Shown one piece after another: positions 1 through 64,000 of a DNA stretch of 64,000 bases (its first letter is position 1; every line of letters starts with the position of its first letter). The DNA lies in NCBI GenBank assembly GCA_965277405.1, contig OZ255726.1:1664001-1728000 (forward strand), written 5' to 3'. The notes under the pieces are model-generated. The model saw only the letters and a program-made list of their open reading frames with translations, was not told the DNA's origin and did not search any database. The position numbers and the translations under genes are program-made. This DNA is from Gammaproteobacteria bacterium. GTDB taxonomy: Bacteria; Pseudomonadota; Gammaproteobacteria; G965277405.

Positions 1-129
1 AGGCGCTGCGCTGGATTTCACACAAAATGATGCGAAATTCCTTGTTGGCACCTACAGCCACAAAAGTTGTGCTGCAATTTTACTGTGAAATGGTTGTGGT
101 ATCTGGATTGCTGCCCATAATCAATTGGC

Positions 130-210
130 GCGAGAGTGGCGGAATGGCAGACGCGCTGGATTTAGGATCCTGTGCCTTAGGGCGTGAGAGTTCGAGTCTC
201 TCCTCTCGTA
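130..210 (+). tRNA. tRNA-Leu (anticodon TAG)
   Basis: Acceptor stem GCGAGAG/CTCTCGT, D-arm TGGCGGAATGGCAGACGC, anticodon loop TT-TAG-GA, long variable arm, T-loop GTTCGAGTC. CCA is not encoded. A position upstream of tig is common in proteobacteria. Confidence 0.93.
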
Positions 211-242
211 TGATTGTTATTAGCAACCACCTAGAAATATCT

Positions 243-1661
243 ATGCAATTTGAAATCACTGATATTAGCAACCATCAGCAGCGTCTGATTGTGCAAATTC
301 CACATGATACAATCGAAAGCAAAGCAGTCGCTGAGTTACAGAGTTTGCAAAAAAAAGCCAATATTAACGGGTTTCGACGCGGCAAGGCGCCGCTAGCACT
401 CATCCGTAGACAGTATGGGGTTGATGCCACCGATACTGCGGTTGAACAAATTGCTAGAGACTTTTTAAACGAAGCGATAGCAACTAACAAAGCGCAGCCA
501 ATCAGCCCAGCAACTGTATCAATTGAGCCATTGGAAAGCGGTAAAGACGCAACAGTTGAGTTTGTATATGACGTATATCCTGAAGTAGAAATTGGCGATT
601 TAAGTACACTAGCAGTCGTTGAATACCAAAGCAGCATCACCGATGAAGACATTGAATCGATGATTGAAGAAATGCAAGAGCAGGCAGGGAGTTATCATGC
701 TGTTGAGCGTCCTGCTGCAAAAGGCGACCAAATCGTCTTTAGGTTTGTCAGGGATGACGCAGGCACAGCCATAACGGACAGCAAACCAGAAGATGAAAAG
801 CCTGAAGTTGCAAAGCAAGTAGAGTTTGTACTGGACGGCCAGCGCCTAGCAGCATACCCAGGATTTTCTCAGTGTCTTGGCGTAGTCAAAGGGAGTGATG
901 TTACGGTTGATGTCGAACCGCTGCGCCAAGATAAAAATGGCAAAGCAATTGCATCAAGCGGCGATAATACTATAAAAATACACATTACTTGCATCAAAGA
1001 ATTCCGCAAATCTGCACTGGATGAGGACTTTTACCAGCGTTTTGAAATCCCTGTAGACGCAGATAGCGACCCTTTAAAGCAGCTTATCGGTAAGTTGAGG
1101 GTGAGTTTAACATTGCAAAAAGAGCAACGTGTATTCGATTTATTGAGTAGAGAAATTGTCAAACAACTTGTTGATAATTTTGATTTTGGACTACCGCAAT
1201 CAATGATAGCCAAGCAAGCCGAAGGCATGCGCCAACAATACATATCGCAAATGGTACAGCAGCAAATTGCTGCTGGCATGAATCAGAAATTCAATTCTCA
1301 ATATATTGATAATCTTGATGCGCACATCAAAGTTGAGCAATTTCTGCCACAAGCAAAACAACAACTTAAACAGATTTTATTCCTTGAAAAAGTAATCAAG
1401 CAACAAAATATACAAATAGATGACACAGCTGTTGAGGCGCGGTTGCAAGAGGTTGCGGCAGAATATGGTGAACCAGAAACATTTATTTTTGAGTATAAAA
1501 AAGACAGTAAAAAAATAGAAGATTTGCGCCAGATATTAAAAATTCGCCAAGCAATTCATTGGTTGAAAGCAGCGATGAACGTACAAGCGCAACCTATTGG
1601 CTGGCAAGAGCTGCGTGCGCTTAAATCCCAAGTTTTCTCTGATGATGTCCATGATGGTTGA
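243..1661 (+). CDS. tig: Trigger factor
   Basis: Ribosome-binding signature GFRRGKAP; synteny tRNA-Leu-tig-clpP-clpX-lon. Start moved to ATG 243 because the ORF-track start overlaps the tRNA. Confidence 0.92.
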   Translation: MQFEITDISNHQQRLIVQIPHDTIESKAVAELQSLQKKANINGFRRGKAPLALIRRQYGVDATDTAVEQIARDFLNEAIATNKAQPISPATVSIEPLESGKDATVEFVYDVYPEVEIGDLSTLAVVEYQSSITDEDIESMIEEMQEQAGSYHAVERPAAKGDQIVFRFVRDDAGTAITDSKPEDEKPEVAKQVEFVLDGQRLAAYPGFSQCLGVVKGSDVTVDVEPLRQDKNGKAIASSGDNTIKIHITCIKEFRKSALDEDFYQRFEIPVDADSDPLKQLIGKLRVSLTLQKEQRVFDLLSREIVKQLVDNFDFGLPQSMIAKQAEGMRQQYISQMVQQQIAAGMNQKFNSQYIDNLDAHIKVEQFLPQAKQQLKQILFLEKVIKQQNIQIDDTAVEARLQEVAAEYGEPETFIFEYKKDSKKIEDLRQILKIRQAIHWLKAAMNVQAQPIGWQELRALKSQVFSDDVHDG

Positions 1662-1698
1662 GACGGAGTAAATCAGCAGCGAGTTAACCAGAGGTTCC
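1632..1698 (+). mobile_element. Degenerate, internally deleted MITE copy overlapping the tig 3' end
   Basis: ctctgatgatgtccatgatggttgagacggag resembles the MITE left end (ctctgattaactccatgatgggcgagacggag) and is followed by the right end cagcgagttaaccagaggttcc. Confidence 0.65.
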
Positions 1699-1703
1699 CT
1701 TAA

Positions 1704-1957
1704 GGAACCTCTGGTTAACTCCATGATGGGCGAGACGGAGAAAAAACGCTGATGATAACTAGACGCAGTGCGCAGATAACACTGGTGGTCTTGTGGGTGT
1801 TGCCAAGTGCTGCAACGACGTTAGCGCAGCGTTTTTCCCCGGCCTTCTATTGAATATATGATGGTTTGCCTACAATTGTTGCGCCTGCGGAATGCGCCTT
1901 GCAATCATCAGCAATTGCAGGCAAACTCGCTCCATCAGCGTCTTAATCAGAGCTTCC
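1704..1957 (+). mobile_element. IS5-like MITE copy (internal deletion)
   Basis: TIRs GGAACCTCTGGTTAA / TTAATCAGAGCTTCC; flanks TTAA and CTAA; body matches the other copies. Confidence 0.9.
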
Positions 1958-1978
1958 CTAAGCACGGCGGCCGATAAC

Positions 1979-2611
1979 ATGGATACAATGAATACATCAC
2001 ACAACGATATAATAGCTCAACTTGTCCCAATGGTAGTAGAACAAACCAACCGCGGCGAGCGTGCCTACGACATATATTCGCGCTTGCTGAAAGAGCGTGT
2101 TATTTTTCTTGTTGGCGGCGTTGAAGAGCATATGGCAAACTTAATTGTTGCCCAATTGCTTTTTCTTGAGTCGGAAAATCCAGATAAAGCAATTTCACTG
2201 TATATCAACTCTCCTGGTGGCGTTGTGACTGCGGGAATGGCAATATATGACACAATGCAATATATAAAATCTGAGGTTGCTACAGTATGTATTGGTCAAG
2301 CAGCAAGCATGGGTGCTGTGCTGTTAGCAGCGGGTGCAGCTGGTAAGCGGTATTGCTTACCGCATAGTCGAGTAATGATTCATCAACCATTGGGCGGTTT
2401 CCAAGGTCAGGCAACAGATGTAGAAATTCATGCCCGCGAAATTCTCAAAGTCAAAGCAATGATCAATCAACTGCTTGCCAAGCATTGTAATAAAAAACCT
2501 AGCCAACTGGCTAAAGATACTGAGCGCGATAATTTTTTGAGTGCAGCAGAAGCGCAGCAGTATGGTTTGATCGACGAAGTACTATCGCAACGACCCTTAG
2601 GGAAGCTCTGA
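1979..2611 (+). CDS. clpP: ATP-dependent Clp protease proteolytic subunit
   Basis: [29 protein letters not shown] (catalytic Ser), MIHQP. The ORF-track N-terminal extension lies inside a MITE; the stop codon lies in the next MITE's TIR. Confidence 0.97.
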
Positions 2612-2898
2612 TTAACTCCATGATGGGCGAGACGGAGAAAAAACGCTGATGAAACTTAAACGCAGTGCGCAGCTAATACTGGTGGTATTATCAAGTGCTG
2701 CAACGCCGTTAGCGCAGCGTTTTTTCCCGGCCTTCTATTGAATATATGATGGTTTGCCTACAATTGCCTACAATTGCTTACGCTTGCTGTGTTGCATCCC
2801 TTGGCGTATATGCTACGGCATGCGCCTGCGGAATGCGCCTTGCAATCATCAGCAATTGCAGGCAAACTCGCTCCATCAGCGACTTAATCAGAGGTTCC
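2601..2898 (+). mobile_element. IS5-like MITE, full copy
   Basis: TIRs GGAAGCTCTGATTAA / TTAATCAGAGGTTCC with a perfect TTAG duplication (2597-2600 and 2899-2902). Confidence 0.93.
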
Positions 2899-3038
2899 TT
2901 AGGTGTAAATGCTACGGAGGTTGTTTAGACATCAGCTAACTAAGAAGCTGGTACTTTATTAGCTTACTAAACAAAGGAGTACAGCATGAACAACCCACAT
3001 TATTGTGCCAAAACAACGTTTCATAGTCGAGAAGTTAT

Positions 3039-3076
3039 GATTCACAGGGTGCTTGTCGACAAGCACCCTGTGAATC
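3039..3076. repeat. Perfect 38-bp palindrome
   Basis: gattcacagggtgcttgtc|gacaagcaccctgtgaatc; the arms are exact reverse complements with no loop. Confidence 0.9.
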
Positions 3077-3081
3077 GTGTA

Positions 3082-3201
3082 GCCAACGATTGCTTACGCT
3101 TGCTGTGTTGCATCCCTTGGCGTATATGCTATGGCATGCGCCTTGCAATCATCTGCAATTGCAGGCAAACTCTCTGCAGCAGCGGCTTAAGCAGAGCTTC
3201 C
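3082..3201 (+). mobile_element. MITE 3' half (truncated, diverged)
   Basis: ttgcttacgcttgctgtgttgcatcccttggcgtatatg...ttaagcagagcttcc matches the right half of the element. Confidence 0.85.
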
Positions 3202-3244
3202 TTGGGAACAGCTACAACCATTTAATGAACGACACGACAATTAT

Positions 3245-4558
3245 ATGAGTAATACTGGAAATTCAGGCAACAAAGTGGTGCATTGTTCGTTCTGTGGCAA
3301 AGCTGAAAACACAGTGCGCATTGTTGCAGGACCTGGAGTGACTATTTGTGAAGAATGCGTCAGCGTGAGCATGAGTATTTTAAGCGGAGAGCAGCAAGAC
3401 CGAGGAGAACAGCAAGTTATAGAAAAAATGAAGTTGTTAACGCCGAAGCAGATGTATGCCAAACTTTCTGAACACGTCATCGGTCAAGAAGGTGCAAAGA
3501 AAAGTCTAGCCGTTGCCGTATACAATCATTATAAACGGATTATAAACAAGCTAACATCGAAACTTGATGTTGAAGTAGGGAAAAGCAACGTGTTGATGAT
3601 AGGCCCGACAGGATCAGGAAAAACGCTGCTAGCACAAACATTGGCCAAGACGCTTGATGTGCCATTTACTATTGCCGATGCCACCAGCTTAACGGAAGCC
3701 GGCTATGTTGGTGAGGATGTTGAGCAAATTCTACAGCGCTTATTGCAACAATGCGATAATGACGTAGAGCGTGCGCAGCGCGGCATTGTCTATATTGATG
3801 AAATCGATAAAATTGCTCGCAAAAGTGAAAATATGTCGATTACTCGAGATGTTTCAGGTGAAGGTGTCCAGCAAGCATTGTTAAAGTTAATCGAAGGCTG
3901 TATTGCCATGGTACCACCACATGGTGGCAGGAAGCATCCAAGCCAAGACTTTATCCGGGTTGATACGACTGGTATTTTATTTATTTGTGGTGGGGCATTT
4001 GATGGGCTCGCAGCGATTATCGAGCAGCGCACTGGGCAACAAGGAATTGGCTTTCAAGCAGAACTTGCCAACGATAACACCCGTAGCGTTGACGAGATTT
4101 TAGCAGAGGTTCAGTTTGAAGATTTAATTCGATATGGGCTCATTCCAGAATTTGTCGGACGGTTACCGATGTTGGTGCCACTGCAAACTCTTGATCATGC
4201 TGCGTTGCGTCGAGTATTAGTCGAACCAAAAAACGCTTTGATAAAACAGTATCAAAGCCTGTTTAACTTTGATGGTGTCGAGTTGGAAATCCAAGATGAT
4301 GCGTTAGATGAGATTGTTGGCGACGCCCTGCGTCGCAAAACAGGTGCGCGTGGGCTGCGCTCAATTCTTGAGCAAACATTGCTAGACCCGATGTTTGAAG
4401 TGCCAACAGATACTTCGATTACTGCTGTGAGAATATCTAAAGAGCAAGTACAGCAGAAAGCTCCAGCGTTGTATCTGCATGGCAATAAAAAAACTGCAGT
4501 CAACAACAAAACACCAATCAGCAAAACACCAGTTAGCAAACATAGTTCACAATTATGA
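3245..4558 (+). CDS. clpX: ATP-dependent Clp protease ATP-binding subunit
   Basis: CSFCGK...ICEEC zinc domain, Walker [32 protein letters not shown] loop. Confidence 0.97.
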
Positions 4559-6975
4559 TAGAAGTCCAGACAGATTATCTCGTTGAAAAAAATGATACGC
4601 TCGCAGTGTTGCCGTTACGTGGCACGGTTGTTTTTCCAAAAACGGATGAAGACATTCATGTAGGTAGAGACCTGTCTATTGCTGCTGTGCACCATGGGAT
4701 AAGGAATAATGGCTTTGTTGTTATCGTTTCTCAAATTGACCATGAAATTCAGTCACCAACGCATGCTGATTTATTTACTATTGGCACGTTAGCGCAAATT
4801 ACCAAAATTCAATCATTGCCTGATGACACCATGCAGGTGCATCTGACTGGTATTCGTCGAGTACATCTGACCATGGTATGCGAAGGAAGCCCAATAATGG
4901 CAAAAGTCGAAAATCTTACTGTTGAACAAATCAACTTAGCAAAATTCGGCAAACTGATGGACGTGTTTGAAGAGCAATGCAAAGAGTCTGCGCAAATTGC
5001 TCGACAAGATATCAGTGATCTGTTTGTCTCACTTGAAGAGTACAAGAACCAGCCCAGTGCATACGTTGATACGGCGGTTAAGTTTTTAAATATCCCCGTG
5101 AAGCAAAAACAACAGCTCCTGGAACAGCTGAACCCGCATAAGCGCTTAGAATCGCTCATTAGTATGCTATCTACCCATCTTGACTTGGTCAAATTAGAAA
5201 GGAAAATCCAAAAACGAGCTCGCGGACAAATAGATAAAAACCAAAAGGAATATTACCTCTCGGAGCAAATGAAGGCGATTCAAAAAGAAATGGAGTCGCT
5301 TGATACTAGCGATATAGAGAATTTTGAAGAGAAAGCCAAGAAGCTAGGGATTCACGCCAAAGGCAAAGAAAAACTGCTGCGTGAAATAAAACGCCTGAAA
5401 CAAATGTCGTCGATGTCACCAGAGGCTGGTGTTATTCGCAGTTATATAGAATGGTTATTAGACGTACCGTGGAAAAAACGCAGTAAGCTACACAGCGATA
5501 TTCAACGTGCCGCGACGGTACTGAATGACGACCATTATGGTTTAGACGATATCAAACAACGTATTTTGGAGCATCTTTCAGCGTATAAACGCAGCGATAA
5601 AGTGCGTACTCCTGTCCTGTGTCTGGTAGGGCCTCCAGGTGTTGGGAAAACTTCATTGGGTGCTTCGATTGCCAAAGCCACGAATAGAACACTTATTCGC
5701 ATGTCATTGGGTGGGATGCGAGATGAAGCCGAGATACGCGGTCATCGACGCACATATATAGGTGCTATGCCTGGAAAAATCGTCCAAAACTTAGTCAAAG
5801 CAAAGGTGAAAAACCCATTGTTTTTGCTCGATGAAATAGACAAGCTGGGTGCAGATTTTCGCGGCGATCCGGCGTCAGCGCTGCTTGAAGTCTTGGATCC
5901 AGAGCAAAATCACGCATTTATTGACCACTATCTTGAAGTTGAATGCGATCTCTCTGAAATTATGTTTATTTGCACCAGCAATTCTTTGCGTATTCCAGAT
6001 GCATTGCGTGACCGCTTAGAAATTATTGAGCTGTCGGGTTATACCGAATATGAAAAACACAATATTGCCACTAAACATTTGCTGCCCAAAATACTCAAAC
6101 AATATAAATTAACCAACACCATCAGCGTTACTGATGCGGCGATTCAAACGGTCATCAGCCGCTATGTGCGCGAGGCTGGAGTACGAAAACTTGAGCGCCA
6201 GCTTGAGAAAATTGCGCGTAAACATATCTTTTGGCTGGAGACGCAGCAAATTAAAGAATGTAAAAAAGTAATCACTCCCGCATTATTAAAAAAATATTTA
6301 GGCGTTGAACGCTATCAACACCTTGATGCAGAAAAAACTGATCAAGTCGGTCAGGCAACGGGACTAGCTTGGACACAAGCCGGTGGCGAGCTGCTCAATA
6401 TAGAAACCAGTATTGTTCCAGGCAAAGGTCAACTCCAGCTGACAGGATCAATGGGTGACGTCATGCGCGAATCTGCAAAAGCTGCGATTACTGTGCTGCG
6501 GGGTAAATCTAATTTACTGGGTTTAGCAGACGACTTTTTTTCAAAAAACGACATCCACATTCACATCCCAGAAGGAGCAACGCCCAAAGACGGACCAAGT
6601 GCTGGAGTGGCAATGTGTATGGTGTTGTTGTCTGTGTTCACCCAGCAACCTGTACGACATGATGTAGCGATGACAGGCGAAGTCACCATCCGCGGCAAGG
6701 TATTGGCTATTGGCGGGTTGAAAGAAAAATTACTAGCTGCACACCGTGGCGGTATTCGCAAGGTCATTATTCCAAAAGAGAATACCCGCGATTTAGACGA
6801 AATACCTAACAATATTTTGCAAGGTCTAAAAATACTGCCAGTAGCTGGTATCGATGAAGCATTCTCGCTTGGAATTAACGGGTTTATCGATAGCTGGAGA
6901 GGCACAGGTATGCAGTATGCCCAGCTGTATTCGCATGAAAAGTTCGATGGATCACAGGTAACAAGCATGAACTAA
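4555..6975 (+). CDS. lon: Lon protease
   Basis: [30 protein letters not shown] catalytic Ser, GGLKEK. Confidence 0.97.
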
Positions 6976-7130
6976 GGAAGCTCTGATTAACTCGCAGCTC
7001 GTCTTTACCATATTTGCTATATGAAAATAGGGCAAAGACTTGCCGCAGTGTTGGCTTGGAATGACCAGACAAGATGATCCATTTAGCGTATCAACAGCTA
7101 TGGATTGCCATTGCGCAAAGTCGCTTTTGT
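6976..7130 (-). mobile_element. MITE-type right TIR joined to a probable decayed IS5-family transposase 3' tail
   Basis: CTAA+GGAAGCTCTGATTAACTCGC directly after the lon stop. The minus strand, allowing small indels, reads KATLR..YAK..GHSK-NTA-QVFALFS-IANMVK, resembling the IS5 transposase C-terminus. Confidence 0.55.
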
Positions 7131-7159
7131 CACGCATCATAGGCTATGCCTAAGATTTA

Positions 7160-7210
7160 ACCAGCAATCTCTATATTTACCTATATCTCAAATATAGAGA
7201 TTGTGCTGGT
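7160..7210. other. Intergenic inverted repeat (hairpin)
   Basis: accagcaatctctatattt...aaatatagagattgtgctggt; 14-bp perfect core plus a bulged extension. Confidence 0.6.
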
Positions 7211-7403
7211 GATAATTCCATTTTATTTTAAGATATGCTAGTCGATTTTAATTTAAAAAATGCTTATCGAACACCTTGAGTTAGTCGAACTCCTTGAAAA
7301 TAAACGAAAAACATTGTTACAATGCGGTTTTGTGTTGTATAAAACACATGATGTTTGAGTAGAAGTTTCCATTATTGTGAAAAAGCTTGTTAAGGATCCC
7401 AAA

Positions 7404-7673
7404 ATGAATAAAACAAAATTAATTGAATCAGTAGCTGAGCAGTCAGGTCTTTCAAAGGCACAAGCAGCGACGGCTGTTAACGCAACACTGTGTTCAATAA
7501 TTGATGCGTTAAAGGCAGGTCAGGATGTTATGATAGTAGGGTTCGGGGGGTTTAGAGTAAAATCTCGCGCAGCACGACAAGGTCGAAATCCAAAAACTGG
7601 TGAACCGATTCAAATTCCAGCAAGTAAGACTGTGGGTTTTAGAATCAGTCCTGCCGCGAAAAGCGATTTATGA
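7404..7673 (+). CDS. hupB: DNA-binding protein HU
   Basis: MNKTKLIESVAEQSGLSK, GFGGF, GRNPKTGEPIQIPASK; TAAGGA SD; lies between lon and ppiD. Confidence 0.93.
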   Translation: MNKTKLIESVAEQSGLSKAQAATAVNATLCSIIDALKAGQDVMIVGFGGFRVKSRAARQGRNPKTGEPIQIPASKTVGFRISPAAKSDL

Positions 7674-7788
7674 ATAAAAAATACGCTCCTTCATCTGCTT
7701 AGAATACTGTGAATTCCACATAACTCCTCTTAATTAGCTTCCTTTACCCCAATAAGCATGGGCACATACAGCGCATGCTTTTATAATT

Positions 7789-9681
7789 ATGCTTGAATCT
7801 ATCCGTAAACATTCTCGTGGTTGGATCGCCAAAACCATCATTGGGCTGATCGTTGTCAGTTTTGCTGCATTTGGCGTAGAACAGTTTTTCCAAAACGATG
7901 GGGCACAAGCAACAGTGCTTGCGATTAACGACCGTAATATTGACGCGTATACGTTTTCACAACTTTTGCAATCAAACCGTCGACTACTTGCCCAGCAATA
8001 TAAAGTTGCAGCAACCGCCATCCCGCAACAACAGTTGGAGCAGTACACCGTCAATCAAGCAATTAGCCAGACGCTATATCAACAAAAAATTGCAGCCCTT
8101 GAATTAACAGCTAGTCAAGCTGAGTTTGAAGCGGCTATTGTTGCAGATGAGCGGTTTCATATCAATGGGGGTTTTGATGAAGATGCGTTCACGAATGCAG
8201 CACGTGGACAGAGTTGGCCAGACTTTAAAAGCAACTACACTAGCATACTGGCATCACAACAGCTGGACACGGCAGTGCTAACCGAACCGCCAATAGTTGA
8301 TAAACAAATATACGTCATGCTGCGCTTATTGTATCAAAAACGCAGCTTTGACATGATTAAATTGCCGTTGCATGTATTTCTTGATGGCGTAGCAGCAGAT
8401 GAAACACGTTCACGAGCATATTATGAGACCAATACAGCACAGTATTTTAGTGACGAAAAAGTCCAGATAGAATATATACAGCTTAGCCGTGAAGATCTAT
8501 CTGCTGACGCATGGCCGACTGATGAAGAGTTGCAGTCTGCCCTTGCCGACCGCCAGCAGCAACAACCAGCTGCGTATAATGTATCACATATTTTGCTAAC
8601 AGCAGACGGTAGCGACGCCTTGGTTAATGCAGAAAAGGTGTATACCCAACTCACAGCAGATCCTAGCCAATTTGCAGACATCGCCAGCAAACAATCAATC
8701 GATACAGTCTCAGCTAATACTGGTGGCGATTTAGGAGATTTAAGGATTGCCGACATGGACCCTGCGTTTGTTGATCAAATACAATTCATGGAAGTTGCTG
8801 AGATATCTCCGCCAATTTTAACCGATTTTGGCTATCACCTGATTCGGCTCAATAGCATCAAGCAAGCAAAGGATATTGACAGCGATAATCTGACAGAAAC
8901 TATTCGACAAGCATTACACCAACAAAAAATGGACGATACCATCAACACCCTTGCTGAAGAGCTCGCTGATGCGACATTTGCCGCAACAACACTAGAAGAA
9001 CCAGCAAAACAATTCGGCTATACCGTGCAAAAATCTGGTTTTTTTAGCCAGGTAGCTGGTAATGAAACTGTCACGAAAAACAGCAATGTCCGTGCACTGG
9101 CATTTAGTGATAAAATAAAAAATGCTGGACAGACAAGTGATATTGTCACGTTGGCAAATGGTCATAAACTAGTTTTTCGAGTTATAGACATCCAAGACAG
9201 CGCACAGCAACCGTATGCCGCAGTGCGCCATGCAGTTGCAAAAGATTGGCGGCAGTCTGTAGCAACAACACAGCGCAATGCACTGATTAGCAGTATCAAT
9301 GACACAACGGATATCAGTACAGATGCAACTGTCAGCTTGTCTGAATATCCCTCGCTGGCGTGGCAAACGATTACAGAGAGCGATTCTCAAGTGAATCCAG
9401 ATGTGTCGGCAGACGTATTGCAATTTGTGTTTGGCTTGGCGGCAAACACCAAAAACAGTATGCAACAATACTCCTCTAACAATACTACAGTGCTGATCAA
9501 ACTTACCAATATTCACTATCCAGATAAAAACTCACTTATTGATGCGCAGCGGCTTGAAATGACACAATATCTTGAACGGACTGTCAGCGAGAACACCATA
9601 TATGGGTTTAATACTTCGTTGCGCAACAACGCCACAATAGTGGATCGCACCGACCGCACAGCAGAGGCTCTTGCGCGCTAG
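7789..9681 (+). CDS. ppiD: Periplasmic chaperone/PPIase PpiD (SurA N-domain + parvulin)
   Basis: MLESIR..N-terminal TM, SHILL, SANTGGDLG, TDFGYHLI; synteny with hupB. Confidence 0.88.
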   Translation: MLESIRKHSRGWIAKTIIGLIVVSFAAFGVEQFFQNDGAQATVLAINDRNIDAYTFSQLLQSNRRLLAQQYKVAATAIPQQQLEQYTVNQAISQTLYQQKIAALELTASQAEFEAAIVADERFHINGGFDEDAFTNAARGQSWPDFKSNYTSILASQQLDTAVLTEPPIVDKQIYVMLRLLYQKRSFDMIKLPLHVFLDGVAADETRSRAYYETNTAQYFSDEKVQIEYIQLSREDLSADAWPTDEELQSALADRQQQQPAAYNVSHILLTADGSDALVNAEKVYTQLTADPSQFADIASKQSIDTVSANTGGDLGDLRIADMDPAFVDQIQFMEVAEISPPILTDFGYHLIRLNSIKQAKDIDSDNLTETIRQALHQQKMDDTINTLAEELADATFAATTLEEPAKQFGYTVQKSGFFSQVAGNETVTKNSNVRALAFSDKIKNAGQTSDIVTLANGHKLVFRVIDIQDSAQQPYAAVRHAVAKDWRQSVATTQRNALISSINDTTDISTDATVSLSEYPSLAWQTITESDSQVNPDVSADVLQFVFGLAANTKNSMQQYSSNNTTVLIKLTNIHYPDKNSLIDAQRLEMTQYLERTVSENTIYGFNTSLRNNATIVDRTDRTAEALAR

Positions 9682-9796
9682 TATTATCGATAATCGTTCT
9701 TTTCAGCGCTATTGTGGCTGAATCACACAGCAAACGCGCTCGCAATTACCTAATCAATACTATCTGAGTGATATAGGTTTTTTGCCTATTAAGAAT

Positions 9797-10447
9797 ATGC
9801 AATTGCCACGTTGGTGCTTTGTGTGCCAAGCAGAACTTATTCACAGTCTTCCAATTCCAATCTGTCCAGATTGTCGCCGCGAACTTCCTTGGCTGCACGG
9901 TGACAATGCCTTGCAAGTCCTGATGATTGGCAGACCACAACATGGGGTAGTGCGTGCGCAACTTCGCAGTGTGTTTGCGTACGAAACACCTATACCACGT
10001 TTACTTACCAGTTGGAAAAAACACAATAATCAATTAGTTGGTAATTGGCTGATTCGCTTAGCGGTTGAGGCAACAGTTTTTGCTGCAACGCATATAGTGG
10101 TGCCAGTACCCCAACATTGGCGCACAATGTTATGGCGTGGCCACCAACCAACACGAACGCTAGCGTTACGACTTGCGCAACATAACTATTGCAGCGTTCA
10201 TGAATTACTCCAAAAAAAACGCAGCAATCCGCCGCAAAAAGGGCTGACAAACCCCCAACGTCGCATCAATGTTCGTGGGGTGTTTAAGGTGCAACAACCA
10301 CAACAGCTGCAACAATATGTGGCGCGACCACTGTTGCTGGTTGATGATGTGATGACGACTGGTACCACCATCCGCGCCTGTTTGTTACAATGCTATCGTG
10401 CAGGATTTTGCCAATTGTCAGCATTCACGATAGCGCGGGTAGATTAG
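9797..10447 (+). CDS. comF: ComF family phosphoribosyltransferase-like competence protein
   Basis: N-terminal CxxC...CxxC, VPVP, LLVDDVMTTGTT PRPP-binding loop. Confidence 0.85.
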   Translation: MQLPRWCFVCQAELIHSLPIPICPDCRRELPWLHGDNALQVLMIGRPQHGVVRAQLRSVFAYETPIPRLLTSWKKHNNQLVGNWLIRLAVEATVFAATHIVVPVPQHWRTMLWRGHQPTRTLALRLAQHNYCSVHELLQKKRSNPPQKGLTNPQRRINVRGVFKVQQPQQLQQYVARPLLLVDDVMTTGTTIRACLLQCYRAGFCQLSAFTIARVD

Positions 10448-10507
10448 GAAACAGCCATAATTTGCAATACCATGCCAATGGATCGCGCTAGCGATTGTAA
10501 GGCGTGA

Positions 10508-10690
10508 GTATAACTTGGTAATAAATCAGCGGCAGCAGCGCGGCTGTGTTATGGGCGTTTGCGGTAGGCGGTTTCTGTGCAGAGCAGGTGGCTGCATAAT
10601 TAAATAAGTGTGGAATGCAAGAACAATAGCTGCGTACCCCTACCAATAGAGCGTGTAGAACAGTGATTCGCTGGTATAACTTGGTAATAA
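10508..10690 (+). repeat. 17-bp direct repeat pair upstream of comM
   Basis: gtataacttggtaataa at 10508-10524 and 10674-10690. Confidence 0.75.
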
Positions 10691-10710
10691 TAGTGGTTTT
10701 GTGAGTTGCT

Positions 10711-12210
10711 ATGGTGTTGGGTTTTGTGTATTCGCGCACCAATCATGGAATTAGTGCTCCGCTGGTGCGGGTGGAAGCCTTTATTAGCAGCGGTCTGCCA
10801 CGTTTTGATATTGTGGGTCTGGCTGAAAAAGCAGTGCGGGAAAGCAGCGAGCGGGTGCGGTGTGCTTTACATAGCAGTGGATTTATTTTCCCCAGCGATA
10901 GCAGGATTACCATTAATTTATCTCCAGCAGATTTGCCAAAACATGGTGGGCGGTTTGATTTGGCTATTGCCTTGAGCATATTGTTGGCAACCGATCAAGC
11001 TGTCCTCAATGGTGAATTTGAGTTTTTTGGTGAGCTGGGTTTTGATGGCAGTATTCGGGCGGTACGCGGTTGCTTGCCAGCTGCGCTCGAGTGTTTTGGT
11101 GCCAAGCGGATTATTGTTGCACCCCATGCAAATATAGCAGAAATACAAGTAATCGAAGGGCTGCGGTATGTCAGTGTGCCAATGTTAGCTGAATTGGTAC
11201 CATTATTGAATGCCACGAATGCCAAGATTTGCAACCCGCGCTATATACCGCCAGCATATCAAAGTGATTTGGCAGAAATAAAAGGTCAACAGTATGCCAA
11301 ACGGGCATTAGAAGTTGCCGCAAGTGGTGGGCATCATGCGTTGATGGTCGGTGCGCCTGGCTGCGGTAAAACAATGTTGGCGCAACGCTTGCCAAGCATT
11401 TTACCACCGTTAACAATGCAAGAAAAAATTACCACTGGCTGTGTGTATTCGGTGGTTGGAGAAGCGTTTGATTGGTCGAGCATTCAACGTCCGTTTCGTG
11501 GGCCACACCATAGTGCATCGAGCGCAGCGTTGGTCGGTGGCACCAGTCAGGCAACGCCAGGTGAAATAAGTCTTGCGCACAATGGGGTGTTGTTTTTGGA
11601 TGAGGCGACTGAATACCCGCGCAAAGTACTCGATTCCTTGCGTGAGCCTTTAGAGTCTGGAGAAATTGTAATTGCTCGGGCGCATGCCAAAGTTAAATAT
11701 CCTGCACGGTTTCAGTTTATCGCGGCAATGAATCCGTGTCCATGTGGTTATTTGGGAACACCGAAGGCCTGCTGTCGCTGCAGTGACCAATCAATTGATG
11801 CGTTTCGTAACCGTTTATCTGCTCCGCTGTTGGACAGAATAGATATACAAATAGAAGTCGTGGCAACCAAGCCTGCAGATATTGTGCAAGGGACTATAGT
11901 TGAAGAAAGCAGCGCGGTTGTGCGTGAACGGGTATTGCGGTGTTGGCAATTGCAACAGCAACGCCAAGGTGTTGTGAACGCACAGATGTCTGTGAGCCAA
12001 CTTGAACAACACTGCAAGCTTGATTTAGACAACCAACAGTTGTTGATCAAAGCGATGGAGGCGTTTTCATTATCAACCAGAGGCTACAGCCGCATTGTGC
12101 GGGTGGCACGCACCATCGCCGATATGGCGGGCTTAGCAGCCATTAGCAAGCCACAATTGATTGAAGCGATGCAATATCGTAGGTTTGATACGAATACTGC
12201 TCGTATGTGA
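10711..12210 (+). CDS. comM: YifB/ComM Mg-chelatase-like AAA+ ATPase
   Basis: GLPRFDIVGL, NLSPADLPKHGGRFDLAIA, GAPGCGKT, PFRGPHHSAS, LAHNGVLFLDE, AAMNPCPCG. Confidence 0.93.
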   Translation: MVLGFVYSRTNHGISAPLVRVEAFISSGLPRFDIVGLAEKAVRESSERVRCALHSSGFIFPSDSRITINLSPADLPKHGGRFDLAIALSILLATDQAVLNGEFEFFGELGFDGSIRAVRGCLPAALECFGAKRIIVAPHANIAEIQVIEGLRYVSVPMLAELVPLLNATNAKICNPRYIPPAYQSDLAEIKGQQYAKRALEVAASGGHHALMVGAPGCGKTMLAQRLPSILPPLTMQEKITTGCVYSVVGEAFDWSSIQRPFRGPHHSASSAALVGGTSQATPGEISLAHNGVLFLDEATEYPRKVLDSLREPLESGEIVIARAHAKVKYPARFQFIAAMNPCPCGYLGTPKACCRCSDQSIDAFRNRLSAPLLDRIDIQIEVVATKPADIVQGTIVEESSAVVRERVLRCWQLQQQRQGVVNAQMSVSQLEQHCKLDLDNQQLLIKAMEAFSLSTRGYSRIVRVARTIADMAGLAAISKPQLIEAMQYRRFDTNTARM

Positions 12211-12328
12211 AACAAGCGCGGATTACTATTGCGGCTGTTGTGTGCAGCACATGTATGAAATATACGAAAAAACAATATGGGTGTTGTGCTAGAAATACGT
12301 TTGGCTATGATGCGCAACGTGAATAATT

Positions 12329-12841
12329 ATGATTAAGTTTTTGGTATACGCTGTTGTCTACATGCTGATTGCGCGGCTGTGGTTGCAGCTAGCACGAGCT
12401 GATTACTATAACAGTGTTGCCCAATGGATTATCCGCTTGACGCGGCCTGTTGATATATTACAGCGGCTAATACCAAACGTTGCCAATATCAATCTTGCGG
12501 CAATAGTAGCAGCGTATAGCGTTGGGCTGGTTTTTTTGTATGCCAGTGGTGTGACTGACCCTAAAACATTGCTGCTATTCCCACTATTTCAAACAATCCA
12601 GTTATTGTGTAATTTTCTGATTTATCTCACATTGGCATCAGTCGTTATCAGTTGGGTCGCACAGGGCAGTGACCATGATGCTGTGGTTATTATTCGTCAA
12701 GCCAGCGAACCACTGTTGGGCTTGATTCGTTCTATATTGCCGTCATTCGGTGGCTTAGATTTTTCGCCAGTTGTTGTGATGTTTGGTCTGAGTTTTCTGA
12801 AAAGCGGCTTGGACAACTTGTTGTTTCAGTTGCTTGCGTAA
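12329..12841 (+). CDS. yggT: YggT family membrane protein
   Basis: RADYYNSVAQWI..T.P and EPLL..IR..LPSFGGLDFSP motifs. Confidence 0.85.
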   Translation: MIKFLVYAVVYMLIARLWLQLARADYYNSVAQWIIRLTRPVDILQRLIPNVANINLAAIVAAYSVGLVFLYASGVTDPKTLLLFPLFQTIQLLCNFLIYLTLASVVISWVAQGSDHDAVVIIRQASEPLLGLIRSILPSFGGLDFSPVVVMFGLSFLKSGLDNLLFQLLA

Positions 12842-13023
12842 TGTTCTGGCTTGCCGTGATTGGCGCTGTTTTGGTGTTTGAAAGCATGATGCCATTGGCA
12901 TTCCCGCGCCAATGGCTGCGGACGCTGCTGGCGCTGATGTCGACCCCCATTGTAAAACTACGGCTGTATGCAGGAATCGTTTTTATTGCAGGGTTGGCTT
13001 TGATGTGGCTGGCAACGCAGTAG
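12841..13023 (+). CDS. DUF2065 (YjeT-like) small membrane protein
   Basis: LVFESMMPLAFPRQW...LRLYAG pattern; usual position upstream of hisZ-purA. Confidence 0.75.
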   Translation: MFWLAVIGAVLVFESMMPLAFPRQWLRTLLALMSTPIVKLRLYAGIVFIAGLALMWLATQ

Positions 13024-13032
13024 CAGATAACA

Positions 13033-15497
<2,465 letters not shown>

Positions 15498-15498
15498 T

Positions 15499-16597
15499 AT
15501 GGAAATGGAACGCAATCAAATCAACAATGAAATAAAAAATCGTTTGGCGCAAGTACACGCGCTGCGGAGGTATCTTTGACTACGATGCCAAACTGCAACG
15601 CTTGACGGAACTCAAAGATTTATTGAGCAATCAATCCTTGTGGCAGGACCGACAACGCGCACAACAACTCAGCAAAGAGGAAGCACACATTGATCGAGTC
15701 ATTACCCCGATCAATCAAGCCTTGCAACAGCTCGACGCGCTCGACGAGTTGTTGGAAATGGCGTGCATGGAAAATGACGATGCAGTTATTGCAGATGTTG
15801 TTGCGGATTTGCAAGGCGTGGGCAAAACTATTGATGATTTAGAGTTTCAGCGGATGTTCAATAATCCACATGACCCAGCCAATGCGTATATCGACATCCA
15901 AGCAGGATCTGGGGGCACCGAAGCGCAGGATTGGGCAAATATGTTGTTGCGGATGTATTTGCGCTGGGCGGAGTCGCATCAGTTTAAAACAGAAATGCTC
16001 GATTATTCACACGGCGATGTAGCTGGCATTAAAAACGCAACAATTTTGGTGAGCGGGTCGTACGCGTTTGGTTGGGCACGCACAGAAACAGGGGTCCATC
16101 GCTTGGTGCGCAAATCACCATTTGATTCAAACAGCAAACGCCATACTTCATTTGCCTCGGTATTTGTCTCACCAGAAATTAACGATGATATTGAAATCGA
16201 TGTCAACCCAGCAGATTTGCGGGTCGATACTTATCGCTCCAGCGGTGCAGGTGGGCAGCATGTCAACACCACAGATTCTGCGGTGCGGATTACCCATCTG
16301 CCAACGGCAACGGTTGTCCAATGCCAAAACCAGCGCTCACAGCATCAAAACCGTGATAAAGCGATGCAGCAGTTGCGCGCCAAGTTGTATGAAATTGAAA
16401 TGCTAAAACAACGCGCGGAGCGCGATGAGGTAGAAGCCAATAAATCTGACATTGGTTGGGGCAGCCAAATTCGTTCATATGTCCTTGATGATGCGCGGAT
16501 TAAAGACTTGCGCACGGGGCATGAAACAGGCAATACTCAAGCGGTATTGAATGGTGATATTGACGCTTTTCTTATTGAAAGTCTGCGGACTTTATAA
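15499..16597 (+). CDS. prfB: Peptide chain release factor 2, with +1 programmed frameshift
   Basis: A short upstream frame from ATG 15499 ends CGG AGG TAT CTT TGA C; the +1 frame continues into RF2 ([20 protein letters not shown]). Confidence 0.96.
15566..15580 (+). promoter_or_regulatory. prfB autoregulatory frameshift site
   Basis: Internal SD-like GGAGG followed by TAT CTT TGA C, the canonical slippery site. Confidence 0.93.
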
Positions 16598-17244
16598 TGG
16601 CGCAGCAGCAACGTATCATCCCATCCCATGCTGGATTAGCGCTTGAACTTAGGCATGATGATTTTGGTATGCATCCACGTGCCATGGTTGTTTGTCATCC
16701 GCTGCCTACTGCAGGCGGTTCCATGGATAATAAAGTTGTCACGACAGTCCAGCGAGCCGCCCAATTGTGTGACATGCCGTGTGTGCGCTTTAATTTTCGA
16801 GGTGTTGGCAACAGTACCGGCACCTTTGATAATGGCGTTGGAGAAACCACAGATTTGCAGTCAACTGTAGCTTGGCTTGCCAACAACAGCAGCGTTGCAT
16901 CAATCCTGCTGGCGGGATTCTCGTTTGGAGCTGCAGTAGCGCTGCGCGGTGTTGAGATGCTGGCGCTACCTGTCTGGCACTTGTTGCTAGTCGCTCCGCC
17001 AATAGGAGTCAAAGAATATGTGTTTACTGAGCAATTGACTGTTCCAGCAACAATTATTCAAGGTGATGCTGATGAAATTGTTGATGCGAATAATGTGTTT
17101 AAATGGTCGCAACGTTGCGTGCCAGCGCCACAGGTTGTGCGGATGGTTGGTGCGAGTCATTTTTTTCATAGACGCTTGGTTGAGTTGCGCCAGCATGTGA
17201 TAGATGAGGTGCTGCGACCTGCTCAGAAAACTCTGACTAAGTAG
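16597..17244 (+). CDS. Alpha/beta-fold hydrolase (COG2945-like)
   Basis: CHPLP..GGSMDNKVV, RFNFRGVG.S.G.FD.G.GE, GFSFG nucleophile elbow, QGDADEIV, HFF. Confidence 0.88.
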   Translation: MAQQQRIIPSHAGLALELRHDDFGMHPRAMVVCHPLPTAGGSMDNKVVTTVQRAAQLCDMPCVRFNFRGVGNSTGTFDNGVGETTDLQSTVAWLANNSSVASILLAGFSFGAAVALRGVEMLALPVWHLLLVAPPIGVKEYVFTEQLTVPATIIQGDADEIVDANNVFKWSQRCVPAPQVVRMVGASHFFHRRLVELRQHVIDEVLRPAQKTLTK

Positions 17245-17290
17245 CCGATGAAGTGAGTTTGTTAGCAGATGCTGTTGTTGATGCCCGCAC
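17226..17290 (-). mobile_element. Old, diverged MITE right end overlapping the hydrolase stop
   Basis: gaaaactctgactaagtagccgatgaagtgagttttgttagcagatgctg aligns with ggaagctctgattaagtcgctgatggagcgagtttgcctgcaattgctg. Confidence 0.65.
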
Positions 17291-17446
17291 CATCACGAAC
17301 ACTTCTTTATGGTAATTGTGCGCGTGGAGTTTTGCAGCGATAGCGTTTGAAATTTGCAGTATTCATCGATATAATTCCTAGCAAACAGGTGTTGTTCTTG
17401 CTGGTAACATGTATTATTCGCAATATTTTACATTTAAATTGGAGTT

Positions 17447-18037
17447 ATGGGCATTATGTATACTAATAGAATTGCTTCACAGGTATTGATTGTCGGTAGT
17501 GTTTTGCTGGCGGGCTGTTCATCTTCCCCTACCGTTCCCACGCAGGAAAAATGCGTGTTTCCAGACGCTGCGGGTGGTGATGCTCCACTGTGGGTGTGTC
17601 ATGAGCGTCTTGATGGTGGCCCAAAATTTCAAGCAATGGGAAGTTCACGACTAGGAGGAAACCGTTCACTAGCTGAGTCAAAAGCAACGGCTGTTGCACA
17701 GGTTAAATTGGCGCGGCGGATGAACAGCTCCATAAAAAACATGCTTGAAGGCTATGCCGCTGAAGTGGTATCAACCGATGGCGATGTTATCAACACAGAT
17801 AGCTTTGAAGAAACAACTCGGATTACAGTGAAGCAAAATATTATCGGCAGCCACATTATTCGAAAAGTGGTTAGTTCTAGCGGAGACGAACTGTATGTAC
17901 TGATGGTAATGAATCCTGCTGATGTTAAGGAGGTGGTAGGCGAAGTTATCGATGTACTGGAACAGGAAAATAATCTGTTAAAGGGTAAGATGAACCTAGG
18001 CAATGCAATGAAACGCCTCGATGAGAAGGTGCAATAG
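17447..18037 (+). CDS. LPP20-like lipoprotein
   Basis: Lipobox LLAGC; C.FPD...APLWVC; MGSS....LAESKATAVAQVKLA; terminal LYVLM strand; GGAG SD. Confidence 0.75.
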   Translation: MGIMYTNRIASQVLIVGSVLLAGCSSSPTVPTQEKCVFPDAAGGDAPLWVCHERLDGGPKFQAMGSSRLGGNRSLAESKATAVAQVKLARRMNSSIKNMLEGYAAEVVSTDGDVINTDSFEETTRITVKQNIIGSHIIRKVVSSSGDELYVLMVMNPADVKEVVGEVIDVLEQENNLLKGKMNLGNAMKRLDEKVQ

Positions 18038-18040
18038 GTC

Positions 18041-18111
18041 GTTAGTGCCTGCATAGTCGTTAGCGTCCGCATAGTTAGCGCCCACATATATTATATTAGC
18101 GTCCACATATA
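18041..18111 (+). repeat. Four imperfect tandem copies of TTAGCGYCCRCATA
   Basis: gttagtgcctgcata, gttagcgtccgcata, gttagcgcccacata and ttagcgtccacata in an 83-bp intergenic gap. Confidence 0.7.
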
Positions 18112-18120
18112 AATGCCGCC

Positions 18121-18498
18121 ATGCGCCATTGTTTGTTGTTTGCTTTGGTATTGCTTCTTCCATCTTGCACACTATTTCAACCGCATCCTCCTGAATGGAT
18201 GAACAATCCACCAGCAAACAGCGGAGTTGGCATTGCTGGACCGAACATAGGCGGCATTCCCGCACAAATCAGCTTAGCAACCCACCGAGCCAGTATTGAT
18301 TATGCAAAAAGGAAAGGGTATCTGGTTGAATCATCAACTCTGGTTCGCGCTGGTGCTGATGGGAAGATTGAATGGGAAGAGCTAGAGGAGAATAGCAACG
18401 GGACTATGGAGGCAACTAAAGTGCAGGTAGAAGTGCGAGAACGTTGGTACGATGGGCATACCAACTACTATGTTCTGGTTACGGCAGTGGATGAGTGA
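18121..18498 (+). CDS. Small lipoprotein, LPP20-like
   Basis: Lipobox LLPSC; PEWMNNPP..GVGIA...Q..LA..RA; terminal YYVLV strand. Confidence 0.7.
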   Translation: MRHCLLFALVLLLPSCTLFQPHPPEWMNNPPANSGVGIAGPNIGGIPAQISLATHRASIDYAKRKGYLVESSTLVRAGADGKIEWEELEENSNGTMEATKVQVEVRERWYDGHTNYYVLVTAVDE

Positions 18499-18825
18499 TG
18501 GGGTTTTAGTTGGTATTCTAACCATTCATCCAATATTGATTGTTTGTAGGTTTGATTCAGCATTCTGGCAACGTGTGTTGCAACGAAAAATGCAAGTGAT
18601 GAGTGATATTCACCAGTTTAAACGCCCAGCTAATAAGGAATCGCTGATTAAGCAGATGATTGGCATATGTCGTGTAAACCACTGCCAACGTTGTCAAACT
18701 ATTGAAATATACTGAATGTTTTCGTACACTTGTCTGTGATTTTTGCTGTCTTTGCTCTAGCATAGTCTCTATAGCGTAACAATTGTGCAGATTGATCAAT
18801 ACAACGCCACAGGAGGGGGACGTTC

Positions 18826-21702
18826 ATGCGAAACACCACACTCAGTACAACAGTAACTAGATTTGCCGTGTTCGTCAGTTGTATCCTGTTAGCCGTAGGC
18901 TGCGCTACACAGCAGGCTACACAGCACAAGCCACAGCAGGCTAGTCAACAGCACCAGCTACAGCAGGCAAAAAAACAGCACCAGCTACAGCAAGCTCAAC
19001 AGCACCAGCCCAACGCAGAGTTGCGGAACGCCACCAGAGTGGCGTTCAAGGAGCGAATCCGTGTTATTAAGCTGTTGCGCACCATTAATGGGCATAGTAA
19101 CCATGTATACTCAGTCGCCTTCAGTCCAGATGGTAAGACCCTCGCCAGCGGATCTCGCGATGGTATTCTCAAACTCTGGAATCCGCGCAGCGGTAAGTTG
19201 TTGCGCTCCATGAATGGGCATAATAGTGACATGGTAACGTCAGTCGCCTTTAGTCCAGATGGTCAGACCTTCGCCAGCGGATCTGGGGATAATACTATCA
19301 AACTCTGGAATCCGCGCAGCGGCAAGCTGTTGCGCACCATTAATGGGCATAGTGACCATGTAGACTCAGTCGCCTTCAGTCCAGATGGTAAGACCCTCGC
19401 CAGCGGATCTCGCGATGGTATTCTCAAACTCTGGAATCCGCGCAGCGGTAAGTTGTTGCGCTCCATTAATGGGCATAATAGTTACATGGTAACGTCAGTC
19501 GCCTTTAGTCCAGATGGTAAGACCCTCGCCAGCGGATCTCGCGATGGTATTCTCAAACTCTGGAATACGCGCAGCGGCAAGTTATTGCGCACCCTGAATG
19601 GGCATAGTGACCATCTATACTCAGTCGCCTTCAGTCCAGATGGTAAGACCCTCGCCAGCGGATCTCGCGATGGTATTCTCAAACTCTGGAATCCGCGCAG
19701 CGGTAAGTTGTTGCGCACCATGAATGGGCATAATAGTCACATGGTAACGTCAATCGCCTTTAGTCCAGATGGTAAGACCCTCGCCAGCGGATCTGGGGAT
19801 AATACTATCAAACTCTGGAATCCGCGCAGCGGTAAGTTGTTGGGCACCACTAAAGTGCAGAGTAACGATGTATTTTCAGTCGCCTTCAGTCCAGCTGGAA
19901 CCCTCGCCAGCGGATCTACTGATAATACTATCAAACTCTGGCAATTACCACCGAGGCTAGATGCCAATGACTTGAATAATGACTGGAATAAGTTTGTCGT
20001 CAGTTGGAATCGTGGCGACGCAGGGCTAATAGAATTGTACCAGCTACAACGCAAATACCCAGAGGATGCCGTCATAGGCGATGCATACGTCAAAGCGAGT
20101 GTCGCTAGCCCCTACGAAAGTGGCCGAGTTGCTGTTTATTTGCACCGGCGGCAGCTTGACAGCACTAGCTGGCGGACAACTACCGCCTTTATCCAACAAC
20201 TGGCTTCTGACTGGCTCAACCTTAAGGAAATAATCAAACCAGCGAAAATCATAATGCCTACGTTACCGCCAGCTGTAGAGCTGACACAGGAAAATTGGGA
20301 AGGGGATAGTGAATTCGAAACTCGAGTTGCTCAGCTGAACAAGGCGCGTCAAGCGCGGATAAACCAACTTCAAGCAGACTACAGACACAAGGTCGAAGTG
20401 CGCAACAGCAAAGTTAGCAAGCTTGAACGCCTACAACAGCAACGCCATAATCAACTAGCAAGCTATGTACAAGGCATACTTGATTATAGCCTTGAAACGC
20501 AGCCGCCAGCACTAGACAAAGTAATAATCAACCAACAAACACTTGATCTTTATGCTGATCTGGTGTTCAAAGGAACCCTTGTTGGTCGCTATAAACTGGC
20601 GCAGGCGCCACTGAAGCTGCGCAAACAGGCTATGACTAACAGCAAAAGTGTGAAAGTTCTACCAAATATTGAGTTAAGCGACACCAATGATTTTCGTGTA
20701 ACTTCAATCACTATCTTGCATGATGATCAAAGATGGCTAGCGCAGGCAAGCGAGCAGCAGCTACAACACACGAATACCCCTTTGGTTGCTACCATCGGCA
20801 ACGCCGGCGAAACGCGTGAACTGAGTAGTATCTCCCTACTGCAAAAGCAAAACCCCAACCTAGTCGATGTCAACTCAGTGGGGACGGTTCAGTACAAAGA
20901 CGGCACCACAGCACTCACCCGCTATCAAGACGATCTCACTCCGCTGGTGCAACAATTAGCCCAAGCACCAATAGACCAAAGCAAATGGCTGTTCGTCATC
21001 GGTGCAGAACGCTATCAGGAGACAGATAACATCCTTTTTGCCAGAAGAAGTGCCGAGAACTTTGCCCTCGCCGCCAAAAAATCACTTGGCATCGACGCTG
21101 GTCACACCATCACCCTCTACGACGAGCAGGCAACCAGTGGACAGATCAAAACCAAGCTCAAAAAGCTGCTGCGTGATGGCATTAGTTCAGGTGACAGCAT
21201 TATCATTTACTACAATGGTCACGGCTTGCCGGTCAGAGAACAGGACGATACCCCCTATATGCTGCCGACCGATATGATTCCCGACTTTGTCAGCGATGAG
21301 CCTTTTTTTAAACTTGAAAATATGTATGCTTTACTCGCTAAATCGAAAGCAGGCAACGCAATAGTGATAATGGACAGTTGCTTTACTGGCGGCGCGGACG
21401 GCAGGTCAGTCATCAAAGGTGTGGCAGCAGCGAGGCTATCACCAAAAAAACTTTTGATAGACAAGAGCAAACTCATCGTTATGACAGCAGGGACAGACAA
21501 GCAATACTCCACCGCCTTCAAAGACAAAGGCTACCGACTTTTTAGCTACTACCTGATTAAAAGGCTGGTAGCAAACAAACCGCAAACGGTTGAAGATTGG
21601 TTTGAATCGGTACAAAGTCAGGTCAAAACAACTTCGCGCCAAATAGGAGGCTCGCTCAGCTATCAGGATCCGCAGTTGCTGGGGAGCAATCAGCAGCTAT
21701 AG
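18826..21702 (+). CDS. Lipoprotein with Gln-rich linker, 7 WD40 repeats, coiled coil and C-terminal caspase-like (peptidase C14) domain
   Basis: Lipobox LAVGC; AGGAGG SD; seven GH...SVAFSPDG..LASGS.D...KLW units; C-terminal WLFVIG...Y, YYNGHG (catalytic His) and IMDSCFTG (catalytic Cys). Confidence 0.88.
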   Translation: MRNTTLSTTVTRFAVFVSCILLAVGCATQQATQHKPQQASQQHQLQQAKKQHQLQQAQQHQPNAELRNATRVAFKERIRVIKLLRTINGHSNHVYSVAFSPDGKTLASGSRDGILKLWNPRSGKLLRSMNGHNSDMVTSVAFSPDGQTFASGSGDNTIKLWNPRSGKLLRTINGHSDHVDSVAFSPDGKTLASGSRDGILKLWNPRSGKLLRSINGHNSYMVTSVAFSPDGKTLASGSRDGILKLWNTRSGKLLRTLNGHSDHLYSVAFSPDGKTLASGSRDGILKLWNPRSGKLLRTMNGHNSHMVTSIAFSPDGKTLASGSGDNTIKLWNPRSGKLLGTTKVQSNDVFSVAFSPAGTLASGSTDNTIKLWQLPPRLDANDLNNDWNKFVVSWNRGDAGLIELYQLQRKYPEDAVIGDAYVKASVASPYESGRVAVYLHRRQLDSTSWRTTTAFIQQLASDWLNLKEIIKPAKIIMPTLPPAVELTQENWEGDSEFETRVAQLNKARQARINQLQADYRHKVEVRNSKVSKLERLQQQRHNQLASYVQGILDYSLETQPPALDKVIINQQTLDLYADLVFKGTLVGRYKLAQAPLKLRKQAMTNSKSVKVLPNIELSDTNDFRVTSITILHDDQRWLAQASEQQLQHTNTPLVATIGNAGETRELSSISLLQKQNPNLVDVNSVGTVQYKDGTTALTRYQDDLTPLVQQLAQAPIDQSKWLFVIGAERYQETDNILFARRSAENFALAAKKSLGIDAGHTITLYDEQATSGQIKTKLKKLLRDGISSGDSIIIYYNGHGLPVREQDDTPYMLPTDMIPDFVSDEPFFKLENMYALLAKSKAGNAIVIMDSCFTGGADGRSVIKGVAAARLSPKKLLIDKSKLIVMTAGTDKQYSTAFKDKGYRLFSYYLIKRLVANKPQTVEDWFESVQSQVKTTSRQIGGSLSYQDPQLLGSNQQL
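19069..19941 (+). repeat. Near-identical tandem WD40-coding repeats (alternating 126/129 bp)
   Basis: Units start at 19069, 19195, 19324, 19450, 19579, 19705 and 19834 and share long identical DNA such as ccagatggtaagaccctcgccagcggatct. Confidence 0.95.
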
Positions 21703-21719
21703 CACAAGCCAGACAAAGC

Positions 21720-22772
21720 ATGCAATCTCCTTGGCAGTTTGTCTGTATGGCAATACTCCTAAGTTGTTGCGCCACAAACACACCAACCCTAGAATATCCG
21801 CAGTGGTACAAAAGATTACCGCAGCAGCAAGGGATAGTGATTGGCTATGGCTATGGTTTGACAAAACAAGAAGCTCGGTACAAGTCTTTTGATCATCTTC
21901 GTAACCAGCTGGGCGTCAGCGTACATTCCACTCAGGTTTTTTCTGAGTTTGAACGAATTACTAACATTGGCATTGATGAGTTCAGCGATACAAGGGCAGC
22001 AGAAGTAATTATTAATGCGGATATACACGGAGCCGTCCTGCGTAAGGCTGAGCAACGAGGCAGTTATTATTTCATCGCTTACAGCACTGATATCAGGTCG
22101 GTTCGGTCGCGTATTCTCGAAACCCCCAGTCTTTGTCAAGGAGCAAAGGCTGTCGGAATACACAGGCAGCAAAGCCTAACAGGTTTCAAGCCATTCGCAC
22201 CAATCACCCGAGATTTACAAGCAGATGGTTGCCCAGACAACTGGACTCTACAACGGCTGAATAATTCATGGTCTATTGAATTGGCGGGACACAGTTTCCA
22301 GCTACCGAATGAGCAACTATGGCGTCTTACCCTTGCTATAGACAAGACAGATGAACTTACACTGCTTGACGATAAACATCATGAACAGGAGAGTTTTCGT
22401 GCTGGTGAGCGTTATTTCGTTTCCTATAACAAACCAGTTAATAGCAACATGTACCTTTTTCTCGTTAACGAACTTGGTCAGGTTAATCTACTTGATCAAT
22501 CCGAGGCCAAACAGCTACGCCGTGAGCGCTGGTTGTACCCCAATCCCGATAAATACGCTGGTGGTTTGATCGCAGCACCGAACTCAAGTGGATCAATACA
22601 TAATGACTTAATAGTGGCAGCCGCTTGTCCTGAGACTATCCACTATCATTTTTCCTCCCTGACAAGTGCAAAACCTGACCTTGCCGATGAAAGACTGTAT
22701 GTTCTGGACCGATTGATCAAGGAAGTTGAGCATTGTTTGGTACATATGAGAAGCCTCAGGATAGTATTATAA
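21720..22772 (+). CDS. Lipoprotein with LPP20-like N-domain and DUF4384-like C-domain
   Basis: Lipobox LLSCC; PQWY...GYGYG.TKQEAR..S...L..QL.V.V.S; C-terminal FRAGERY.V......MYLFLVNE.GQV.LL...YPNP. Confidence 0.6.
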   Translation: MQSPWQFVCMAILLSCCATNTPTLEYPQWYKRLPQQQGIVIGYGYGLTKQEARYKSFDHLRNQLGVSVHSTQVFSEFERITNIGIDEFSDTRAAEVIINADIHGAVLRKAEQRGSYYFIAYSTDIRSVRSRILETPSLCQGAKAVGIHRQQSLTGFKPFAPITRDLQADGCPDNWTLQRLNNSWSIELAGHSFQLPNEQLWRLTLAIDKTDELTLLDDKHHEQESFRAGERYFVSYNKPVNSNMYLFLVNELGQVNLLDQSEAKQLRRERWLYPNPDKYAGGLIAAPNSSGSIHNDLIVAAACPETIHYHFSSLTSAKPDLADERLYVLDRLIKEVEHCLVHMRSLRIVL

Positions 22773-22869
22773 TGTTCAGGTGAAGCACTGAGTGTTGCGG
22801 TCGGATGTTATATGCAGATATGCTATGCTGGTCAACCCTGACCATTAGCCACATAACCATGAGAAAAAT

Positions 22870-24333
22870 ATGCGCATTTACCTAGCACCTGTATTTGTGA
22901 CAATCCTTTGGATTACTTCTTCTTCAATAACAACAACTTACGCTGCTAGCGATATTGAGCAGCGTAAGCTGCAGATGCAGCAGAGCATAAATAAGCAAAA
23001 AAAAATCTTTGCAGCTTACAAGCGCAATAGTAAAAACGAGTTTGAAGCCTATCGTGCCCAGCAACAGGAAACTTTAAAAAAAGCAATTAAAGAAAACTGG
23101 CGCCAATTTCAAATTTACAAAGCAGACTTCAGCTTGCTTGGCAACAAGCCGCAAAACCAACCAGCCTACGGCAACCAGGTTAAACATCAACTAGCAGCCA
23201 AATCACCAAATCTCAAAACATCAATTGTAAAACCTAGGGATGGTCATCTTTCACAGCAAAAAACAGCAAACACGCAGCCACTTAATCTGTATGGAATGAC
23301 GTTATCTATGCCTGTGGTCACGCAGCCAGTCATGTCAGCAGGAGCAGACAAACAGGCAATTACTGACTATCTACAAGTAAACCCAGATTACGAAAAAAAG
23401 TTAGTTGTGTTTGCCCGTGATACTGCAGAGCGACTCCACCTTGACGATTGGGGTACATACTTGCTGATGCGTGAAATAGCACGGCAGCTCTACCCAGATA
23501 GCTGGCAAACCAGACGCCTTGCCCAATGGAAATGGATGAATCAGCTTGGCTACGATCTGCGCATAGCCGAAACAAGCAACGAATTACGTTTACTACTACC
23601 AGTCACCCAGACAATATATGGTCACTCATACATATTTATAGAAGGCAATAAATACTATCTTGATACCCCAGCTGGTAGCGACTTGCACACCTATCCACAA
23701 CAATTTGATAAACTTGCAGCCATAGAGAATATCAACCCAACACAAGTGCGGTGGTCTGATGACAAGCAGAATATTCATGTTCGCCAGCTTGATTATTCCA
23801 ACGATGGCGAACACTACCAAATTACGCTTAAGTTCGATATACGTACACTGCGGATGATGCAGGATTATCCGCAAATGATTTTTTCTCGATATTTTAAAAC
23901 ACCTCTTTCGCCAAAACTTGAACAATCACTCAAAGATCAGCTCATGCCTGTGCTTGCAGGCAAGAGCAAATATCAGCAGGCAAGTCTGCTGCTTAAGTTG
24001 GTACAGAAATCTCTCGCCTACCAGACTGATCAACAACAGTTTGGCAAGGAAAACTACCTATTTGCCGAAGAATCTATAGGGTTTCCATATGCCGACTGTG
24101 AAGACAGAGCTATTCTGTATGCTTGGCTGGTGCATGAGCTGCTCGACCTTCCCTATCTGGTACTGCTATACCCTAACCACCTGACTACGGCCATAGCTCT
24201 GAACGGAACAGGTGACACAATTCATTATGGCAATACCATCTATCTGATAGCTGACCCAACATACATAGGGGCACCAATCGGTAAAGCCATGCATCCGCAG
24301 ATAGAGCCAAAGATTATTTATGCTTCACAATAG
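22870..24333 (+). CDS. Secreted transglutaminase-like/papain-fold protein
   Basis: Signal peptide ending TYAA; charged coiled coil; DCEDRAILY (Cys), YPNH (His) and ADPTY (Asp) in triad order. Confidence 0.65.
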   Translation: MRIYLAPVFVTILWITSSSITTTYAASDIEQRKLQMQQSINKQKKIFAAYKRNSKNEFEAYRAQQQETLKKAIKENWRQFQIYKADFSLLGNKPQNQPAYGNQVKHQLAAKSPNLKTSIVKPRDGHLSQQKTANTQPLNLYGMTLSMPVVTQPVMSAGADKQAITDYLQVNPDYEKKLVVFARDTAERLHLDDWGTYLLMREIARQLYPDSWQTRRLAQWKWMNQLGYDLRIAETSNELRLLLPVTQTIYGHSYIFIEGNKYYLDTPAGSDLHTYPQQFDKLAAIENINPTQVRWSDDKQNIHVRQLDYSNDGEHYQITLKFDIRTLRMMQDYPQMIFSRYFKTPLSPKLEQSLKDQLMPVLAGKSKYQQASLLLKLVQKSLAYQTDQQQFGKENYLFAEESIGFPYADCEDRAILYAWLVHELLDLPYLVLLYPNHLTTAIALNGTGDTIHYGNTIYLIADPTYIGAPIGKAMHPQIEPKIIYASQ

Positions 24334-24358
24334 AGCGTTGTTTTGGTGTTATACATGC

Positions 24359-24614
24359 GCTGTTGCGGTACTTGCTGTGTTGCAACCTTTGGTGTATATG
24401 CTCCGGCATGCGCCTGCGGAATGCGCCTTGCAATCATCAGCAATTGCAGCAATTGCAGCAAACCGTTGTATATTCAACAGAATGACGGGAAAAAACGCTG
24501 CGATAACGTCGTTGCAGCACTTGATAATACCACCAGTATTATCAAGTGTTGCGCTTCAGTTATCATCAGCGTGTTTGCTTAGTCTCGCCCATTATTGAGT
24601 TAATCAGAGCTTCC
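24359..24614 (-). mobile_element. Rearranged MITE copy (internal inversion, one TIR missing)
   Basis: 3' module on the + strand (24359-24450) joined at tandem CAATTG to the 5' module on the - strand, ending TTAATCAGAGCTTCC+TTAA. Confidence 0.85.
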
Positions 24615-24627
24615 TTAATAAGTTATA

Positions 24628-25716
24628 ATGACCCCATCTGCTCTATACCAACAAAAAATTGACACAGGCGAAATCTGTGCGGATTGCATACAACAGCAGG
24701 CTTTGGTTGAACTTGATGGCTTGCATCTGGCGGTTATTAGCTTTTTTGAACGCAGCCGTTCATTGCTGTCGTGGAAAAAGCCCAAGCAACCGCACGGGTT
24801 ATATCTGTGGGGTGAGGTTGGTCGTGGCAAAACATTTTTGCTGGATTTGCTTTACGAATCATTGCCACATTGCCGCTGTCAGCGGATTCATTTTGCCCGT
24901 TTCATGCAATGGCTACATGGGCAATTACAATTAAGAGTTGGCAGTAAAAATCCACTGCAGCGGATTGCCGCTGCATATTGCAGGCAATATGCGGTGCTGT
25001 GCTTTGATGAGCTGTACGTCAATGATATTGGTGATGCGATGTTGTTGGGTGAGTTTTTTGCGGCGATGTATCGCCACGGGATGGTGTTCATTAGCACCTC
25101 AAATAGCCACCCAGATGATTTGTATAAAGAAGGGTTACAGCGCAGTCGGTTTCTGCCTGCTATTGCCAGCATTCATCAGCACAATACCGTCTATCATTTA
25201 GGCGGGTCCCATGATTATCGATTGCGCATGCTAACAGAAAATGCTTTATTTTATATCAACAGCGATGCTGCGCAAGCACAGCAGCATATGCGGCTGTTGT
25301 TCACCCGCTTATCTGGCAACCAACAATTATATCAAGAAGATACTGTTGAGCTCACTGCGCGTCAAGTTGCCATAGTTGTCGCGTCAGATGAGGTGTTATG
25401 GATGACGTTTGCACAAATGTGTGAAAGTGCACGGAGCAACTTTGATTATATTGAAATCTCAACAAGATTCAAAATTGTCATGCTTAGTCATGTCCCTAAA
25501 ATTACCAATGACGATGCTGCTCGGCGCTTTGTTGGCTTGATTGATGAACTGTATGCAAGCCACACGGTGTTGGTGTTGCATAGTTATGCGCAGCTTGACC
25601 AACTGTATAATCAAAAAAAATTAGCATTTGCTTTTCAAAGAACAATCAGCAGGCTGATTGAAATGCAATCTGATGCATACGTTGCACTGTGTGCCATCGA
25701 GGCACGGTTGCAGTAG
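24628..25716 (+). CDS. zapE: Cell division ATPase ZapE (AFG1 family)
   Basis: GLYLWGEVGRGKT, LCFDE, TSNSHPDDLY..GLQR.RF, DAARRF..LIDELY, FQRTISRL.EMQ. Confidence 0.92.
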   Translation: MTPSALYQQKIDTGEICADCIQQQALVELDGLHLAVISFFERSRSLLSWKKPKQPHGLYLWGEVGRGKTFLLDLLYESLPHCRCQRIHFARFMQWLHGQLQLRVGSKNPLQRIAAAYCRQYAVLCFDELYVNDIGDAMLLGEFFAAMYRHGMVFISTSNSHPDDLYKEGLQRSRFLPAIASIHQHNTVYHLGGSHDYRLRMLTENALFYINSDAAQAQQHMRLLFTRLSGNQQLYQEDTVELTARQVAIVVASDEVLWMTFAQMCESARSNFDYIEISTRFKIVMLSHVPKITNDDAARRFVGLIDELYASHTVLVLHSYAQLDQLYNQKKLAFAFQRTISRLIEMQSDAYVALCAIEARLQ

Positions 25717-25725
25717 CTTTGGTGA

Positions 25726-26430
25726 TTATAGTTGCCAGTCGATTGGTTGGATGGCGTGATTCTGTAAATATGTGTTGGTTGCTGAAAAAGGCCTGCTACC
25801 AAAAAAACCATTGTGTGCCGAAAAGGGTGATGGATGTGCGCTGGCAATAATGTGATTGTGGGTAGGGTCGATTCCTGCTGCCTTGCGTTGCGCGTATTTG
25901 CCCCAGAGGATGTATACAATGTTGTGGTGATGTTGTTGCAAACGCGCGATGATTTGATCAGTAATCCATTCCCAACCTTGCCCCGCGTGTGATGCGGCAG
26001 CGCCAGCGCGGACAGTCAGCACGCTGTTTAATAGCAACACTCCTTGTTGTGCCCATGCTGTTAAATCACCTTTTCCTGCGTTTTGAATAGATATATCCGC
26101 ATACATTTCAGTATGGATATTGCGCAATGATGGCGGAATCTGTATACCATTTGCCACAGAAAATGCTAGCCCCATCGCCTGTCCTGGGCCATGGTATGGG
26201 TCTTGTCCGAGCATAACAACTTTCACAGTATCGACTGGCGTGCACTGCAGTGCTGTATAGATGAGATGGCGAGGTGGGTATACGGTATGTTGCAGTTGTT
26301 GCTGTTGTAAAAAAGTTCCAAGTTGCAGCGCCTGTGGCTGGATTAGGCAGTCAGCTAGCAGTGACTGCCACGATGATTCAAGCACGGCTGTGATTGTTTC
26401 GATTGTCGAATTTGATGGGCAATTTTCCAT
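25726..26430 (-). CDS. ung: Uracil-DNA glycosylase
   Basis: GQDPYH, GLAFS, GVLLLN, HPSPFS. Confidence 0.95.
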   Translation of the reverse strand: MENCPSNSTIETITAVLESSWQSLLADCLIQPQALQLGTFLQQQQLQHTVYPPRHLIYTALQCTPVDTVKVVMLGQDPYHGPGQAMGLAFSVANGIQIPPSLRNIHTEMYADISIQNAGKGDLTAWAQQGVLLLNSVLTVRAGAAASHAGQGWEWITDQIIARLQQHHHNIVYILWGKYAQRKAAGIDPTHNHIIASAHPSPFSAHNGFFGSRPFSATNTYLQNHAIQPIDWQL

Positions 26431-26491
26431 GATGGCATTGGTAATGGCAGTAGTTTTTCGTACAATGGATTTTTTTATTCCGCATAAGTAT

Positions 26492-27088
26492 ATGGAAAAA
26501 ATAATATATGGGCTGGTAATTACATTACTTGCTGGCTGTGGAGCATCAACGCCAACATTAGACGAAGTGCGTGCTGTATCTGAGTGCTATTATCCAGATA
26601 CTGTAGATGTTGAAGGGCCTGCTTGGGTGTGTGATGGTCCAGTTGATGGTGTTGCGCTCAAAGCAGTTGGTGTTGCTGAGCCAACGCAGGCAGGTTTTGC
26701 ATTTCAACGCAGAATTGCACAAAATAATGCACAAATTGAGATAGCTGTGCGGGTTCGCAGCAGAGTGCGCGACATCATTCGGCAATATACTGAGCAAATC
26801 GGCAATGTGCCTGAAGAGCAAACGAATGCCGTGATTACAGTTACCACACAAACAATTACTGATGTGACGCTGCAGCAAGTAGAACTGTTCGCAAGTATCA
26901 AATCCCCGAATAATTATTTCTATGTGTTGATGGGGATTACCGATGATAATTTTAATGCGTTTTTAGATACCGCATTACGCTCTAGCATACAACAGAATGC
27001 TGATGACTGGGGAGCATTTCTAGATTTACACAATCAAGATCAGGAGTTACTTGCAAAAGAACTTATTACAAAAGGAATAGGTTCATAA
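26492..27088 (+). CDS. LPP20-like lipoprotein (paralog of 17447..18037)
   Basis: Lipobox LLAGC; CYYPD....PAWVC; AVG.A.....F.FQR..A...A..EIA; FYVLM. Start at ATG 26492. Confidence 0.75.
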   Translation: MEKIIYGLVITLLAGCGASTPTLDEVRAVSECYYPDTVDVEGPAWVCDGPVDGVALKAVGVAEPTQAGFAFQRRIAQNNAQIEIAVRVRSRVRDIIRQYTEQIGNVPEEQTNAVITVTTQTITDVTLQQVELFASIKSPNNYFYVLMGITDDNFNAFLDTALRSSIQQNADDWGAFLDLHNQDQELLAKELITKGIGS

Positions 27089-27224
27089 ATTATTGCAAAA
27101 AAGCTATCACATATGTATTGGTTTCTATACATTACCCATACTTGCACTACAACTCAGCATGCCACTGATGCAAGTTTCTTTCATAACCCCGTGAGTGTAG
27201 TCGCGGAAAACTGGTAATAATTAT

Positions 27225-28898
27225 ATGTCAGACTCATTTGCTCAGCTCGTTGAGAACCAAGAATTTTCCATTCCTGATTATAAGATTGGTTCGATTATCG
27301 ACTGTACAGTCCTTCGTGTTGAAAAAGATTTCATCACTGTTGATTCTGGACTCAAATCAGAAACATACATCCCCGTTTCTGAGTTTATATCCAAGAAGAA
27401 TGGCAACACAGATGTAAACATAGGCGATATAGTTAAAGTGATTCTTGAACAATACGAGGATGGCTTTGGCGTTACGACCTTGTCGCGTGAGAAAGCGCAA
27501 GAACAAGAAATTTGGATGAAGCTTGACGAAGCGCACCGTGAGCAAAGTAATATTGAAGGCGATATTTTAGAGCGCGTAAAAGGCGGATTTAGTGTGATGA
27601 TAGGTGCACTCCGCGCGTTCTTGCCAGGATCACTTGTTGATTCTCGACCGATTCAAGACCCAGAGTCACTCGAACACACCACCAGCTTATTTAAAATTGT
27701 TAAGATGGATCGTGAGCGCAATAATATTGTGGTTTCGCGGAAGGCAGTGCTTGAAGAAGAAAACTCTGCTGAACGCGAAGCGTTACTGGAGACTTTGAAA
27801 GAAGGTGCTATCTACAAAGGTATTGTGAAGAACTTGACAGATTATGGTGCGTTTGTCGATTTAGGTGGCATTGATGGCTTGCTACATATTACCGATATGT
27901 CATGGCGTAGAATTCGCAATCCAAGTGAAATGGTTGCGATTGGTGATGAAATCGAAGTCATTGTATTAAAATACGTTGCAGAAGAACAACGGGTATCGCT
28001 GGGGCTACGCCAGTTACAACCAAACCCATGGGAAAACATTGAGGAGCGGTTTATGATTGGCAACAAATATACTGCAACAGTAACCAATCTTACCGACTAC
28101 GGTTGTTTTGCAGAAATTGAAGACGGCATCGAAGGCTTGGTGCATGTGTCTGAAATGGACTGGACAAATAAAAACATCCACCCTTCAAAAGTCGTGACTG
28201 TTGGCGATGAAATTGAAGTGATGATGTTGAATGTTGACAAAATGAGTCGACGCATTTCTCTTGGTATGAAGCAATGTACGGCAAATCCATGGGAAGAGTT
28301 TATTAATAAATACCAAGCAAACGACACAATTAAAGGCCCCATTAAATCTATCACGGACTTTGGTTTGTTTATTGGTCTTGAAGGAAATATTGATGGGCTG
28401 GTGCATCTCAGTGATATTGACTGGGCGTTACCTGGCGAAGAAGCCATCAAACAGTATTCTCGCGGAATGGAAATTGAAGCGTTGATATTGAATATAGATG
28501 GTGAACGTGAACGGATATCATTGGGCATTAAACAGCTGCGCAATGATCCATTTATCACCTTCACCACGGTAAACAGTAAAGGTTCAATTGTTATTGGCAA
28601 AGTGACTGCAGTTGATGAGCGCTTGGTAACGCTTGAGCTAGAACAACATGTGATAGGTACTGTTAAAGTTGGTGAGTTGAGCAGAGATAAAGTCACCGAC
28701 GCCACGACAGCAGTAGAAATAGGCCAGACAATAGAAGCTAAAATTTTACTGATTGACAGGAAAACACGTTCAATAAGTTTGTCTGTGCGTGCGAAAGACA
28801 TTCAACAAGACAAGCAAGCAATGCGTGATCTTAATAAGCAGTCTCCCAAAGTTGCGACAATCGGCGATTTGATTAAAGAACAAATTGTGGATAAATAA
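27225..28898 (+). CDS. rpsA: 30S ribosomal protein S1
   Basis: MSDSFAQL, repeated S1 domains (TDYGAFVDLGGIDGLLHITDMSW etc.). Confidence 0.98.
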   Translation: MSDSFAQLVENQEFSIPDYKIGSIIDCTVLRVEKDFITVDSGLKSETYIPVSEFISKKNGNTDVNIGDIVKVILEQYEDGFGVTTLSREKAQEQEIWMKLDEAHREQSNIEGDILERVKGGFSVMIGALRAFLPGSLVDSRPIQDPESLEHTTSLFKIVKMDRERNNIVVSRKAVLEEENSAEREALLETLKEGAIYKGIVKNLTDYGAFVDLGGIDGLLHITDMSWRRIRNPSEMVAIGDEIEVIVLKYVAEEQRVSLGLRQLQPNPWENIEERFMIGNKYTATVTNLTDYGCFAEIEDGIEGLVHVSEMDWTNKNIHPSKVVTVGDEIEVMMLNVDKMSRRISLGMKQCTANPWEEFINKYQANDTIKGPIKSITDFGLFIGLEGNIDGLVHLSDIDWALPGEEAIKQYSRGMEIEALILNIDGERERISLGIKQLRNDPFITFTTVNSKGSIVIGKVTAVDERLVTLELEQHVIGTVKVGELSRDKVTDATTAVEIGQTIEAKILLIDRKTRSISLSVRAKDIQQDKQAMRDLNKQSPKVATIGDLIKEQIVDK

Positions 28899-28907
28899 AC
28901 TAACAAC

Positions 28908-29207
28908 GTGAAAAAAAGTGAAATTCATCTGGATCTGGTAAAACAATTACCTGCTCTTGACCATGGTAAAGCCCAGTTGGCTGTGGATGTGATTATTGCA
29001 ACGATTGCAAAAGGTCTGGCAGATGGTGATTTTTTACACGTTAAAGGTTTTGGTAGATTATACATGCGTGCCCGCAAACCGTGTACGTTATACAACCCAA
29101 AGCTGAATAAAAAAGTAGAAGTTGGTCCGCGACTTACCTGTTTATTTCGACCTGCAGCATCTTTACAGCAACGTTTAAATAACAACGTTACTGGGCAATA
29201 TGATTAG
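28908..29207 (+). CDS. ihfB: Integration host factor beta-like protein (divergent)
   Basis: MKKSE.., KGFG, NPK....V.V......FRP...L..R.N; position after rpsA. Confidence 0.7.
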   Translation: MKKSEIHLDLVKQLPALDHGKAQLAVDVIIATIAKGLADGDFLHVKGFGRLYMRARKPCTLYNPKLNKKVEVGPRLTCLFRPAASLQQRLNNNVTGQYD

Positions 29208-29517
29208 GTTGATCAAACGGTTATGCTATGTTGCTATAATTGTATTACTGTTTTTTTTGGCGATGTTATTTACTCGCAACAATGCAACAGAGCTTGTCAT
29301 AGATTTTTGGGTGTGGCAAACTCCGCCTGTCTACGCTGGGGTGTGGTTCATCATTATTTTTGTTGCAGGCATGACCCTGACGGCTATTCCTTGGGCTATC
29401 CAGCGCAGTTTTTATCGTCACAGCGTTACCAGCCTCAAACGCAAGCTGGCAGCAGCAAACACGCTTAAGGAACCTCTGATTAATTCCATGATGGGCGAGA
29501 CGGAGAAAAAACGCTGA
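29200..29517 (+). CDS. lapA: LapA (DUF1049) family membrane protein; C-terminus extended by a MITE
   Basis: TM-N...L.IDFW-TM-basic tail pattern after ihfB; the last ~15 residues are encoded by the MITE. Confidence 0.65.
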   Translation: MIRLIKRLCYVAIIVLLFFLAMLFTRNNATELVIDFWVWQTPPVYAGVWFIIIFVAGMTLTAIPWAIQRSFYRHSVTSLKRKLAAANTLKEPLINSMMGETEKKR

Positions 29518-29748
29518 TGATAACTAGACGCAGTACGCAGATAATACTGGTGGTCTTGTGGGTATTGCCAAGTGCTGCAACGACGTTATCGCAGCGTTTT
29601 TTCCCGTCCTTCTGTTGAATATACTTTGGGTTTGCTGCAGCGGTACTTGCTGTGTTGCATCCCTTGGCGTATATGCTACGGCATGCGCCTTGCAATCATC
29701 AGCAATTGCAGGCAAACTCGCTCCATCAGCGAGTTAATCAGAGCTTTC
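29469..29748 (+). mobile_element. IS5-like MITE, full copy
   Basis: GGAACCTCTGATTAA...TTAATCAGAGCTTTC; flanks TTAA / CTAA. Confidence 0.92.
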
Positions 29749-29780
29749 CTAAGCTATAACGCAACACAATAGTTTTGCTG

Positions 29781-30506
29781 ATGGCGCTGTATTGTATTGC
29801 CGATCTTCATCTTGACACGCCAACTCATAAAAATGCGCGCTTTGAACAATGGTGCACGGCTATTCAAAATGATTGCGAGCATTTATATATTCTTGGTGAC
29901 CTGTTTGAAGCATGGATTGGTGACGATGCTATGGTATCGTGGCATCAGCAAATTGCTCAGATGCTGGCAACTATGTCGTATGCTATTTCGCTTCAGCACG
30001 GCAATCGTGATTTCTTGTTAGGACAGCAGTTTGTAGCACTTGCTGGCGCACAGTTGCTTGGTGATGTGTATTACCGACAGGCATCGTCGCAGGCTCAGGC
30101 ATTGTTAATGCTCCATGGTGATACGTTATGCACTGATGATGTGCAGTATCAACAATTACGCCAACGGCTACGTAGTCAACAATGGCAAGAAACATTTTTG
30201 CAAAAAAGTGTGGATGCACGTGCTCAAGAAGCGCTTGATTTGCGCAAGCGCAGCAAGCAAGCCGTTCAGGAAAAATCACCAGCAATTATGGATGTCAATG
30301 CCGCCGCATGTGCGGCGCTGTTTGCCCAGTATCCATCCGTTAATTTAATGGTGCATGGGCATACGCATCGACCTTTTGTACATATATATCCTGCCGATAA
30401 ACATCGTATTGTTGTGGGTGATTGGCGCGAAGCAGGTTTTTATTTTGCGCGGGTTGATGCGCATGATTGCACATTGCATTATCAGGCTTGGCATGAGGTA
30501 GATTAG
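29781..30506 (+). CDS. lpxH: UDP-2,3-diacylglucosamine diphosphatase
   Basis: IADLHL, LYILGDLFEAWIGDD, GNRDFL, HGDTLCTDD, HGHTHRP, R.V.GDW. Confidence 0.93.
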   Translation: MALYCIADLHLDTPTHKNARFEQWCTAIQNDCEHLYILGDLFEAWIGDDAMVSWHQQIAQMLATMSYAISLQHGNRDFLLGQQFVALAGAQLLGDVYYRQASSQAQALLMLHGDTLCTDDVQYQQLRQRLRSQQWQETFLQKSVDARAQEALDLRKRSKQAVQEKSPAIMDVNAAACAALFAQYPSVNLMVHGHTHRPFVHIYPADKHRIVVGDWREAGFYFARVDAHDCTLHYQAWHEVD

Positions 30507-30514
30507 CCGTATAT

Positions 30515-30635
30515 GCAATTTGCTGACGCTTGCTGGCCATCCCTTGGCGTATATGCTACGGCATGCGCTTAGCGCCTTGCAATCACCAGCAATTGCTAAT
30601 TAACTCGCTCCATCAGCGAGTGAATCAGAGCTTCC
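30515..30635 (+). mobile_element. MITE 3' half
   Basis: catcccttggcgtatatgctacggcatgcgcttagcgcc...gtgaatcagagcttcc+TTAG. Confidence 0.85.
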
Positions 30636-31099
30636 TTAGCTACAACGAAGATTTACTCTTTGCTGATTTAGAGCAATTTAAGCAAAAACTGGCTAACTGG
30701 TTAGGGAAACTCTGATTAAGTCCATGATGGGCGAGACGGAGAAAAAACGCTGATGATAACTTAAGCGCAGTGCGCAGATAATACTGGTGGTATTATCAAG
30801 TGCTGCAACGACGTTAGCGCAGCGTTTTTTTCCGTCCTTCTGTTGAATATATGATGGTTTGCTGCAATTGCTGCGCTTGCTGTGTTGCATCCCTTGGCGT
30901 ATATGCTACGGCATGCGCTTAGCGGTTTGCGCCTTGCAATCATCAGCAATTGCAGGCAAACTCGCTCCATCAGCGACTTAATCAGAGCTTCCTTAGTGTG
31001 GTACAACTATGAGCGACCTCATCATTCACATAACAAAAACCACCTATTCAAGCTATGCTACTCTGTCAACCTCAGTGCAATATGTATTGGACGCATACA
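30636..31099 (+). pseudogene. IS481-like (rve integrase core) transposase 3' remnant interrupted by a MITE
   Basis: Removing the MITE gives SYNEDLLFADLEQFKQKLANWLVWYNYERPHHSH; after a frameshift, PIQAMLLCQPQCNMYWTHT ending at ...TGGACGCATACA. Confidence 0.72.
30705..30992 (+). mobile_element. IS5-like MITE, full copy
   Basis: GGAAACTCTGATTAA...TTAATCAGAGCTTCC; perfect TTAG duplication (30701-30704 and 30993-30996). Confidence 0.93.
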
Positions 31100-31159
31100 C
31101 ACACTTGAATTGGTGGTTTTAGGTCGTACAATACCCATACATTTATTTTGGAGACACAC

Positions 31160-31816
31160 ATGCAATTACAATCTCAGACTACGGTTCGGGCAACAACGCT
31201 CACAACGAATAAGGTTATTCGCAATACCTATATGCTGTTATCTACGACGTTAATTTTTAGCGCAATAACGGCGACGTTTAGCACCATCATGCAAGTCCAA
31301 CAAGTAAACATTTTTGTATTCTTAATTGGAGCATATGGCTTGATGTTCTTAACGTCGCGTTTGCAAAATAGCCCATGGGGCCTTGCATGCGTATTTGGTT
31401 TCACGGGTTTTCTTGGGTATACCTTAGGACCTTTGCTCAATATGTATTTGGCAATTCCCAGTGGTGGTGAAACGATTGCTATGGCGCTGGGAATGACTGG
31501 TGTAATCTTCTTAGGTTTGAGTGGCTATGCGCTAACAACACGCAAAGACTTTAGCTTTTTAAGTGGGTTTTTATTTGCAGGGGTATTGGTGTTGATATTG
31601 GCAATGGTTGTCGGGATGTTTACGAATATCCCAGGGTTACATTTGGCTATTTCTGTTGGCTTTGTGTTGTTTTCAAGTGCTGCTATTTTGTATCAAACCA
31701 GCCAAATGATTCATGATCCTAATGCAAATTACATCATGATGACAATTGGTTTATATACCCAGATCTACAATTTGTTTGTTAGCTTGCTCTACATACTAGG
31801 TGCAACCAGAGATTAA
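31160..31816 (+). CDS. yccA: Bax inhibitor-1/YccA family membrane protein
   Basis: NKVIRNTYMLLSTTL, GYTLGPLLN.Y, TTRKDFSFL, LYQTS..I; GGAG SD. Confidence 0.92.
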   Translation: MQLQSQTTVRATTLTTNKVIRNTYMLLSTTLIFSAITATFSTIMQVQQVNIFVFLIGAYGLMFLTSRLQNSPWGLACVFGFTGFLGYTLGPLLNMYLAIPSGGETIAMALGMTGVIFLGLSGYALTTRKDFSFLSGFLFAGVLVLILAMVVGMFTNIPGLHLAISVGFVLFSSAAILYQTSQMIHDPNANYIMMTIGLYTQIYNLFVSLLYILGATRD

Positions 31817-31822
31817 GGGTTT

Positions 31823-31857
31823 CAATAAAACACTGGAATTTGCTGGTTTTTTTATTG
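31823..31857 (+). terminator. Possible intrinsic terminator after yccA
   Basis: caataaaa...ttttattg imperfect stem with a T-run. Confidence 0.35.
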
Positions 31858-32016
31858 GCAATGGATGTTTAATCCTGCATTGTTGTCTGCTATAATTTAT
31901 TAAAAATATATTGCAAAAACCAAGCATCGCGAGCAACTCTTTCAATAATAAAATGTGTGTAAATAACAACAATACATTGTTTTTGCTAAAGTCAGTAGTT
32001 TCTTATAGACAGTACA

Positions 32017-32703
32017 ATGTTCACATTACAAATTTCAATTTTACGCTGGGGGGTTGCACACACTGCCGTTGTTATAACAATGCTGTTAGGCGCAACCGTA
32101 TCGCGGGCAGCAAATATTGAAGGTGCGGTAGAGAATGTCGGTGGCGGTATTGCGGTTGTTGCCTCACATAGCGCAGCTGGGTTGAGCAATACAGGTTTCC
32201 CAACACATCTTTTCATCCAGGGTGCTAATAATTTAATACGGGTGGAATATTTAAAGTATGGTACATATTCCAGTACGGCTAGTGCCAGCACAGATTATCA
32301 AAACGAAGCAGTACTGGGGTATGCAAACTTTGAATATTTATTGCGTGCGCGTAGAGGCTCAATTTTGGGGAGAACAAAACTGTATGGATCGGTTGGTCTT
32401 GGGCTATTTCGTTCTACAGTAACAAACTTTAGTTCTACAGCAGTAAACCCTGGGCTAATTAACTTCTCAAATGTCCAGCACAATAAATCAGATTATAATA
32501 TTGGTTTTACTGTTGCAGGCGGTATGCGTTATTTTCTTGACCCGAAATTTTTTATTGGTGGTGAAATAAAATATTTGAATGCATACATTCAATATGATAA
32601 AGGAACTGTGTCAAAACGTGATATTGGCGGAATATTCTTCAATGTATTACTCGGCTACCGGTTATCAAGCAGTGCTGATGTCAGTCAAAAAGTTGATACG
32701 TAA
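32017..32703 (+). CDS. Outer-membrane beta-barrel protein (OmpA/OmpW-like)
   Basis: Signal-like segment ending SRAA; alternating beta strands (LYGSVGLGL, GGMRYF, IGGEIKY, LLGYRL). Start uncertain. Confidence 0.6.
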   Translation: MFTLQISILRWGVAHTAVVITMLLGATVSRAANIEGAVENVGGGIAVVASHSAAGLSNTGFPTHLFIQGANNLIRVEYLKYGTYSSTASASTDYQNEAVLGYANFEYLLRARRGSILGRTKLYGSVGLGLFRSTVTNFSSTAVNPGLINFSNVQHNKSDYNIGFTVAGGMRYFLDPKFFIGGEIKYLNAYIQYDKGTVSKRDIGGIFFNVLLGYRLSSSADVSQKVDT

Positions 32704-32763
32704 CATTAAGCAGTACATCCATACAATGCTGGTATCATCCATCCATCGTACAGTTCTTGTAGC

Positions 32764-34218
32764 ATGCAGCGACGCATCCGTCGAGTAGCGAGTCATAAGT
32801 TTATTGGTGATCTAGATACCGCGCTGACATCGTATATTAAAATAGCGAATACCAAGAACAGCTTTATATTTGAATCGTTGCAAGGTGGCGAGTTATGGGG
32901 ACGGTATTCATTTATAGGTCTGCCCAGCAGTGAATTTATTACGGTTACCTGCGGCGTACTCAACCATCAAGCTGGAACACAAACTGTGTATGCAGGCAAG
33001 CACAATGATCCCTTTGCATACATCGAAAAATTCATAGATAGTTGGGTTATAGAAACTGATGAAGCGCTGCCAAAGTTTGCTGGCGGGCTTGTTGGCTATA
33101 TTGGCTACGACTGCATCGGTTATATAGAAAAAAAATTACTCAGCCAACTGCAAAAACCTGACACGGTTGGCGTGCCTGATATTTTTTTGCTGGTGTGTGA
33201 AGAGTTATTGGTTATTGATAACATCAGCCATACACATCAGTTCATAAAATTATATAACCCTGAGTTGATAGATCATAGTCAAGCGGCAGCAACCTTGCAT
33301 GGATATGAAGCGCAAATGGTCAAAAGCTCGGTTTGCTACACTGATTTTGCTACCTTGCAATATAGTAATGCCAGCATTTCACCAGAAGATGTACACGCGA
33401 CCAGCGATTTTAGTGAACATGACTATAAAGCGGCGGTCGAAATAATAAAAAAACACATTCAAGCTGGTGATGTAATGCAAGGGCTACCATCACAGCGGAT
33501 GGCAATTCCATGGCGTACCAATCCCATTCAGTTATACCGTGCATTGCGATTTATCAACCCATCACCGTATATGTATTACATCAACTTTGGTGATTTTAGC
33601 GTTGTTGGTGCAACACCTGAAGTATTGGTGCGTTGTCAAGATAATCAGGTGGTGATTCGCCCCATTGCAGGCACAAGACCGCGTGGTGCAACTCCAGCCG
33701 CAGATATAGCTATGGAACAAGAGTTATTGGCAGACCCCAAGGAGCTTGCTGAACATACTATGCTGATTGATTTAGCTCGTAACGATGTTGGCAAGGTCGC
33801 AAAGATAGGTAGCGTGCTGGTGACTGACACCATGTTCATCGAGCGCTATTCGCATGTGATGCATATTGTCTCAAGTGTTAGCGGTAGATTACGGGCAGAT
33901 ACTTCGACGATAGCTGTGTTGCAAGCGGCATTTCCAGCAGGAACGCTGAGCGGTACTCCTAAAGTCCGTGCGATGGAAATCATCAATGAAATTGAACCAT
34001 ATAAACGCGGTATCTATGGTGGTTGTGTTGGCTTTTTAGGGTGGAATCAGAGCCTGGAGATGGCAATTGCAATTCGTACTGCGATTATTAAAGACGGTAT
34101 GTTATATATTCAAGCAGGCGGTGGGATTGTTGCAGATTCTGACGCTGAAAATGAATGGCAAGAAACCTTAAACAAACGCAAAGCGATGTTTCAAGCTGTG
34201 AAAATGTGTAATTTTTAA
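32764..34218 (+). CDS. trpE: Anthranilate synthase component I
   Basis: GRYSFIG, NPSPYMYY, RPIAGTRPRG, KELAEH.MLIDLARND, FPAGTLSG.PKVRAM, QAGGGIVADS. Confidence 0.95.
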   Translation: MQRRIRRVASHKFIGDLDTALTSYIKIANTKNSFIFESLQGGELWGRYSFIGLPSSEFITVTCGVLNHQAGTQTVYAGKHNDPFAYIEKFIDSWVIETDEALPKFAGGLVGYIGYDCIGYIEKKLLSQLQKPDTVGVPDIFLLVCEELLVIDNISHTHQFIKLYNPELIDHSQAAATLHGYEAQMVKSSVCYTDFATLQYSNASISPEDVHATSDFSEHDYKAAVEIIKKHIQAGDVMQGLPSQRMAIPWRTNPIQLYRALRFINPSPYMYYINFGDFSVVGATPEVLVRCQDNQVVIRPIAGTRPRGATPAADIAMEQELLADPKELAEHTMLIDLARNDVGKVAKIGSVLVTDTMFIERYSHVMHIVSSVSGRLRADTSTIAVLQAAFPAGTLSGTPKVRAMEIINEIEPYKRGIYGGCVGFLGWNQSLEMAIAIRTAIIKDGMLYIQAGGGIVADSDAENEWQETLNKRKAMFQAVKMCNF

Positions 34219-34240
34219 GAATGCAGACAGTTATGCCTAA

Positions 34241-34533
34241 GGAAGCTCTGATTAACTCGCTGATGGAGCGAGTTTGCCTGCAATTGTTGATGATTGCAAG
34301 GCGCAAACCTCTAAGCGCATGCCGTAGCATATACGCCAAAGGATGCAACACAGCAAGTACTGCTGCAGCAAACCCAAAGTATATTCAGCACAACGACTGG
34401 AAAAAAGCGGTACTAACGTCGTTGCAGCACTTGGCAGCACCCACAAGACCACCAATATTATCTGCGCACTGCGTCTAGTTATCATCAGCGTTTTTTCTCC
34501 GTCTCGCCCGTCATGGACTTAATCAGAGATTCC
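34241..34533 (-). mobile_element. IS5-like MITE, full copy, reverse orientation
   Basis: GGAAGCTCTGATTAACTCGC...TTAATCAGAGATTCC; perfect CTAA duplication (34237-34240 and 34534-34537). Confidence 0.93.
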
Positions 34534-34575
34534 CTAACGCTAGCACGTGTTGCTATTGCGCGTATTACTATCTGG

Positions 34576-35148
34576 TTATAAATGACTTGCGACAAAATCC
34601 CAATCTATTAAATTCCAAAACGCCTGGATGTACAAAGGACGAGCATTGCGGTAATCAATGTAGTAGGCGTGCTCCCAAACATCACAAGCAATAAGTACCG
34701 TATGGTTGTGTTTGATTGGCGTATCAGCATTACTGGTGCTGGTTATTTTTAACTTGCCGTCTTCTTCAATCAACCATACCCACCCTGAACCAAAAACGGT
34801 AATGGCTGTATTGTTGAATTGTTCCTTAAATTGTTCAAACGAGCCAAATTCAGTTGCTATGCGCTTAGCAAAAATCCCTGTTGGCGCGCCGCCGCCAGCT
34901 GGGCTGAGACAATGCCAATAAAATGCATGGTTCCACATTTGTGCAGCGTTGTTAAATAAGCCGCCATCGGCCTTGTGGATGATGGCTTCAAGGGTGAGAT
35001 GCTCGTCATCAGACCCAGCAACGAGTTTGTTGAGATTGTTGACGTATGTTTGGTGATGTTTGCCATAATGATAATCTAGAGTTTCGGTAGAAATATGCGG
35101 TTGTAATGCATCTCGGCTGTAAGGAAGTGGGGGGAGTGTAAAAGCCAT
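34576..35148 (-). CDS. sodB: Fe superoxide dismutase
   Basis: HYGKHHQTY, FNNAAQMWNH (Fe-type), FGSGW, DVWEHAYY. Confidence 0.95.
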   Translation of the reverse strand: MAFTLPPLPYSRDALQPHISTETLDYHYGKHHQTYVNNLNKLVAGSDDEHLTLEAIIHKADGGLFNNAAQMWNHAFYWHCLSPAGGGAPTGIFAKRIATEFGSFEQFKEQFNNTAITVFGSGWVWLIEEDGKLKITSTSNADTPIKHNHTVLIACDVWEHAYYIDYRNARPLYIQAFWNLIDWDFVASHL

Positions 35149-35252
35149 GATTAATCCTAAGTTACAGTGGTAAATGTGCCAACATTAACCCAATGTGGCA
35201 GGTGTACAGTATACAATCGTTGTGAATTTGCTCATCCTCTTGTTACTGTATT

Positions 35253-36041
35253 ATGACTAGACCAACAATCAACCCAGCTGGAGACAATACCTCGTTACGT
35301 CCAGCACCTCGGCAAACGAAAACAACATCAACTGGGGGCAATATTTTTCTATTTTTATTGATTATTGCGCTAGGTATTGTTGCTGTTTGGCAATATCTAC
35401 AGCTTGATGCTTATCGGTTGAGTAATGAGCGACGCAATCTCGTGTATGAAGTCAATCTTAACAGAATATTAGATGGATTAAAAATTACTGGTAAAAGTTT
35501 TGATGAAATAGGACAAGAACGCCGTACGCGCAGTGATTTTATTGATGATGAAATCCGTAAATTGTGGGCAGTCGCCAATAAACGCAATAAAGGCAACATA
35601 GCCTTGCTACAAAAATCCATAACTCGGCTTGATGCTGAAAATGCGCAGCAAAGTGATGATTTTTTTAAAAAAATAAACGCCGTGTTGGCACAAACCAAGG
35701 CTAATACAAAGTCAATAACCGGCCTGGGTGAAATCACGGCAAATAACACCACCACATTAACCGATAACTTGTTGACGATTCGCAGCGAGGCAGAAGCTGA
35801 TAGAAATGAGTTACGCCTGTTAGTTGTTGAAAATTCCAAGTTAATCTCAAAAGTGCAGTCATTAGATAGGGTCAATGAGCATATCGCAAAAATGCAAAAA
35901 TCGGTTGATTCAGTCAACGCGCAGCGCCGGTCAAGTAATAGCAGAATTATCGAATTGCGCCAAGAAGTAACGTTGCTAAAGGCGCGGCTGAATGCTATAG
36001 AAAATTCACAACCATTTCCCAGTGTGAATGTAGCGCAATAA
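35253..36041 (+). CDS. Membrane-anchored coiled-coil hypothetical protein
   Basis: Single N-terminal TM, long heptad region, IDDEIRKLW.VANKRNK motif. Confidence 0.65.
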   Translation: MTRPTINPAGDNTSLRPAPRQTKTTSTGGNIFLFLLIIALGIVAVWQYLQLDAYRLSNERRNLVYEVNLNRILDGLKITGKSFDEIGQERRTRSDFIDDEIRKLWAVANKRNKGNIALLQKSITRLDAENAQQSDDFFKKINAVLAQTKANTKSITGLGEITANNTTTLTDNLLTIRSEAEADRNELRLLVVENSKLISKVQSLDRVNEHIAKMQKSVDSVNAQRRSSNSRIIELRQEVTLLKARLNAIENSQPFPSVNVAQ

Positions 36042-36061
36042 ATAATACGGCAAAGAAAAAA

Positions 36062-36862
36062 TTATTCGTTGCCAAATACAGAAGCAACGTTATGAATAAT
36101 CATCGGGTCTGGTTTTTGCAACAGTTCTTCATTTTTATTGGAATACGGCAAGCGTGTCAGTAAGTCACGCATACAGTTTATTCTGGCGCGTTTTTTATCA
36201 TCAGATTTGACAACAATCCAAGGTGCTTTTTCAGTGTCTGTTTGATGAAATAACGCCTCTTTGGCTTGGGTATATTTATCCCATAGTCTGATTGAGCTTT
36301 TATCAATATCACTCAATTTCCATTGTTTCAATGGATCATCAGCGCGTTTTTGAAACCGTTCCGCTTGTTCTTGTTTGGTTACTGAGAACCAATATTTGTA
36401 AATACGAATACCTGAATCAACCCACATTTCTTCAATTATCGCAACTGTCGACATAAATTGTTGGTGTTCTTCGTCGGTACAAAAGCCCATAACTCGCTCT
36501 ACCCCAGCGCGGTTATACCATGAACGGTCAAATAATACTATTTCCCCGCTAGTTGGGAAGTGTTGTACATAGCGTTGAAAATACCATTGATTGCGTTCTG
36601 AGGTTGTCGGTACATTTAAGGCAATAACTCGGGCAAAACGCGGGTTGAGGTGTTCTGTAAAGCGTTTAATCGTCCCCCCTTTTCCAGCAGCATCGCGACC
36701 TTCAAACACCAGAATCAGCTTTTGGCCACTTGAGCGCACCCATTTTTGCATTTTCAATAGCTCAACTTGCAGCTTGGCTTTTTCGCTTTCGTATTCCTTC
36801 TTACCCATTTTTTTGTGATAAGGATACGTAGAGTTAGTGAAGTGATTGTATTGAGTTGTCAT
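36062..36862 (-). CDS. ppk2: Polyphosphate kinase 2
   Basis: FEGRDAAGKGGTIKR, FDRSWYNRAGVERVMGFC, WKLS..D, SDDKKRAR. Confidence 0.95.
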   Translation of the reverse strand: MTTQYNHFTNSTYPYHKKMGKKEYESEKAKLQVELLKMQKWVRSSGQKLILVFEGRDAAGKGGTIKRFTEHLNPRFARVIALNVPTTSERNQWYFQRYVQHFPTSGEIVLFDRSWYNRAGVERVMGFCTDEEHQQFMSTVAIIEEMWVDSGIRIYKYWFSVTKQEQAERFQKRADDPLKQWKLSDIDKSSIRLWDKYTQAKEALFHQTDTEKAPWIVVKSDDKKRARINCMRDLLTRLPYSNKNEELLQKPDPMIIHNVASVFGNE

Positions 36863-36890
36863 AATATATCAGCGGCTTCACTTAATTCAT

Positions 36891-37145
36891 TCATATTATC
36901 TTGACGCGAATCGTATTAAATTTATTCAAGAGTTGTTGCTTGGTTTCGCTATGATTTTTATTCGTTTCGATACATGCTACAGGGCACACTTCCATGCACT
37001 GTGGTTGATCAAAATGACCAATACATTCGGTGCACAGATTCGGATCAATTTCATAAATGAGGGCACCAGGATAAATTGCTAAATTCGGGCATTCTGGCTC
37101 ACAGACATCACAGTTAATACACTCGTTTGTGATTGCTAGCGCCAT
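36891..37145 (-). CDS. yfhL: YfhL family 4Fe-4S dicluster ferredoxin
   Basis: CINCDVCEPECP and CTECIGHFDQPQC..VCPV.CI. Confidence 0.92.
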   Translation of the reverse strand: MALAITNECINCDVCEPECPNLAIYPGALIYEIDPNLCTECIGHFDQPQCMEVCPVACIETNKNHSETKQQLLNKFNTIRVKII

Positions 37146-37147
37146 AA

Positions 37148-38374
37148 TTACTCTTTATGATTATTCTTACGTTGTATGAGTTTTAGGATATCAATGTGCG
37201 CTGGAACATCATTGTCACTGGTGCTGGTATTGTCTGTATCAACTGGTATTGGGGTATTGTTATGAATGGTAGCCGTTGCAGGTATAGGAGTTGATGTACC
37301 TGAGTCTTTGTTGGTTGCAGATACTGCCTTGGGTGGAATAACTTGGTGAGATATTGATTGATCGACACCAGTTGCGATCACTGTCACGCGGAGAGTTTCA
37401 CCGAGTGATTCGTCGATTGACATGCCAATAATTCGACTGCTGTCTTTGTCTTTTGATGCAAACTCTTCAACAGCACGCAAAACAGTTGTGCAATCATCTA
37501 ACTTTAAGTTACTGCTGCCTGTAAGATTTAGCAGCACACCCTTGGATTCTGAAATGTCAATGTCAGATAACAGTGGATTTTCTATAGCAATCTTCATGGC
37601 TTCATGTGCAGCATTCGATTGCGAACTTGACTCGCCACTGCCTATGATACTAACCCCTGCGTTCGCAAGACTTGATTTCACATCAGCAAAGTCAAGCTTA
37701 ATTAATCCTGGAGCGGTAATCAGACTGGATATATCACGCACAGCATTTTTTAGTACATCATTGGCACGGTCAAATGCTTCAATGAGGGTGATATCTGTTG
37801 TGTTAATTCCGAGCTTATCATTGGGGATGATAATGAGGGTATCAATATATTCGAGAAGCTGGGTTATTCCAGCAGCTGCAACTTGGTTGCGTTTACCCCC
37901 TTCAAATAAAAAAGGTTTGGTGACAACCCCAACTGTCAAGATGTTTTGTTCTTTGGCAATTTGTGCAACAACAGGAGCAGCACCTGTTCCAGTCCCGCCA
38001 CCCATTCCTGCTGTGATGAAAATCATGTCACAATCTTTGAGCAAGTTCTCGATTTTTTTCTTATCCTCAAGAGCAGCGTTGCGTCCAATGTCTGGATTTG
38101 ATCCTGCGCCAAATCCCTTTGTCAATACGCTGCCAATTTGTATTTTTTTGACACTGTTTGGTAAGCCATTAAAGGCTTGAACATCTGTGTTGAGTGCGAT
38201 CATTTCTACGACTTCAATCTCGCTCTTTGCCATATACGCAACAGCATTACCACCACCACCACCAATGCCTATAACCTTGATTGAAGTGTTACACTGGATG
38301 TTGTTCTCTTCTGATGCAGAAAAGCGCATATTGTTGGTATCTTCAGTAATATCTAGAGGTGAAATATCATTCAT
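37148..38374 (-). CDS. ftsZ: Cell division protein FtsZ
   Basis: IKVIGIGGGGGNAV, GMGGGTGTG, PFLFEG; dcw position. Confidence 0.96.
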   Translation of the reverse strand: MNDISPLDITEDTNNMRFSASEENNIQCNTSIKVIGIGGGGGNAVAYMAKSEIEVVEMIALNTDVQAFNGLPNSVKKIQIGSVLTKGFGAGSNPDIGRNAALEDKKKIENLLKDCDMIFITAGMGGGTGTGAAPVVAQIAKEQNILTVGVVTKPFLFEGGKRNQVAAAGITQLLEYIDTLIIIPNDKLGINTTDITLIEAFDRANDVLKNAVRDISSLITAPGLIKLDFADVKSSLANAGVSIIGSGESSSQSNAAHEAMKIAIENPLLSDIDISESKGVLLNLTGSSNLKLDDCTTVLRAVEEFASKDKDSSRIIGMSIDESLGETLRVTVIATGVDQSISHQVIPPKAVSATNKDSGTSTPIPATATIHNNTPIPVDTDNTSTSDNDVPAHIDILKLIQRKNNHKE

Positions 38375-38396
38375 AACTGATTGATTTCCTGTGTTT

Positions 38397-39659
38397 TTAA
38401 AACCCTGTTATCCAATTTACTAATCGCTGTGTAATAGGTTGTTTTTTCTTTTGGTAAGTTTGAGGATTTTGCTGATCTGGCGTCAGATGCGTAAGCAGTT
38501 GTTTTGAAGGTTTTTGTTTCAGAGCATACAATAATAAACCAACAGCGGTAGCATATATTGGATTCTTAAACTCATCATCCAGTCCAGTAATCCCACCTGG
38601 AATTCCTAAACGTACCGGCAAATCGAAAATATCTTTTGCAAGCGTATTAGCACCTTCGATTTTTGATGCGCCGCCAGTGATTATAATCCCAGCGCCAAGC
38701 TTGTTATCGTCGATAAATAATTGCATACTTTTTTTCGCCAAACGAAAAATTTCTTCATAGCGCGATTCAACAATTTCCACAAGTGAACCGCGGTGTAGCT
38801 GAATCGTATCGTGCTCTGGGGTTGCAGGCACATTGATTATCTCCTTATAGCTAGTCCCAGCGCTAACGGCACTTGCATGTTTCATTTTAATCTCTTCAGC
38901 ATGGCTATGGTTAAGGCGTAGCCCTATCGCAATGTCATTCGTCACTGTATGCCCAGCGACTTCAATCGAAGTGGTGTATTGAATACAATTGTTGGCAAAC
39001 AAGGCAATGTCAGCAGAGCCACCGCCAATATCAATTAAGCCAATGCCACGCATGCGATCATTTTGATTAAGCACTGCATAGCTAGATGCGAATTGCTCTA
39101 ATACTATACTGACAATTTGTAGACCAGCGCCATTAACACATTTTGTGATATTTAACCAAACATTCGTTGAGCAATGGACTATGTGGACACCAACTTCTAG
39201 CAGTGAACCACTCATATGGAGTGGATTTATAATGTCACGTTGATCGTCAACGATAAAATTTTGGGTGAGCACGTGCAGCAAGGTTTGTCCTTCTGGTCTG
39301 CTGATTGCTTTGGCAGACTCAACAGCACGGTTCATATCGTCTTGAGTGACTGCAGTGCCAGTCAAATTCACTTTCCCATTACTATCCTTACTAGATGTAT
39401 GATTGCCAGCAATACCAACATATACATGCGATACTTGGATTCCAGACATCAATTGCGCTGCCGCTACTGAACGCCTAATTGCTGCTGTTGTTTGTTCAAT
39501 ATCAGCAATGATACCGTTTTTCATACCATTTGATTGCACGCGACCAAGACCTTTAATACGCAGCCTCTCTCCACCTTGTTTTTCTGCGATAAGAGTAACA
39601 ATTTTAGAGGTGCCAATATCAAGAGCCACGATAATATTATTTGTTTGTTGGATGTTCAT
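38397..39659 (-). CDS. ftsA: Cell division protein FtsA
   Basis: LDIGTSKI, DIGGG, TGGASK, YATAVGLL, C-terminal amphipathic helix RLVNWITGF. Confidence 0.95.
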   Translation of the reverse strand: MNIQQTNNIIVALDIGTSKIVTLIAEKQGGERLRIKGLGRVQSNGMKNGIIADIEQTTAAIRRSVAAAQLMSGIQVSHVYVGIAGNHTSSKDSNGKVNLTGTAVTQDDMNRAVESAKAISRPEGQTLLHVLTQNFIVDDQRDIINPLHMSGSLLEVGVHIVHCSTNVWLNITKCVNGAGLQIVSIVLEQFASSYAVLNQNDRMRGIGLIDIGGGSADIALFANNCIQYTTSIEVAGHTVTNDIAIGLRLNHSHAEEIKMKHASAVSAGTSYKEIINVPATPEHDTIQLHRGSLVEIVESRYEEIFRLAKKSMQLFIDDNKLGAGIIITGGASKIEGANTLAKDIFDLPVRLGIPGGITGLDDEFKNPIYATAVGLLLYALKQKPSKQLLTHLTPDQQNPQTYQKKKQPITQRLVNWITGF

Positions 39660-39687
39660 ATATGTGTATCTTTAAGAAAATAGTTGT

Positions 39688-40395
39688 TCATTGCGCGAGA
39701 GCGATAACGATGCCGTGTGGATTTCTTAAATCAATTCTGACAATGTTTTTATCGTTTGTTTTTCTGAAAAAAGCAACAGCGTGTTGCATCTTAGCAAAAG
39801 AGTTTTCCCACGGTGGCAGACCAAGGTTAATTTGAATGTTTGGTTGCACCCAAACATGCCAAGATCCGTAGTTTGATATTGAGATAACTGTAGGCGTGAG
39901 AGCATATTTTCGCATCATTTCCTCAAAACCACGTTGATGTTGTAAAAAAAGCGGAATATTTTTAGGGTTGGTTTGTAAATTTATCAACGCTGAAAATGTT
40001 TCTGGATTGGTAATAGGATGGATACCACCTGCTGTATCAAGATATTGGTCATGATTAAAGCGAACCAACGGATGGGTGCGAGTAATAGCCAATGCAATAC
40101 TACCATTCCATTGAAATGAACTGCTGACGTGCTCAACCCAGGGTAAAGCCAATACAGTAGCATTGATTGTATCAAACTCGATAGACCAGCGCTTGCGAGT
40201 GCCAATGTCCCGCTCAATAGCTTGTAGACTGTGTATTTCACTAATTGAAAGAGGCAATTCCGCAGTAAATCCGCGGGCATCACGCAACATCCACAACCAA
40301 AATAAAATGAAAAACACACCAATACAACCAGACACAGCAAGCCAATGTGGATGCGTGTTAGCAAGCAAATGGTTTTTTTTCACAAGATTATCCAT
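39688..40395 (-). CDS. ftsQ: Cell division protein FtsQ (divergent)
   Basis: TM, LPWVE POTRA motif, C-terminal IDLRNPHG; lies between ddl and ftsA. Confidence 0.8.
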   Translation of the reverse strand: MDNLVKKNHLLANTHPHWLAVSGCIGVFFILFWLWMLRDARGFTAELPLSISEIHSLQAIERDIGTRKRWSIEFDTINATVLALPWVEHVSSSFQWNGSIALAITRTHPLVRFNHDQYLDTAGGIHPITNPETFSALINLQTNPKNIPLFLQHQRGFEEMMRKYALTPTVISISNYGSWHVWVQPNIQINLGLPPWENSFAKMQHAVAFFRKTNDKNIVRIDLRNPHGIVIALAQ

Positions 40396-41365
40396 GGCTA
40401 CGCTGCCAGCCAAACCACAGTAAAAGATGAATGAGTTGTGGGTATGATATACCTGCATATTGCGCAGCAGCAGGGACTAATGAATGATCAGTCATACCTG
40501 GAATAGTATTAATTTCTAATACAAACCATTTGCCATCAGCCGTGCGCATGCAATCAACACGCCCCCAAATGGAGCAACGGGTGATACTAAATGCTTTGCT
40601 GGAAAGTTGTTGGATATATCTTTCATCCGCAGCGTCAAGCTGCGATGGCAGTTCAAGTACAGTTGCTGTTGATGTGTATTTTGCTGCGTAATCATACAGC
40701 CCTGATGCAGTACGGATGTGGACTACGGGCAGTGCTGTGTCTGCCACAATGCCGATAGTGTATTCTTCTCCTATGATTTGTTCTTCAACCAATATTTCGC
40801 CATATTGCTGCAATAATGCGGGGATTGCTGTATGAAATGCCGTGCTGTTAGCAAGTGGAGCAGTGCCCAAGCTTGACCCGCTGTTATTCGGTTTTACAAA
40901 CCACGGCAACGCCCCAATGTCCTGTTGACATTGTGCTTCAAGCTGCGCAGGCGAGAGACCATCTTGCTTGCGCAATAGCACTCCTTTTGTCACAGGGATA
41001 CCAACACTTGCCAATAATGTCTTGCAGGTATACTTGTCCATGGTCAGTGCGGATGCCGCCATAGCGCTTGCACAATATGGCAGGTCAAAAGCGTCAAGTA
41101 AACCTGCCACAGTACCGTCTTCTCCAGCGCCGCCATGCAGAATATTAAAGACCATATCTGTTTGTAATTGGGCAATTTGCGCCCCAATGTTGGCACCACA
41201 ATCAAGCGGTTGCACAGTATAGCCAAGCTCAGTAATTGCTTGTATTACCAGCTTTGCAGATGCACAAGAAACACGACGTTCTGCGCTGATGCCACCAAAT
41301 AGCACGGCGATATCGCGGATGCCAGATATTTTTTTCTTGAGGATTAAGTCTTGGAGGTTTTGCAT
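40388..41365 (-). CDS. ddl: D-alanine-D-alanine ligase
   Basis: GGISAER.VS, LHGGAGEDG, GSSLG, YDYAAKY, EINTIPGMT. Confidence 0.95.
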   Translation of the reverse strand: MQNLQDLILKKKISGIRDIAVLFGGISAERRVSCASAKLVIQAITELGYTVQPLDCGANIGAQIAQLQTDMVFNILHGGAGEDGTVAGLLDAFDLPYCASAMAASALTMDKYTCKTLLASVGIPVTKGVLLRKQDGLSPAQLEAQCQQDIGALPWFVKPNNSGSSLGTAPLANSTAFHTAIPALLQQYGEILVEEQIIGEEYTIGIVADTALPVVHIRTASGLYDYAAKYTSTATVLELPSQLDAADERYIQQLSSKAFSITRCSIWGRVDCMRTADGKWFVLEINTIPGMTDHSLVPAAAQYAGISYPQLIHLLLWFGWQRSHG

Positions 41366-42798
41366 GTTGTGTTCGGGGTAAATTTTTGCGCTAATTCTTT
41401 GGCAATAGCACTAACATTGCCAGCGCCTTGAGTGAGAAGTAGGTCTCCAGGCAAAACTGTTTGTTGTAAAATATCAATCAACGTAGCGATTTCGCCGACA
41501 TATACTGGGTCGATTAAGCCACGTCTACGGATTGAACCTGCGAGCGACTTACTATCTGCGCCGACAATAGGTTTTTCATCTGCTGGATACACTTCCAAAA
41601 GTATTAAGTTATCAAGACTGTCAAATGCGCTGACAAAATCCTCATATAAATCACGCGTCCTTGTATATCGGTGCGGCTGAAAAACCATCACCACCCGCCT
41701 GGCTGGCCAGACTTGACGTGCAGCAGCTAATGTTGCTGCAATTTCTTTAGGGTGGTGCCCGTAGTCATCGACTAACGTCACGTCACCTGCTGGCATGCTC
41801 CACGTACGGATCGTTTCAAAGCGGCGGGTTACTCCAGGAAATTGTAGCAATGCTGTTTGAATTGGCACATCGTCTATCCCTTCATCGGTTGCCACCGCAA
41901 TGACTGCTAAGGCGTTTAATATATTATGCTCACCAGGAATATTGAGGGTGATTTCAAGCGGTGGCTGGTTTTCAGGGCGGACTACAGTAAACATTGAACG
42001 ATGCCCATGGCTGCTAATTTTTGTTGCCTTAAAGTCGCAGTTGCTATGGATGCCATACGTCAGGATGCGCCGTTGCACTTTGTCAAGCATTGCCATGACC
42101 CCAGGGTCATCAAGACATGCGACTAGGGTGCCATAAAAAGGCAGGTTATGGATGAATGACAAAAACGCCGCATTCATATTTTCTGGGTCGTTGTCATAAT
42201 GGGTTAAGTGATCAATATCGATGTTGGTGATGACAGTCACCATCGGTTGCAGGTGTAAAAAAGACGCGTCGCTTTCATCAGCTTCGGCGATTAAATAGCC
42301 AAATTCTCCAACTCTGGCATTGGCAACCTGATCAACAATACGCCCACCGATAATATATGTTGGGTCATATTTTGCCTCAGTAAATACATCAACCATTAAA
42401 CTGGTTGTTGTTGTTTTACCGTGGGTCCCAGCTACAGCAATACCAAATTGATTGCGCATAATCTCTGCCAGCATTGCCGCACGTTGCACGGTCGGTATTT
42501 TGTGTGCGCGGGCGTATTGAATTTCTGGGTTGTTTTCATCTATTGCGCTTGAAACAACCAGCAGGTCAGCATTGAGCACGTTATTTGCTTGATGACCAAT
42601 ATATATAGTCATGCCAAGCGAGCGCAGCCGTTGAATTGTTGAGTTTTCGTTGATATCGGAACCACTAATCATATGACCAAGATGAAGAAACACTTCGGCG
42701 ATTCCACACATGCCAACGCCACCAATTCCAACAAAGTGAATACATTTAATCCTCTCCATTGCTGGGCGAATGAATGGTCTGTCTCTAGGTTGAACCAT
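41344..42798 (-). CDS. murC: UDP-N-acetylmuramate-L-alanine ligase
   Basis: HFVGIGGVGMCGIA, GTHGKTTTT, EADESDASF, DDYGHHP; start at ATG 42798. Confidence 0.96.
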   Translation of the reverse strand: MVQPRDRPFIRPAMERIKCIHFVGIGGVGMCGIAEVFLHLGHMISGSDINENSTIQRLRSLGMTIYIGHQANNVLNADLLVVSSAIDENNPEIQYARAHKIPTVQRAAMLAEIMRNQFGIAVAGTHGKTTTTSLMVDVFTEAKYDPTYIIGGRIVDQVANARVGEFGYLIAEADESDASFLHLQPMVTVITNIDIDHLTHYDNDPENMNAAFLSFIHNLPFYGTLVACLDDPGVMAMLDKVQRRILTYGIHSNCDFKATKISSHGHRSMFTVVRPENQPPLEITLNIPGEHNILNALAVIAVATDEGIDDVPIQTALLQFPGVTRRFETIRTWSMPAGDVTLVDDYGHHPKEIAATLAAARQVWPARRVVMVFQPHRYTRTRDLYEDFVSAFDSLDNLILLEVYPADEKPIVGADSKSLAGSIRRRGLIDPVYVGEIATLIDILQQTVLPGDLLLTQGAGNVSAIAKELAQKFTPNTTCKTSKT

Positions 42799-43894
42799 TG
42801 CTTCCCTCATCAATGTTAAGCACATGATTGGTAAACCGCTTTGTTGCATCAAGCGTGGCAATCTCCTGTAAATGCGCCGCTTTGTGGTTGAGCAATTCAA
42901 TGGCTTTAGGGTAGTTTGGCTTGGCGTGGGTCTGTAACCATTCGCATATATACGCCACGGTGAATAGCTGTTGTCTGCAAATCCAAGCGCCACTGCCGGC
43001 CATCGACGCATTCAAAAATTGGTGGTCATCAATAGCATGTGGAAACGGCACAAACAGGCTGGGAATTGCCATAGCGATCATTTCACAAACCGATGCAGCA
43101 CCTGAGCGTACTATCGCAATATCTGCTTGTTTCCATACAGTCTCCATAGTGTTGGTAAACTCAATGACTTCAACTTCGATATTGGCAACTTGTAGGTATT
43201 GCTTTTTGGTGAATTCATACGCGCCTTTGCCGCAAAGGTGGATAATTTTTATTGATTCAAGCCCTGCGACTGCAAGTGCTTGTGGCACCAACGTGTTAAA
43301 AATATCCGCGCCTTGGCTGCCGCCAGAAACAACGAGTGTAAATTGAGTTTTTTTGGACTTTCCATTGCGTTTTTTTTGTGCGGCAACAACGATTTGTCGC
43401 CGCAACGGCATGCCAATGTGCACCATGTTGCGGTGTGGTGGCACGGTGTTAGCAAAGGTTGTTAGCAGCGAATGCGCCAGTGGTGCTAGTATGCGATTTG
43501 CAGTACCGACGATCGCATTCTGTTCATGCAAATACAACGGAACACTGCGCATCCAGGCAACGATTCCAGCAGGAACGCTCACATAGCCGCCAAAACTAAT
43601 AACTATATCTGGCTGAATGCGGCTAAATAATTGCCATATTCGAAAAAAAGATAGCTTCATTTGTATAATAGCAATCAACTTATTTTTTAATGATCTGCCG
43701 CGTATTCCAGAAACTTTAACGGTATGCAGCGGTATTCCAGATTGAGGAATGATTTCCGTTTCCATTTTTCCTTCAACGCCTAGCCAGCGGCACCAAGCCA
43801 AGTTTTTTTGTTCTAAGTGAACAGCCATAGCCAGTGCTGGCATGATGTGCCCACCAGTTCCCCCAGCAACAATCAATACCTTTGGTGTGCTCAT
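42785..43894 (-). CDS. murG: Lipid II GlcNAc transferase
   Basis: GGTGGHIMP, HEQNA, GGSQGA, RSGA, DHQ..NA. Confidence 0.95.
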   Translation of the reverse strand: MSTPKVLIVAGGTGGHIMPALAMAVHLEQKNLAWCRWLGVEGKMETEIIPQSGIPLHTVKVSGIRGRSLKNKLIAIIQMKLSFFRIWQLFSRIQPDIVISFGGYVSVPAGIVAWMRSVPLYLHEQNAIVGTANRILAPLAHSLLTTFANTVPPHRNMVHIGMPLRRQIVVAAQKKRNGKSKKTQFTLVVSGGSQGADIFNTLVPQALAVAGLESIKIIHLCGKGAYEFTKKQYLQVANIEVEVIEFTNTMETVWKQADIAIVRSGAASVCEMIAMAIPSLFVPFPHAIDDHQFLNASMAGSGAWICRQQLFTVAYICEWLQTHAKPNYPKAIELLNHKAAHLQEIATLDATKRFTNHVLNIDEGSNGST

Positions 43895-45072
43895 GATGAT
43901 GTTTGAATAATGCTTGGAGGAATGATATCGCTATTGGACTGCAGCGTATTCTTGTGAGCATGCTCAGCAACTTCTGATTGTACTCGTAATGCTATAGCTG
44001 CAAGTACCATCCATGTCACCATGCTGGTGCCGCCATAGCTGACAAACGGCAATGGAATTCCAGTAGTCGGTAACATTGCTACACTTACACCAAGGTTGAC
44101 AATGGTTTGCAGTGCAAATAATGTGGCGATGCCATACACCAACATTGCATGAAATACCAAGCGATGGGTATATGCTTGATATGCAATTAAAAAAAGGCGC
44201 CAAAGTACAAACGCAAAGCCAAGCAGCAACAACGCCCCACCAACAACGCCGAGCTCTTCAATAAACACAGCATATAAAAAATCTGTGTGCGCTTCGGGTA
44301 AATAATAAAATTTCTGCACGCTTTGCCCCAAACCTTCACCCCACCAACTACCCCGCCCGATTGCAATCAATGCTTGCGTCAATTGATAGCCTGTATTAAA
44401 CGGATCAAGCCACGGGTTTGCAACAGTAAGAATGCGTTTTACCCGATACGGCTCGAGTATAACTAATGAACAGATCATGGTAATCCCAGCTAAAAACACC
44501 GAGCAAATTATGATCCAGCGAATGCCTGCGATAAAAAACATAGCACCAATGGTGACGAGAATAACCATGAGCGAACCAAAATCAGGTTGCAACAACACTA
44601 ATAAACTGAATACTGTAATAACTATTGACGGCTGTACGAGCGGCTGCCACGAAGCAACAACACGATCAATGTGCTTGTCAAGGAAACCTGCAAAATAAAT
44701 AATTACAAAAATCTTGCACAATTCTAATGGTTGAAACGCAATAACCCCAAGATTGATCCAGCGCGTGGATCCATTAACCGTTTTTCCAATACCAGGAATC
44801 AGCACCAGCGTCAGCATCCCCATAACGGTTAATAATGCTAAAAACCGCGTGCGCTTGAGAAACTCAATTGGCATGTTTAAAAATAATGATGCCAGCAAAG
44901 CTCCACAGACAAAATACAGTAAGTGGCGCATAAACAAAAAAGATGAAGAGCCATAATTTTGTTCTGCTATCTCTGTTGATGCCGATGCGACCATGACGAT
45001 ACCTGTGAGCAGCAGCAATAGTATTGAGAAAACAAGATATGGATCAAATTGAAAAGGGGCGTTATTGTTCAC
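43891..45072 (-). CDS. ftsW: Peptidoglycan glycosyltransferase FtsW
   Basis: NGSTRW, QPDFG, GYQLTQ, LPEAHTDF, SYGG. Confidence 0.95.
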   Translation of the reverse strand: MNNNAPFQFDPYLVFSILLLLLTGIVMVASASTEIAEQNYGSSSFLFMRHLLYFVCGALLASLFLNMPIEFLKRTRFLALLTVMGMLTLVLIPGIGKTVNGSTRWINLGVIAFQPLELCKIFVIIYFAGFLDKHIDRVVASWQPLVQPSIVITVFSLLVLLQPDFGSLMVILVTIGAMFFIAGIRWIIICSVFLAGITMICSLVILEPYRVKRILTVANPWLDPFNTGYQLTQALIAIGRGSWWGEGLGQSVQKFYYLPEAHTDFLYAVFIEELGVVGGALLLLGFAFVLWRLFLIAYQAYTHRLVFHAMLVYGIATLFALQTIVNLGVSVAMLPTTGIPLPFVSYGGTSMVTWMVLAAIALRVQSEVAEHAHKNTLQSNSDIIPPSIIQTSS

Positions 45073-46481
45073 TGTGCATGCACCACTGTTGCGCTATGAG
45101 CAGCTACTAATGTGCAAAACACATCGCCGCGGTGTGCAAAATTATCAAACTGATCGAGACTCGAACAGGAAGGCGAAAGCAATAGCGACTCGTTGGCAGC
45201 AATATGTTGTATTGCTTGGGTGACTGCAATTTCTAAGGTATTGCAAGGATATACTGGCACTATCGGGCTGAATGTATTTTCGATGAGCTTGGCGTCTTTG
45301 CCAATTGCATATATTGCTTTTGTTGTCGCGGCAATGATAGTCGCCATGTTTTGTAAATTTGCGCCTTTGGCGTCCCCACCTAAAATTAAATGCACTGAAT
45401 TTGGCGCATCGCAAAAGCGCTGCAATGCAGCTATAGTTGACGCTGGATTGGTCGCCTTGGAATCATTAATATAATGTGCTCCAGCAATCTGAGCGACATA
45501 TTGACCGCGATGGCGCAAGCCCTTGAAACTGCAAATATGTTTAGCAAATTCAACAGGACTGTGTCCAAGCCCTTGAGCTAATGCCAAAACTGCTAACGCA
45601 TTCAGCAGGTTATGTTCGCCAGCAACGGCAATTGCATTGGTTGGCAGTAGACGCGTGCTGCCATAAGCAAAGTCAGCAGCAGCCGGGGGCGATGGTAATA
45701 TACCGAATTGCTGAAGATCACCTTGGCTGCTACCAAAACTTACGATTTTAGTTGTGTTGTTCGCTTGGGTCAAAAATACTGAGGTTAGCGGGTCATCTCT
45801 ATTTTCGATAGCCCATTGTGTCTGTAAGTGTACACGTTGCTTGGTTTCGTGATATTGGAACATGCTCGAATATCTATCAGTATGGTCGGATGTTACGTTG
45901 AGCACAACCGATACTAAACTGTGTAATGGCTGGCATATCTCTAGCTGAAAGCTAGATAATTCAATCACAGCACAAGCGATTTCTCCTCGCATATGCATCT
46001 GTATTATATCAAGCACTGGCATGCCATAGTTTCCGCCAGCCATAGTTATTGTGCCCGCGTTGTGCAGCGATTCTTGCAACCATGCAGTCACGGTTGATTT
46101 GCCATTGCTCCCAGTAACTGCTGCCCATGGCAGGTGATGTTGTCGCGCGTAAGCTGAAAAAATATCAATATCATTGGTCAGTAACGCCCCTGATGCTACC
46201 GCCTTCACAATTTGCGGAGTTAATTTAGATAAGCCAGGGCTTAAGTAAATATGGCTTGCAGTATTGAGTATACGTTGGTCAAGATTGCCAAGGACGATGG
46301 CATGCTCAGCTGGGTGTGAGGCAATCCAGCGCTGCCATTGGCGCAACTGTGGCGGTTCAGCACGTGAGTCAACGATGCTAAAACGCTGCTGCTGTTGGGC
46401 TAGATATTTGGCAATACTGAGTCCAGTAACACCTAAGCCCGCGATAACTGGTCGATAGTCAGATGATATCTGGTTGTTCAT
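45069..46481 (-). CDS. murD: UDP-MurNAc-L-Ala-D-Glu ligase
   Basis: GLGVTG, TGSNGKST, ELSSFQLE, NDSKATN, LLSPSCSS.DQF. Confidence 0.95.
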   Translation of the reverse strand: MNNQISSDYRPVIAGLGVTGLSIAKYLAQQQQRFSIVDSRAEPPQLRQWQRWIASHPAEHAIVLGNLDQRILNTASHIYLSPGLSKLTPQIVKAVASGALLTNDIDIFSAYARQHHLPWAAVTGSNGKSTVTAWLQESLHNAGTITMAGGNYGMPVLDIIQMHMRGEIACAVIELSSFQLEICQPLHSLVSVVLNVTSDHTDRYSSMFQYHETKQRVHLQTQWAIENRDDPLTSVFLTQANNTTKIVSFGSSQGDLQQFGILPSPPAAADFAYGSTRLLPTNAIAVAGEHNLLNALAVLALAQGLGHSPVEFAKHICSFKGLRHRGQYVAQIAGAHYINDSKATNPASTIAALQRFCDAPNSVHLILGGDAKGANLQNMATIIAATTKAIYAIGKDAKLIENTFSPIVPVYPCNTLEIAVTQAIQHIAANESLLLSPSCSSLDQFDNFAHRGDVFCTLVAAHSATVVHAQ

Positions 46482-46552
46482 AAGCTCAATCTCAGGCTAA
46501 CCCACCGCTGCTGTATTGTTGTTGTCATGTTGCTATTCATTGTTGTTATGGC

Positions 46553-47638
46553 TTAGCGCAGCTTGAGGGTAGCAAGCCCTATTGCCACTAAGACGATGGT
46601 GATAATCCAAAAGCGGACTATGATTTTTGGTTCGGCCCAGCCGACTAACTCAAAATGATGATGAATCGGCGCCATTCTAAAAATACGCTGACCGCGCGTT
46701 TGAAAGGAAGCGACTTGCAGCATCACAGACAATGTTTCGATGACAAACATGCCGCTAATAAACAAGAAAATGATTTCTTCTCGAATAATCACAGCGCAGA
46801 CCGCCAACAACGCCCCAAGCGCTAGCGAGCCAACGTCACCCATAAAAATATCCGCTGGATATGTATTGAACCATAGAAAGCCCAGACCAACGCCAATCAT
46901 ACTTGCCAAAACGACGACCAATTCGCTCGTGCCCCGTAGGTAGGCAATATTTAAGTAGTTGCTAATTTGAATATTGCCGTGTGCATAGGCGAACACCCCT
47001 AAAGCGCCAGCAATCAGAATGCACGGCACTATTGCCAAACCATCAAGCCCATCGGTAATGTTTACCGCATTACTGGCGCCAACAATCGTAAAGTATCCTA
47101 ACACGATAAACACTAGGCCAAGGTCAACAGCAACTTCTTTGAAAAAAGGTACAAACAACTGTGTTTGTTGCGGTGTGTCGCTGGTTATGTAGAGATATGT
47201 TAATACCGCAATGGTGATTAACGACTGTGTGGCAAATTTCAAAAGGGCACTAATGCCATTTGGGTTTTTGAAAAAAATTTTAATCGAATCATCTACCATT
47301 CCAAGTATGCCAAAACCTACCATGCAAAACAAAATAACCCAGATATAGTGGTTTGAGAGATTACACCATAATAATGAATTCAGTCCAATCACCCCAAGAA
47401 TCAACAGCCCGCCCATCGATGGCGTACCCTCTTTAGCAAGATGGGACTGCGGACCATGACTGCGGATTGTTTGACCATATTGGTTTCTACGCATGAAACG
47501 AATAATCATAGGTCCAAGTGACAAGGCTAATATAAGCGCAGAAAGTGTGCTGATAACAGCGCGGAACGTGAGGAATTGAAAGACATAAAACCCTGGGTCA
47601 ACTGTTTCACCCAGCCAACCAAACAGCTCTAATAGCAT
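46553..47638 (-). CDS. mraY: Phospho-MurNAc-pentapeptide translocase
   Basis: GTPSMGG, SNAVNITDGLDGL, FMGDVGS, MAPIHHHFE. Confidence 0.97.
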   Translation of the reverse strand: MLLELFGWLGETVDPGFYVFQFLTFRAVISTLSALILALSLGPMIIRFMRRNQYGQTIRSHGPQSHLAKEGTPSMGGLLILGVIGLNSLLWCNLSNHYIWVILFCMVGFGILGMVDDSIKIFFKNPNGISALLKFATQSLITIAVLTYLYITSDTPQQTQLFVPFFKEVAVDLGLVFIVLGYFTIVGASNAVNITDGLDGLAIVPCILIAGALGVFAYAHGNIQISNYLNIAYLRGTSELVVVLASMIGVGLGFLWFNTYPADIFMGDVGSLALGALLAVCAVIIREEIIFLFISGMFVIETLSVMLQVASFQTRGQRIFRMAPIHHHFELVGWAEPKIIVRFWIITIVLVAIGLATLKLR

Positions 47639-49041
47639 TGTTTTTGAACTCCTAGTTGTAAAAGTTTTTTAACAATTTTTTCCATTTTCATATCGCGACT
47701 TCCTTTAACAAGCACTTCACATTGTGCAGGGTATTGCTGTAATAACTGCTGGACTAATTCGAATGCTTCGTCAATAAGTCGGCAATGCACTGCTGGTGTA
47801 TCGCCGTGTTTATAGTTGTATGCAATAACCGCATCCATCATTTGTTCACCATAGCAAATAAGCTGCACGCCACATTCGTACGCAAATACGCCAATTGATG
47901 CATGCCAGAATTGGCGCTGTTCCCCGAGTTCGGCCATATCACCTAATATTGCGATTTTATGTTGGTGTTCACTGCTGGCAAGGGTGGCAAGAGCAGCTCG
48001 CATAGATGCAGGATTGGCATTGTAACTGTCATCAATAATGCGCTCACCACTTGCCAGTTCATGAACACGTTGGCGGCCTGATGGCGGCACAAAATTGCGA
48101 ATGTCGCTGATGATTTGCTGAATATTCAACCCGCACTTTTCGCTAATCAGCAACAGCGGTGCAATTGCATATTGCAAGACAGAAGACCGTGTTGGCAAGG
48201 GGATCATGTAGAGGTGATTGGCTATTATAAACGTTGCGCTGCTATGATTTACATCTTTGATGACACACGATAATGGCAAATTATGACTGTTGTCTGTTGC
48301 TACACCGTAGCATTCTAGCGCAACTTTATTCAGGGAGAGTTGCCGCCAAGAGGCGAAGAAGGCACCATCAGCAGCGTTCAAGAATACCGTTTTTTTGGTG
48401 TAACTAATTAATTCACCTTTGGTTGCAGCTATGGCTGCGATTGTGCCAAACGTTGCAATGTGGGAAAAGTTAATATTGGTGATGATGCTGTAATGCGGCA
48501 TTGCCAAAGCAGCACTTTGGGCGATATCACCTTGATAGCGGGCGCCAAGTTCAATAACGACAATATCAGTGTGCGCTGGGATGCTCAGCAGGGTATAGCA
48601 AACACCAAATGGATTATTATCATTCTCAGTCGTGGCATGAACAGTGCGTTGTTTGGCAAACGTTGTCGCTATCATGGCTTTGAGCGTGGTTTTGCCGGTA
48701 CTGCCTGTAATAGCAATCACCGTTCCTCTGAAAGACTCTCTATTATAACGGGCCAGCGCAGCGAGTGCTTGAAAGGTGTCTGCAACATAAATAACGGCTT
48801 GGTTTGGCAAGGGTTGATAGCTTTTATCACTGACTATTAACACCTGGGCTACGACATCTGCTAAAAAATCATGCGCGTCATATTTATCTCCAACCAAGGC
48901 AATAAAAATATCGCAACCGCTACAGCGGCTATCGCAGTAAATTGTTTGCAACGGTGTTGTTGCTGCGCTTTGATTCGATGCAGCAGTTCCTGCCACAATG
49001 TGCAGCAGTTGGAAAAAAGAGACTGTATTATTTAGCTGCAT
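47629..49041 (-). CDS. murF: MurF ligase
   Basis: TGSTGKTT, IDDSYNANP.SM, LGDMAELG, VKGSR. Confidence 0.93.
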   Translation of the reverse strand: MQLNNTVSFFQLLHIVAGTAASNQSAATTPLQTIYCDSRCSGCDIFIALVGDKYDAHDFLADVVAQVLIVSDKSYQPLPNQAVIYVADTFQALAALARYNRESFRGTVIAITGSTGKTTLKAMIATTFAKQRTVHATTENDNNPFGVCYTLLSIPAHTDIVVIELGARYQGDIAQSAALAMPHYSIITNINFSHIATFGTIAAIAATKGELISYTKKTVFLNAADGAFFASWRQLSLNKVALECYGVATDNSHNLPLSCVIKDVNHSSATFIIANHLYMIPLPTRSSVLQYAIAPLLLISEKCGLNIQQIISDIRNFVPPSGRQRVHELASGERIIDDSYNANPASMRAALATLASSEHQHKIAILGDMAELGEQRQFWHASIGVFAYECGVQLICYGEQMMDAVIAYNYKHGDTPAVHCRLIDEAFELVQQLLQQYPAQCEVLVKGSRDMKMEKIVKKLLQLGVQKQCY

Positions 49042-50482
49042 TATTCATCACCTGTTGCGCGACGCATACATCGTTAAAATCGCTTGAAGTAGCGCCGATA
49101 ATTTGTGTTTTCTCATGGCCTTTGCCCGCAATTAAGATTGCGTCAGTAGCTTGTGCATGACTGATTGCATAGCGAATTGCCGCGCCACGGTCGATGAGTA
49201 TTTTCGTTGGTGTATTGCTGCCGATCATTCCTCTTTGAATGTCATCAATAATTGATATTGGTGACTCACTGCGGGGATTATCGCTGGTGATAACAACCAT
49301 ATCGGCATCGCGACAAGCAGCAGCTCCCATCATTGCACGTTTCCCTCTGTCTCTGTCACCTCCGCAGCCAAACACTACAAAAATTGTGTTGTGTCCATGG
49401 TGGCGAAGAGCTTGCAATGCAGTGGTCAGAGCAGCTGGAGTATGTGCATAGTCCACATATACATACGGGGCTGTGCCAACACGCTGCATCCGCCCGGCAA
49501 TGGTTAATGGTTGCTGCAATACTGTCGCAATTGTTACAAAATCGTAGCCAAGGCTGGTAAGTATTGCAGCTGCAGCAAGTAAGTTTTCGACACTGTGTTT
49601 CCCAATTAAAGAAGTAGTGCAACGTTGTTGTGCTGCGTGATAGTGCAGGTTAAATGTGATTGATGTTGGGTGAAATTCAATGTTATCTGCCCAAAAATCA
49701 GCACTATTGCTGCAACCATAGCTAATGAGCTTCCCTGTTTGATGGCGGTAAAAAGCATCAATCATCTGCTGTGAATAGCGGTCATCACGGTAGATAACCG
49801 CATTCCGGCATGCGTATTGTATAAATAACTGTGATTTAGCTGCGGCGTATTGATGCATTGACTGGTGATAGTCAAGATGGTCACGGCTAAGATTGGTAAA
49901 CACAGCGGTATGGATGCAACTGTTTTTTGCAAAGCGCTGTTGCTCAAGTGCATGTGATGAAAGTTCAAAACAAACTGTGTGGGTGTTATTGGCAACAAAC
50001 CACGCCAGTGATCGATACAGTGTTGGCGCGTCTGGCGTAGTGAGTGAGGATGAAAACCATTTTTTTTTCGCGCCCCATCCAGTGGTAGCAATACAGCCAG
50101 CTGCAACACCAATGTGTTCAAGCATTTGGGTAACAATAGTGACTATTGATGTTTTACCATTGGTGCCTGTGACCGCAACGAGGTCTAATTGATGATCTGG
50201 CATTGCGTAAAACCGTTGCGCAATATGCGCGGCATTGTCGCGTAGTTGTTGATCAACTACGGTCATCACATGGTGACGACCGTTGTTTGAACAATAGTCA
50301 TCTGCGATGACTACATTGGCTCCGTTTTGGAGTGCTGCTGGGATGTAGCGCTTCCCGTCAGTCTTTGTGCCTTGATACGCTAAAAAAACATAGCCAGGCA
50401 GTGCGTGTCTGCTGTCTGAACACACGCCAGTTATGACCACATCTGTATCAAGCGGTGTTTGAATGAGTTGAGATAGTCTCAT
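49028..50482 (-). CDS. murE: MurE ligase (meso-DAP type)
   Basis: TGTNGKTS, FTNLSRDHLDYH, VDYAHTP, DNPR, AGKGHE. Confidence 0.95.
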   Translation of the reverse strand: MRLSQLIQTPLDTDVVITGVCSDSRHALPGYVFLAYQGTKTDGKRYIPAALQNGANVVIADDYCSNNGRHHVMTVVDQQLRDNAAHIAQRFYAMPDHQLDLVAVTGTNGKTSIVTIVTQMLEHIGVAAGCIATTGWGAKKKWFSSSLTTPDAPTLYRSLAWFVANNTHTVCFELSSHALEQQRFAKNSCIHTAVFTNLSRDHLDYHQSMHQYAAAKSQLFIQYACRNAVIYRDDRYSQQMIDAFYRHQTGKLISYGCSNSADFWADNIEFHPTSITFNLHYHAAQQRCTTSLIGKHSVENLLAAAAILTSLGYDFVTIATVLQQPLTIAGRMQRVGTAPYVYVDYAHTPAALTTALQALRHHGHNTIFVVFGCGGDRDRGKRAMMGAAACRDADMVVITSDNPRSESPISIIDDIQRGMIGSNTPTKILIDRGAAIRYAISHAQATDAILIAGKGHEKTQIIGATSSDFNDVCVAQQVMNNAAK

Positions 50483-52158
50483 ATTGCTGGGTAAACACGA
50501 AATATTTTTAATGCTTTATTCATAACCTCCGCGAACACTGGCGCGGCTACTTCTCCGCCATAATAGGTATTGCCATTCGGCTCATCTATAGACACGACAG
50601 CGACAAAGATAGGGTTGTCTGCAGGCACAATTCCTACGAATGTTGATCGGTAGTTGTAGCGGTATTTACCGTCGACAACTTTATGCGTTGTGCCTGTTTT
50701 TCCCGCTACTTGATAACCTGGTATTGCAGCACTTGTGCCTGTGCCACCTGGTTGCGTTACTTTTTTTAATGCCGTAAGCACTGCATTGGCAACGCTTGGG
50801 GACATTACTTTAATTTTCTGATGTGGCGTATTAATTTTTATCAGAGAGATTGGGATGTCATAGCCGCCACGTCCAAAAATAGCATACGCTCTGGCAAGAT
50901 TGGCAACTGATGTTGTCAGTCCATAGCCATAACTTAACGCACCGATATTGACTGTATTTGTTAATTCTGTAGGTAACATGGACGATGGCTCACCTGGGAA
51001 CATGCTTCCTGAGTTGTGATTAAAACCATATTTGCTCAACGCAGTTGCCAGCCGTTTTCCCCCAAGTTCAAGCCCTAACCGCACTGCACCTACATTACTT
51101 GATTTGGTGAGGATATGCTCAATGCTAATAATGCCATTGGCACTTGCATCATGAATGGTATACGGTCCGAGTTTCATTCTGCCATTTCCCGTATTGATGA
51201 GGTCATGAATGTTATGTCCATGGTGAAGTGCTATGGCAACAGTAAATGCTTTCATAGTCGAACCAGGTTCAAACAAGTCAACAAATACAGCATTTCGCGT
51301 ACGGGTGTAGTCGATAAACTTGCGATAATTTGGATTATATGACGGATAATTGGCGACGGCCAGCGCCTCACCTGTGTCGATTTTTAAGATAATCATCGAG
51401 GCGGCGGTTGCTTTGCTCCGCACTACCATCCGTTTGATAGATTGGAATGTAAAATCTTGAATGCGGACATCAATTGAGGAGCGGACGCTATTGCCTGGTA
51501 TTGCGCGGTAGACGACGCCAAGTTCACGAATCACTTCACCATGTCCATTTATCAGCACCATTTTTTTTCCAGATTTGGCGCGCAGTGCTTCATTAAAAGT
51601 TTTTTCTAACCCGGAGATCCCGTTGCTTGAATCACTACCAGTTCCATCAAAGCCTTTGTCGGTGAGGCCTATCAACTGTGCAGCAGCTTCCTGTGTTGGA
51701 TAAAAGCGTTGATATTTTTTACTGACATGAACCCCAGTTATGTTGAGCGCTTGGAGTTGCTGAGCTGCTGCTGGGGTAAGGTTGCTTTGTATCCTTACAT
51801 ATTTTGAATGTTCGTTTTTTACCAGCATTCTGCGCAAATAGCTTGGGTTGATGCCAGAAACTAATGCCAGCGCCTGTAAAGCCCTTGGCTTTCTTTTAAA
51901 TTGAGAGGCATCAATAAACCAGTCGTATACTTCTGCGCTTATTGCTAGCGGTTTGCCATTGCGGTCAAGAATATCGCCGCGATATGTTGATATATGTTGT
52001 GCGCGTACAGATCTTGCATCTGCTTGCTGTTGCAAAAACACATTATTTTTAAGCTGCAAATAGCCGATGCGTACTAGTATTCCACCGAAGAGTAATAATA
52101 AAAATATTAATAGAACGTAATGCCTACGATGAAAAAATATTGTTGATTCTGTTTTCAT
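50479..52158 (-). CDS. ftsI: Penicillin-binding protein 3
   Basis: RGDILDRNG, FEPGSTMK (SxxK), SSN, KTG. Confidence 0.93.
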   Translation of the reverse strand: MKTESTIFFHRRHYVLLIFLLLLFGGILVRIGYLQLKNNVFLQQQADARSVRAQHISTYRGDILDRNGKPLAISAEVYDWFIDASQFKRKPRALQALALVSGINPSYLRRMLVKNEHSKYVRIQSNLTPAAAQQLQALNITGVHVSKKYQRFYPTQEAAAQLIGLTDKGFDGTGSDSSNGISGLEKTFNEALRAKSGKKMVLINGHGEVIRELGVVYRAIPGNSVRSSIDVRIQDFTFQSIKRMVVRSKATAASMIILKIDTGEALAVANYPSYNPNYRKFIDYTRTRNAVFVDLFEPGSTMKAFTVAIALHHGHNIHDLINTGNGRMKLGPYTIHDASANGIISIEHILTKSSNVGAVRLGLELGGKRLATALSKYGFNHNSGSMFPGEPSSMLPTELTNTVNIGALSYGYGLTTSVANLARAYAIFGRGGYDIPISLIKINTPHQKIKVMSPSVANAVLTALKKVTQPGGTGTSAAIPGYQVAGKTGTTHKVVDGKYRYNYRSTFVGIVPADNPIFVAVVSIDEPNGNTYYGGEVAAPVFAEVMNKALKIFRVYPAI

Positions 52159-52176
52159 TGTTATTTTGTTTCATTG

Positions 52177-52464
52177 TTATTTTGTGATATAAATAATTTG
52201 TTTTTTTTGAGGCTGCTGTAACCCCATTTCTACTGCACGCTGTTCGATATAACTTGGGTTAGCGAAAGTGTTTTCTTCTAGTAATAGGCTGTTTTGATCA
52301 AGCTCTAGTCGTTCATATTCCATTATTAACTGTTGTTTGTTAATAGTGATAGACCGAGCATTGTGGCTCAAAAAAATCACAGAAAGAGCGCTAAACATCA
52401 CACTAAAAACCAGCACGTTATTGACAATGCCATGTTGCTGCAACAGTTGTTTAAGTGCTTGCAT
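52177..52464 (-). CDS. ftsL: Cell division protein FtsL
   Basis: TM plus leucine zipper LLLEENT....IEQRA..MGL..P; lies between rsmH and ftsI. Confidence 0.8.
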   Translation of the reverse strand: MQALKQLLQQHGIVNNVLVFSVMFSALSVIFLSHNARSITINKQQLIMEYERLELDQNSLLLEENTFANPSYIEQRAVEMGLQQPQKKQIIYITK

Positions 52465-53371
52465 ACTGCACCTTTTCTGCCACACGCAACACCGCGCTGC
52501 GTGCACGTGGATTGCTGTCTACTTCCTGTTGACTGGCGGTTATTCTCGAGATCTTTTTCAACCTAGCTGCGCGGAGCAGGGTGCCGGCAGCAAAATTCTT
52601 GTGCGCAAACTCTGGCGTAGCTTCGTCACGAATAAACCGCTTTACAATACGGTCTTCCAACGAATGAAAACTGATGCATGCAAGGCGTGAATGCGGTGTT
52701 AGCCAATCAATTATTGTTTGCAGCATTGCCGTCAATTGATCAAGTTCGTCATTAATAGCAATGCGAATCGCTTGGAATACCCGTGTTGCCGGGTGCTTGT
52801 GCTTATCAATGCGAGGTTGTGCTTGGCGAATGACATTGACCAACGCTGCAGTCGTGTGTATTGGCTGCCTTGCCCTAGTCGTTGCTATTGCAGTGGCAAT
52901 GCGCTTGGCAAAACGTTCTTCGCCATATTTTTTGAACACGCAGGACATTTCGTCAACACTCGATGTGGCAATCCAGTCTTTCGCGGATTGACCCTGTGTT
53001 TGGTTCATCCGCATATCAAGCTCTGCATTTTGCATAAATGAAAATCCACGCGCTGCTTGATTGATTTGCATCGAAGAAACACCAAGGTCAAACCATGCCC
53101 CATCAATCGATGTAATGTTTTTTTTTCTCAATATTTCAGGAAAATTAGCAAAATGTGCGTGATACAGGGACAGCCGCGCATCGTCATTGCTATTCGCGCG
53201 TATCGCCTCTGCATCGCAATCAATCGCAATGATTCTGCCTTCCGGGTCTAGTTTATCAAGTACTGCGCGCGCGTGGCCGCCAGCGCCAAAGGTGCCGTCA
53301 AGATACAGACCCTTCGGATTAGTAACCACTGCGGCCACCAAAGGTTCGAGCAAAACGGGAATATGATTCAT
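52451..53371 (-). CDS. rsmH: 16S rRNA m4C1402 methyltransferase
   Basis: HIPVLL, DGTFGAGGH, DLGVSSMQ, FQAIRI..N.EL, FHSLEDR, NPRARSA. Confidence 0.97.
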   Translation of the reverse strand: MNHIPVLLEPLVAAVVTNPKGLYLDGTFGAGGHARAVLDKLDPEGRIIAIDCDAEAIRANSNDDARLSLYHAHFANFPEILRKKNITSIDGAWFDLGVSSMQINQAARGFSFMQNAELDMRMNQTQGQSAKDWIATSSVDEMSCVFKKYGEERFAKRIATAIATTRARQPIHTTAALVNVIRQAQPRIDKHKHPATRVFQAIRIAINDELDQLTAMLQTIIDWLTPHSRLACISFHSLEDRIVKRFIRDEATPEFAHKNFAAGTLLRAARLKKISRITASQQEVDSNPRARSAVLRVAEKVQYAST

Positions 53372-53838
53372 GATAAAGGCAAATTCTTGTAGTCATCATT
53401 TTCGTACAGCTCCTCGACATCTATTGGCTGCTTATCCCATTGTTCGTGATGTTTTTTGCTCCAAATTTCAAAAACATCACCGGTGCCAACGAGAGAAATA
53501 TCGTGGTGTAATTCGGCATACTCACGCAGCGGCTGCGGAATAAGAATTCTACCGCTGCCATCTAAATCTATTTCATCTGCATTGCCAACAACTTGGCGGC
53601 GCAGCGCTTGGGTGAGCGGTTTATTTTGTGGCAGCTTACTGATTTGTTGCACGAGCTGCTGCCAAGGCAGTAACGGGTATAGGACTAAAAATGGCGCAGC
53701 CGCATTCACCCCGCGTGTTGCCACGAGTGTGTTGTTAGATTCTGATTGCAGCACGTCACGATACTTGGTTGGTATGGCTAGGCGACTTTGCGAATCAAGC
53801 TTGACCAGTTTGGTCCCTGTAAACTGCCCGATAGACAC
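53368..53838 (-). CDS. mraZ: Transcriptional regulator MraZ
   Basis: F.G....LDSQSRLAIP and LDGSGRILIP duplicated motifs, FEIW; probable GTG start at 53838. Confidence 0.9.
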   Translation of the reverse strand: MSIGQFTGTKLVKLDSQSRLAIPTKYRDVLQSESNNTLVATRGVNAAAPFLVLYPLLPWQQLVQQISKLPQNKPLTQALRRQVVGNADEIDLDGSGRILIPQPLREYAELHHDISLVGTGDVFEIWSKKHHEQWDKQPIDVEELYENDDYKNLPLS

Positions 53839-53843
53839 ATTGT

Positions 53844-53888
53844 TCCCAATTAATCCCAGATAGCTGCATATTACTCCATTTAACTCCA
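53844..53888 (-). promoter_or_regulatory. MraZ-binding repeats
   Basis: Five pentamers at an exact 10-bp period on the minus strand (TGGAG, TGGAG, TGCAG, TGGGA, TGGGA) directly upstream of mraZ. Confidence 0.75.
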
Positions 53889-54156
53889 TTTTAAAAGAGC
53901 TATACGCATAAATCTGGTTTTGGATGCAGCTAATCCCAAATTCATCATGCCAACAATCAAAATCTAGGAGACAGTTAAATTCTAGGCGGATGCGCTGCTG
54001 CAATTATGTCGAGCCGGGTAATCCACCGCCTACCCACAAACTTTGCGCAATATCATTGCGCCGCAGCGGTGTTTTGCAGGAGCAGTTGCAACGTTGAGCT
54101 CGCAATGCTTACGCGGATGTAACAGGGTGAAAACTTCCATTTGAGCTTGCTTAATG

Positions 54157-54184
54157 CTTGAAATCACGAAGAGAAACCGCATTT
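54157..54184 (+). promoter_or_regulatory. Sigma-32 heat-shock promoter of htpG
   Basis: CTTGAAA-N13-CCGCATTT versus the consensus CTTGAAA-N13/14-CCCCATNT. Confidence 0.7.
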
Positions 54185-54233
54185 AGCAGCAGCGTTGCCC
54201 ACACTTTTTAACTTTTTATATACAAACATAACT

Positions 54234-56120
54234 ATGAGCGAAAAATTCGGATATCAAACTGAGGTCAAGCAGCTATTGCACTTGGTCATACATTCGTTGT
54301 ACTCAGATAAAGAAATATTTTTGCGCGAGCTGGTGTCAAATGCTGCGGATGCGATTGATAAATTACGCTTTGCCGCGTTAAGCGATGCCAAACTGACAAA
54401 AGGTGATAGTGAGTTGCGAATTCGCGTGGAATGCGATGCGCAGAAAAAACAAATTAGCATTATTGATAATGGCATCGGCATGTCGCGTGAGGAAGTCATT
54501 AGCAACTTAGGAACTATAGCAAAATCAGGAACCGCAGATTTTTTGGCAAAGCTGAATGATGATCAGAAAAAAAATGCTGAATTAATCGGTCAATTTGGCG
54601 TTGGTTTTTATTCTTCTTTCATTGTCGCTGATAATGTCGAGGTATTTACTCGGCGCGCAGACTTGCCCGCAGACCAAGGAGTGCATTGGCAGAGCAATGG
54701 TGCCGATGGCTATGAGTTAGACACGTGGCTTGGCGAGCAACGCGGTACAACCGTGGTGTTGCATTTAAATAAAGAGCAAAAAGATTTTGCTGAAGAATAT
54801 AAACTGCGCAGCATTATAAAAAAATACTCAGACCATTTGTCAGTGCCCGTTCAGCTCCCTAAAAAAGATGATGATGGCAAAGTTGTTAAAGGTGAGTTTG
54901 AAACAGTGAATCAAGCAAAGTCATTGTGGACACGTGGAAAAACTGAAATAAGCAACGATGAATATCAGGAGTTTTATAAGCATATTTCCCATGATTTTGA
55001 AAATGCGCTGACGTGGTCACATAACAAAAAAGAGGGCAAACTAGAGTATACCTTCTTACTGTATATTCCCAAACGCGCTCCATTTGATTTGTATGACCGA
55101 TCAGCACCGCGAGGGCTGCAGTTGTATGTGCAACGTGTATTTATTTTGGATAACGCAGAGCAGTTTTTGCCACTATACCTGCGCTTTGTCCGCGGGGTTG
55201 TCGACTCGAGTGACTTATCGCTGAATATTTCTCGTGAAATTTTGCAGCAAGACAAAAGCGTCGACACCATGAAAGCCGCTATCACCAAAGCGGCGCTTGA
55301 CGTTTTGAACAAATTGGCAAAAAAATCCGCTGATGACTATCAAGTGTTTTGGGAAACGTTTGGGCAAGTGTTCAAAGAAGGCATCGGCGAAGACTTTACC
55401 AATAAAGAAAAAATATCTGCACTGTTACGATTTTCCAGCACAGCAGCAAACAACGCGACCAATACTGTGGCGCTTGAGCAATACGTTGACCGCATGACAA
55501 GCGACCAACAACATATTTATTATTTGGTTGGTGATTCTTGGAATGCAGTGAAAAGCAGTCCGTTGCTTGAAGTCTTTCGCAAAAACGACATCGAAGTGTT
55601 GCTGCTGAATCAGCCAATAGACGAATGGATGATGGGACAAATGCCTGAATTTGCTGATAAAAAATTCAAAGATATCTCTAAAGGTGATACTGAATTAACC
55701 AAGAACAGCAAAGACGAACAGAGTAGCACAGCAGAAGATGACAGCAGTAAAGATGCAAAAAAAGAGCTGCTGGAGCGCATTAAAACCGTGTTGGCTGATC
55801 AAGTTGAGGAGGTGAAATCAACTAATAGACTTGTTGATTCTCCAGCATGTTTGTTGATTCCTGAGCATGCAATGGGTGAACAAATGCGTCGGTTGATGGC
55901 AGCGTCTGGTCAAGTAGTGCCAAAATCCAAGCCAATTTTAGAAATTAACGACGAGCACCAACTCATACGGCATTTACACGCAACCACAGAAGACGAGCAA
56001 TTTGCCACGTTAGCCAATATTGTTTTCGACCAAGCAACGCTGGCCAGTGGTCGTCAGCTTGATGACCCAGTGCGTTATGTGAACCGCATCAATGAATACA
56101 TGGTGAAAGGTTTATCTTAG
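54234..56120 (+). CDS. htpG: Hsp90 chaperone
   Basis: YSDKEIFLRELVSNA, DNGIGM, NLGTIAKSGT, IGQFGVGFYS. Confidence 0.97.
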   Translation: MSEKFGYQTEVKQLLHLVIHSLYSDKEIFLRELVSNAADAIDKLRFAALSDAKLTKGDSELRIRVECDAQKKQISIIDNGIGMSREEVISNLGTIAKSGTADFLAKLNDDQKKNAELIGQFGVGFYSSFIVADNVEVFTRRADLPADQGVHWQSNGADGYELDTWLGEQRGTTVVLHLNKEQKDFAEEYKLRSIIKKYSDHLSVPVQLPKKDDDGKVVKGEFETVNQAKSLWTRGKTEISNDEYQEFYKHISHDFENALTWSHNKKEGKLEYTFLLYIPKRAPFDLYDRSAPRGLQLYVQRVFILDNAEQFLPLYLRFVRGVVDSSDLSLNISREILQQDKSVDTMKAAITKAALDVLNKLAKKSADDYQVFWETFGQVFKEGIGEDFTNKEKISALLRFSSTAANNATNTVALEQYVDRMTSDQQHIYYLVGDSWNAVKSSPLLEVFRKNDIEVLLLNQPIDEWMMGQMPEFADKKFKDISKGDTELTKNSKDEQSSTAEDDSSKDAKKELLERIKTVLADQVEEVKSTNRLVDSPACLLIPEHAMGEQMRRLMAASGQVVPKSKPILEINDEHQLIRHLHATTEDEQFATLANIVFDQATLASGRQLDDPVRYVNRINEYMVKGLS

Positions 56121-56172
56121 CAAGTTCTGAATAGATCCCTGAAGGAACTTCCCTAATCCACGGGCGTCGATA

Positions 56173-57408
56173 TTACTGGTCGGTACTTGCTGTAAGAAAT
56201 ACGACCAGCTGTGCTTGTTGAACCCGTTCACTGGAATAATGAAATAGCCAGCCAAGCAGTGGGATATCAGCAAACCACGGTACTTTTTTATCTTCGCTGA
56301 TATACATTGCTTGGAAGACGCCGCCGATGCTGAGGGTTTCTTGATTGTTGACAATCACCTCTGTCATTAATTTGTTTGAATCGACGCTCGGCACTGTGTT
56401 ATAAACTGTGCCGACAGTGTCTTGGTTAATTTGTAGCATCAAGTGAATCCTGCCATTGGCGAGCAATGTTGGGGTGACTTCAAGCGCGAGTGCTGCTTCT
56501 TTAAATGTAACATTAGTATCCGCCTCGGTGCTGACCACATAGGCAATTTCTGTTCCTGTGGATATACGCGCGGTAGCTCCAGACTGCGTTTTAATATGAG
56601 GTTGGGCTAATACTTTAACAGTGCCAGTGCTTTGTAACGCGCTAATTTGTAAAGCTAGCAGATTATTTGCGGAACTATATGCAGTTGTGATGGCAGCGAT
56701 GGGGTTGGAGATACCAAGATCCAGCACTGTATTGGAGTTATTCGCACCACTCAAAGCCACACCGCCACTGCGGATATTGGCGTTCAGCGTATTCCCAAGA
56801 GCCTCAACAATATCAACACGCCCCAAGACAATCCGTGCTTGAATTATAATTGTTGGCGGTTGCGTATCGAGCATCTCGAATAATTGCCGCAGTGCTTGGT
56901 GCTGTGAGACTGCGGTTAATAGCCAAACTTGCTGATGACCGACGAGAACGACCGCTGTTGTTATTGGTTGAATAATTTTTGCAAATGCAGCTGCTGTAAG
57001 CGCTTGCGGGTGGTAGACCATCCACAGCGCTGGATTTTTTTGTGGCTTGTGCGCCGCTATTGTATTTGATTGTATCGGTTTTGGCTTGCGCAAATACCAA
57101 ACATCATTGTGACGGTGTAGCGTTAAACCTGCTGCGCTGGCAAGTGCTGCTAATACTTTTGGCCACGGCATTGGAGGAATATTGATGCTAATATACACGT
57201 CATCAGCAGCAGCAACATGCATCGTTTGTTGGGTACGTGAGCTGAGCAATGCTAGTGCTTCACTCAGACGGATATGCTTAAAATTCATCGATGACTGCTC
57301 GTCTGCGCTAACAGCAGTCGCCAATTGCATAACAAATAGACATAACATCAGTTGTGCACATGTTTGCAGCAGCTCCCAAGCGGCTTGAATTGCCTTACTT
57401 GGCTGCAA
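56173..57408 (-). CDS. Short secretin, PilQ/HofQ-like
   Basis: I.IQARIV, FKEAAL.LEVTP, V.V.NQETL.IGG.F, KVPWFADIPLLGWLF...LVVFLT. Confidence 0.85.
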   Translation of the reverse strand: MQPSKAIQAAWELLQTCAQLMLCLFVMQLATAVSADEQSSMNFKHIRLSEALALLSSRTQQTMHVAAADDVYISINIPPMPWPKVLAALASAAGLTLHRHNDVWYLRKPKPIQSNTIAAHKPQKNPALWMVYHPQALTAAAFAKIIQPITTAVVLVGHQQVWLLTAVSQHQALRQLFEMLDTQPPTIIIQARIVLGRVDIVEALGNTLNANIRSGGVALSGANNSNTVLDLGISNPIAAITTAYSSANNLLALQISALQSTGTVKVLAQPHIKTQSGATARISTGTEIAYVVSTEADTNVTFKEAALALEVTPTLLANGRIHLMLQINQDTVGTVYNTVPSVDSNKLMTEVIVNNQETLSIGGVFQAMYISEDKKVPWFADIPLLGWLFHYSSERVQQAQLVVFLTASTDQ

Positions 57409-57838
57409 TTACTTCGCCAGGTAAGTATGGTAGCCCGTCAACTTCAATGGCAGCAGTTGCGGTATTGATGATGCGAGCAACATCACCAGAGGTAAGTAGC
57501 TGATGCCTGCCACCAAAGTCAAACAGTAATTGCATATCAGTTTTCCACAGAAACATCCCTTGATAGCGTGCCCCGATGAGTGTATTTACATGAGCTGGTG
57601 CTGGCTTTTTGGCGAGAAAAAAAGGCGAAAGCAGTTGCTGTGGTTGGCGGATTTCCAAGGGTGCAGTCTTGGTTACCAGCGGCTGTGCCGCAACGAGTGT
57701 GGCTGGTTCAAAAGTGCATCCAACTTGCAAACTGAGAGAAAACAGCCATGCTAGGCGATGGCAGCAACATAGCAGCAGTCGTTGCCAATCATTAGCCGGT
57801 ACTGTGGTTTGCGCCTTGTTTACCAGTTGCACCCGCAT
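57395..57838 (-). CDS. PilP/HofP-position hypothetical protein
   Basis: Position upstream of the secretin; possible lipobox QVGC; SPF and Y.G motifs. Start uncertain. Confidence 0.4.
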   Translation of the reverse strand: MRVQLVNKAQTTVPANDWQRLLLCCCHRLAWLFSLSLQVGCTFEPATLVAAQPLVTKTAPLEIRQPQQLLSPFFLAKKPAPAHVNTLIGARYQGMFLWKTDMQLLFDFGGRHQLLTSGDVARIINTATAAIEVDGLPYLPGEVIAAK

Positions 57839-57844
57839 CGGTGT

Positions 57845-58384
57845 TCAGTACCCATTATGCAGATCAGTTAATTGCTCCGCAGTTACAGGCGTATCTTGCT
57901 GCAAGGGTTGCAACAGATACATTACAAGATCAATGTGAATGTCCGCACCAACAGCTTGCAACTGGTAGCGTTCAAGCAATATTGCTGGGTGCTGCAATAC
58001 GTGATACAACAACTTGGCAGCTGCTGCAAAGGGCATTGAGAAACGGGCATGGGCGCGTTGCCAGCGTATTTGCTGTAGTACTTGCAACTGCTCAAATTGC
58101 ACTTGCTCAGCTTGTTGTAATATCTTCGTTTGCTCGGTAGCGCTTGATTGCAACGACTTAACCACTGCGCGTTGCGTTGCTTGTTGCTGCTTAAGTTGTG
58201 TCAAGGTGTGCACTGCCATATGCCAGTCATGTTGGATGTTGCTCACTGCTTGGCGGTGTTGGGCGTAAACAATAGTTGTGGTGATTATCAGCATCAGCAC
58301 TAAAAATATTGTTGGAATTGCCACAATAGCTAGCCAGCGTGACCAGATGATTGACCAGAACAGGCGCTGTAGCGGCAATAACAT
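57845..58384 (-). CDS. PilO/HofO-position membrane protein
   Basis: N-terminal TM, coiled coil and small alpha/beta domain; operon position. Confidence 0.45.
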   Translation of the reverse strand: MLLPLQRLFWSIIWSRWLAIVAIPTIFLVLMLIITTTIVYAQHRQAVSNIQHDWHMAVHTLTQLKQQQATQRAVVKSLQSSATEQTKILQQAEQVQFEQLQVLQQIRWQRAHARFSMPFAAAAKLLYHVLQHPAILLERYQLQAVGADIHIDLVMYLLQPLQQDTPVTAEQLTDLHNGY

Positions 58385-58415
58385 TTCAAGTAGCTTGCAG
58401 CTTTAGCAAAACCGC

Positions 58416-59000
58416 TTAGCGAAAAGAAAGCAAAAATTGCGAATCTTGCATCGAATCGATTTGGCTTTCCTGAATATATTGCTGTTGCCGCATCCAATCC
58501 CTCAACACAGTTGGGGTATTTGCTTGGCTGCGCACATGCCAAATAGCGCTGCTACCATCGCTTGTGGCTTGGGTTAGATGATATTGCTGCCGCAGTTGCG
58601 AAGCTGCGGCTAAATCAAGCAACACCTGCCAACTGGCTGTGTTAAAACGATGGTGTTTGAGTGCAGTATTTAACTCGGCATTGTGTTGCCGCTGTATGGC
58701 GGCAATATGCCGTTGTATAGTTACTATCGATGCGCTGTTTGCCGCGTTGGCATCAATACTGTTGGCATGCAGTTGCATGGTAGTGATGGCTACGCAGCAT
58801 GTTACTGCAAGTACTGCCATTGCTGTAGCACAGCAATGGCGTTTGATGATGCGGTTATATCCACCAAATTGATGGGTTGCTGGGAGGATGGGTGCCGCGC
58901 TATTTTTTTTCTGAAAAACTGGTGCGAAACGCAGCTTTAAGCTTGATGTTAGGGTCCGTATATGGACCTGCAATGGTGTATTCTGCGCTGGTGAATGCAT
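58416..59000 (-). CDS. PilN/HofN-position membrane protein (start uncertain)
   Basis: TM plus coiled coil and W.VL.DL pattern; the 5' part overlaps yhdP, so the true start is probably downstream. Confidence 0.4.
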   Translation of the reverse strand: MHSPAQNTPLQVHIRTLTSSLKLRFAPVFQKKNSAAPILPATHQFGGYNRIIKRHCCATAMAVLAVTCCVAITTMQLHANSIDANAANSASIVTIQRHIAAIQRQHNAELNTALKHHRFNTASWQVLLDLAAASQLRQQYHLTQATSDGSSAIWHVRSQANTPTVLRDWMRQQQYIQESQIDSMQDSQFLLSFR

Positions 59001-62000
59001 CGAGTGGGCTATTTTGAAAAAGGCTCAGCAATAATACCGACAAAACGGTTATCGGAGCTGCACCTGCTAATACCGTTACTAATGGCAGCGATTTGCGGAT
59101 TGATACAGTCAAAATTATATCATGGTCGAGGGTTTGATTGACGATATCTGTTATCCCCTGGCCGAGTACTTTGAGCGTTGGTCCATTAAAGAAATATGGT
59201 GATGTCGACGTCAGGTAGCCGCCACTAATATCAAATTCCGATTTAATTTGTGTAAAAGGTAATGTTTGGTTTTTTTCGATCAAGTCGAGTTTAAAATTCA
59301 ATGCTAAGAACTCAAGGTTGAGGAAGCCAAGTAATTTAAACAATGGGTTATCAAATAGTTTTTCATGGACACTTCCATCAGCAAATTGCAAGTTCACGGA
59401 GCCTTCGACATTGCCAGGTTGTAGGTTGATAGGTGAACCTGGCCAGCTAATATTTGCAGATAAAACACCAGATTTTGCCGATATTACCCCAGCAAAATTA
59501 GCAATATCACTACCATGCATGTGCATGTCAAAACCACTGGCAGTCTGTCGACCATTGGAGAGCCAATACCCATCAGCATACAAATAAACCATATCTTTAT
59601 GCATTTTCAATGATTTTACCACGAAGCCATCAGCTGTTGGTTGCGACGCTAGCTGCAATTCGCCAAAATCAGCGCCATTGATAAATAAGCGGTCAATATT
59701 TATTTTGGTGGTAGGGAGTATGCTGGGGTTGAAGGATGCCAATGGGTCGGTGTCTGGTGTGGTTATAGATGCGTCTGCTGCAGTTTCGGCAAAATTCAAG
59801 TGTAGTTTTTTAAAGTCGATGCGCAAATCATGCGTTGTTGCAAAGTCCCACGTTAGATCAGCGTTGACATCAGGTGACGCAATACTGGCATTGAAGCGTT
59901 CAGCGTGATAGTGGTGTAACAAGGAAATGTCGTTGAAGACAAGTGAGCCGATATCAAGCACACCAACATCGATTGCTATCGTGCTAAATACGTTGGTAGC
60001 GGCGCGCAGTGCTTGCTCAGGTGTATTCGCAGTATTTAGCAAGGCGCCTGGAAAATTGGTGTTTGACCACTGTATCAGTTCTGGAAGTAGCAGCGATGAC
60101 ACGCTAATATCGATGTCTGCTTGTTGATTTTCTGAGGTAAAATCGCCATCAAATAGTTGCTGCGGGAAGACGCCGAGGACACGAATATGATGTTCCGCTG
60201 CAAGGGTAACGGCGTATTTGGCGTCGGGTTGTTTGGCGATGGAGATGAACGTCGCCAGCGTGCTTTGCGGTGACTTCCCCCAATCATTGGGGAATAACAA
60301 CTCGCTCCCTTGCAAGTCTGTTTGCAGCAATGCGCTGCTGAATTCGCCTGCTGTATGTTGGATATCTGCAGTAAAACGACTGGTACCTGTAATAATGTTA
60401 TTGACTAGATCAAGGTTGAATGTGGAAAATAACGCAGGGCTAAACGTGCCTTCTATATGCAATGTATTGCGAGCATCCCTAGCTGATTGTTGGACGACGT
60501 TACTCACAACAATGGCATTGCCTGCAATATCTAGAGAAATTGGCGTAGTGGTAGTAACTCCGTGCGTGTCGATATGGATTGTGCCAGTGGCATTGCTAAA
60601 GGTAACAGCGTTGCCAATGAGGGCGGCTGCTACGCCATCCAGCTTTGAGTCGACGGTGAACTTTGCATGCTCTGGCGCATTGATATCAAGCGTTAAGTCA
60701 AGCTGTGTGTCGATATTCCCTGCGGTTTGTGTTAAGCGCGGTAGTTTTTTTGCCGAAAATTCATTGGCGATATCTAATAAATGTGATAACGGCGCCTTTG
60801 TTGTTGCATGCGCGGTCATCTGCCCATTATAAAGAAAACTAAATTGCTCGATTTGCGCGGCTGCGTTTGCATAACTAGCATTTCCTTGCTCGATAAACAC
60901 CCCGTTAGGGCGTAGCGATACCTCAGCCGACTTAACAGTTAGCGGACGCATAAATTTTGTGGTTACCAGCCCTTGTTGCACCCTCCAATCGCCATCAAAG
61001 ATAAACGATCGCAAGTTTTTGCCATATTTGCCGTATTGCAACATGAAACAGCCTGCAAAATTTCCTTTGGTAAGCGACGCTTGCATCCAATCTCCTGCTG
61101 TTGTATTGATGACAAGATATGGAATCAGGTTGTGGGTTTGCGTGATTGATAATTGCGGGTGGCAGGTTTTAAAATATGTTTGGTGGATGCCGTTAGCTAA
61201 GCCAAGAAAATCAACTGCAATGTATATGTTTTTGTGCTCATTTTCAAGATAGCCACTGCCTTGAACGAGGAGGAATGGATCGGTATTTCGGTCAGGCAAC
61301 AGCGTATCAAGGTCAATAGTGAAAGCCCCATTGCCATTGCTCAGATACATAGGTTTTGTATAGAGTCTGGTGTCGATAAACGACCATTGCTGCATTGGAT
61401 AGGCAATGGTCGCCAGGTTGTTTTTCAGCTCGATGCGTGAAGTAATATGTTCCAGTTTGACGGTTTTATACTGCATTGATACATTGGCTATTGTTGCATG
61501 ACCGTGCGCACACTGGCGTTGGCGATCCCATACCAATATAGCATCGACTACATGACCAGCAGAAATTGTTAGCGCGGAGAGATCTGCGTCCGTCACCAGT
61601 CCACATATATGTGGACAAAGCATGCCTATATCAACCAAGGATATTTTGGGAATCATGACAGCGTATGCAGCAGCATCGGCATACGCGGAGATAGCAGCGA
61701 TTGCAACAACTGTGTCGTTGATGCGCACCCGCTGCGGGGACATGGCGATATACAGCGCATTATTTTTGTATACGCCGTTGATGACTGATGAAAACGCTGC
61801 CATCAATGTTGGTGTTTGCAGGCGTGTTGTATTGGCTTGTACTCGAAACTGCAAGGTTTCTGCTGCAAGGTCTCCAGTTGCAGCAACAACAATATTACTG
61901 CTGAGTTGTGTTTTGCCATCTTGTTGGGGCTGGTAGTTATCTAGTTGCAACTTGAGGTTGATGGCAGCAGTGCCAAATTTGTCGATTTGTGCGCTACCAT

Positions 62001-62607
62001 CCCATTTGATTTGCTGGCCGTGGAGATGCCCTTGAATCGTGCTTTTCAGCACACCTTGTTCGTCTGTTTGGATGAGTAAGTTGGCAATTTGAACGGCTGG
62101 TAAATCAAAAATCTTGACACTGGTATTGGTGATGGCCAGGTCGGAGAGTGCGGACGCTACTTTTTCTGATTCCAGCACATTTTGGAATATTTGGATTGGA
62201 CGCTGTCCAGATTTTTTTTGCAGCAACAATGCCTTGATAACGATTTCTGTACCATCAACGCGGAGCCGCTGGATATGCAATTTTTTCTCAGCAATTGATT
62301 TTGGAATATCAACGACAATACGTATGTAAGGAATCCGCACAATAAATTTGTTATTTACACTATCACCAGTCGAAGCAATAACCACGTTGCGCAGCACTAT
62401 GCTTGGCGCATTAAGACTCATTTGCAGCTGAATTTGTCCATAGCGGACTTCAGCAGGCCATGTGGTTTCGATAAAGCGTTTGCTGTTGGCGTCGATATAC
62501 CAGCGAATTGCCACCAGCATTACAATAAACAAGACACATATGGTGGATATTATAAGACTTGCATAGTAGAGCAAGTTGACAGAAAATTTTATGCTGCGTG
62601 ATTGCAT
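58900..62607 (-). CDS. yhdP: YhdP/AsmA-like (DUF3971) envelope protein
   Basis: ~1235 aa, N-terminal anchor, beta-rich, DW....L..G, SWPGSP, C-terminal Y.I.GP..DP.I. Confidence 0.75.
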   Translation of the reverse strand: MQSRSIKFSVNLLYYASLIISTICVLFIVMLVAIRWYIDANSKRFIETTWPAEVRYGQIQLQMSLNAPSIVLRNVVIASTGDSVNNKFIVRIPYIRIVVDIPKSIAEKKLHIQRLRVDGTEIVIKALLLQKKSGQRPIQIFQNVLESEKVASALSDLAITNTSVKIFDLPAVQIANLLIQTDEQGVLKSTIQGHLHGQQIKWDGSAQIDKFGTAAINLKLQLDNYQPQQDGKTQLSSNIVVAATGDLAAETLQFRVQANTTRLQTPTLMAAFSSVINGVYKNNALYIAMSPQRVRINDTVVAIAAISAYADAAAYAVMIPKISLVDIGMLCPHICGLVTDADLSALTISAGHVVDAILVWDRQRQCAHGHATIANVSMQYKTVKLEHITSRIELKNNLATIAYPMQQWSFIDTRLYTKPMYLSNGNGAFTIDLDTLLPDRNTDPFLLVQGSGYLENEHKNIYIAVDFLGLANGIHQTYFKTCHPQLSITQTHNLIPYLVINTTAGDWMQASLTKGNFAGCFMLQYGKYGKNLRSFIFDGDWRVQQGLVTTKFMRPLTVKSAEVSLRPNGVFIEQGNASYANAAAQIEQFSFLYNGQMTAHATTKAPLSHLLDIANEFSAKKLPRLTQTAGNIDTQLDLTLDINAPEHAKFTVDSKLDGVAAALIGNAVTFSNATGTIHIDTHGVTTTTPISLDIAGNAIVVSNVVQQSARDARNTLHIEGTFSPALFSTFNLDLVNNIITGTSRFTADIQHTAGEFSSALLQTDLQGSELLFPNDWGKSPQSTLATFISIAKQPDAKYAVTLAAEHHIRVLGVFPQQLFDGDFTSENQQADIDISVSSLLLPELIQWSNTNFPGALLNTANTPEQALRAATNVFSTIAIDVGVLDIGSLVFNDISLLHHYHAERFNASIASPDVNADLTWDFATTHDLRIDFKKLHLNFAETAADASITTPDTDPLASFNPSILPTTKINIDRLFINGADFGELQLASQPTADGFVVKSLKMHKDMVYLYADGYWLSNGRQTASGFDMHMHGSDIANFAGVISAKSGVLSANISWPGSPINLQPGNVEGSVNLQFADGSVHEKLFDNPLFKLLGFLNLEFLALNFKLDLIEKNQTLPFTQIKSEFDISGGYLTSTSPYFFNGPTLKVLGQGITDIVNQTLDHDIILTVSIRKSLPLVTVLAGAAPITVLSVLLLSLFQNSPLDAFTSAEYTIAGPYTDPNIKLKAAFRTSFSEKK

Positions 62608-62688
62608 GTAGTATACATTATAATAATAGATTTATTGTATGCAGTATCAGTGCAACATGGTAATGCATTCTGAGATTCGCAGGTAGAC

Positions 62689-62976
62689 ATGATTGAACGT
62701 ATGAAAAACATCCAGTGGGAATATGCTGAATTAATATGGGAAAAAAACCACGATATTTTATTATGGAGCGAACCACCATGGATTATTCAACACCGGCGCG
62801 GCAAACGCTACAAGAATTGGTATGAAATATGGTATGAGATTGGTCAAAGTGGCTGGGAGTTAATAACAAACCATAATTCAATTGATGGAGTGTATTATTA
62901 TTTTAAGCGACAAACGTTGCAAGGAATTGCAGCAGATGGCTATCTACCGCATCCGCAACAAGGTAAATTATTCTAA
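62689..62976 (+). CDS. DUF4177-like small protein
   Basis: WEYAEL...EIGQSGWELI...YYYFKR pattern. Confidence 0.6.
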   Translation: MIERMKNIQWEYAELIWEKNHDILLWSEPPWIIQHRRGKRYKNWYEIWYEIGQSGWELITNHNSIDGVYYYFKRQTLQGIAADGYLPHPQQGKLF

Positions 62977-63023
62977 GGAACCTCTGATTAACTCGCTGCT
63001 GGAGCGAGTTAATCAGAGGTTCC
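62977..63023. mobile_element. 47-bp miniature MITE derivative (two right ends forming a perfect hairpin)
   Basis: ggaacctctgattaactcgct-gctgg-agcgagttaatcagaggttcc; 21-bp perfect arms; flanks CTAA/ATAA. Confidence 0.9.
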
Positions 63024-63085
63024 ATAAGCGCAATCCGTATGCTGCTGGTCGATAAGTTTCTTGATACCATGGTTTTAGCTAGCGT

Positions 63086-63799
63086 ATGACCACAGCAAGG
63101 CGGCGCATTGTCGTATTAACTGGCGCAGGGGTATCTGCTGAGTCTGGCTTGAAAACATTCCGCGCAGCTGATGGGCTATGGGAAAATCACCGTGTAGAAG
63201 ATGTGGCAAGTATGCAAGGGTTTTTGCGAAATCCGCAATTGGTGCAGGAATTTTATAACCAACGCAGAAAACAGCTCCTGCACGCAGCAGTCCAACCCAA
63301 TCCCGCCCATATTGCTCTTGCGGAATTGGCTGCGCAACCCGATATTCAACTCACCTTAATCACCCAGAACATCGATGATTTACACGAGCGCGGTGGCAGT
63401 AACAATGTGCTGCATATGCATGGTGAATTATTGCAAGCACGTTGCCAACAGTGCCAGCAAATTGCAGCTTGGCGCACAGATATAACCAGTAGTTCCGTAT
63501 GCAAAAATTGTAAGAAGGTTGCAACATTGCGCCCAAATATAGTATGGTTTGGCGAAATGCCATTGTATCTTGATACAATTGACGTAGCGCTGGATAATGC
63601 CACAGTTTTTGTTGCAATTGGCACAGCGGGGAATGTCTGTCCCGCTGCTCAGTTTGTCCAGATTGCCAACGCACGTGGTATTGAAACACTTGAGCTGAAC
63701 ATAGCAATAACAACTAGTAGCAATCTGTTTCGCAATGGAATGTACGGGTCAGCGAGCAAAATTGTGCCACATTGGGTTAAGCAGTTAAGGAACCTCTGA
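63086..63799 (+). CDS. cobB: NAD-dependent deacylase (sirtuin)
   Basis: LTGAGVSAESG..TFR, TQNIDDLHERGG, HMHG, two CxxC, RPNIVWFGE; the stop lies inside a MITE TIR. Confidence 0.95.
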   Translation: MTTARRRIVVLTGAGVSAESGLKTFRAADGLWENHRVEDVASMQGFLRNPQLVQEFYNQRRKQLLHAAVQPNPAHIALAELAAQPDIQLTLITQNIDDLHERGGSNNVLHMHGELLQARCQQCQQIAAWRTDITSSSVCKNCKKVATLRPNIVWFGEMPLYLDTIDVALDNATVFVAIGTAGNVCPAAQFVQIANARGIETLELNIAITTSSNLFRNGMYGSASKIVPHWVKQLRNL

Positions 63800-64000
63800 T
63801 TAACTCGCTGATGGAGCGAGTTTGCCTGCAATTGCTGATGATTGCAAGGCGCATTCCGCAGGCGTATGCCGTAGCATATACGCCAAGGGATGCAACACAG
63901 CAAGTACCGCTTGTAGGCAAACCATCATATATTCAACAGAAGGACTGGAAAAAACGCTGCGCTAAGGTCGTTGCAGCACTTGATAATACCACCAGTATTA
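63789..64000 (-). mobile_element. IS5-like MITE, reverse orientation, runs off the window end
   Basis: TTAA+GGAACCTCTGATTAACTCGCTGATGGAGCGAG... matches the copy at 34241. Confidence 0.92.

Follow-up and report, generated by a model that had tools for sequence, protein, structure and literature searches.

A duplicated gene cassette encoding a predicted exported caspase-type lipoprotein with a hypervariable WD40 propeller in a gammaproteobacterial genome

Introduction

Prokaryotic C14 proteases, the orthocaspases and metacaspases, are reported to occur with WD40, TPR or Sel1 domains, and a survey counted 46 such sequences with an N-terminal helix which is possibly a signal peptide (PMC3501461). 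DdvA of Myxococcus xanthus is described as a periplasmic TPR-CHAT anti-sigma factor tied to defence, for which signal-induced proteolysis has been proposed (PMC11506125); a preliminary description of the locus studied here, which held that all characterised bacterial caspase-like systems are cytoplasmic, was mistaken on this point. The Podospora receptors HET-D and HET-E are described as having near-identical WD40 blades which vary at a few top-face codons and are shuffled (PMC12222747), and the same combination of near-identical blades, top-face variation and blade shuffling is given for highly repetitive prokaryotic WD40 proteins (PMC5587647). In the type III-E CRISPR system Csx29-Csx30, DUF4384 is one type of C-terminal domain of the caspase substrate Csx30, and fusions of the domain to proteases are said to be frequent (10.1101/2022.08.17.504292).

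The cassette analysed here lies in a stretch of 64,000 nucleotides (the window) and bears a partial likeness to each of these systems. Its central protein, C, shares the His-Cys dyad, caspase fold and repeat domains of orthocaspases and metacaspases and, unlike these proteins as described in PMC3501461, it has a partner, a putative adaptor domain, a lipoprotein operon and a diversified binder. With DdvA it shares a repeat domain and a caspase-like domain predicted to lie outside the cytoplasm (C model against structure 8rot, Z 10.4), but C is a C14 lipoprotein with a complete dyad, in which no transmembrane helix or cytoplasmic anti-sigma domain was found and beside which no ECF sigma factor or other sigma partner was seen. 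As in HET-D and HET-E, the repeats of C are internally conserved with hypervariable binding positions; however, C is predicted to be exported, has a single seven-blade propeller and a caspase effector, and gave no NACHT or NB-ARC NTPase in domain searches, so it is an analogue rather than a member of that group. The cassette differs from Csx29-Csx30 in having no CRISPR, RNA trigger or sigma factor, and its DUF4384 domain sits on the LPP20 lipoprotein D. Protein A and the N-terminal domain of D have the LPP20 fold of Helicobacter pylori Lpp20 (5ok8) and HP1454 (4kzs), to which D adds a C-terminal DUF4384 and the cassette adds protease partners. A search of openly accessible papers found no description of this operon or of the middle domain of C, and none of the six proteins compared with PADLOC-DB 2.0 matched any of its families, in keeping with the novelty that had been proposed.

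Results

The five ORFs, A to E, are all on the same strand and every one is predicted from sequence signals to be exported (Table 1). They had been described as five co-oriented genes inserted between housekeeping genes, and this was confirmed by an empty site, joining 17223 to 24621 at the depth of the flanks, in three of three sequencing runs; zapE also directly follows the hydrolase gene in 4 of 23 relatives, the two best matches included. The insertion is bounded by ends of an IS/MITE family, of which the genome has about 295 left ends and 289 right ends. A second copy of the cassette is found in the same genome (G000), and the differences between the two are concentrated in the WD40 region. 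The existence of the duplicate rests on the G000 assembly, as no read spans either copy; an assembly artefact is an unlikely source of the second copy given the hundreds of differing sites and the different flanks, and in the three runs the window site was empty, yet the letters of the other copy were present. The window cassette is a duplicate of a gene cassette, carried in a strain-specific insertion with IS-type ends; the duplication within the genome and the mobile-type insertion of the window copy are new here. Composition gave no mark of a foreign origin of the cassette. Sigma-70 consensus sites numbered 13 in the region against 11.9 expected.

Table 1. Features of the cassette and its surroundings (positions in the window).
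Feature	Position	Strand	Description
A	17447-18037	+	Lpp20-family lipoprotein, 196 aa; lipobox Cys24; profile of A relatives matches 5ok8
B	18121-18498	+	Small LPP20-like probable lipoprotein, 125 aa; usual neighbour of A; non-canonical lipobox
C	18826-21702	+	Lipoprotein, 958 aa; WD40 propeller, unnamed adaptor-like domain and C14 caspase
WD40 blades of C	19069-19950	+	Seven highly similar blades; hypervariable positions within the blade are 11, 12, 14, 30, 32, 39
Mid domain of C	20221-20778	+	Unnamed, about 185 residues; long helix and beta-sheet (predicted model)
Caspase (C14) domain of C	20977-21699	+	His799 codon at 21220, Cys852 codon at 21379
D	21720-22772	+	Lipoprotein, 350 aa; LPP20 domain, linker and DUF4384 (Ig-like); conserved partner of C
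E	22870-24333	+	Sec-exported transglutaminase-superfamily-like thiol enzyme (predicted), 487 aa; Cys410-His437-Asp462
Strain-specific insertion	17224-24620		7.4 kb, between alpha/beta-hydrolase gene and zapE
Left terminal repeat, degenerate	17226-17241	+	Abundant IS/MITE family of the genome; 3/16 mismatches to common end motif
MITE sequence	24363-24614		Right terminal repeat at 24600-24614; at least 500 blastn matches; end motif
Segment with second copy	17265-24449	+	Copy at G000:C1:533775-540920; 95.2% identity over 7203 bases
Sigma-70-like promoter candidate	17347-17375	+	Upstream of A; 11/12 matches, consensus match only

Four lipoboxes had been proposed, of which those of A, C and D (Cys24, Cys26 and Cys16) match a PROSITE-type pattern; the LLPSC of B fails it, having Pro at -2, though 4 of 4 B homologues tested pass. 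The Sec-type signal assigned to E is seen as a hydrophobic N-terminus which ends in TYA-A and has no lipobox.

The seven WD40 repeats (PF00400) and the C14 domain read earlier in C were both recovered, the latter matching PF00656 with E 5e-13 (49.6 bits against a cut-off of 21.4), a match which a quick whole-genome search with PF00656 had missed. All 34 aligned relatives keep both the GHG His799 and the DSC Cys852, and the predicted model is of caspase fold (to MALT1, Z 21.8, rmsd 2.5 A, 204 residues). At the position where metacaspases have an S1 Asp, the C family has a nearly invariant Ser (33/34). By these features C is predicted to be an exported, membrane-anchored caspase-type protease, and its catalytic residues are intact. 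In a tree C groups with six spirochaete sequences; no donor lineage is claimed, because the tree lacks same-class members which were found later.

Across five alleles, drawn from the copies and from strains, the caspase is 98.5-100% identical and the WD40 propeller 59-73%. Six of the seven most variable blade positions are among the seven given for HET-D/E (p 9e-6), with the blades of C aligned in a register that we presume to be the same, and the five-residue faces differ in all 27 regular blades. The nonsynonymous difference at variable sites is 3.3 times the framework synonymous difference (bootstrap 1.7-7.2, blade pairs not being independent). At the variable codons the synonymous difference is 0.51 and the nonsynonymous 0.46, with 0.057 for framework nonsynonymous changes; as the synonymous difference at these codons is also high, positive selection is not formally shown. 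Joints of repeat recombination were located inside the WD40 region. A DGR was rejected as the source of the variation, no reverse transcriptase (PF00078) having been found in G000 (98% complete), and the changes at variable codons are not confined to adenine. For highly repetitive WD40 proteins, top-face variability is described as a general property (PMC5587647); what is new here is a near-constant caspase against a propeller which is rewritten at the few top-face positions that are diversified in the fungal HET-E receptors. The joining of a nearly constant cutting domain to a rewritten binding domain is suggestive of a receptor-like envelope protease of an unstudied kind.

Between propeller and caspase, what had been taken for a coiled coil is really the long helix of a conserved domain of helix and beta-sheet, here termed mid. 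The domain was found in 829 clusters at E<=0.001 and had no Pfam match, no PDB sequence match under E 0.25 and no Atlas assignment; its best Atlas neighbour (0.77) is a lead only, and fold searches with the C model were filled by caspase-domain matches. A relationship of the mid domain to D found no support (probability 0.5%). The binder in relatives of C is WD40, ankyrin (ANK), Sel1, Lcl_C, TPR or PQQ, with ANK and WD40 forms inside a single well-supported clade. Among the best 150 mid proteins, a lipobox or hydrophobic N-terminus is present in 120 and the pair of catalytic motifs in 98; many have no binder, as fewer than 110 residues precede the mid domain in 39. Complete binder-mid genes without a caspase are present in G000 itself, which encodes an ankyrin-mid protein at G000:C1:1821616-1822623, and in two other genomes (G317, G361). 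This unnamed 185-residue domain, which joins swappable binders to a caspase and is also found caspase-less, is likewise new here. The hypervariable binding face and the swappable binder domains lend support to the earlier idea of a sensor.

The LPP20/DUF4384-like nature of the partner lipoproteins was upheld through their relatives. D homologues match PF02169 (LPP20) over the cut-off and PF14326 (DUF4384) with E 2e-8, over the cut-off, in locus L016 and 3e-5 in L010; the D family profile matches HP1454 with E 2.5e-16, and an Ig-like fold is predicted for the DUF4384 part. Window D itself has no PF14326 match, window A has no Pfam match, and both alone fall below the PF02169 cut-off; the profile of A relatives matches H. 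pylori Lpp20 with E 6e-8. Relatives of B were found in four loci (L005, L037, L115, L119). The Cys-His-Asp order noted in E is invariant in 16 of 16 relatives, two of which match transglutaminase-like profiles (PF01841/DUF553; LapG-like proteases superfamily) at E 0.01; E has an Atlas neighbour at 0.93, 23% of whose members carry DUF553, and gave no match to solved structures. A possible N-terminal helix common to E and its MltC-like neighbours gave a weak match (best E 0.001) and was set aside.

Linkage of these genes elsewhere held for C with D and was seldom seen for E. D occurs in 25 of 41 close loci, 23 times within 510 bases of a caspase gene; eight of the loci lack it although each side has 2.6 kb of flank or more. 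None of the recurring neighbours was noticed to be a transmembrane or cytoplasmic signalling partner. E occurs in 0 of 62 caspase loci. Of 15 same-class genomes with E, one has it beside a caspase gene and 14 gave no caspase match; for 29 metagenome loci these numbers are 3 and 26 (many contigs are short). G030 has A-B-E without a caspase. Against this, in G210, which has the closest relative of window E, a caspase gene of the same subfamily has E directly upstream, and the 4-kb contig also carries a fragment of D. In three Bacteroidota-type loci (L072, L083, L095) E is linked to genes for a CARDB-caspase and a DUF4384-like protein, and E is present in 4 of 9 C-family-positive genomes versus 15 of all 399 (p 1.5e-4, related genomes not being independent). 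The conserved unit is the caspase C with its neighbour D; A, B and E make up another module, as a rule found next to Lpp20, MltC or LpoB genes, which joins the caspase only sometimes. Of the earlier interpretation, an exported caspase with a repeat binder and LPP20/DUF4384 partners is supported, and one conserved five-gene system with E as effector is not supported in that form.

Discussion

In our judgement it is probable that C and D make up a functional unit, an exported protease whose binder is diversifying. The best reading of this unit is a receptor protease of the outer membrane, built in modular fashion from binder, adaptor and caspase, which we put forward tentatively and with slightly less than even confidence; for the full chain of sensing, clustering and cutting our confidence is a shade lower again. 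We infer the localisation, ligand, clustering, activation by binding, substrate and output of C as follows. The lipid of C would anchor it in the outer membrane, turned towards the periplasm or, by way of SLAM, of which G000 has three genes, towards the surface, and the top face of its propeller would bind a changing foreign or variable partner, which may be a phage, competitor or host protein. The mid domain may be an adaptor which gathers C into clusters with further copies and with binder-mid proteins that have no caspase, and clustering would turn on the caspase, whose target would be D, the ligand that is bound or some other protein of the envelope. D would be a dedicated partner docking C on an LPP20 lipoprotein scaffold, whilst A, B and E would be a second module of the LPP20 scaffold family, co-opted into the operon, and no obligatory effector arm. 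It is conceivable, if rather unlikely, that the whole is an extracytoplasmic, NTPase-free counterpart of NLR/death-fold signalling, in which swappable, fast-diversifying binders, a homotypic adaptor and a caspase would be combined with caspase-less binder-adaptors acting in trans and an LPP20/DUF4384 scaffold, and in which a second specificity would be gained by IS-mediated duplication.

A less likely explanation is that C is a substrate-recruiting surface protease, a eukaryote-like protein of a host-associated bacterium whose propeller, rather than being a switch, brings a caspase of constitutive activity to proteins of a host or competitor. The same WD40 hypervariability, the three SLAM exporters in G000 and a genome of 2.17 Mb in which IS elements and repeat proteins abound are in its favour. 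However, caspase-less binder-mid proteins make little sense as recruiters unless they join a complex, and the family is often found in Sulfurimonas-type Campylobacterota and in Desulfoluna, which are mostly free-living. More doubtful still is a housekeeping role, in which C-D processes lipoproteins or peptidoglycan enzymes of an Lpp20/MltC/LpoB scaffold and WD40 variation arises incidentally as repeats recombine in a decaying genome full of IS elements. The positions of A and E beside MltC-like transglycosylases (4/15 same-class genomes) and near LpoB (G106, G299), the many relatives without any binder and the recombination joints all agree with this, but drift would not spare the framework (0.057 versus 0.46 nonsynonymous) while hitting top-face codons only, and the patchy presence of the family (9/399 same-class genomes) and the mobile second copy are a better fit to accessory conflict genes. 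One dedicated five-protein system, with the caspase activating the transglutaminase-like E as effector, is improbable in view of the linkage data given above, even though all five genes moved together.

The roles of most bacterial caspase homologues are an open question, and exported ones are almost unstudied. A genome with two copies that have the same protease but differ in their binding faces constitutes a natural experiment, in which D is a candidate substrate and the caspase-less paralogue bears on the adaptor idea. If binding does switch the protease on, a receptor protease of the kind favoured here would be an immune or recognition receptor at the level of the envelope, and would offer a programmable scaffold for an exported protease.

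The five genes and their products

The five ORFs of the preliminary description are at the positions given there, encoding an Lpp20-family protein (A), a small LPP20-like protein (B), a caspase (C), an LPP20 + DUF4384 protein (D) and a transglutaminase-like protein (E). As had been described, C has seven WD40 repeats and a C14 domain; the latter scores above the Pfam cut-off, an unnamed mid domain lies between them, and the catalytic dyad (His799 and Cys852) is indeed intact, being invariant in 34/34 aligned relatives. The proposed lipoboxes were borne out for A, C and D; B does not match the pattern, although its homologues do (4/4). No lipobox-tested protein has Asp at +2, which by the E. 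coli rule points to the outer membrane. In a family-level comparison A finds H. pylori Lpp20 as a match, and D, assigned to LPP20 plus DUF4384 through its homologues, is predicted to end in a C-terminal Ig-like sandwich. The Cys-His-Asp set noticed in E is kept in 16/16 relatives and transglutaminase profiles match E only weakly; E may be a protease, since its DCED motif resembles that of LapG-type proteases. A PADLOC search gave no match for the products of the genes.

The structure model of C covers residues 466-958 (mean pLDDT 83) and matches the fold of MALT1 (Z 21.8, rmsd 2.5 Å, 204 residues). Residues 741-743 include a Ser in 33/34 family members where CARDB-caspases have Asp; the corresponding site in metacaspases holds the S1 Asp. 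The cleavage specificity of the C family may be other than Arg/Lys.

Coordinates of the cassette, its insertion site and related features (C1, contig of the window's own genome, G000)
Feature	Location	Remark
Hydrolase gene, last codons	window 17223-17244	alpha/beta-hydrolase; C-terminal residues changed by the insertion
Empty site	window 17223 joined to 24621
IS-end relic	window 18634-18651	lone; in the B-C spacer, shared by the two copies
Codons of C residues 741-743	window 21046-21054
Copy-2 letters	window 21763, 21766, 23378	run X3 covers 23378 only
Second cassette copy	C1:533775-540920	= window 17265-24449, 95% match
More canonical Lpp20 lipoprotein	window 26492-27088	PF02169 above cut-off; 2 kb beyond insertion, between ung and rpsA
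Three-gene operon (L098)	C1:1053836-1056728	LPP20-like lipoprotein, 392-residue protein w/o assignment, LpoB
SLAM genes	C1:349605, 1369869, 1378842	three
Ankyrin-mid lipoprotein	C1:1821616-1822623	= L097:2616-3623
Spirochaete locus	L007:9518-16600	truncated-WD40 caspase, D, ankyrin-caspase in tandem

Two gene modules

Among 62 caspase loci from named genomes (41 in the close family; several share a genome or lineage), D is present in 25 of the 41 close loci, in 23 at no more than 510 bases from a caspase gene; of the 16 lacking it, contig ends truncate 8 but not the other 8. Another DUF4384-type gene lies directly downstream in four more distant caspase loci. Across all 62, E occurs in none, A in two and B in one. 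E itself was found in 15 of 400 same-class genomes. The genes beside it there are A (8 genomes), B (6), an MltC-like transglycosylase (4) and a caspase (one, G210). The closest relative is the E of G210, and a D fragment is present on that 4-kb contig too. Of 29 metagenome E loci, an Lpp20-like gene occurs in 11 and a CARDB-caspase, accompanied by a DUF4384-like gene, in 3. Genomes with a C-family match hold E in 4/9 cases, against 15/399 overall. The counts from both sides thus separate C-D from A-B-E, which are two modules from one LPP20-centred pool, joined in some lineages.

G000 also carries a separate, more canonical Lpp20 gene and an LPP20-like operon (table), and trios of the latter type lie near E in G106 and G299. 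Small exported Lcl_C (DUF1566)-like genes flank the caspase in Campylobacterota loci (L020, L022, L024, L031, L032, L035, L040, L042, L049); Lcl_C is a caspase-fused domain in other loci.

Second copy and insertion

G000 (2.17 Mb, one contig), probably gammaproteobacterial to judge by its genes, holds a second cassette copy, in which mismatches concentrate in the WD40 region; only 3 of 351 codons differ in D and 2 of 488 in E. Contigs with an empty insertion site occur in 3/3 public runs, all from one study, and are covered as deeply as the flanks. These runs nevertheless contain the cassette, with copy-2 letters. In 4/23 relatives, the two best matches among them, zapE directly follows the hydrolase gene, which makes it probable that the empty site is ancestral. 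The left edge of the insertion is a degenerate copy of the commonest IS/MITE end of G000 (about 295 such left ends; target repeats CTAA/TTAG), probably of the IS5 family, and the right edge is a MITE. The four bases flanking the insertion match the target repeat imperfectly, so we infer composite transposition of the cassette rather than regard it as proven. Spread through G000 are about 35 full-length IS copies of 1.2 kb, in several of which a transposase frame of 319 residues is open, and more than 140 MITEs (250-350 bases) that share these ends. The IS-end relic may mark the joint of an A-B part with a C-D-E part.

Constant caspase, variable propeller

Across five alleles of C (both G000 copies and database proteins P0002-P0004), identity is 98.5-100% in the caspase, 81-100% in the mid domain and 59-73% in the propeller. 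The five-residue faces of the 27 regular blades (of 35; 8 irregular ones were excluded) are all distinct. Variability is highest at blade positions 30, 14, 12, 32, 11, 39 and 34, six of which coincide with the seven HET-D/E positions listed in PMC12222747 (p 9e-6), a count that depends on our blade numbering, with GH at 8-9, presumably being in the HET-D/E register. No information on the register came from PMC4986451. For the 11 blades with nucleotide sequence, the seven sites show a nonsynonymous difference of 0.46, which is 3.3 times (bootstrap 1.7-7.2) the synonymous difference of 0.14 seen across the framework. As synonymous difference at the same seven codons was 0.51 and the pairs are not independent, diversifying selection is likely but unproven. 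PMC5587647 reports comparable hotspots of diversity in highly repetitive WD40 proteins at large. A search of G000 found no reverse transcriptase.

The mid domain and its binders

A search with C residues 376-958 returned 18 proteins, whose N-terminal domain was WD40, ankyrin, Sel1 or none recognised, and a mid-domain-only profile found 829 clusters. Among the best 150 of these, 108 matched the caspase profile and 98 had both catalytic motifs; by crude tests, 60 had the lipobox pattern and another 60 a hydrophobic N-terminus. Binders ahead of the mid domain included WD40, ankyrin, Lcl_C, Sel1, TPR and PQQ propellers (62 of 77 unlabelled proteins were submitted for Pfam typing), and 39 of the 150 had almost no N-terminal region. 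In a 34-row tree C clusters with six spirochaete proteins (100/98), WD40 and ankyrin forms both among them; one spirochaete locus has both in tandem (table). Of the best 150, 42 representatives lack a caspase match, many possibly being cut fragments, but G317 and G361 have tandem pairs of complete mid-only genes and G000 a complete ankyrin-mid lipoprotein gene (E 1e-8), a candidate trans-acting binder for C. This distribution is as a homotypic adaptor would produce, and we infer such a role for the mid domain. Adaptor domains connect sensors with effectors in conflict systems (PMC10907252).

Proposed mechanism and relation to known systems

The anatomy, linkage and variation of the cassette are observed; its ligand, clustering, activation and output are putative. 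Most likely, C would be lipid-anchored at the outer membrane, its propeller would bind a variable partner, clustering through the mid domain would switch on the caspase, and D would serve as dock or substrate. C could also be displayed at the surface, since G000 has three genes for SLAM, the surface-lipoprotein exporter. Alternatively, C may be a constitutively active protease whose propeller recruits substrate. Further alternatives are a housekeeping protease of the envelope whose repeats turn over neutrally, and the five-protein cascade of the preliminary description.

PMC3501461 includes metacaspases that carry WD40 or Sel1 domains and probably a signal peptide, DUF4384 is among the domains of orthocaspases (PMC7475262) and it has been linked to Csx30 and to proteases (10.1101/2022.08.17.504292). 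A TPR-CHAT protein is located in the periplasm (PMC11506125). Literature searches turned up no description of this operon or of the mid domain. The observation is real, and the cassette is an uncharacterised variant among the exported bacterial caspases.
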